DNA of 40,606 nt from a virus. Position 1 is the stretch's first letter, and every line of letters begins with the position of its first letter. Position numbers and translations under genes: made by a program. Below the pieces are notes generated by a model. It ran no database searches. It saw only the letters and a list, made by a program, of their open reading frames with translations, and was not told where the DNA came from. Where the stretch lies: the UHGV virus genome UHGV-0346325, one strand, 5' to 3'. Below are positions 1-40,606 of the stretch, one piece after another.

Positions 1-35
1 TCGTAGTGTCATGAGTTCGAGTCTCGTTATTCCAG
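1..35 (+). tRNA. tRNA-Asn (anticodon GTT), 3' portion (cloverleaf positions 39-73)
   Basis: Manual folding gives anticodon-stem 3' strand TCGTA, T-arm ATGAG/TTCGAGT/CTCGT, acceptor 3' strand TATTCCA and discriminator G. It joins with 40569-40606 to give a perfect 73-nt cloverleaf. No CCA is encoded. Confidence 0.7.
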
Positions 36-130
36 TAAGTAGCTATGCTACTTAAATAAAAAAATCGTCAATAAGTCAAATGTAACTACCTTTACGATCA
101 GATGACGGTTAAGATTTTCCCTCCTATCTG

Positions 131-164
131 AGACTACACAAAAAGTGTAGTCTTCCTTTTATTT
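131..164 (+). terminator. Rho-independent terminator downstream of the tRNA
   Basis: 9-bp perfect stem agactacac/gtgtagtct with loop aaaaa, followed by tccttttattt. Confidence 0.7.
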
Positions 165-202
165 AATAAAATTGATATTATGAATGTAAAAGGAGGTTTA
201 TT

Positions 203-652
203 ATGGAGACTAACAATACATTTTCGAATCTATTAAAAAATTTCGACTATCCTAGAATCGAACCATCTATGAAATATGCGGAAAAACTAGAAACTGGTAG
301 TAATTGGCTTGGAGACATTAATAGAGAAAAGAAGCAGCTACAAGAACTGCAGAAGTTAGCAAATGAATCTACATTAAAAAGTGAAGAACTTTTAAAACAG
401 ATTGCTGAAAATACATCTTATATTAAAGACTTAGTCATGATAAATAGAGAAACTCAATTAAATACAGAAGAATTAACTTACGTTATGAAATCAATTTACA
501 AAGTTTCTAAGGCTGAGAATAAGCAAGAGGCTGATAGTTTGTTTTCTCAAGCAATTCAAGTCATAAATGATTCTGGAGAAGCTGCTGGAAATATATCTAA
601 TTTAACTTCTTTATTGCTTGGCATATATACATTTGTTTCTACAATAATATAA
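203..652 (+). CDS. hypothetical protein, 149 aa, coiled-coil-rich (moron)
   Basis: ORF with RBS AAAGGAGG 7 nt upstream of the start codon. It is bracketed by terminators at 131-164 and 656-683. Confidence 0.5.
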   Translation: METNNTFSNLLKNFDYPRIEPSMKYAEKLETGSNWLGDINREKKQLQELQKLANESTLKSEELLKQIAENTSYIKDLVMINRETQLNTEELTYVMKSIYKVSKAENKQEADSLFSQAIQVINDSGEAAGNISNLTSLLLGIYTFVSTII

Positions 653-655
653 CTT

Positions 656-683
656 GGACCTCAAATTATGAGGTCTTTTTTTA
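656..683 (+). terminator. Rho-independent terminator
   Basis: Stem gacctca/tgaggtc with loop aatta, followed by ttttttt. Confidence 0.75.
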
Positions 684-839
684 TACATAAGTAAAGGAGT
701 AAACTAATGCATATTGAAAAAATGAAATTATTAGATTTGAAAATATTGATCGAAGCTGATCTTATGTTGAAAGATATTGATAACTAACTAATATTAGAGT
801 ATCTTTAAATTAATAATAAGTGTATAGGAGTGATTACTA

Positions 840-1208
840 GTGGGATATTCGGATCTTAAAGAGTTGTTTAATGATGCTAAGAATCTTGCAACTGGAGCAA
901 ATGACTTACAACTGAAATCAGTGCTATTGGATATTCAAGATGCAGTATATAATTTGCAAGAAGAAAATAAGGATTTGAGAAATAAAATACATGAATTAGA
1001 AAATAATAATAATTTAGAAGCTGAGCTTGAATACAGAAATGGTGTATACACTAAAGGAAATGATGTTTTTTGTGCGGTGTGCTGGGATTCTTCTAAAAAA
1101 CTAGTACGAGCACGAAAAGTAAAGGAAGATGATTCTTCAAAAACAACAGTTTTTATATGTGACCTATGCAACAAATGGAGATTTTCTGACATTCCATGGG
1201 AAAAATAG
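840..1208 (+). CDS. hypothetical protein, 122 aa: N-terminal coiled coil plus C-terminal CxxC...CxxC zinc ribbon
   Basis: ORF. Cys pairs CAVC and CDLC near the C-terminus. Confidence 0.45.
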   Translation: MGYSDLKELFNDAKNLATGANDLQLKSVLLDIQDAVYNLQEENKDLRNKIHELENNNNLEAELEYRNGVYTKGNDVFCAVCWDSSKKLVRARKVKEDDSSKTTVFICDLCNKWRFSDIPWEK

Positions 1209-1254
1209 CAAAAACGAAACTCAACTTAAAAAGATTGTGAGGTGGTGTTAATGG

Positions 1255-2058
1255 ATGGCTAGAAAAAGAGATCCACGTCGTGACCAGGCTAAAGAAATTT
1301 GGTTAAAGTCAAATGGCAAAAAGGTTCTTAAAGAATTAGCTAATGAACTAAATGTTTCAGATTCCCAAATAAGAAAATGGAAATCGATAGATAAATGGGC
1401 TGATGAATTAAAAGGTAATGTTACCAATTCAAAAAGTAACGTTACCAACAAAGGTGGAGCGCCGCCTGGGAACAAAAATGCTATAGGTAACAAAGGCAAC
1501 AAGAACGCATCTCCACCAAAACAAAATAAAAACGCTGTGAAGACTGGTGAATTTGAAACTATATTCGCTGACTTGCTATCAGACGAAGAAAAGGACATCT
1601 ATTCTACTATGAATGATGATCCTTTTTTTGTTTTGGAGGAAGAAATAAGAATCCTGAAAATTCGTCAATACAGAATGCTTAAACGCATCAAAGATGCAGA
1701 GGCTGGCTTAAACGATGAAGAAGTTGAACGTTTGCAACAGCTTCGGAAAGTTAAAGAGCCATCGGTAATTGATGGGAAAATGGTTACTGTTAAGAGAGAA
1801 GTTTTAAAAGATGTACAAGTCACTCGTAAAACATTTAGAAAACTAGATGACATTTTGGCTATTGAGGAAGCATTGACAAGAATTAGCAATCAGTTAACAA
1901 AGGCTATTAAGCAACAGAGTGCTTTGTTAGCAAGTGATGCTAAATTACTACTATTGAAGGTTCAAGCTGAAAAAGTTAAAGCTAGTTTAGATGCTACAAA
2001 TGGAGACATGGATATGCCAGTTTTTATTGATGATATATCAGGTGATGAATATGAGTAA
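1255..2058 (+). CDS. terS: terminase small subunit
   Basis: N-terminal HTH-like segment (KVLKELANELNVSDSQIRKW). It sits immediately upstream of the terminase large subunit gene and overlaps its start by ATGA. RBS GAGGTGGTG. Confidence 0.6.
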   Translation: MARKRDPRRDQAKEIWLKSNGKKVLKELANELNVSDSQIRKWKSIDKWADELKGNVTNSKSNVTNKGGAPPGNKNAIGNKGNKNASPPKQNKNAVKTGEFETIFADLLSDEEKDIYSTMNDDPFFVLEEEIRILKIRQYRMLKRIKDAEAGLNDEEVERLQQLRKVKEPSVIDGKMVTVKREVLKDVQVTRKTFRKLDDILAIEEALTRISNQLTKAIKQQSALLASDAKLLLLKVQAEKVKASLDATNGDMDMPVFIDDISGDEYE

Positions 2059-3349
2059 AAAATTATCTGAATTTCTTCCTAAAGCATTTCATACTACTTG
2101 GAGGGTAGCATTAAACTCAAATATATTACATGTTGTTGAAAAAGGTGGCCGTGGGTCAGGTAAATCATCTGGCATAGCACACATAATCGTTCAATTGATT
2201 ATGAGATATCCTGTAAATGCTGTGGCCATTAGATATGTTGATAATACGATTGAGCTATCTATTTTTGAACAGATTAAGTGGGCTATTGAAGAACAAGGTG
2301 TGTCTAAGTATTTTAAAGTAAATAAAAGTCCAATGAAAATCACTTATAAGCCTAGGGGTAATTATATTGTTTTTCGTGGCGCACAGAACCCAGAAAGGAT
2401 TAAGTCCTTAAAGGATTCAAGATTTCCATTTGCTATAGCTTGGATTGAGGAGTTAGCCGAGTTTAAAACAGAAGATGATGTAAAAACCATTACCAATTCA
2501 CTTTTACGTGGTGAATTAGCAGATGGTCTTTTTTATAAATTCTTTTATTCGTACAATCCTCCTAAGCGACGACAATCATGGGTTAATAAGAAATATGAAT
2601 CTAGCTTCCAACCTGAGAATACTTTCGTTCATCATTCAACATATAAGGATAATCCATTCATAGCTCAAGCATTTATTGAAGAAGTTAATGCCACGAGAGC
2701 TAAGAATCCGAAACGTGCTGAGTGGGAGTATGACGGCAAAGCTATTGGTTCAGGAGTTGTTCCGTTTGATAATTTACGAGTAATAAAAGGTTGTATTACA
2801 GATGAGATGGTAGCTAACTTCGATAATATCAGAAACGGTCTTGACTTCGGTTATGCTACTGATCCATTAGCATTTGTTAGATGGCATTATGATAAAAAGA
2901 AAAATGGAATCTATGCTATTGATGAGATATACGGTGTGAAAATTAGTAATAGGGAATTAGCTAAAAAACTACATGAAAAGGGCTATCAAAATGATGAAAT
3001 TTTTTCTGATTCTGCTGAGCCAAAAAGTAATGCAGAGTTAGTAAATGAGCATGGTATCAATCATATAAAAGGTGTTAAAAAAGGCCCAGATTCGGTTGAA
3101 TATGGTGAACAATGGCTAGATGACTTAGATTTTATTTGTATCGATCCATTGAGGACTCCAAATATAGCTAAGGAATTTGAAAACATTGATTATCAGACTG
3201 ATAGAGATGGTAATCCTAAACCGAGACTAGAAGATAAAGACAATCATACTATTGATGCCACACGTTACGGATTTAATGAAGACATGTGGGCGAAGAAAAA
3301 AACTAAAATTAGTAAAAATCAAAGAAACAAAATAAAAAGAATGTTTTAA
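2051..3349 (+). CDS. terL: terminase large subunit (ATPase/nuclease)
   Basis: Walker A GGRGSGKS. Typical size and position. The start at 2051 (MSKKL) overlaps the terS stop, so the in-frame upstream Met at 1991 is unlikely. Confidence 0.85.
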   Translation: MSKKLSEFLPKAFHTTWRVALNSNILHVVEKGGRGSGKSSGIAHIIVQLIMRYPVNAVAIRYVDNTIELSIFEQIKWAIEEQGVSKYFKVNKSPMKITYKPRGNYIVFRGAQNPERIKSLKDSRFPFAIAWIEELAEFKTEDDVKTITNSLLRGELADGLFYKFFYSYNPPKRRQSWVNKKYESSFQPENTFVHHSTYKDNPFIAQAFIEEVNATRAKNPKRAEWEYDGKAIGSGVVPFDNLRVIKGCITDEMVANFDNIRNGLDFGYATDPLAFVRWHYDKKKNGIYAIDEIYGVKISNRELAKKLHEKGYQNDEIFSDSAEPKSNAELVNEHGINHIKGVKKGPDSVEYGEQWLDDLDFICIDPLRTPNIAKEFENIDYQTDRDGNPKPRLEDKDNHTIDATRYGFNEDMWAKKKTKISKNQRNKIKRMF

Positions 3350-3366
3350 AAAAAGGAGTGTGAAGT

Positions 3367-4905
3367 ATGGAAACTGAAGAAATCCTAAAAGTTAATGAAT
3401 TTGAACATGGATCGGACATCAGCTATTCAAGTGATGTGAATGAAAATTTTGTTAGCTTTGGCGTAGAATCAAATATTCACTATAGATATAGTTCTGCAGA
3501 AGAATTGTTGGGTAATACTGATGTTTTAGCCAAAATGATTGCACACCATAATGAACACCAAGTTCCACGTCTACAGGTTTTGGATGATTATTATAAAGCA
3601 AAGAATACAAACATCATCAAAAATCGTCGCCGTAAGGAAAAAGAAAAAGCAGACCATAGAGCTGCTCATAATTTTGGAAAAGTTCTTGCAACGTTTGATG
3701 TTGGATACAATACAGGCAATCCATTAAAAGTCCAAATTAATAATAAAGCTAGTCAAGAGACCATTGATAATTTCAATCAAGATAATGACATTGACGGATT
3801 GAATGGAGAATTGTGGTTAGATATGGATAAATACGGCCGAGCTTATGAAATCATATATCGAGATGAAGATGACGTTGACTATGTTGATCTATGCAATGTT
3901 TTTGAAACGTTTGTTGTTTATGATACAACGGTCAAGCGTAGACCAATACTTGCTGTTCGTTATCCTAAAACTAAATTTACTATAGATGCAGACAAACAGT
4001 ATATTCAACCGATAATTTACACAAAAGACAAAATCATTACTTACGCTGAAACGACTCTTGCTACGATTAAACTAAGTGATCCAAAAGAGGATTCTCATGA
4101 TTATAAAGAAGTTCAGATAACTGAGTTCTCTCCTAATCGTTTTAGAATGGGATTGTATGAAGATATTTTATCTCAAATCGATTTGTATGATGCTGGACAG
4201 TCTGACACTGCTAATTACATGACGGATTTAAACGATGCGCTGTTAGTGATTAGTGGAGACATCGAAGCAGCGGGTCTATCAACCGAAGATGCTATTAAGC
4301 AAAAAGAAGCGAACATGCTTTTACTTGAATCTGGCACAGATATCAACGGTAACAAGACCTCAGTGAATGCTAGCTACATCTATAAACAATACGATGTAAA
4401 CGGCGTTGAAGCTTACAAAGAACGAGTGAGAAAAGGGATACATGAAATATCTATGATTCCAGATTTAACAGATACAAATTTTTCTGGTGTTCAATCAGGA
4501 GAAGCAATGAAGTATAAAATGTTTGGTTTCAATCAAATGACGGCAGTAAAGCAAAGACTATTTAAAAAAAGTCTTGTGCGGCGCTATCGTCTTTTATTTA
4601 ATCTGAAATCAAGTGTTTCTGAGATTGATAACTCCGATTTAAAAGGATTGCGAATTATCTTTACTCCTAATCTTCCGAAAGCAATTCTAGAAGAATTAAA
4701 AACATTGATTGAATCTGGAGCAGAGTTAAGCCAAGAAACAATTTTAGGTCTAGCTTCGTTTGTTGATGATGTTCAAGCTGAATTAGAACGTGTAAAAAAT
4801 GAAAATAAACCATTAGATATTACTGATGAAGAAGTAGACAAAACGAAAGTAAATCAGGCAAAATTTTTAGCTAAACAATCGGAAAAGGAAGCCGAGGAGG
4901 AATGA
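3367..4905 (+). CDS. portal protein (SPP1 gp6-like)
   Basis: 512 aa, immediately after terL, with the acidic C-terminus typical of portal proteins. Confidence 0.75.
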   Translation: METEEILKVNEFEHGSDISYSSDVNENFVSFGVESNIHYRYSSAEELLGNTDVLAKMIAHHNEHQVPRLQVLDDYYKAKNTNIIKNRRRKEKEKADHRAAHNFGKVLATFDVGYNTGNPLKVQINNKASQETIDNFNQDNDIDGLNGELWLDMDKYGRAYEIIYRDEDDVDYVDLCNVFETFVVYDTTVKRRPILAVRYPKTKFTIDADKQYIQPIIYTKDKIITYAETTLATIKLSDPKEDSHDYKEVQITEFSPNRFRMGLYEDILSQIDLYDAGQSDTANYMTDLNDALLVISGDIEAAGLSTEDAIKQKEANMLLLESGTDINGNKTSVNASYIYKQYDVNGVEAYKERVRKGIHEISMIPDLTDTNFSGVQSGEAMKYKMFGFNQMTAVKQRLFKKSLVRRYRLLFNLKSSVSEIDNSDLKGLRIIFTPNLPKAILEELKTLIESGAELSQETILGLASFVDDVQAELERVKNENKPLDITDEEVDKTKVNQAKFLAKQSEKEAEEE

Positions 4906-4909
4906 TTGA

Positions 4910-5848
4910 ATGTCCTACTTGAAAAATCGTGAAGAATCTTGGATCAAAGAACAGATGAAGCTAGATCGCAATAGAGAAAAAGAAATTGTTCAACAGCTTC
5001 AAAATGCTATTGATGCGATTCAAACCGAAATTGAAGCTAACTGGGATAGATTTTCCAATGGTCAAAAGATTACGATTAGCGAAGCAAGAAAAATGGCTAA
5101 CAAGATGGACGTACAACGATTCGAAAGAAAAGCGAAGGAATATGTAAAAAATAAAGACTTTAGTCCACAGGCCAATAAAGAATTGAAAATCTATAACTTA
5201 GTAATGCGAGTGTCTAGATTAGAGCTATTAAAGTCTCAGATTGGTTTAGAATTAATCACGTTATTTGATGAGCTAGATAAGTGGGGATATTCTAAGTTAA
5301 CTGAAGCCGCAAAAGATGAATATTTAAGACAGGCGGGAATACTAGGCGAAACCGTTAAAGAAAATTATTCGTCTAAGGTTAGAAAAATTGTTAATGCCTC
5401 ATTCAAATCAAGTGACTTCCCTTCGTTTAGTGATAACATTTGGCAAAATTTTGTTGAAATGAAAGCTGATTTAGAAAAAATAATCACTCAGGCAATTATT
5501 CAAGGTAAAAATCCAAGGGCCGTAGCAAAAGAGATGGCTAAATTTTTAAAGCCTAACCAATTAAATATAAGATACAAGCTAAATAGGTTAATGATGACTG
5601 AAATATCTGGTATTCAAACAGATATTCAAAAGCAAAGTTACTTAGATGCAGATATCGAAGAATATGATTACATTGCAGAACCATTTGCCTGTGAAATATG
5701 TAAAAAAGTAGCTAAGGCTAGTCCTTATAAAGTATTAAAGATGCAAAAAGGCATTAATGCTCCATACATGCATCCCCATTGCAAATGCTCTACTGTCCCT
5801 AAAGTTAGTGAAGATTATGAAAAGTCGCTGAAAGAAAGAGGTTTGTAA
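4910..5848 (+). CDS. minor head / head morphogenesis protein (SPP1 gp7 / Mu F-like)
   Basis: Position after the portal gene and size of 312 aa. C-terminal Cys/His cluster (CEIC...HPHCKC). Confidence 0.55.
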   Translation: MSYLKNREESWIKEQMKLDRNREKEIVQQLQNAIDAIQTEIEANWDRFSNGQKITISEARKMANKMDVQRFERKAKEYVKNKDFSPQANKELKIYNLVMRVSRLELLKSQIGLELITLFDELDKWGYSKLTEAAKDEYLRQAGILGETVKENYSSKVRKIVNASFKSSDFPSFSDNIWQNFVEMKADLEKIITQAIIQGKNPRAVAKEMAKFLKPNQLNIRYKLNRLMMTEISGIQTDIQKQSYLDADIEEYDYIAEPFACEICKKVAKASPYKVLKMQKGINAPYMHPHCKCSTVPKVSEDYEKSLKERGL

Positions 5849-6118
5849 ATGGATAATCTATATAAATGCAATCAATGCAATGAATACACTCCGTTAGTTA
5901 GAAAATCTAAAAATATCACGAAGGATATTGAACACCATTATGCTGAATGTGCAAATTGTGGATATAAAGCGACAATTATGTATATGAATACCGAAATCAA
6001 GTTATTAATGTATGAACAAAGAAAAACAAAATTTGGTACAAAAAAGAAAGGTAATTTGACAGAAAAGCTAAACAGATTAATTTCTGAATTAAGAAAAGAA
6101 GTCGAGGGATCAAGTTGA
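5849..6118 (+). CDS. small zinc-ribbon protein, 89 aa
   Basis: CNQC...CANC motif. Translationally coupled to the preceding gene. Confidence 0.45.
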   Translation: MDNLYKCNQCNEYTPLVRKSKNITKDIEHHYAECANCGYKATIMYMNTEIKLLMYEQRKTKFGTKKKGNLTEKLNRLISELRKEVEGSS

Positions 6119-6336
6119 AAAGTTATTCTTTAGTTTATTGGTCAGGTGTTGACGATGAAACTGGTGCGTTTAAGCAAATAGATTGTCTCATTAATGATGA
6201 AACAGTTCAGAAATTGCTTGAAGGTAAACCTAAATTTATCTCAATTATTATTGATGATGGTGAACAAATGTTAATTCAAACGGATAATATCAATCAGATA
6301 AAACAAGTTTATGAAAAATACGGCAGAAAGGCGTGA
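6115..6336 (+). CDS. hypothetical protein, 73 aa
   Basis: ORF overlapping the previous stop (ATGA-type coupling). Confidence 0.4.
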   Translation: MKSYSLVYWSGVDDETGAFKQIDCLINDETVQKLLEGKPKFISIIIDDGEQMLIQTDNINQIKQVYEKYGRKA

Positions 6337-6407
6337 TTCTATGAATGACGATCCTTACGATTACTTAGATGCTGATTATGAAGAATATTTAAGAAAGGAA
6401 GAAGTAA

Positions 6408-6686
6408 ATGAAAGCACGAAAGAAACCAGTAGCGATTGAAACTGTAATTTTTTTAGGTTTTTATGGGAAGGATCGCAATTTCAGTGAAAGACCTAAGTGG
6501 CTGGAGAGAGCAATCTATGTTGATAAAAAAATTGAATTTTTTGATGTTCCTGAAAAATTAACTATCCATACTATTGAAGGACCAATTTATGCAGGTCCTG
6601 GTGATTACATCATAAAAGGCGTTAATGGCGAACTTTATCCGTGCAAGCCGGACATATTTGAAAAAACTTATGAGATTATTGAGTAG
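6408..6686 (+). CDS. hypothetical protein, 92 aa
   Basis: ORF with RBS GGAAGAAG, followed by a terminator. Confidence 0.45.
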   Translation: MKARKKPVAIETVIFLGFYGKDRNFSERPKWLERAIYVDKKIEFFDVPEKLTIHTIEGPIYAGPGDYIIKGVNGELYPCKPDIFEKTYEIIE

Positions 6687-6712
6687 AGTCTAACAAACGT
6701 TAGGCTTTTTAT
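6687..6712 (+). terminator. Rho-independent terminator
   Basis: Stem agtctaac/gttaggct (one G·U pair) with loop aaac, followed by ttttt. Confidence 0.55.
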
Positions 6713-6815
6713 ATTGCCTTCTTACTGCTTACAGGCATTAAAGAGAAAGCTGTTTCGATTGGTAGGCGTAACTTATCAAATATATCGGGTAGCGGCGTAA
6801 CCGTGGAGGATAATC

Positions 6816-7415
6816 ATGAAAACAAAAAAACTATTATTGCCAATGCATTTACAATTCTTTGCTGATAATCCAGATACTGGCACTGGAGATACAGACCAAC
6901 CGGCCGGAGGTCAAGAACAAACGCCACCAGAAGATGATAGTAAAGATAAAGGCAATGGAAAAACGTTTTCTCGTGATGAAGTAGCAAAAATGATTGCTGC
7001 TGAAGTATCAAAAACAAAAGAAGCTTGGGAAAAAGAGCAACAAGAAAAACAAGCAGAAGCAGAAAAACTGGCAAAAATGAATGCTCAGGAAAAAGCTGAA
7101 CATGAAAAGAAACAGCTAGAAGCAAAAATTGCGGAATTGGAACGTAGTCAAGCATTAGTTTCCATGTCAAAGGAAGCTTCTAAAATGCTTTCAGAGGCTA
7201 GTTTGCCGCATGACGATGATTTGCTAGGATTGATTGTTTCAGATGATGCGGAAGCTACAAAAAAAGCTGTCGCTATTGTTACGAACTATGTATCAATGAT
7301 TAAGAAAGAAAATGCTCGCCAAAAAACACCAGGTGAGGGCGGACAATTTTCAACTGATAAAAAAGAAACCGAATCAGTTGCAGCTCTTGCAGCAAGTAAA
7401 CGAATTGTAAAATAG
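6816..7415 (+). CDS. capsid scaffolding protein
   Basis: Glu/Lys-rich coiled-coil protein of 199 aa immediately upstream of the major capsid gene. Confidence 0.6.
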   Translation: MKTKKLLLPMHLQFFADNPDTGTGDTDQPAGGQEQTPPEDDSKDKGNGKTFSRDEVAKMIAAEVSKTKEAWEKEQQEKQAEAEKLAKMNAQEKAEHEKKQLEAKIAELERSQALVSMSKEASKMLSEASLPHDDDLLGLIVSDDAEATKKAVAIVTNYVSMIKKENARQKTPGEGGQFSTDKKETESVAALAASKRIVK

Positions 7416-7427
7416 GAGGAAATATAA

Positions 7428-8360
7428 ATGAAGAAAAAACAATTAATGAAAATGGATATTCAAATGTTTGCTCAAACATGGAATCCAGACAACGTCACAG
7501 TATTAGAGAAAAAGGATGGAACAATTCCAGATAAGTACAACACTTTAATTTTAAAAGATGTGATGGAAAACTCTAAATTAATGCAGTTGGCTAAATATGA
7601 AGAAATGGACGGCAAAGAAAAGAAATTCGAATACTTTGCAGAAGGTCCTGGGGCGTACTGGGTTGGTGAAGGCGAAAAGATTAAAACGTCTAAACCTAAA
7701 TGGTTAAACGTAACGATGACTGCGAAAAAAATTGGTGTTATTATCCCAGTTTCTCGGGAATATTTAACTTATAAGATGTCTGATTTCTTTACTCAAATGC
7801 AACCAAAAATCGCAGAAGCATTTTATAAGAAAATTGATGCGGCTACTATCCTTGATAAAGAAAATCCATTCTCTCAATCTATTGAAAAATCTGTCATTGC
7901 AGCTAGTAATGTAATTGAGGGCGACTTGACATATGACAACATTTTAGCATTAGAGGATTTGCTTGGAGAAGGTGAATATGATCCGAATGCTTTCATTTCT
8001 AATCGTAAGAATCGTACAGTGTTACGTGAAGCAAGTAAAAAAATTGGTGACACGACTCAATTTATTTATGATCGTGTCAGCAATACTATTGATGGACTAC
8101 CTGTAGCAGATCTAAAATCTATGGATAAGGGAAACCTTTATACTGGTGATTTTGATTACTTGCGCTATGGTATCCCATTTAACATTAATTTCAAAATTTC
8201 AGAAGAAGCTCAATTATCTACTTTAACGAATGAAGACGGTACGCCTGTCAACTTGTACGAACAAGAATTGGTTGCTTTACGAGCTACAATGGATATTGGT
8301 TTCATGGTCATCAAAGATGAAGCGTTTGCTAAGATTCAACCAAATGCTGCGGGGGAGTAA
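7428..8360 (+). CDS. major capsid protein
   Basis: 310 aa, strong RBS AGGAGG, located between scaffold and connector genes. Confidence 0.65.
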   Translation: MKKKQLMKMDIQMFAQTWNPDNVTVLEKKDGTIPDKYNTLILKDVMENSKLMQLAKYEEMDGKEKKFEYFAEGPGAYWVGEGEKIKTSKPKWLNVTMTAKKIGVIIPVSREYLTYKMSDFFTQMQPKIAEAFYKKIDAATILDKENPFSQSIEKSVIAASNVIEGDLTYDNILALEDLLGEGEYDPNAFISNRKNRTVLREASKKIGDTTQFIYDRVSNTIDGLPVADLKSMDKGNLYTGDFDYLRYGIPFNINFKISEEAQLSTLTNEDGTPVNLYEQELVALRATMDIGFMVIKDEAFAKIQPNAAGE

Positions 8361-8422
8361 CTAGCCCTGTTGTCGGAAAAGTAACACCGACAACAAATGG
8401 GGCGACAATCGAACTAACTTAG
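8351..8422 (+). other. candidate -1 frame C-terminal extension of the major capsid protein (ends ...GGVTSPVVGKVTPTTNGATIELT*)
   Basis: The -1 frame is open from 8333 to a TAG at 8420-8422. A GGGGG run at 8351-8355 sits at the capsid stop codon. The peptide is homologous to the extension after the major tail gene. Confidence 0.3.
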
Positions 8423-8433
8423 GTGGTGTTTAG

Positions 8434-8766
8434 ATGTCAGAGATAGCAAATGATGTAAAAAAATTATTAAATGGCAGTCTTGATGAAAAATTAGAAATCA
8501 TTGAAAGACGTACAAAAGATCGGCTTCAAAATATATTGAATGTCATTGAGTTACCAAAAAGTTTTGATTCAGTTGTATATGAAGTCACTTTAAAACGATT
8601 TAATCGTATTGGCCAAGAAGGAATGCAATCTTATTCTCAAGAAGGTTTATCTATGGCATTTCCAGACTCTGATTTTTCTGAATATCAAGATGAGATTGAA
8701 GAGTATAAGAACAAGGAATTAGAAGAATTTTATAAGCCTAAACGTGGGAGGTTTACATTTTCATGA
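8434..8766 (+). CDS. head-tail connector protein (gp6/gp15-like)
   Basis: 110-aa ORF in the conserved head-tail joining block. Confidence 0.45.
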   Translation: MSEIANDVKKLLNGSLDEKLEIIERRTKDRLQNILNVIELPKSFDSVVYEVTLKRFNRIGQEGMQSYSQEGLSMAFPDSDFSEYQDEIEEYKNKELEEFYKPKRGRFTFS

Positions 8767-9098
8767 GATATTTAGATGAAATTACCTTTGTAAAAAAATC
8801 TTCAAAATCGCATTATGATCCAAATTCAGGTGAATGGATTGAAGAAGAACCGTTTATAAAAACTGCTGATGTCAATGTAACTGATATTGGGACAGATCGT
8901 TCCATTACTATTTTCGGGAGCATTAAAGAAGGGGCTAAGGTCATTAGGACACAGCCCCTTTTTGTTATTCAAGAATTTGATTACATTGAGTTTGAGGGTA
9001 AAACTTGGGAAGTTATTACAAGTAGAGTTCCTGCATTAAGAAATAGCTTGATTATTCAGGAAGTGATTATTGATGGCAAGAAATCAAGTAAGAATTAA
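8763..9098 (+). CDS. head closure / head-tail adaptor protein
   Basis: 111 aa, translationally coupled within the same block. Confidence 0.45.
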   Translation: MRYLDEITFVKKSSKSHYDPNSGEWIEEEPFIKTADVNVTDIGTDRSITIFGSIKEGAKVIRTQPLFVIQEFDYIEFEGKTWEVITSRVPALRNSLIIQEVIIDGKKSSKN

Positions 9099-9453
9099 TG
9101 GACTAGCTGGAATTTCTAAAAAACTAAAGAGAAATGCTCAGCTTGATGATGTGAAAAAAGTTGTTAGAAATAACACAGCAGAATTAACCGCCAATATGCA
9201 AGCTGAAGCCGGAAAAGTGTTAACTGGACACTGGGAAGGTAAAAAGTTTGTTAAACCTACTGGGGCAACAAAAAGAAGTATCGTTATGAGGCTTTCGAAC
9301 AATGGTTTTTCTGGGCATACAGGACCAGGAACGGAATACGCACCGTATTTAATACACGGAACAAGATTCATGGTGAAGCGTGATTTCTTTTTACCACCGC
9401 TGAAACAACAAAAAGTGAAATTTAGAACGGATTTGGAAAGGTTGATGAAATGA
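9070..9453 (+). CDS. HK97 gp10-like tail-component protein
   Basis: 127 aa. Family-like segment ...[17 protein letters not shown]... and conserved position. Confidence 0.55.
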
Positions 9454-9839
9454 TTAAAACAAGAGATCAATCAATCTTCGATGAAGTGTATAAGAAGTGT
9501 CAATCACTGGGTTATGAAACCTACGATTATAAACCTATGAATGATGTAGGTTATCCATTTGTCGAATTAGAAGATACTCAGACACTGCACCAAGCTAACA
9601 AAACTGATATTAAAGGTTCGGTTACGTTGAATCTATCTGTATGGGGATTGTCAAAAAAACGTAAACAAATATCTGATATGGCTTCAGCAATTTTTGCTGA
9701 GGCTCTATCTATTTCTGAAACGGAAGGTTATTATTGGTCGCTCAATATCCAATCAAGCGGTATTCGGTTAGTAGATGACATTTCGACTAACACACCATTG
9801 AAGCGGGCAATGATATCTTTAGAATTCAAAATACTATAG
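9450..9839 (+). CDS. tail completion protein
   Basis: 129 aa, immediately upstream of the major tail gene. Confidence 0.45.
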
Positions 9840-9854
9840 AGAGAAGGAATATAA

Positions 9855-10385
9855 ATGGCTAATGAAGCAAAAGTAGCGGCTAAAGGTATTGATATTATTT
9901 TACTTTTCCGTTTGTTAAAAAAATCAAAAGAGGAAGCAGCATGGAAATTAGCTTTCCAGACAGAACATGAAAATACAAAAACAAAAGATAGTGACTCTGT
10001 GGCCACTAAAGATGGTCCGATTCGCATCCCAGGATCATTGGAAATTGATTTTTCAGCAACATCTATTTTATCAGTCGGTGATCCGTATGTTGACCAGCTA
10101 GAAGAAGCTTTAGACAATGACGATATTATTGAAATCTGGGAAATCAACAAAGCAGAAAAAGGCACAGGAGATAATGCTGACAAATACAAAGCAACCTATT
10201 ACCAAGGATATGTAACATCATTTGGTAAATCGCCTAATGCTGAAGACACCGTAGAAGTTTCATTAGAATTTGGTATCAATGGTAAAGGCGCAAAAGGATT
10301 TGCAACATTAACTGCTGATCAAGAAGAAGTAGTTCAATACGTCTTCAAAGATACGATTATCGAGACAGCTGATCTGGGAAAGTAG
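9855..10385 (+). CDS. major tail protein
   Basis: 176 aa with RBS GAGAGAAGGAA. Positioned before the chaperone genes and the tape measure gene. Ends with the slippery heptamer G_GGA_AAG immediately before the TAG stop. Confidence 0.6.
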   Translation: MANEAKVAAKGIDIILLFRLLKKSKEEAAWKLAFQTEHENTKTKDSDSVATKDGPIRIPGSLEIDFSATSILSVGDPYVDQLEEALDNDDIIEIWEINKAEKGTGDNADKYKATYYQGYVTSFGKSPNAEDTVEVSLEFGINGKGAKGFATLTADQEEVVQYVFKDTIIETADLGK

Positions 10386-10445
10386 ATAGCCCTGTTGTGA
10401 GTAATGTAACTCCTACAGTCGATGGGGCATCTATTGAATTAAGCT
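10376..10445 (+). other. programmed -1 frameshift site (GGGAAAG) and -1 frame extension of the major tail protein (...GK VDSPVVSNVTPTVDGASIELS*)
   Basis: G GGA AAG is in the correct zero frame for X XXY YYZ. The -1 frame is open from 10373 to a TAA at 10443-10445. The peptide is about 65-70% identical (nt and aa) to the capsid extension. Confidence 0.5.
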
Positions 10446-10465
10446 AAGAAAGGAAAATTAATATA

Positions 10466-10921
10466 ATGGATACTTTTAAAATTTATAAAGGCCAAACCGA
10501 AGTTGTTTCCGGCACATCACCTTTAACTATAACAGGAATGGAACCTGACACCTCAGTGTCGGCTGGTGAGTACCAAGTAACTCGTGTTGTTAATGGGACA
10601 GAATCAGAGCGAGTAGATATTCCAGCTTTTAAAACATTGTCTATTGCTGTAACTGGTTTAGAGTTTTCTCCTAAAACGTCCACAGCCGATGCGGGTACTG
10701 CAGGTAGCCGACAAATCACAGCAACTGTTTTGCCTGAAAATGCAACCAACAAAAAAGTAAACTATTCTATTACGCCTACAACAGAAGGTCTTGCTGTCTC
10801 TGAAACAGGAAATATTACTTGGACAGAAGCGGTACCGGCTGGTGTTTATACTACAACAGGAACAACAGAGGATGGTAAAAAAACAGCTCAACACACCTTA
10901 ACATTGAATAATCAAGCTTAA
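10466..10921 (+). CDS. Ig-like (BIG2-type) domain protein, 151 aa, in the same frame as the tail extension after a single TAA
   Basis: Sequence ...SRQITATVLPENATNKKVNYSITP...AVS.TGNITW is typical of a bacterial Ig-like group 2 domain. The ORF frame (mod 3 = 2) is identical to the -1 extension frame. Confidence 0.55.
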   Translation: MDTFKIYKGQTEVVSGTSPLTITGMEPDTSVSAGEYQVTRVVNGTESERVDIPAFKTLSIAVTGLEFSPKTSTADAGTAGSRQITATVLPENATNKKVNYSITPTTEGLAVSETGNITWTEAVPAGVYTTTGTTEDGKKTAQHTLTLNNQA

Positions 10922-10934
10922 AATATAAATTTAG

Positions 10935-10962
10935 AGGGCAGCTTAGAGGCTGTCCTTTTCTT
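10935..10962 (+). terminator. stem-loop / probable terminator
   Basis: Stem agggcagc/gctgtcct with loop ttagag, followed by tttctt. Confidence 0.45.
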
Positions 10963-10976
10963 ATGGAGGAAAAGGC

Positions 10977-11327
10977 ATGCAAATCGAAATTAAAGGAAAA
11001 AAATATAACTGTATTTTTGGAGTCAAGTTTATTCGTGAATTGGATAAGCAGCATGGGGTAGTTCGCAATGATGTAAATCTTGGGATGGGACTAACAACAT
11101 TATTACCGCAGCTAGTAAGTGGAAATATCGTTGTTTTATCTGATGTACTCTACACAGCTACCATTACGGAAAAAAGTAGACCTTCTAAGGATGAAGTAGA
11201 TGAGTTCGTTGAAACTGTGGATGATATTGAGGCATTATTTGATGAAACGTTGAAATACTTAGAAGAAAGCAATGCGGGAAAGTTAACGGTCAGAAATTTC
11301 AAGAAAGCTCTGATGGAGAACAAGTAA
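10977..11327 (+). CDS. tail assembly chaperone (gpG-like)
   Basis: 116-aa ORF between the major tail and tape measure genes. Contains the slippery heptamer G_GGA_AAG at 11276-11282. Confidence 0.6.
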   Translation: MQIEIKGKKYNCIFGVKFIRELDKQHGVVRNDVNLGMGLTTLLPQLVSGNIVVLSDVLYTATITEKSRPSKDEVDEFVETVDDIEALFDETLKYLEESNAGKLTVRNFKKALMENK

Positions 11328-11677
11328 GAGAGGAACTAACCTCAGCTGAAGCTTATGAAAATATTCTTATTAATTGTTTTCGTTACCTAGAAATTACTGA
11401 TTTATCAGAAATTGAACGAATGACTTTGTATGAATATGAAGTTAGGCTATTGGCGTTTCAGTTAAAAAGACTTGACCATGAAAGAGACCTCTATCTTCAA
11501 TCTTGGCTAAATAACCAAATTAAGGCGACTAAAGGTAAAAAATCCGAACCTTATTATAAGGAATTCAATAAGTTTTTCAATTATGAAGAACGAGAGAAGC
11601 TTATTTTGGGTAAGTCATTAATTGATGAAAAGGTTGATATAGGAGCAATTGATTTATTAAGAAAAGCAAATAAGTAG
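10977..11677 (+). CDS. tail assembly chaperone -1 frameshift fusion product (gpGT-like)
   Basis: The downstream ORF (track 11420-11677) is in the -1 frame, which is open back to 11246. The heptamer GGGAAAG at 11276-11282 is in register with the gpG frame. Confidence 0.55.
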
Positions 11678-11692
11678 GAAAGGAGGAAAATA

Positions 11693-14600
11693 ATGGAATC
11701 ATATTCAGTCGAAGCAATACTTACTGCTACTGATAGAACGTTTAGTAGCACGATGAGTAGCGCTGAACGTTCTATGGCTGGTGTAAACAAGCAATCTGGT
11801 GAACTAGGGGATGGATTGGATAAAAGCACCACTAAAGGTAATCAATTAGGCAAGTCAATTCTTAGTATTGGAGCAGGTGTGGGTGCAGTAAAATTAGTAT
11901 CTACGGCCGTAAATATGGTTAAGGACTCTGTTGAAGGAGCGATTAATCGTTTTGATACGTTGAATAAGTATCCAGTAGTTATGAAGGCTCTAGGTTACTC
12001 AACAGAAGATGTTGATCGGTCCATGAATAAACTATCTGATGGGATTGATGGATTGCCAACATCCCTCGATGAAATTGTAGCTAGTACGCAACAACTATCA
12101 ATTTCAACTGGTAGCTTGAGTAAAGGAACTGACACAGCTATTGCATTAAATGATGCCTTTCTTGCTTCTGGAGCTTCAACTGCTGATGCGACTCGTGGTA
12201 TGCAACAATATATTCAAATGCTCGGTAAGGGTGAAGTTGATATGCAGTCTTGGCGAACATTACAAGAAACAATGCCAATTGCGATGGATAAAGTTGCTAA
12301 GTCTTTCAAAGAACAAGGTGTAAACTCAGTTAACCAATTATATGATGCCTTAAAAGAAGGAGATATTACATTTAATGAGTTCAATAATCGTTTGATTGAG
12401 TTGGATAAAGGTGTAGGCGGTTTTGCGGATTTAGCCAAGAAAAACTCAAAAGGTATCAAAACCTCATGGGCAAATATTAAAACAGCTACTGTTAAAGGTG
12501 TAACTACAGTTATTAAATCGTTTGATGAATTATCCAAAGCAGTGACAGGAAAAAATATTGCCGAAAATTTGGACTCTTTAAAAAATGTAGTGAATATAAC
12601 TTTTAAGGCAATTGATGCAGCGATTCAATCAACTATCCCATTGATGAAACTATTCGGAAAAGCTATTACTTCGATAGGTACAGCTTTAACACCATTACTA
12701 CCAACAATTGCCAGTTTTGCTGCCACCTTTACAGCGTTGAAAGTAATTCAGCAAGTGACAGGCTATATAAAACAATCTGAATTGGCAATCAAAGCTTATA
12801 CAATCGCAATAAGTTTGTACAATGGAATATCAAAACTGGCTACGTTGTCTACCACAGCACTCGGAAGAGCATGGATGTTAAACTTAGCAGCCGATAAAGC
12901 CAATTCTGCAGCAATAGCAATAAAAACTGGTCTTTTAGTGGCACAAAATACAATCGTTGGTGTTTTGACGGGAACAATTAGTTTAGCTACAGTAGCTACA
13001 ACTGTTTTTAGTACCGCTATGAAATTGTTGATGGGCCCTATTGGTTGGGTAACAACTGCAATAGGAGGACTAGTAGCTGTAGGGGTAAACTTGTGGAAAT
13101 GGTTAAATAAGGAAACTGAATCAACTAAGGCAGTTAAAAAAGAACAAGAAAACCTTATGAAAACCACAGATGACTTGATTAAAAAGAATCAAGAACATGC
13201 ACAATCCCGAAAAGATGAAGCTATTGAATTGGATAATACTAAAGAAAAATTCCAATCTATGATTTCTGAAATGGAAATGCTCTCTGCTAAAGAAAAATTA
13301 AGCAACAGCGAGAAAAAACGTATGGTGGAAATTGTTGAGGAATTGAACGGTAAAATGACAGGTTTAAACTTAGTTTATGACGATCAAAAAAATATTTTAT
13401 CTGAAATGCCTGGAACAATTCGACAACAAGTTGATGCCTATAATGCTTTAGATGAAGCTTCTCAAGCTCAAGAAAACATTAATCAAATGTTAAAAGAACG
13501 AAATGATAATGAAGCGAAGCTGATGGAAATTAATGCCGCTAGAGAAAAATGGAATCAGACATTAAAAGAATCTGGCGGGAATACAAAAGAAGCTCGTGAA
13601 AATATTGAAGAGTTGGGCGAGCAAGAGCAAGTGTTAAAGGGCGTTCAACAGGAATTAACGAATGAAATTATAAATACAGCTAATGCCCATGAACAATCAA
13701 TGCAGCGTGCAAGCCAAGCTGTGGAAAATGGTGTGTTAAATCAAACAGTTTCATACAATGCTTTAAGTGGTAAGACGAAAGAAACAATGGATGCAATGCG
13801 TTCAGAATATTCATCACTTGAAGAAAAAGTAGGGAGTGCCTTTGATGTTATCCAGCAAAAACAAGCTATTTCAGTTGATCAAATGGCTGAAAATTTACAA
13901 AAAAATCAAGATGCTGTTAACCAATGGAGCACTAACATTGCTGCGTTAGCACAGCGAGGGGTAGATGAAGGGCTTTTAGAGCAACTAAGGAAAATGGGAC
14001 CTGAAGGTGCTGCTCAAGCGGCAGAATTAGTTAATTCTTCAGACGAACAATTACAACGTTTGAATGATGTTTATCGTAATACAGGCGAAACTTCCATGAA
14101 CGCAATGAAAGAAGGCTACCAGTTAGGTAAAAATGGTGTTAATGAGGAAATAGCAAGCTTAATCCCAACTCAAAAAGAAACTTTGATGACTCAGATTAAG
14201 AGCACCGATTTTAATAGTGTGGGTTTAAGTGTGACCGAAAACTTTAAAGCAGGTATTGAGAATGGGCGTACAGCAGTCGAAGAAATGACCAAAGGAATTG
14301 TTCCTAAAGTCGGGGAAGACATGAAAGGCGAAGTTCAAAAAGCTGATTTCAGAGGTATTGGTAAGTCCATTCCTCAAGGATTAGAAAAAGGTGTTGACGA
14401 CGGCAAAGGAGTTCCTGTAAAAACATCTAATCAAATGATTGATGATATTGTTTCTGGTGCCAGAAAAGGTTTAGATTCTCACTCTCCTTCTCGTGTATTT
14501 CACTCAATTGGCGAAGATGTTGATTCTGGATTATCAAACGGTATCGAACAAAACGCAATGAATCCAGTAAGAGCTGTGGAGGCGATTGTTGATAAAATAA

Positions 14601-15100
14601 TTTCTGCAATGGACAAATTGCCATCAGAAATGAATTCTATTGGTGCAAATGCAATTGATGGATTGACTAATGGCATTAATGCTAATGCTAATAGCGCTTT
14701 AGCCGCAGCAAGAGGTGTGGCAGATCAAATTGTAAGTACAATGAAAAGCGCTATGGATATTCATTCTCCATCACGTGTAATGCGTGATGAAGTAGGTAAA
14801 ATGATTCCAGCAGGAGTAGCGGTTGGTATTGATAAATATTCAAACTTTGTAGAAAAATCCATGCAACGACTAAGTAAAAAGGTAGCCATGCCAGCGCTAG
14901 ATAATTTAAATTCAAATCTGTCATTTAGTGGAGGATCACAAAGCTTAGCATTTGCTGGAGATGTATCTTCAAAATTCACTGTAGAGGTACCTGTTATTTT
15001 CGATAGTTCAGAGGTTGCAAGGGTTATTGCTAAACCAATGAGTAAAGAATTACAGAATCAACAAGATAAAAAGAATGTTTCTTTAGGAAGGAGGCGCTAA
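11693..15100 (+). CDS. tail tape measure protein
   Basis: 1135 aa with TM-helix-like hydrophobic blocks in the middle, coiled coils, and paired C-terminal HSPSRV motifs. Canonical position. Confidence 0.85.
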   Translation: MESYSVEAILTATDRTFSSTMSSAERSMAGVNKQSGELGDGLDKSTTKGNQLGKSILSIGAGVGAVKLVSTAVNMVKDSVEGAINRFDTLNKYPVVMKALGYSTEDVDRSMNKLSDGIDGLPTSLDEIVASTQQLSISTGSLSKGTDTAIALNDAFLASGASTADATRGMQQYIQMLGKGEVDMQSWRTLQETMPIAMDKVAKSFKEQGVNSVNQLYDALKEGDITFNEFNNRLIELDKGVGGFADLAKKNSKGIKTSWANIKTATVKGVTTVIKSFDELSKAVTGKNIAENLDSLKNVVNITFKAIDAAIQSTIPLMKLFGKAITSIGTALTPLLPTIASFAATFTALKVIQQVTGYIKQSELAIKAYTIAISLYNGISKLATLSTTALGRAWMLNLAADKANSAAIAIKTGLLVAQNTIVGVLTGTISLATVATTVFSTAMKLLMGPIGWVTTAIGGLVAVGVNLWKWLNKETESTKAVKKEQENLMKTTDDLIKKNQEHAQSRKDEAIELDNTKEKFQSMISEMEMLSAKEKLSNSEKKRMVEIVEELNGKMTGLNLVYDDQKNILSEMPGTIRQQVDAYNALDEASQAQENINQMLKERNDNEAKLMEINAAREKWNQTLKESGGNTKEARENIEELGEQEQVLKGVQQELTNEIINTANAHEQSMQRASQAVENGVLNQTVSYNALSGKTKETMDAMRSEYSSLEEKVGSAFDVIQQKQAISVDQMAENLQKNQDAVNQWSTNIAALAQRGVDEGLLEQLRKMGPEGAAQAAELVNSSDEQLQRLNDVYRNTGETSMNAMKEGYQLGKNGVNEEIASLIPTQKETLMTQIKSTDFNSVGLSVTENFKAGIENGRTAVEEMTKGIVPKVGEDMKGEVQKADFRGIGKSIPQGLEKGVDDGKGVPVKTSNQMIDDIVSGARKGLDSHSPSRVFHSIGEDVDSGLSNGIEQNAMNPVRAVEAIVDKIISAMDKLPSEMNSIGANAIDGLTNGINANANSALAAARGVADQIVSTMKSAMDIHSPSRVMRDEVGKMIPAGVAVGIDKYSNFVEKSMQRLSKKVAMPALDNLNSNLSFSGGSQSLAFAGDVSSKFTVEVPVIFDSSEVARVIAKPMSKELQNQQDKKNVSLGRRR

Positions 15101-16030
15101 ATGTTATACAACTTTATTGATGTAAATGAACAACAAACAAAAGCCTCTTTGCCTTCGGAAGCCATGAATTTTAATGGTTTTTTTTTAGAAGATTTAGTTC
15201 CAGGTTATAGAACATTATCTGTTGTTGGAAGAGAGTTAGCTCCTACTGAGATACAAAGCTACCAGTTGGGAATTCGTGATGGAATGCGACATGTTTATGC
15301 TCGTATTCCGGAAAGAGAATTAACGGTTAAATTCAAAGTTGAGGCTAACTCTAACGAAGCGTTTAGGGATTCTTTTAACAGACTAAACGTTGCTTTGTTC
15401 ACAGAAAAAGATGTACAGATTTGGTTTAATGATGAACCAGAAATGCTTTGGTCAGGTAGTAAGTCAGACATTGATGCAGTTCCTGAAGGATTGAATCGTG
15501 TCGTTGGTACATTTACAATCTTGTTGAATAATCCATATAAATATACTAGAAGCGATGCTACTAGTGTTATGTGGGGTTCAACAGAAATAACGTTTCAGGC
15601 TAACTATCTTATGGGTAATACTGGATCAGGGGCTGTTGACTTACCTATTGTTATCGAAGGTGGGGCTTATTGGGGTTCTACCATGATTACTTTTCAAAAT
15701 CGTTCCTATTTAATGGGAGATAACGGTCAAGAAGTGAAACCAATTGAAATATATCCAACTGTTGAAGGGTTAAAAGTAAAACCGATTATTACTATAAAAG
15801 GCACTGGTAGAGGCGTGTGGATAAAAACTAGAAGTGATACTATTGATATTGGTGATTTTGATAAGTCAGAAATAGTAATAGATACAGAACAGTTTAATAT
15901 TACGAAAAATGGGAAGCCAATGATTCGTCCTATGAACGATTTTTATATTTATCCAAATGAGCCACTATACATCCAAGCGAAAGATAGTACTTTTAATCTA
16001 ACTATTCGATATCCAAATCGTTTCTTATAG
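15101..16030 (+). CDS. distal tail protein (Dit)
   Basis: 309 aa immediately after the tape measure gene. The start codon abuts the tape measure stop. Confidence 0.65.
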   Translation: MLYNFIDVNEQQTKASLPSEAMNFNGFFLEDLVPGYRTLSVVGRELAPTEIQSYQLGIRDGMRHVYARIPERELTVKFKVEANSNEAFRDSFNRLNVALFTEKDVQIWFNDEPEMLWSGSKSDIDAVPEGLNRVVGTFTILLNNPYKYTRSDATSVMWGSTEITFQANYLMGNTGSGAVDLPIVIEGGAYWGSTMITFQNRSYLMGDNGQEVKPIEIYPTVEGLKVKPIITIKGTGRGVWIKTRSDTIDIGDFDKSEIVIDTEQFNITKNGKPMIRPMNDFYIYPNEPLYIQAKDSTFNLTIRYPNRFL

Positions 16031-16046
16031 GAGGTGTTGCTAAAAT

Positions 16047-18065
16047 ATGTTGATGGCAATGGATTTAAAAAGAGAATACACGGCAGTTTTAGATAACGCT
16101 TATAATGTTGGATATGAAAAAATTGAAAACCAAATAGGGAATCTAGAATTTTCAATGCCGTTGGATGATCCTAAAAATGAATTTTTGCAAGAAATGTTAT
16201 GGGTTGAACTAACAGATAATGAAAATGAATATATAGGATTATACCGTGTTATGCCTTCAACGGTTCGTAAAGATGCTAGTAACAATTCAATCACGTATAC
16301 GGCAAATGAAGCCCTGTGTACTTTGCTAGACACAGTTCTTTTTGGTTATCATGAACTAGTGAATCAAAAAACGGTTGATGTTATTAACTATCTTTTGAAT
16401 AAACAAAGGTCAAAACACTGGGTTTTAAAAAAATGTGAATTCACTCGGTATTTTAGTTATGCATGGGAAAATGAAAATGGTCTCGCTGATGCCTTGTTTA
16501 GTATTCCTCAAGCATTTGATGAAGACTACATGTGGCAATGGAATACCAAAGTTTATCCATTCGAATTATCTTTAGTGAAGCCACCAAAAGAACCTGTTGC
16601 TCGTATTCAAGAAGGATATAACATGCAAGGTTTTGAGATTGAAAGAGATCCTAACAATTTAGTTAATCGAGTTTATCCTTTAGGTGCTGGTGAAGGCGTC
16701 AATCAGATAAATATTAAATCAGTGAATAAAAATGTCCCTTATGTAGAAGATTCACAGTCGATAAAAGATCACGGTTTAGTTGAATATGTTTGGGTGGACC
16801 AACGATTCACAGTTCCGCAAGCTTTAAAAGACAATGCAATCAACATGTTAAAAAAATGGGCACAGCCTAAAATTTCTTGGGATGTGACTGCGGCTGATTT
16901 ATTGAAATTAACAGATGAACCTTTAAGCATTGATAAGTTAAGACAAGGAACTGTGATTATGATTAACACAGATGACTTTGGAAGTATAAATTTACGTATT
17001 AAAAAAGAGACAAAACAGGATGTATTCGGTGCCCCACAAGATATTCAGCTAGAGCTTGGTAATTTATCTGACGATTTTACTACGACAATGTCTGATTTGA
17101 AACGTAAACAGGAAATAAATGAGACATACTCGCAAGGTGCAACGAATATTTTGAACTATAGTTATCAAGATAACTGCGAAAAGGCCTACCCAGCAGAAAT
17201 TGAATTCTTCTTAGATGATGATGTATTTCATGTAAATACTGTAGAACTGACTTTTAAAACTAAGCGCTATCGTGGCTACACAAAAGCCGTAAAAGGAGGC
17301 GGAGCTACGGTTAAAAGTACTTCAGCTGGTGGAGCTTCAACACAAACGAGTTCAGCTGGTGGCGGAAGTGTCGTTTCAAGTTCAGCTGGAGGAGGCTATT
17401 CTAGTGGATCCACCACAGGTGGAGGAGGAGGTAGCATTCAATCCAGTTCTGTAAATGGTCAAAGCTCACAAACAAGTTCAGCAGGTGGAGATCATAATCA
17501 CCTGGTTGCAACTAATAATGGTAGCACTGAATCAAGTGCATTTTATCGAGAAATGGATGCGGGGTCAGGTATGAGATTTAGACTAATGTCGACCGCATCA
17601 ACAGATTGGTACACAAAGACGAGCTCAGGTAATCATACTCATAATGTGACTACACCGGCACATTCCCACACAGTGAATACACCTAACCATAGTCACAATT
17701 TTAATATTTCTATACCAAACCATACTCACAGCATATCAGTTCCTAGCCATAGCCACCAAGTAAGAATACCGGCACATACACACCAAATTACTTTACCTGA
17801 TCATAGCCATCCATTAGAATGGGGGATTTATGAGGCACCAAGTAGCGCAACTAGTGTTGATATAGTTGTAGATGGTACCACCATTCCAGTACACGATACT
17901 AGCCAACAAAGACTCAACATTGTTAATTACCTTAGGAAAACTAGTGGAGGTAAGATTTCTAGAGGTAATCATACAATCAAGATAATACCTAACAAACTTG
18001 CACGAATCGAAGCGCAGGTTATTTGTCGTGTCTTTATACAATCACAATTAGGAGGACAATTTTAA
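16047..18065 (+). CDS. tail-associated lysin/tip protein (Tal) with Gly/Ser linker and His-x-His repeat needle region
   Basis: 672 aa after the Dit gene. Tandem SSAGG repeats at the DNA level and seven P-x-H-(S/T)-H units near the C-terminus. Confidence 0.6.
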   Translation: MLMAMDLKREYTAVLDNAYNVGYEKIENQIGNLEFSMPLDDPKNEFLQEMLWVELTDNENEYIGLYRVMPSTVRKDASNNSITYTANEALCTLLDTVLFGYHELVNQKTVDVINYLLNKQRSKHWVLKKCEFTRYFSYAWENENGLADALFSIPQAFDEDYMWQWNTKVYPFELSLVKPPKEPVARIQEGYNMQGFEIERDPNNLVNRVYPLGAGEGVNQINIKSVNKNVPYVEDSQSIKDHGLVEYVWVDQRFTVPQALKDNAINMLKKWAQPKISWDVTAADLLKLTDEPLSIDKLRQGTVIMINTDDFGSINLRIKKETKQDVFGAPQDIQLELGNLSDDFTTTMSDLKRKQEINETYSQGATNILNYSYQDNCEKAYPAEIEFFLDDDVFHVNTVELTFKTKRYRGYTKAVKGGGATVKSTSAGGASTQTSSAGGGSVVSSSAGGGYSSGSTTGGGGGSIQSSSVNGQSSQTSSAGGDHNHLVATNNGSTESSAFYREMDAGSGMRFRLMSTASTDWYTKTSSGNHTHNVTTPAHSHTVNTPNHSHNFNISIPNHTHSISVPSHSHQVRIPAHTHQITLPDHSHPLEWGIYEAPSSATSVDIVVDGTTIPVHDTSQQRLNIVNYLRKTSGGKISRGNHTIKIIPNKLARIEAQVICRVFIQSQLGGQF

Positions 18066-18239
18066 ATGAGATTAACAGTAAAACTAATTAGCAAACAAGA
18101 AGAATTTATAATTAATGATGAATCAGGTAAAACGTTAGATGATTATTTTGCAGAACTGATTGATAATAGTTCGCCGTTCATCAAGATAGGAAATCGTATT
18201 TTACAAAAAGCCACGATTGAATACATTAATGCAGAATAG
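18066..18239 (+). CDS. small ORF, 57 aa (MRLTVKLISKQEEF...), absent from the ORF track
   Basis: Strong RBS AGGAGG 8 nt upstream of the ATG. It fills the Tal-to-fibre gap exactly. Confidence 0.45.
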   Translation: MRLTVKLISKQEEFIINDESGKTLDDYFAELIDNSSPFIKIGNRILQKATIEYINAE

Positions 18240-18244
18240 GAGTG

Positions 18245-26727: not shown

Positions 26728-27300
26728 TTATTGTACAGGTATTTCAAATGTAGCAGCTTGACCAGTACGATTTGAATCATATTTTTTGAATAATATTTTG
26801 ATGTTTCCACCAGGATTTTGAACGCCATATGCGGCCTGAGCCCCACTCATTGTTGCTCCAACAGGTGTTGGCTTTGCTCCTGTGGTAGAGACGGGATAAG
26901 TTTCACCCATTATTCCGGCACTATCTACCACATTTTCTGGCATAATAAATAAATCTTGAATGTCATCTTCATATCCTAGATTTTCATAAGTATAAGAAAT
27001 TATAACTACTTGCTGTGGTGATTTATCTGAATAGGGATTTCTTTCATCTGTAGGAGTCACGCTGTCAATTTTGAGTTTCCATTGATTGGGAACTTCCCAC
27101 CATTCACCTAAATTATAAACTGTCTTTTTATTATCGCTAGTTGATTCAGTACTGGTACTGTTTTTTGTAGCAGATGTTTTTTCAGTTATTTTTGTTGTGC
27201 TAGTTTCTTTTTTACTTTTTTCAGGTGCAGTACTAGAAGAATCGCAAGCACCTAAAGTCAATGAAGATAGTAGTAAAATACTGATAGTTATTTTTTTCAT
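26728..27300 (-). CDS. lipoprotein, DUF4352-like
   Basis: Signal peptide with lipobox LGAC and a Ser/Thr-rich linker. A beta-rich domain begins ...YNLGEWWEVPNQWKLKIDSVTP. The gene sits between int and cI. Confidence 0.5.
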   Translation of the reverse strand: MKKITISILLLSSLTLGACDSSSTAPEKSKKETSTTKITEKTSATKNSTSTESTSDNKKTVYNLGEWWEVPNQWKLKIDSVTPTDERNPYSDKSPQQVVIISYTYENLGYEDDIQDLFIMPENVVDSAGIMGETYPVSTTGAKPTPVGATMSGAQAAYGVQNPGGNIKILFKKYDSNRTGQAATFEIPVQ

Positions 27301-27360
27301 TTTTAAGACTCCATTCAATTATTTTTATAAACTAAATTAAAACTGTAAAATTTAGGGTGA

Positions 27361-27561
27361 TTATTTGAACAAATCCCAAAAGCTAAAAGTTGTTTTATTA
27401 TATACTTTATTATACATAGCTTTCTTGGGGTTCTTAATGAAACCAGTTCCTTTTTGCCCATAACCAGGAATTACTGCTTTTTTAAGCTTACGTTTAGCTT
27501 TTCCAGTAGTACGAGCACTTATTGATTTTTTTATACTTGGTTTACGCATTCCTACTTTCAT
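27361..27561 (-). CDS. small basic protein, about 66 aa
   Basis: Lys/Arg-rich (MKVGMRKPSIKKSISARTTGKAKRKLKK...). Sits between the two lipoprotein genes. Confidence 0.4.
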   Translation of the reverse strand: MKVGMRKPSIKKSISARTTGKAKRKLKKAVIPGYGQKGTGFIKNPKKAMYNKVYNKTTFSFWDLFK

Positions 27562-27576
27562 GTAAAACACATCCTT

Positions 27577-28464
27577 TTATATATTATTCAAGGCATAAGT
27601 TATTTCTGAATCGGTAAAACCTTCATATAACAACTGCTCTTTTAATTTTTCTTTAGAGATATTCATACTTTCCATATACTCTTTAGCCTTATTTACTGCT
27701 TGTTTATTCCAATTGGTAGATATATTTTCTACAGCAAAGTTTGCTGCTTCATCAGAAAATTTTTCATACTGAAGCTGTTTATATAAGCTAACTTTTGAAA
27801 AAGAGCTATGTTTAATATATTCTTCAGCTTTTATCTTTGCATTTGTGTATTCCAGAGGAACTTTACTAGATTGTGATGAAGAAGAAGCATTTGTTTCTTG
27901 CGACTTTTTATCCTTACCAGATAGGGCATCTGCTAATAATTTGTCTAAATCATTACTATTTAGATCATCGTTAAAAACGAAAGTAACAAATTTATTATCA
28001 TCTATTAAATTTTCAGATTTACTAGTATATTTTTTTGAATTATCTGGAATACTATTTTCTAAAACAAGAATTAAATCATCAAACTTTTTTTCTACTACGC
28101 TATTTGCTAGTCTCATAGTAGAGAAAATGGTTAGTGCTGAAGGCTGTTTTTCATCGGCGTTTGTGAATAAAGCAAAAGCAATCGGTGACAAACTTTCTTT
28201 GAATATTTCAACTTTTAGATTTTTTGATGTCAGATAGGGGTCATAATTATTAGTAAGTTCATATTTACTTTCGGTCAATTCATTTAAATTAGATTCTATT
28301 ACTTTTTTTGAATCTATTCCCAATTTATTCTCAGGTATTTTGGTAGGTTGTTTTTTTTCATGTGTTTCTGTTTCTTTTGTTTCATCATAGGTATCATTGA
28401 CACTACAACCTGATATAAAAATAATAGATAGCAGTAGCGAAGTTAAAATAACCCTTTTTTTCAT
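27577..28464 (-). CDS. ltp: Ltp-family surface lipoprotein (superinfection exclusion)
   Basis: Lipobox ISGC. Two C-terminal repeats of about 40 aa (...FSKVSLYKQLQYEKFSDEAANFAVENISTNWNKQA / ...ISKEKLKEQLLYEGFTDSEITYALNN) matching the Ltp repeat pattern. Located between int and cI as in S. thermophilus TP-J34. Confidence 0.6.
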   Translation of the reverse strand: MKKRVILTSLLLSIIFISGCSVNDTYDETKETETHEKKQPTKIPENKLGIDSKKVIESNLNELTESKYELTNNYDPYLTSKNLKVEIFKESLSPIAFALFTNADEKQPSALTIFSTMRLANSVVEKKFDDLILVLENSIPDNSKKYTSKSENLIDDNKFVTFVFNDDLNSNDLDKLLADALSGKDKKSQETNASSSSQSSKVPLEYTNAKIKAEEYIKHSSFSKVSLYKQLQYEKFSDEAANFAVENISTNWNKQAVNKAKEYMESMNISKEKLKEQLLYEGFTDSEITYALNNI

Positions 28465-28553
28465 TTTTAAAACTCCCCATTTCTGATATAATGTATTTAT
28501 TGAATAATTCTCATAAATGAGGAAAGAGTTCCGTGTTGTAGCACGGGGCTTTT

Positions 28554-29027
28554 TTATTGTAAATTTGTATTTAAAATCATGACTGATAAATCATTAAACT
28601 CAAAAATTCTTCCTTTATAAAAATGGGTATCACCAAATTTTTGACGATAATAGGCGAGTACATTTTTTAGCGTTTCAACGTCTACCCCTAAAAATTCAGC
28701 GCACGTGTAATGATTACTGAATCCTGATTCTGAACACTTAATTAGATCATCCAAAGTGACTAATTGTTCTAAAGCATATTGTCTAGCTTTTAGTTCTTGT
28801 TTACGATTTACTAAACAATCTTGGTTTAATATGTCACCAAACGATGTATCGTGGTGGCCAAGTTCCTCAGCTAGCACATTCCTTTTTTTTATTAGACTCA
28901 ACGATTTTTCAATATAAATTCTACCATCACGGTACAAACCATAGCATCCAGTATTTTGAAACAAATCTGTTTCAATAACTGGTGCTTTTTTCTGTACCTC
29001 TGACACCAACAGTTCATATTCGTTCAT
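28554..29027 (-). CDS. ImmA/IrrE-family metallopeptidase (anti-repressor protease)
   Basis: HEXXH motif (AEELGHHD) immediately downstream of the cI-like gene. The start at 29027 is preceded by AGGAG. Confidence 0.7.
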   Translation of the reverse strand: MNEYELLVSEVQKKAPVIETDLFQNTGCYGLYRDGRIYIEKSLSLIKKRNVLAEELGHHDTSFGDILNQDCLVNRKQELKARQYALEQLVTLDDLIKCSESGFSNHYTCAEFLGVDVETLKNVLAYYRQKFGDTHFYKGRIFEFNDLSVMILNTNLQ

Positions 29028-29043
29028 AAAATACTCCTGAAAA

Positions 29044-29616
29044 TTATTCTTTATCATCTGATTCATCATCAAAAAGATGTTTACATTCTTTTTGCTTCCT
29101 ATCATAATCAGCATCCACTTTATCTAGAAATTGATTAATTTTAAGTTTCTCTTCATCAGTAAATACTTTATCAGGGTCTGGTGAATGCGCAGCTAAAGTA
29201 TCATATTTTTTCTTGTTAATGTTAACCACGTTATTAGAAGCTTTATTTTGTTTTTCTAAATAAGACTTAGCTTCGTTATATATAAGCTGTTGGAGCTTGG
29301 GTTCTAACTGGTTGAATATAGGTACTATGTCGAAGTCATTTTTTTCACTAGATCTTTGTTCGTCAGGGATTCTTTTTTTAGAGACATCAAACCCCATTAG
29401 CCACGCTTCGTTAACATCTAAAGTTTTTGACAAAAGATAAATTCTATTTTGGTCAGGTGATTGCTTTCCAGTTACATATTGTGACAAAGTACTTTTACTC
29501 ATTTTTATATTTAATTCTTTTTGATATGGTTCTGACAAACGCAGAATATCAACTTGTTTTAAATTGCGCTCACTCATAAGCTGCTTTAGACGAGCAGATG
29601 TTTTAACTCTATCCAT
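29044..29616 (-). CDS. cI-like repressor (XRE-family HTH)
   Basis: N-terminal HTH (SERNLKQVDILRLS...LSQYVTGKQSP). Divergent from the cro-like gene. RBS AAGGAGG. Confidence 0.65.
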   Translation of the reverse strand: MDRVKTSARLKQLMSERNLKQVDILRLSEPYQKELNIKMSKSTLSQYVTGKQSPDQNRIYLLSKTLDVNEAWLMGFDVSKKRIPDEQRSSEKNDFDIVPIFNQLEPKLQQLIYNEAKSYLEKQNKASNNVVNINKKKYDTLAAHSPDPDKVFTDEEKLKINQFLDKVDADYDRKQKECKHLFDDESDDKE

Positions 29617-29675
29617 TGGTACACCTCCTTACAGATTTAAGTATACAAGATATTGAATATATCTTCAATGAAAAA

Positions 29676-29758
29676 ATTCATGAATCATGAACTTTTTCGT
29701 TGACAATAAGAAATGAACAATGTATTATATGGTTATAAAGTTCATGTTCATGAACTTG
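29676..29758. promoter_or_regulatory. genetic-switch operator region: TTCATG/CATGAA half-site inverted repeats (29676-29690, 29741-29758) flanking the rightward promoter
   Basis: TTCATGAATCATGAA at 29676 and AAGTTCATGTTCATGAACTT at 29739, which contains the 10-bp palindrome GTTCATGAAC. Confidence 0.5.
29698..29726 (+). promoter_or_regulatory. rightward early promoter (TTGACA-17-TATTAT)
   Basis: Perfect -35 hexamer, 17-nt spacer and a near-consensus -10 hexamer, upstream of cro. Confidence 0.6.
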
Positions 29759-29774
29759 AAGGAGGTGTTTGTAA

Positions 29775-30008
29775 ATGTGCTATGATTACTCAAAATTAGC
29801 AGGAAGAATTGTTGAAAAGTTTGGAACTCAATATAATTTTGCTATCGCAATGGGATTGTCGGAGAGAACAATATCATTGAAAATGAACGGGAAAGTCTCT
29901 TGGAAAGACACTGAAATTACGAAAGCTTGCAAATTGCTAGACTTGGAAACAAATTTTATTCATTTATATTTTTTTAAAGAGAAAGTTCACGTTTGTGAAC
30001 AAAGGTAG
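29775..30008 (+). CDS. Cro-like HTH regulator, 77 aa
   Basis: HTH segment YNFAIAMGLSERTISLKMNGK. First gene of the rightward operon. Confidence 0.55.
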   Translation: MCYDYSKLAGRIVEKFGTQYNFAIAMGLSERTISLKMNGKVSWKDTEITKACKLLDLETNFIHLYFFKEKVHVCEQR

Positions 30009-30040
30009 TTTTGGAAGTATACAAATGAAAAAGGAAAAGT

Positions 30041-30056
30041 GTTCCATTAATGGAAC
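30041..30056. promoter_or_regulatory. perfect 16-bp palindrome GTTCCATTAATGGAAC
   Basis: Seen between cro and the antirepressor gene. No T-run follows it. Confidence 0.4.
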
Positions 30057-30089
30057 GAAAGACAACCAGAATAGAAGGGATGAAACCAT

Positions 30090-30809
30090 ATGAACGAACT
30101 AATTAAAGTTACAACAAATGAAAATGATGAACAGTTAGTTAACGGTAGAGAGTTATATGAATTTCTGGGAGTTAAAGATAATTATACTGATTGGTTTAAA
30201 CGAATGATTAAATACGGGTTTGATGAAAACGTTGATTTTATCAGTTTCTCGGAAAAATCCGATAAACCTTTTGGTGGTCGCCCACAAGTAAATCATTATG
30301 TGAAACTAGACATGGCTAAGGAAATTTCAATGCTACAACGTACCGAAAAAGGAAAAGAAGCTCGGGGATATTTTATCCAACTAGAAAAATTTTGGAATAG
30401 CCCAGAAATGGTGACTAAACGTGCTCTTGAATTTCAACAGAAAAAAATAGAAGTATTACAACTGGAAAATAAATCGTTAAAACCTAAAGCATTATTTGCA
30501 GATGCCGTTGATGCAAGTAAGACTTCCATTTTAATCGGTGACCTAGCTAAGCTAATCAAGCAAAACGGCATCGACATTGGGCAGAATCGTTTATTCCAAT
30601 GGCTGCGAGACAATGGGTATCTAATTGCTCGAAAAGGTGAAAGCTACAATATGCCAACCCAGCGGTCACTTGATTTGGGAATTGCGGAAATCAAGGAACG
30701 AACCCATAACAATCCAGATGGAAGTATTCGAATTAGTCGAACGCCGAAAATTACTGGTAAAGGGCAAATATATTTTGTTAACAAGTTCTTACATGACAAG
30801 ACAGCATAG
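30090..30809 (+). CDS. phage antirepressor (N-terminal ORF6N/Bro-like plus C-terminal KilA-C/ANT domain)
   Basis: N-terminal ...VNGRELYEFLGV...DW and C-terminal KALFADAVDASKTSILIGDLAKLIKQNGIDIGQNRLFQWLR pattern. Confidence 0.6.
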   Translation: MNELIKVTTNENDEQLVNGRELYEFLGVKDNYTDWFKRMIKYGFDENVDFISFSEKSDKPFGGRPQVNHYVKLDMAKEISMLQRTEKGKEARGYFIQLEKFWNSPEMVTKRALEFQQKKIEVLQLENKSLKPKALFADAVDASKTSILIGDLAKLIKQNGIDIGQNRLFQWLRDNGYLIARKGESYNMPTQRSLDLGIAEIKERTHNNPDGSIRISRTPKITGKGQIYFVNKFLHDKTA

Positions 30810-30824
30810 AAAGGAGATGTCTAC

Positions 30825-31073
30825 ATGCAAATCACACTAGCAAAGACTATCGATTTACAGCAAGCTTGGATGGCAAAAGATGAAGCAATTGTTTATTTTG
30901 GCTATCAGCATCACAAACCAACATTCCAAAAACTTCTGAGAGAGTTTAAGGAACATAAAGAATTTAAAGATGGCTATAGACTCGTTACATCATGCATGCC
31001 AATTATTCACATTCAGAAATTTGATGAATTTTTGGTTTGGCGGGAAAAAAACAAGTATAAGCGAAACAAATAA
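30825..31073 (+). CDS. hypothetical protein, 82 aa
   Basis: ORF with RBS GAAAGGAG. Confidence 0.4.
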   Translation: MQITLAKTIDLQQAWMAKDEAIVYFGYQHHKPTFQKLLREFKEHKEFKDGYRLVTSCMPIIHIQKFDEFLVWREKNKYKRNK

Positions 31074-31094
31074 ACGTTATAGGAGGTAAGTAAT

Positions 31095-31268
31095 ATGAGA
31101 AAAATTTATAACTTAAGAAGAATCGCAGCATTGCTGATTGTGTTTGGGTTAGGCCTTTTAGTAGGTAGAAACATTGGACCGTTAATTAAAAATGTCTATA
31201 TCGCAGCTTTCATCATTTGGCTTTTGATGTACGATTTAGCACTTGAAGATAGAGAAGTGAAGAAATGA
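31095..31268 (+). CDS. small membrane protein, 57 aa
   Basis: RBS AGGAGG 9 nt upstream. Two hydrophobic segments. Absent from the ORF track. Confidence 0.45.
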   Translation: MRKIYNLRRIAALLIVFGLGLLVGRNIGPLIKNVYIAAFIIWLLMYDLALEDREVKK

Positions 31269-31375
31269 CCAGGAAAGACAAACTACAGCAAACCAAAAGA
31301 CTTGCTGACTTATGGTATCAGCAACACAAAAATCAGATATATATATCGCAACAAAAAGAGAGAAGGGGGATTTAG
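31265..31375 (+). CDS. small ORF, 36 aa (translationally coupled: ATGA overlap upstream, TAGATG downstream)
   Basis: Fills the gap exactly. Basic peptide. Confidence 0.25.
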   Translation: MTRKDKLQQTKRLADLWYQQHKNQIYISQQKERRGI

Positions 31376-31531
31376 ATGTTTCAAGCAGTAGGTAAAGATA
31401 GTTTGAAAATTTATGTAGTTGAGGATACTAAAGCGTTGGTGTTTCAAAAGTTAAAAGAAAAATATCCATACACAGTATTTGATAAAGGACTATATCCAGA
31501 AGCTTTATTTATCCGAGAAACAAAAAAGTGA
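31376..31531 (+). CDS. small ORF, 51 aa
   Basis: RBS GAAGGGGG 7 nt upstream. Confidence 0.35.
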   Translation: MFQAVGKDSLKIYVVEDTKALVFQKLKEKYPYTVFDKGLYPEALFIRETKK

Positions 31532-31584
31532 CTCCGCCGGCCAGCAAAAGTCACAAAAATATAAATCGATAGGGGAATTATACC

Positions 31585-32004
31585 ATGGAAAACCAAAATA
31601 ATGAAATGCAACAAATGATTGAAAATTTTACAAAAGAAATGACCGCTAAAGGTTACAGTATTTTGATTAGCGCAGTAAGTAATGATGATGTTGATAATTC
31701 AGTAAATGTAAATGTAAAAACAACAGCTGGAGGAACTCCGAAGGGAATGGGGCATTCTGCTAAAGGAGCCATAGAGCTTATTGAAAATCATATTAAACCA
31801 ATTGGACAAGCTAATTCAAAGTGTGATTGCCCAAATTGTAATCCAGAAAAATATCGAAAGTTTGATGAAAAACTAAAAAAACGTTTAGACGAAGTGGAGA
31901 TGGATTTCAGTAGTCCAGAAGGCTTTTTTGAAAGTTTAGCAAAATCAATGAAGGTGGCAAAAGAATTAGCTAGTGAGGAAATGGCCAATGAAAATCAAGA
32001 CTGA
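31585..32004 (+). CDS. hypothetical protein, 139 aa, with CDCPNC motif
   Basis: ORF. Confidence 0.45.
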   Translation: MENQNNEMQQMIENFTKEMTAKGYSILISAVSNDDVDNSVNVNVKTTAGGTPKGMGHSAKGAIELIENHIKPIGQANSKCDCPNCNPEKYRKFDEKLKKRLDEVEMDFSSPEGFFESLAKSMKVAKELASEEMANENQD

Positions 32005-32224
32005 TGACTTAGGAAGAATACACTTGATAGATAAGCATTCGCCCTATGGATCGCTGATTTTTGAAAGAGATACTACTAATAATCATGTTGCTATTTATCA
32101 GGATAGCGAAGATGAAGAAGTCAGAACAGTATTTGAGAGTTTAGATGAAAGTGCTTATTTTAAGCAAGTTGAATTAATCGAAGGACTAGAAAAAGTTATT
32201 TCATTACTGAAAGAAGGGGAATAA
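31988..32224 (+). CDS. hypothetical protein, 78 aa
   Basis: ATG at 31988 preceded by GAGGAA. Overlaps the previous gene's stop. Confidence 0.4.
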   Translation: MKIKTDDLGRIHLIDKHSPYGSLIFERDTTNNHVAIYQDSEDEEVRTVFESLDESAYFKQVELIEGLEKVISLLKEGE

Positions 32225-32902
32225 ATGAACGAGAACAGCGAAAATTTAAAAGAATTGTTTGATGGGATGTATAAGCTAAAAAGCAAATTAATTCAACCAA
32301 GATTTGACGCAGAAGTTGCCTATACAACGAAAAAAGGTCCAATGAATTTCCAATATGCAACTCTAAAAGCGATTGAAGAAGCAATTAGAAAAGCTGCACA
32401 AGAATCAGAAAGCGGAATTGATTTTCAACAAAATGTCGTCAATGAGAATAATGCGTTAAAAGTCACAACAATTATTACTCACGTTAGTGGTCAATATATA
32501 GTTCATGGACCTTTTGAATTTCCAAACAGCGGGACAAATCCTCAAGGATTAGGAAGTTTAACGACATATGCAAGACGTTACTCGCTTTCGGCAGCGTTTG
32601 GAATTGCAGCAGATAAAGACGATGATGGCCAAACAGCAGCTGAAAAGAACAGCGATACTTCAAAAGTTGATTTGATTAGCGGTAAACAGTTAGCAACGTT
32701 AAACGATCATATTCGACAACTTTCTGAGTTATCGAATTCTGAACTTGACTATGTGCGGAATGAACTAAGTAAAGAATTGAATGTAGATGTCAATGAAAAC
32801 ATGCCAGCTAGCATGTTCAAGAAAGCTATGGAAGTTCTGAAGCAATGGATACAACAATTCAAACCACAAACAGAAGAAAACATTACATGGGGGCAAAGCT
32901 AA
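32225..32902 (+). CDS. Erf-family single-strand annealing protein (candidate)
   Basis: Recalled pattern ...NFQYATLKAIEEAI...GSLTTYARRYSLSAAFGIAADKDDDG, typical of Erf proteins. Position at the start of the replication/recombination module. Confidence 0.45.
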   Translation: MNENSENLKELFDGMYKLKSKLIQPRFDAEVAYTTKKGPMNFQYATLKAIEEAIRKAAQESESGIDFQQNVVNENNALKVTTIITHVSGQYIVHGPFEFPNSGTNPQGLGSLTTYARRYSLSAAFGIAADKDDDGQTAAEKNSDTSKVDLISGKQLATLNDHIRQLSELSNSELDYVRNELSKELNVDVNENMPASMFKKAMEVLKQWIQQFKPQTEENITWGQS

Positions 32903-33825
32903 TGACAAACGAATTAACAACAGAATTGCAGTTTAGTGTTGATTTTAAAGCCAGTGAAATTACCATTCAAAACGAAGTGCAGCTAGCTTCAATTGTCGAC
33001 AGTGCTGTTGAACATTATTCAACAATGATTTTTACAGATGAGAATATTCCCGACGCAAAAAAAGCTAGAGCAGATTTGAAAAAAGTATCTGATTTACTAG
33101 AAAACCAACGAAAAAATATAAAAAAAGAATACAGTGAACCTTTAAAAAAATTCGAGGACAAAATAAAAAAATATACTGGAAAAATCAATCTAGTGCGCTC
33201 AAGCATCGATGAAAATATTAAGTCTTATGAAGAAACCGAACGCAATAAACGAAACGAAAAGCTTCAAGAAGTAATTGATGAAATGTCTGAAAACTATGGT
33301 GTTGATATCAATGAATTTGAAATTTCGGATTCATGGTTAAATAAAACATCTTTCACTGCTAAAGGTGAATTAACCAAAAAAACTATTGAAGAGATCGCAA
33401 CAGTAATGTATTCAGTAGCAAAGGAAAAAGAGCGTATCAAAAACGATAAGCTCATTGTTGAAAATTATGCTAAGGCAGTTGGCCTTGACTCGTTTTCTTG
33501 GGTCGCATTAATCGATAAAGGGTCTACTGCACCAGAACTGATAAAAGAAATTGATTCCGCCGTTGCTTTAAAAAAAGAACAAGAAGAACGTGAAAGAGCA
33601 AAAAGGGAACACGACGAAGCCATTGCTGCTTTGAAAACTGGAACAATCAACAATAAAACGGTTGACACTGCGACAGGTGAAATCATCACGGAAGAAGCGC
33701 CAAAAACAAGCAAAAAACAACAAGAGAAAACAGTTACGTTAAGACTAACAGCAGAACATCAAAAGTTAGTTGCTCTAAACAATTTTATTATTAATAACGG
33801 GATTCAAGTGGAAGTGATTGAATGA
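32902..33825 (+). CDS. DUF1351-like phage protein (recombination-module partner)
   Basis: About 307 aa with a Lys/Glu-rich coiled coil. The start at 32902 overlaps the upstream stop. This family usually accompanies Erf/RecT (from memory). Confidence 0.35.
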   Translation: MTNELTTELQFSVDFKASEITIQNEVQLASIVDSAVEHYSTMIFTDENIPDAKKARADLKKVSDLLENQRKNIKKEYSEPLKKFEDKIKKYTGKINLVRSSIDENIKSYEETERNKRNEKLQEVIDEMSENYGVDINEFEISDSWLNKTSFTAKGELTKKTIEEIATVMYSVAKEKERIKNDKLIVENYAKAVGLDSFSWVALIDKGSTAPELIKEIDSAVALKKEQEERERAKREHDEAIAALKTGTINNKTVDTATGEIITEEAPKTSKKQQEKTVTLRLTAEHQKLVALNNFIINNGIQVEVIE

Positions 33826-34502
33826 ATTTGAATAACGTTTATTCCGCAGTTATTAAATCTTTAAAGGGTCAAAGAGTAACTGCGGACATAAATGAATTAA
33901 TTAATATTGAACGGCTTAAAACAATGTATTACGGATACGAAGGACCAAGAGAAATTGAAATTCGTTTTATTGATCCAAGGCAATTTACTGCATCACAACG
34001 AAACTTTATATATGCGTTGTTAGGAGATATTAGCAGAGAAACAGGTGATAAAACCTCTTTGTTGAAGGATATGTTCTATTCTCACTTTGAAGAGCTTAGA
34101 GGTTATCCTATGAGCTTAAAAAAAGAATCAAAAAACACGGTAGATGATGCAACAATTTTAGCAAATATAATTCTTGATTATATTTTTGAAAATAGCATTC
34201 CCTTTAAAAAAGGTTACGATATTTTACCTGCTAATCAGGAATATTACTTTTACAAATGTATCACTAACCGAGTTTGTTGCATTTGTGGCAAAACTGGTGC
34301 AGATATTGACCATTTCGATAAAGCTCTAGGTCGGCGGAAAAGAAAAAGTGTGGACCACACAGAATACACTTACGCTGGTTTGTGTCGATGCCATCACACC
34401 GAAAAACTTAACATTGGTATTACAGCATTTAAGAAAAAATACCATGTTAAAGGAATTAAATTAAATCAAGAGACAATAAAGAAATTAAACATTGGAGGGT
34501 GA
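33822..34502 (+). CDS. hypothetical protein, 226 aa, with C-terminal Cys/His cluster (CCICGK...DH...CRCHH)
   Basis: ORF, translationally coupled. Confidence 0.4.
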   Translation: MNLNNVYSAVIKSLKGQRVTADINELINIERLKTMYYGYEGPREIEIRFIDPRQFTASQRNFIYALLGDISRETGDKTSLLKDMFYSHFEELRGYPMSLKKESKNTVDDATILANIILDYIFENSIPFKKGYDILPANQEYYFYKCITNRVCCICGKTGADIDHFDKALGRRKRKSVDHTEYTYAGLCRCHHTEKLNIGITAFKKKYHVKGIKLNQETIKKLNIGG

Positions 34503-34505
34503 CAA

Positions 34506-35312
34506 ATGGAAAGAGCGTTTAAAGGTATTTGGATTCCTAAAAATGTTTGGCTAGATAAAGAATTAAGTTGGACTGAAAAATTTCTAATCGTTGAAATAGA
34601 CAGCCTCGATAATGACGACGGGTGCTTTGCTAGTAATGAGTATTTTTCTAAGTTTTTTGGATTAAGCAAAGACAGGGTTTCTAAACTAATATCTGGATTA
34701 AAAGAAAAGGGATACATTGACGTCAGTTATCAATATAAACCAGGTACAAAGTCTATAGAAAGACGTGTAGTTAAAATCACCGAGGGGTATAGGCGAAAAC
34801 AACTAGAGGGTATAGGTGAAAATAACTATAGGGGTATAGGCGAAAACGCCAAAGATAATAATACATTATTTAATAATACAGAGAATAATACATTTAATAA
34901 AAAGAATAGTTTTGAGCCGAGCTCAACTATGTCTGAAATATTCGAAAAGGTTTGGTTAATTTATCCAAAGAAAACTAACAAGAAAAAAGCTAGAGAACAA
35001 TTTTTAAAGAAGTTCAAGACGGAAGAAGATTTAAAAACGTTTAGAAAAGGATACAAAGACTATCTTGCATATATTAAATTAAACGATTGGTATCATCCAC
35101 AAGAATTGTTTCGTTGGATTCGTGATGATCGTTATAACGATGAATATGATTTATCCGATCGTACTCAACAGACAACTTACTCGAAACCACCAGTAAGGCA
35201 AGAGAAATTGCCAGATTGGATGAATGAGCAAAAACAAGAAGAGGAAAAATTGTCGCCAGAAGAGCAAGCGGAACTTGATAGACAAATAAAAGAGTACATG
35301 GAGGGGAAATAG
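34506..35312 (+). CDS. replisome organiser (DnaD-like N-terminal domain) containing an internal iteron-type origin
   Basis: N-terminal ...WTEKFLIVEIDSLDNDDGCFASNEYFSKFFGLSKDRVSKLISGLKEKGYI pattern. Iterons at 34784-34847. Confidence 0.55.
   Translation: MERAFKGIWIPKNVWLDKELSWTEKFLIVEIDSLDNDDGCFASNEYFSKFFGLSKDRVSKLISGLKEKGYIDVSYQYKPGTKSIERRVVKITEGYRRKQLEGIGENNYRGIGENAKDNNTLFNNTENNTFNKKNSFEPSSTMSEIFEKVWLIYPKKTNKKKAREQFLKKFKTEEDLKTFRKGYKDYLAYIKLNDWYHPQELFRWIRDDRYNDEYDLSDRTQQTTYSKPPVRQEKLPDWMNEQKQEEEKLSPEEQAELDRQIKEYMEGK
34784..34847. repeat. three 17-bp direct repeats GGGGTATAGGCGAAAAC (iterons; candidate ori)
   Basis: Copies at 34784, 34808 (one or two mismatches) and 34831, with 23-24 bp periodicity. 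Confidence 0.55.
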
Positions 35313-35315
35313 TGA

Positions 35316-40606: not shown

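Follow-up and report, generated by a model that had tools for sequence, protein, structure and literature searches.

Recoding at the 3' ends of structural genes links the closest described systems to the locus considered here. In 2006, Fraser and colleagues reportedly described Ig-like or FN3 domains appended to phage structural proteins by frameshifting; SPP1 gp17.1* is an example of such a protein. Work by Zimmer in 2003 is said to have traced Cps-L and Tsh-L of Listeria phage PSA to a +1 frameshift. The PSA record NC_003291 annotates a +1 frameshift for both proteins, where a stop follows a CCC codon. In Lactobacillus phage A2, according to Garcia 2004 and Rodriguez 2005 as cited in the phiEf11 paper, a -1 shift at C_CCA_AAA in the major head and tail genes gives gp5A/5B and gp10A/10B (PMC5221750). 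For phiEf11 ORF10, a frameshift at A_AAA_AAA adding 21 aa was proposed and termed speculative (Stevens et al., 2016; PMC5221750); virions contained two major capsid protein (MCP) bands about 3 kDa apart, and the extension peptide was absent from the mass spectrometry results.

The window analysed here, the whole 40,606-nt stretch of virus genome UHGV-0346325, belongs to an Enterococcus phage that seems to use frameshifting to add the same 21-residue tail, hereafter the tag, to some of its head and tail subunits (Table 1). Its MCP gene is 97.5% identical in DNA to the MCP region of phage IME197. As in A2, minor, longer forms of the capsid protein and of the major tail protein (MTP) would arise from -1 shifts at the 3' ends of their genes. 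The initial annotation drew this comparison with A2 and PSA, and it was right about the recoding but wrong about the product, which would gain two FN3 strands and no appended Ig domain.

Table 1. Features of the capsid, tail-tube and chaperone region, numbered from the first letter of the window
Feature	Positions	Strand	Basis or remark
MCP gene, zero frame, 310 aa	7428..8360	+	PF05065 Phage_capsid, 1.9e-31
Candidate capsid shift site G_GGG_GAG, directly 5' of stop TAA 8358-8360	8351..8357	+	sequence read
-1 frame capsid tag ORF, GGVTSPVVGKVTPTTNGATIELT then stop (TAG 8420-8422), net +21 aa	8351..8422	+	translation; tag HMM E = 1.5e-12; coding signature
Predicted hairpin, outer arms GCCCU and GGGGC, inner stem GUUGUCGG/CCGACAAC	8364..8403	+	begins 6 nt past capsid shift site
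MTP (tube) gene, zero frame, 176 aa	9855..10385	+	PF06199 Phage_tail_2, 7e-18
Candidate tail shift site G_GGA_AAG, in register, one codon 5' of stop TAG 10383-10385	10376..10382	+	sequence read
-1 frame tail tag ORF, GKVDSPVVSNVTPTVDGASIELS then stop (TAA 10445-10447)	10376..10447	+	translation; tag HMM E = 9.7e-14
Predicted hairpin 3' of tail shift site	10381..10435	+	GC-rich core 10389-10428: GCCCUGUUG pairs with CGAUGGGGC
18-nt spacer; its GAAAGGA resembles a Shine-Dalgarno sequence and would serve independent initiation at ATG 10466	10448..10465	+	sequence read
N-terminal domain of Ig-like protein, predicted FN3 fold without strands A and B ("catcher")	10466..10645	+	
Ig-like cargo domain (He_PIG/Big_2) and stop	10646..10921	+	PF05345 residues 68-148, 4.2e-6; PF02368 residues 61-143
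Tail assembly chaperone G (10977-11327) with -1 extension GT (11276-11677)	10977..11677	+	PF12363, 5e-32

Both gene ends can be read directly from the sequence and agree with the initial annotation: the capsid gene closes with GCG GGG GAG TAA followed by a -1 frame extension, and the tail gene with CTG GGA AAG TAG, which contains a canonical in-register G_GGA_AAG. The stop of the tail tag, previously placed at 10443-10445, lies at 10445-10447. The two extensions were claimed to be homologous at about 65-70% identity and to share their opening motif; both do begin on TAGCCCTGTTGT, and the peptides, each of 21 aa and each in the -1 frame, are identical at 14 of 21 residues. Their consensus is V-x-S-P-V-V-x-x-V-T-P-T-x-x-G-A-x-I-E-L-S/T. 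Of the 16,615 stop-to-stop segments of the window, exactly two match an HMM of the tag, which also has at least one match in 85 of the 101 sequences searched and two in 57; a refined model gave 167 matches on the coding strand of related loci versus 2 on the opposite strand. The tag varies as a protein does, with entropies of 0.84, 0.66 and 1.36 across the three codon positions and a synonymous share of differing codon pairs of 36% (the other two frames give 11% and 4%). This coding signature is specific to the tag frame, and the tag is therefore very probably translated, as had been argued from the conserved -1 frame peptide; its recurrence and its in-frame fusions in relatives point the same way.

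Slippage itself presumably occurs in this phage. Relatives carry G_GGA_AAG, G_GGA_AAC or GGGGGAG at the position of the tail site, and some have an A-run longer by 1 nt, which fuses the tag in frame. The capsid site departs from the canonical X_XXY_YYZ heptamer, and re-pairing of tRNA-Glu on GGA would require a middle-position G-U pair; both points count against slippage. Related loci most often have GGGGGAG plus a TAA or TAG stop at the junction, after MCPs and MTPs alike, GGGGGAGTAA occurs once in the window versus 0.02 copies expected, and we infer a slip here as well. The GGGAAAG heptamer is not significant by count alone (5 copies in the window versus 3.95 expected). One copy, at 11276-11282, stands in register in the chaperone gene of the same operon, exactly 900 nt downstream of the tail site as previously noted, with the -1 frame open for 133 codons. 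This Lambda-type G/GT site serves a different purpose, chaperone fusion, and shows only that host ribosomes meet the heptamer at a conserved chaperone site; it is context, outside the tag system.

Hairpins are predicted downstream of both sites. A 92-nt capsid segment folds at -26.2 kcal/mol (z = -2.14) and includes a second downstream hairpin besides the tabulated one, which may stimulate the slip; the tail hairpin (-20.2 kcal/mol, z = -1.58) is weak taken alone. Across relatives, the C-run and G-run of the hairpin are kept at synonymous sites: the conserved tag Gly is encoded by GGG in 29 of 32 cases versus 13% in the background, and nearly all 32 aligned tags have a C-ending codon 5' of the conserved Pro, such codons being a minority in these loci. 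One tag carries the compensatory pair GCUCC/GGAGC, and native sequences fold better than their synonymous recodings (mean z = -1.04). The consensus fold comprises a CCC/GGG stem of 3 bp only, single-sequence z-scores are modest, and a search of Rfam returned no match.

Comparison with about 180 related loci places the tag after capsid genes (PF05065, PF03864, PF25209, phrog_840) and tail-tube genes (PF06199, PF04630, phrog_820) of several unrelated families, nearly always in the -1 frame and directly 3' of the gene. The routes into it are diverse. The -1 sites comprise GGGGGAG-stop, G_GGA_AAG/C, A_AAA_AAA, C_CCA_AAA and TCA_AAA-stop; +1 sites are CCC_TAA/TAG (cd4, L011, L093, L094, L157, L162, L164, L165 and L167) and CCC_AGC_TAA in the S. 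aureus Triavirus. The tag is fused in frame in the phiEf11 MTP, the P0058 cluster (a 197-aa protein with 159 members) and the Kayvirus ORF95-like protein. Frameshifting at the 3' ends of both genes, with homologous extensions, thus gains strong comparative evidence from families, slip sites, fusions and coding signature, and the two MCP bands of phiEf11 virions also speak for it. Three readings had been offered for the short extension, and that of a functional short tag is the one retained. Recent decay is rejected: the split arrangement is old and conserved among phages of Enterococcus, Bacillaceae, Carnobacterium and Staphylococcus. Stop-codon read-through fares no better, as discussed below.

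The 151-aa Ig-like ORF does follow the tail tag in the same frame after one TAA and 18 nt, as reported, and matches He_PIG (4e-6) and Big_2 (2e-3). The initial annotation overlooked the remainder of an FN3 domain at its start.

On sequence criteria, the tag matches strands A and B of an FN3 domain and the Ig-like protein opens with strands C to G only, so that tag and N-terminal domain (N-domain) are very likely two halves of one domain. A homologue with 51% identity matches Pfam fn3 only at positions 29-81 of 84. In three relatives, a partial match becomes full-length once the recoded tag is placed in front of the downstream N-terminus: from 20 bits over profile positions 52-83 to 36 bits over 2-83 (cd4), from 34.2 bits over 32-83 to 49.0 bits over 2-83 (L094), and from 27.5 to 31.1 bits over 2-82 (L093). 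The window's own tag plus N-domain falls below every Pfam fn3 threshold, and its putative FN3 identity rests on homology to these relatives. Other relatives carry the domain unsplit in one chain (P0250, P0248, P0208, P0182, P0223, P0225). The joined window sequence is collinear with them from end to end, at identities of 27-43% (the five nearest lie at 36-43%), and the sole gap coincides with the split, within the B-C loop. L184 encodes the unsplit domain as a -1 extension of what is likely a tail protein, with the shift at T_TTA_AAA. The N-domain opens about 60 of 98 representative homologues, at residues 2-6; it alone makes up some proteins of 56-82 aa and precedes varied cargo in others. 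Where it is absent (L017-L020 and L096-L100), the same 'GGV' slip site leads straight into a He_PIG Ig domain. The classes of tag and N-domain vary together, which could reflect shared ancestry alone.

The explanation we favour, with a probability of roughly 0.6, is that a fraction of the head and tail subunits is tagged by frameshifting and that the Ig-like protein docks to these through fold complementation. A minority of ribosomes would move one base back at G_GGG_GAG or G_GGA_AAG, probably assisted by the GC-rich hairpin some 6 nt downstream, and would append the 21 residues of strands A and B. Strands C to G would come from the N-terminal 60 residues of the 151-aa protein, which is translated separately and carries its Ig-like domain behind them; the incomplete domain would dock on the tag, and both pieces would fold into one FN3 domain. 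Because tag and N-domain would combine in this way, one gene's product could be anchored non-covalently on both head and tail, with frameshift efficiency setting the number of anchoring sites. Functional docking in trans is, by itself, somewhat better than an even bet. In favour of the model, AlphaFold2 predicts the tag of an in-frame MTP+tag chain to be a free, disordered tail (pLDDT 27-45). If true, this would be a natural tag-and-catcher route to virion decoration.

The main competitor, possible but unlikely, accepts that the tags are made by frameshifting and has them work alone, as a flexible spacer or assembly signal, or persist as a tolerated remnant; the Ig-like protein would attach otherwise, its truncated FN3 domain stable alone. 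AlphaFold2 lends this some weight. For P0010, a natural protein that has N-domain and tag at opposite ends, the N-domain is modelled confidently on its own (pLDDT 91-96) and the tag is an undocked coil (pLDDT 53-58). The PSA tail protein, too, gains a short unrelated tail by frameshifting. A remnant, however, is hard to square with a coding signature and stop position kept across distant phages. Tags and N-domains also co-occur, proteins of N-domain only such as TmpI have no other obvious role, the Ig domain is directly fused where the N-domain is missing, and tag class follows N-domain class rather than capsid family or slip-site type.

It is very improbable that no frameshift takes place and that the conserved stretch is an RNA element, an attenuator or stability hairpin, with the peptide likeness a by-product: the C-run and G-run and the predicted hairpins would fit, but only the tag frame shows the third-codon-position variation and the synonymous excess, many genomes have the peptide as an in-frame fusion, the peptide completes the FN3 profile, and the RNA comparisons gave no more than the 3-bp consensus stem and no Rfam match. 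Read-through of the tail-tag TAA after a -1 shift, giving a tail-tube/FN3/Ig fusion, is hardly tenable. Tag, TAA, a 15-18 nt spacer and ORF do share one frame in the window's clade, but the spacing from tag stop to ATG is 1, 2, 9, 10, 11, 13, 14, 15, 16, 17 or 18 nt across lineages, mostly out of frame, and the shared frame is therefore peculiar to that clade. The capsid tag stops at the homologous position without any domain downstream, the relatives examined have a Shine-Dalgarno sequence (AAGGAGG or GGAGG in their spacers) and a start codon ahead of the ORF, and TAA is the most efficient bacterial stop codon. Least probable of all is that a sequencing error produced the pattern or that a formerly continuous frameshift extension has recently become a pseudogene; a single-base difference in the A-run does put the tag in frame in phiEf11, but the same arrangement recurs in dozens of independent assemblies and distant genera, and shifted and in-frame forms are both abundant.

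The A2 heptamer is also used by a sister Enterococcus clade (L056-L079). Whereas A2 adds a long C-terminal segment, reportedly about 85 aa on the head protein, the window adds 21 aa, two predicted strands, and leaves the rest of the domain to another polypeptide. The recoding class of PSA is that of the CCC_TAA/TAG tag sites (cd4, L011, L093, L094, L157-L167), and its Tsh-L extension is likewise short (24 aa); the PSA extensions are non-homologous to the tag, one looking SAP-like by its sequence and the other being an acidic tail, and no N-domain partner was found in the annotated 10-kb region 3000-13000. As with frameshift-appended Ig or FN3 domains, Ig-like display on the virion is predicted to be controlled by recoding, and L184 is exactly that unsplit state in the same domain family. 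Unlike in those systems, the displayed domain lies outside the frameshift product, is encoded once and would be recruited to two different structural proteins.

The phiEf11 ORF10 proposal concerns the same tag after a different capsid gene. The 21-aa tag recurs in frame at the end of ORF15 and belongs to the domain that opens ORF16, two points that the phiEf11 paper did not make (PMC5221750). What is new here beyond the initial annotation is that sequence comparison identifies the tag as the first third lacking from the FN3 domain that opens the Ig-like protein. Donor-strand complementation in chaperone-usher pili and engineered split domains such as SpyTag/SpyCatcher and split GFP resemble the proposal in that strands from another polypeptide fill in an incomplete beta-sandwich. 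In the present case the donor would provide two N-terminal strands (A and B) instead of a single C-terminal one, and there is no sign of a chaperone; nor was any hint seen of a covalent bond between tag and catcher, whose binding is itself predicted. The same modules occur in staphylococcal Kayvirus, in the order ORF95-like protein ending in the tag, TmpH (N-domain, Big_2 and its own C-terminal tag) and TmpI (N-domain only), a modular layout that would suit a tag and its catcher. In P0010 and P0225 the acceptor is N-terminal and the donor C-terminal, and such variants could chain like pilins.

The 21-aa peptides encoded in the shifted frame after the major capsid and tail-tube genes most likely constitute a widespread docking tag, dosed by frameshifting, for a decoration protein built on a split FN3 domain. 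The window is that of a temperate Enterococcus faecalis siphophage, and its segment 7400-11700 shares 97.5% identity with vB_EfaS_IME197 and 97.4% with EFC-1; identity to phiEf11 is 93% from 8381 onward, the capsid gene of the latter belonging to a different family.

Structural-gene features of the window and the three consecutive proteins of the related Kayvirus module
Feature	Position	Description
Major capsid gene	7428-8360	PF05065
Capsid slip site	8351-8357	G_GGG_GAG, near-canonical
Four head-tail joining genes	between capsid and tail-tube genes	
Tail-tube gene	9855-10385	PF06199
Tail slip site	10376-10382	G_GGA_AAG, in register
151-aa Ig-like ORF	10466-10921	He_PIG/Big_2
Terminator-like hairpin	10936-10962	GGGCAGC, loop TTAGAG, GCTGTCC, then TTTTCTT
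Tail assembly chaperone	10977-11327	PF12363, 5e-32
Chaperone slip site	11276-11282	G_GGA_AAG, in register
Chaperone gene with its -1 frame	10977-11677	-1 frame open 133 codons to 11677
Tape-measure ORF	start 11693	after chaperone
ORF95-like protein	Kayvirus, first	210 aa, ends in tag ...APKNVQVTPKEDGADVSAE, then stop
TmpH	Kayvirus, second	N-domain, Big_2 and own C-terminal tag ...APADVTVEPGENSADITV, then stop
TmpI	Kayvirus, third	75 aa, N-domain alone

Recoding at the 3′ ends of both structural genes had been proposed in the initial annotation, and the details are largely borne out. The capsid gene closes with GCG GGG GAG TAA, its -1 frame reading GGVTSPVVGKVTPTTNGATIELT to a stop, and the tail gene closes with CTG GGA AAG TAG, its -1 frame reading GKVDSPVVSNVTPTVDGASIELS to a stop. 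The tail site is a full X_XXY_YYZ heptamer in register; the capsid site is one position off this pattern and near-canonical only, and is still the commonest junction in relatives. The tag peptides themselves (VDSPVVSNVTPTVDGASIELS and VTSPVVGKVTPTTNGATIELT) are identical at 14 of 21 positions, in keeping with the homology claimed for them, and a tag profile search of the window returns exactly these two matches (E ~1e-12 to 1e-13). The C-terminal peptides predicted for the tagged forms, VTPTTNGATIELT and VDSPVVSNVTPTVDGASIELS, would be tryptic, with a C-terminus other than K or R. The identical in-register heptamer noted 900 nt downstream is indeed present in the chaperone gene, which has the features of a G/GT frameshift gene, its -1 frame running to just before the tape-measure ORF. 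Occurrence of G_GGA_AAG in the window is as such unremarkable, with 5 copies against ~4 expected. Frameshifting in the capsid and tail genes is well supported by sequence comparison.

A wider comparison covering 18 prophage loci from reference genomes, ~160 distinct viral contigs from two scans, and several annotated phages provides insight into how the tag is distributed and read. Within related loci, the tag profile finds 167 matches on the coding strand vs 2 on the other. Tags lie directly 3′ of capsid genes from at least three Pfam families (PF05065, PF03864, and PF25209) and of tail-tube genes from at least two (PF06199 and PF04630). They are reached by an assortment of -1 signals, namely GGGGGAG-stop (the commonest), G_GGA_AAG, G_GGA_AAC, A_AAA_AAA, C_CCA_AAA, and TCA_AAA-stop, as well as by +1 signals. 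The latter are CCC_TAA or CCC_TAG in the Carnobacterium phage cd4 and in a number of metagenomic phages; the Staphylococcus aureus Triavirus phi7401PVL has CCC_AGC_TAA behind its capsid gene and its tail gene alike. The expectation that the -1 frame would be conserved as protein holds: entropy at the three codon positions is 0.84, 0.66, and 1.36, the third being most variable, and 36% of differing codon pairs are synonymous in the tag frame vs 11% and 4% in the other two, with in-frame fusions also in existence. Judged by these coding signatures, the tag is very probably translated.

Some relatives bypass the need for frameshifting. In phiEf11 ORF15 (L001, 4475-5068), and likewise in L045 and P0058, one extra A (GAAAAAGTAG vs GGGAAAGTAG) places the tail tag in frame, and tagging would then extend to all tube subunits; one base more or less in the A-run would toggle partial vs full tagging. 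Both states are common in databases, the in-frame 197-aa cluster alone having 159 members. Published virion data on phiEf11 touch on both proteins. ORF15 migrates at 28-30 kDa vs 21.5 kDa predicted, and SDS-PAGE resolves two capsid bands ~3 kDa apart, both ORF10, for which the authors speculated that a -1 shift adds 21 aa; the extra peptide went undetected in their mass spectrometry (PMC5221750).

The nature of the tag emerges from the Ig-like protein encoded downstream of the tail gene. The homologues found first all start at the same point (57 of 57, M..FKIYKG), and the N-terminal domain of a 51%-identical homologue matches the Pfam fn3 profile at positions 29-81 of 84 only, that is, an FN3 fold devoid of strands A and B. 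This N-domain, comprising the first ~60 residues, begins at profile position ~29-32, and the tag occupies positions ~2-28; an incomplete beta-sandwich in one chain is thereby matched by the missing strands at the terminus of another. When the recoded tag is joined to the downstream N-terminus, the score against fn3 (PF00041; gathering score 25) rises from 20 bits (52-83) to 36.1 bits (2-83) in cd4, from 34.2 (32-83) to 49.0 bits (2-83) in contig L094, and from 27.5 to 31.1 bits (2-82) in L093, lineages whose tags terminate in ...LSW or ...LTW, an FN3 hallmark. The window's own tag and N-domain sequences give no fn3 match in Pfam; their link to FN3 is through homology, as they are 51-52% identical to the P0052/L093 type and align collinearly with unsplit domains.

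These unsplit domains were recovered by an exhaustive search with the window's N-domain, which yielded 98 representative relatives, ~60 of them beginning with the domain at residues 2-6 and some consisting of the domain alone (56-82 aa). Joined together, the window's tag and N-domain align end to end with the natural unsplit domains (P0250, P0248, P0208, P0182, P0223, and P0225) at 27-43% identity (36-43% for the closest five), interrupted solely by a gap of a few residues that falls in the B-C loop, precisely where the split lies. On contig L184, a likely tail protein has an unsplit domain as its -1 extension (at T_TTA_AAA), and this domain retains the same C-run and G-run nucleotides described below for the tag. 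Given this collinearity, the step from unsplit to split would consist in one loop acquiring a stop codon together with a ribosome-binding site and start codon. Unsplit fusions of tail-tube protein, FN3, and Ig domain were not found among close relatives, the unsplit forms coming from the exhaustive representative search and L184. Two further proteins bear on the module. Residues 228-283 of PDB 5e7t chain B, the C-terminus of Tuc2009 "minor structural protein 5," match the N-domain part of the profile (E = 7e-4), so a solved structure may already hold a relative. P0130 (233 aa), seen on one short contig, is a tail-tube protein that continues in frame into a shortened segment resembling the N-domain (...ISVTGVAEGASPLAITGLEP...).

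From these relationships we infer that the tag physically docks on the N-domain. A protein with only five FN3 strands is most readily understood as a partner, or a cap, of the tag. Tag class co-varies with N-domain class (...LSW with Y.VYRNG, ...SAE with L.LYKG, and ...IELS with FKIYKG), a pairing that holds across capsid families and slip types and that shared ancestry could also explain. The cargo behind the N-domain varies among relatives. Where the N-domain is absent, a He_PIG Ig domain directly follows the same "GGV" slip site (L017, L018, L020, L096, and L098-L100) or forms an in-frame fusion with the capsid protein (L097), which makes the split FN3 look like an adaptor through which head and tail can share a single Ig gene. 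In the AlphaFold2 model of the in-frame tail protein, the tag hangs free and disordered (pLDDT 27-45). In P0010, a natural single chain with an N-domain and a C-terminal tag, the N-domain is modelled confidently on its own and the tag is not folded back onto it, the two ends being separated by two Ig domains and a 9-aa linker and the tag having no alignment depth; geometry and the missing depth may account for the undocked tag, and the model still counts as no support. A Foldseek search of the P0010 model against the PDB returned generic Ig tandems only.

Taken together, we consider it slightly better than an even bet (roughly 0.55) that Firmicute phages carry a natural, non-covalent tag-and-catcher system derived from a split FN3 domain, consisting of a 20-aa two-strand donor, frameshifting as a stoichiometry dial, a five-strand acceptor, and proteins that form and cap chains. 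The donor tag would reside on capsid, tail-tube, or other virion proteins at a stoichiometry set by programmed frameshifting, and the acceptor module would open many cargo proteins, including Ig-like domains, putative carbohydrate binders, and fibres. Head-to-tail polymerisation would be expected of proteins bearing acceptor and donor at opposite ends (Kayvirus TmpH, P0010, and P0225), and acceptor-only proteins such as TmpI would cap the chain.

Several other readings of the arrangement have to be weighed. The initial annotation raised stop-codon read-through from the tail tag into the Ig-like ORF, and the ORF does share the tag's frame, its ATG at 10466 following the TAA by 18 nt as described, with the TAA itself at 10445-10447, two bases beyond the position first assigned. 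Across lineages, the spacing from tag stop to ATG is 1, 2, 9, 10, 11, 13, 14, 15, 16, 17, or 18 nt, so that frame sharing in the window's clade is incidental. Read-through, which is rejected, is also contradicted by a Shine-Dalgarno sequence before the ATG in the relatives examined and by the capsid tag, whose stop occupies the homologous position and has no domain downstream. Recent decay of a once continuous fusion, likewise suggested, runs counter to a split that is old and maintained, being conserved across Enterococcus, Oceanobacillus, Virgibacillus, Cytobacillus, Siminovitchia, Vagococcus, Carnobacterium, and Staphylococcus phages. Bypass (hopping) was set aside because no matching take-off and landing codons are apparent on reading the sequence, and sequencing error was considered and rejected as well.

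A predicted hairpin starting ~6 nt past each slip site (z = -2.14 and -1.58) is a likely candidate for a stimulator of frameshifting. A C-run, to which the conserved Pro codon and the codon preceding it contribute, and a G-run spanning the conserved Asp-Gly-Ala codons make up the outer arms of the hairpin, and both runs are kept at synonymous sites. The conserved Gly codon is GGG in 29 of 32 tags, GGG making up 13% of Gly codons in these loci; C is the last base of the codon preceding Pro in almost every one of the 32 aligned tags, C-ending codons being a minority in the same loci. One tag carries the compensatory pair GCUCC/GGAGC. A column-wise RNAalifold consensus of 37 junctions contains a 3-bp stem only, because the arms occupy different codon registers, and was replaced by codon-choice statistics and per-sequence folding against synonymous recodings, in which the native sequences do somewhat better than the recodings, at a mean z of -1.04 and with 9 of 37 below -1.64. 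An Rfam search returned nothing relevant.

The staphylococcal Kayviruses carry the module as three consecutive proteins (L102 Staph1N, 5337-6746, with the same layout in L107; see table), and in Silviavirus (L106) the tag-ending protein is split from TmpH in the same way, at 48% identity. Annotations list both TmpH and TmpI among the virion components; TmpH is surface-exposed and immunogenic, and immunogold labelling places it on the tail (PMC8236893). A literature search and a term search of one phage 812 paper found no description of TmpH in the phage 812 structure literature so covered.

The recoding itself has well-described precedents. The comparison with Lactobacillus phage A2 (-1, C_CCA_AAA) and Listeria phage PSA (+1, CCC-stop) in the initial annotation is apt for the class of recoding and not for its product, since 21 aa rather than a complete Ig domain are appended. 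The window shares its recoding type with the frameshift-appended Ig/FN3 class of A2 and SPP1 (Fraser et al., 2006), but lacks the defining feature of that class, a complete domain in the extension; the window's 21-aa extension spans fn3 positions ~2-28 only. The PSA extensions, considered as possible tag homologues, belong to the same recoding class and are unrelated as peptides. Donor-strand complementation in pili and engineered split domains resemble the proposed assembly step. The literature searched, which lay mostly outside subscription journals, yielded no account of phage decoration by a split FN3 or by strand or fold complementation. Long capsid and tail forms made by frameshifting are already known, and here the added piece would be a docking handle rather than a domain.

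If true, this would represent a new principle of virion decoration, in which one decoration gene could serve head and tail with its copy number set at the ribosome. It would also explain the small "major tail protein" or "Ig-like" ORFs adjoining genuine capsid and tail genes, virion proteins of 60-80 aa such as TmpI, and the gaps of 60-140 nt that follow capsid and tail genes in Enterococcus, Staphylococcus, Carnobacterium, and Bacillaceae phages. Therapeutic phages would gain a display handle that is genetically encoded and ready to use; the natural pair of a 21-aa tag and its 60-aa partner would suit post-assembly loading of cargo onto phages, including Kayviruses already in therapeutic use. 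The docking idea is directly testable.

Additional observations concern individual loci. In phi7401PVL (L101, 3724-3796 and 5889-5961), the capsid and tail genes end in TTA CCC AGC TAA, followed in the +1 frame by homologous tags ending ...KAKSAVISAE and ...NSKSATVSAE, which are candidates for unannotated +1 frameshifts in PVL-type phages. In a second Enterococcus clade (L056-L079; e.g., L057 3865-3946 and L056 1126-1207), tags end in ...EMEEGA or ...DMKEGI because the Shine-Dalgarno sequence of the next ORF (GAAGGAG) lies within the tag; the ATG follows 1-2 nt past the tag stop, and in the capsid copy the same codons make a terminator-like hairpin (AAGAAGGAG..CTCCTTCTTTTTT). In Bacillus sp. 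JCM 19034 (L012/L095, 5888-5974), the tag is apparently +1 relative to the longest upstream ORF, yet the local CAG GGA AAC TAA is a -1 site as in L089, a conflict that likely reflects an upstream frame error in the assembly. P0010 (L104, a Logan contig, 284-1060) is an Ig-like protein whose C-terminal tag duplicates the upstream capsid tag together with the ribosome-binding site that follows, pointing to recombination among tag copies and to a protein capable of chain formation.

Within the window, the He_PIG motif Y.I.PTTEGLAVS (~10760-10810, residues ~99-115 of the Ig-like protein) resembles the tag NVTPTVDGASIELS, and MAFFT placed the tags there; the sequence likeness may be a chance similarity between strands or a distant relationship. 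Public records call the Ig-like ORF (IME197 gp14; phiEf11 ORF16) a "major tail protein," as does PHROG 341, probably a misnomer carried over from frameshift-fused relatives, as the ORF has no tube-protein domain. Between this ORF and the chaperone gene lies the terminator-like hairpin listed in the table, which was spotted by eye and is absent from the consensus scan output; a terminator within the tail operon could set the expression level of the downstream genes.
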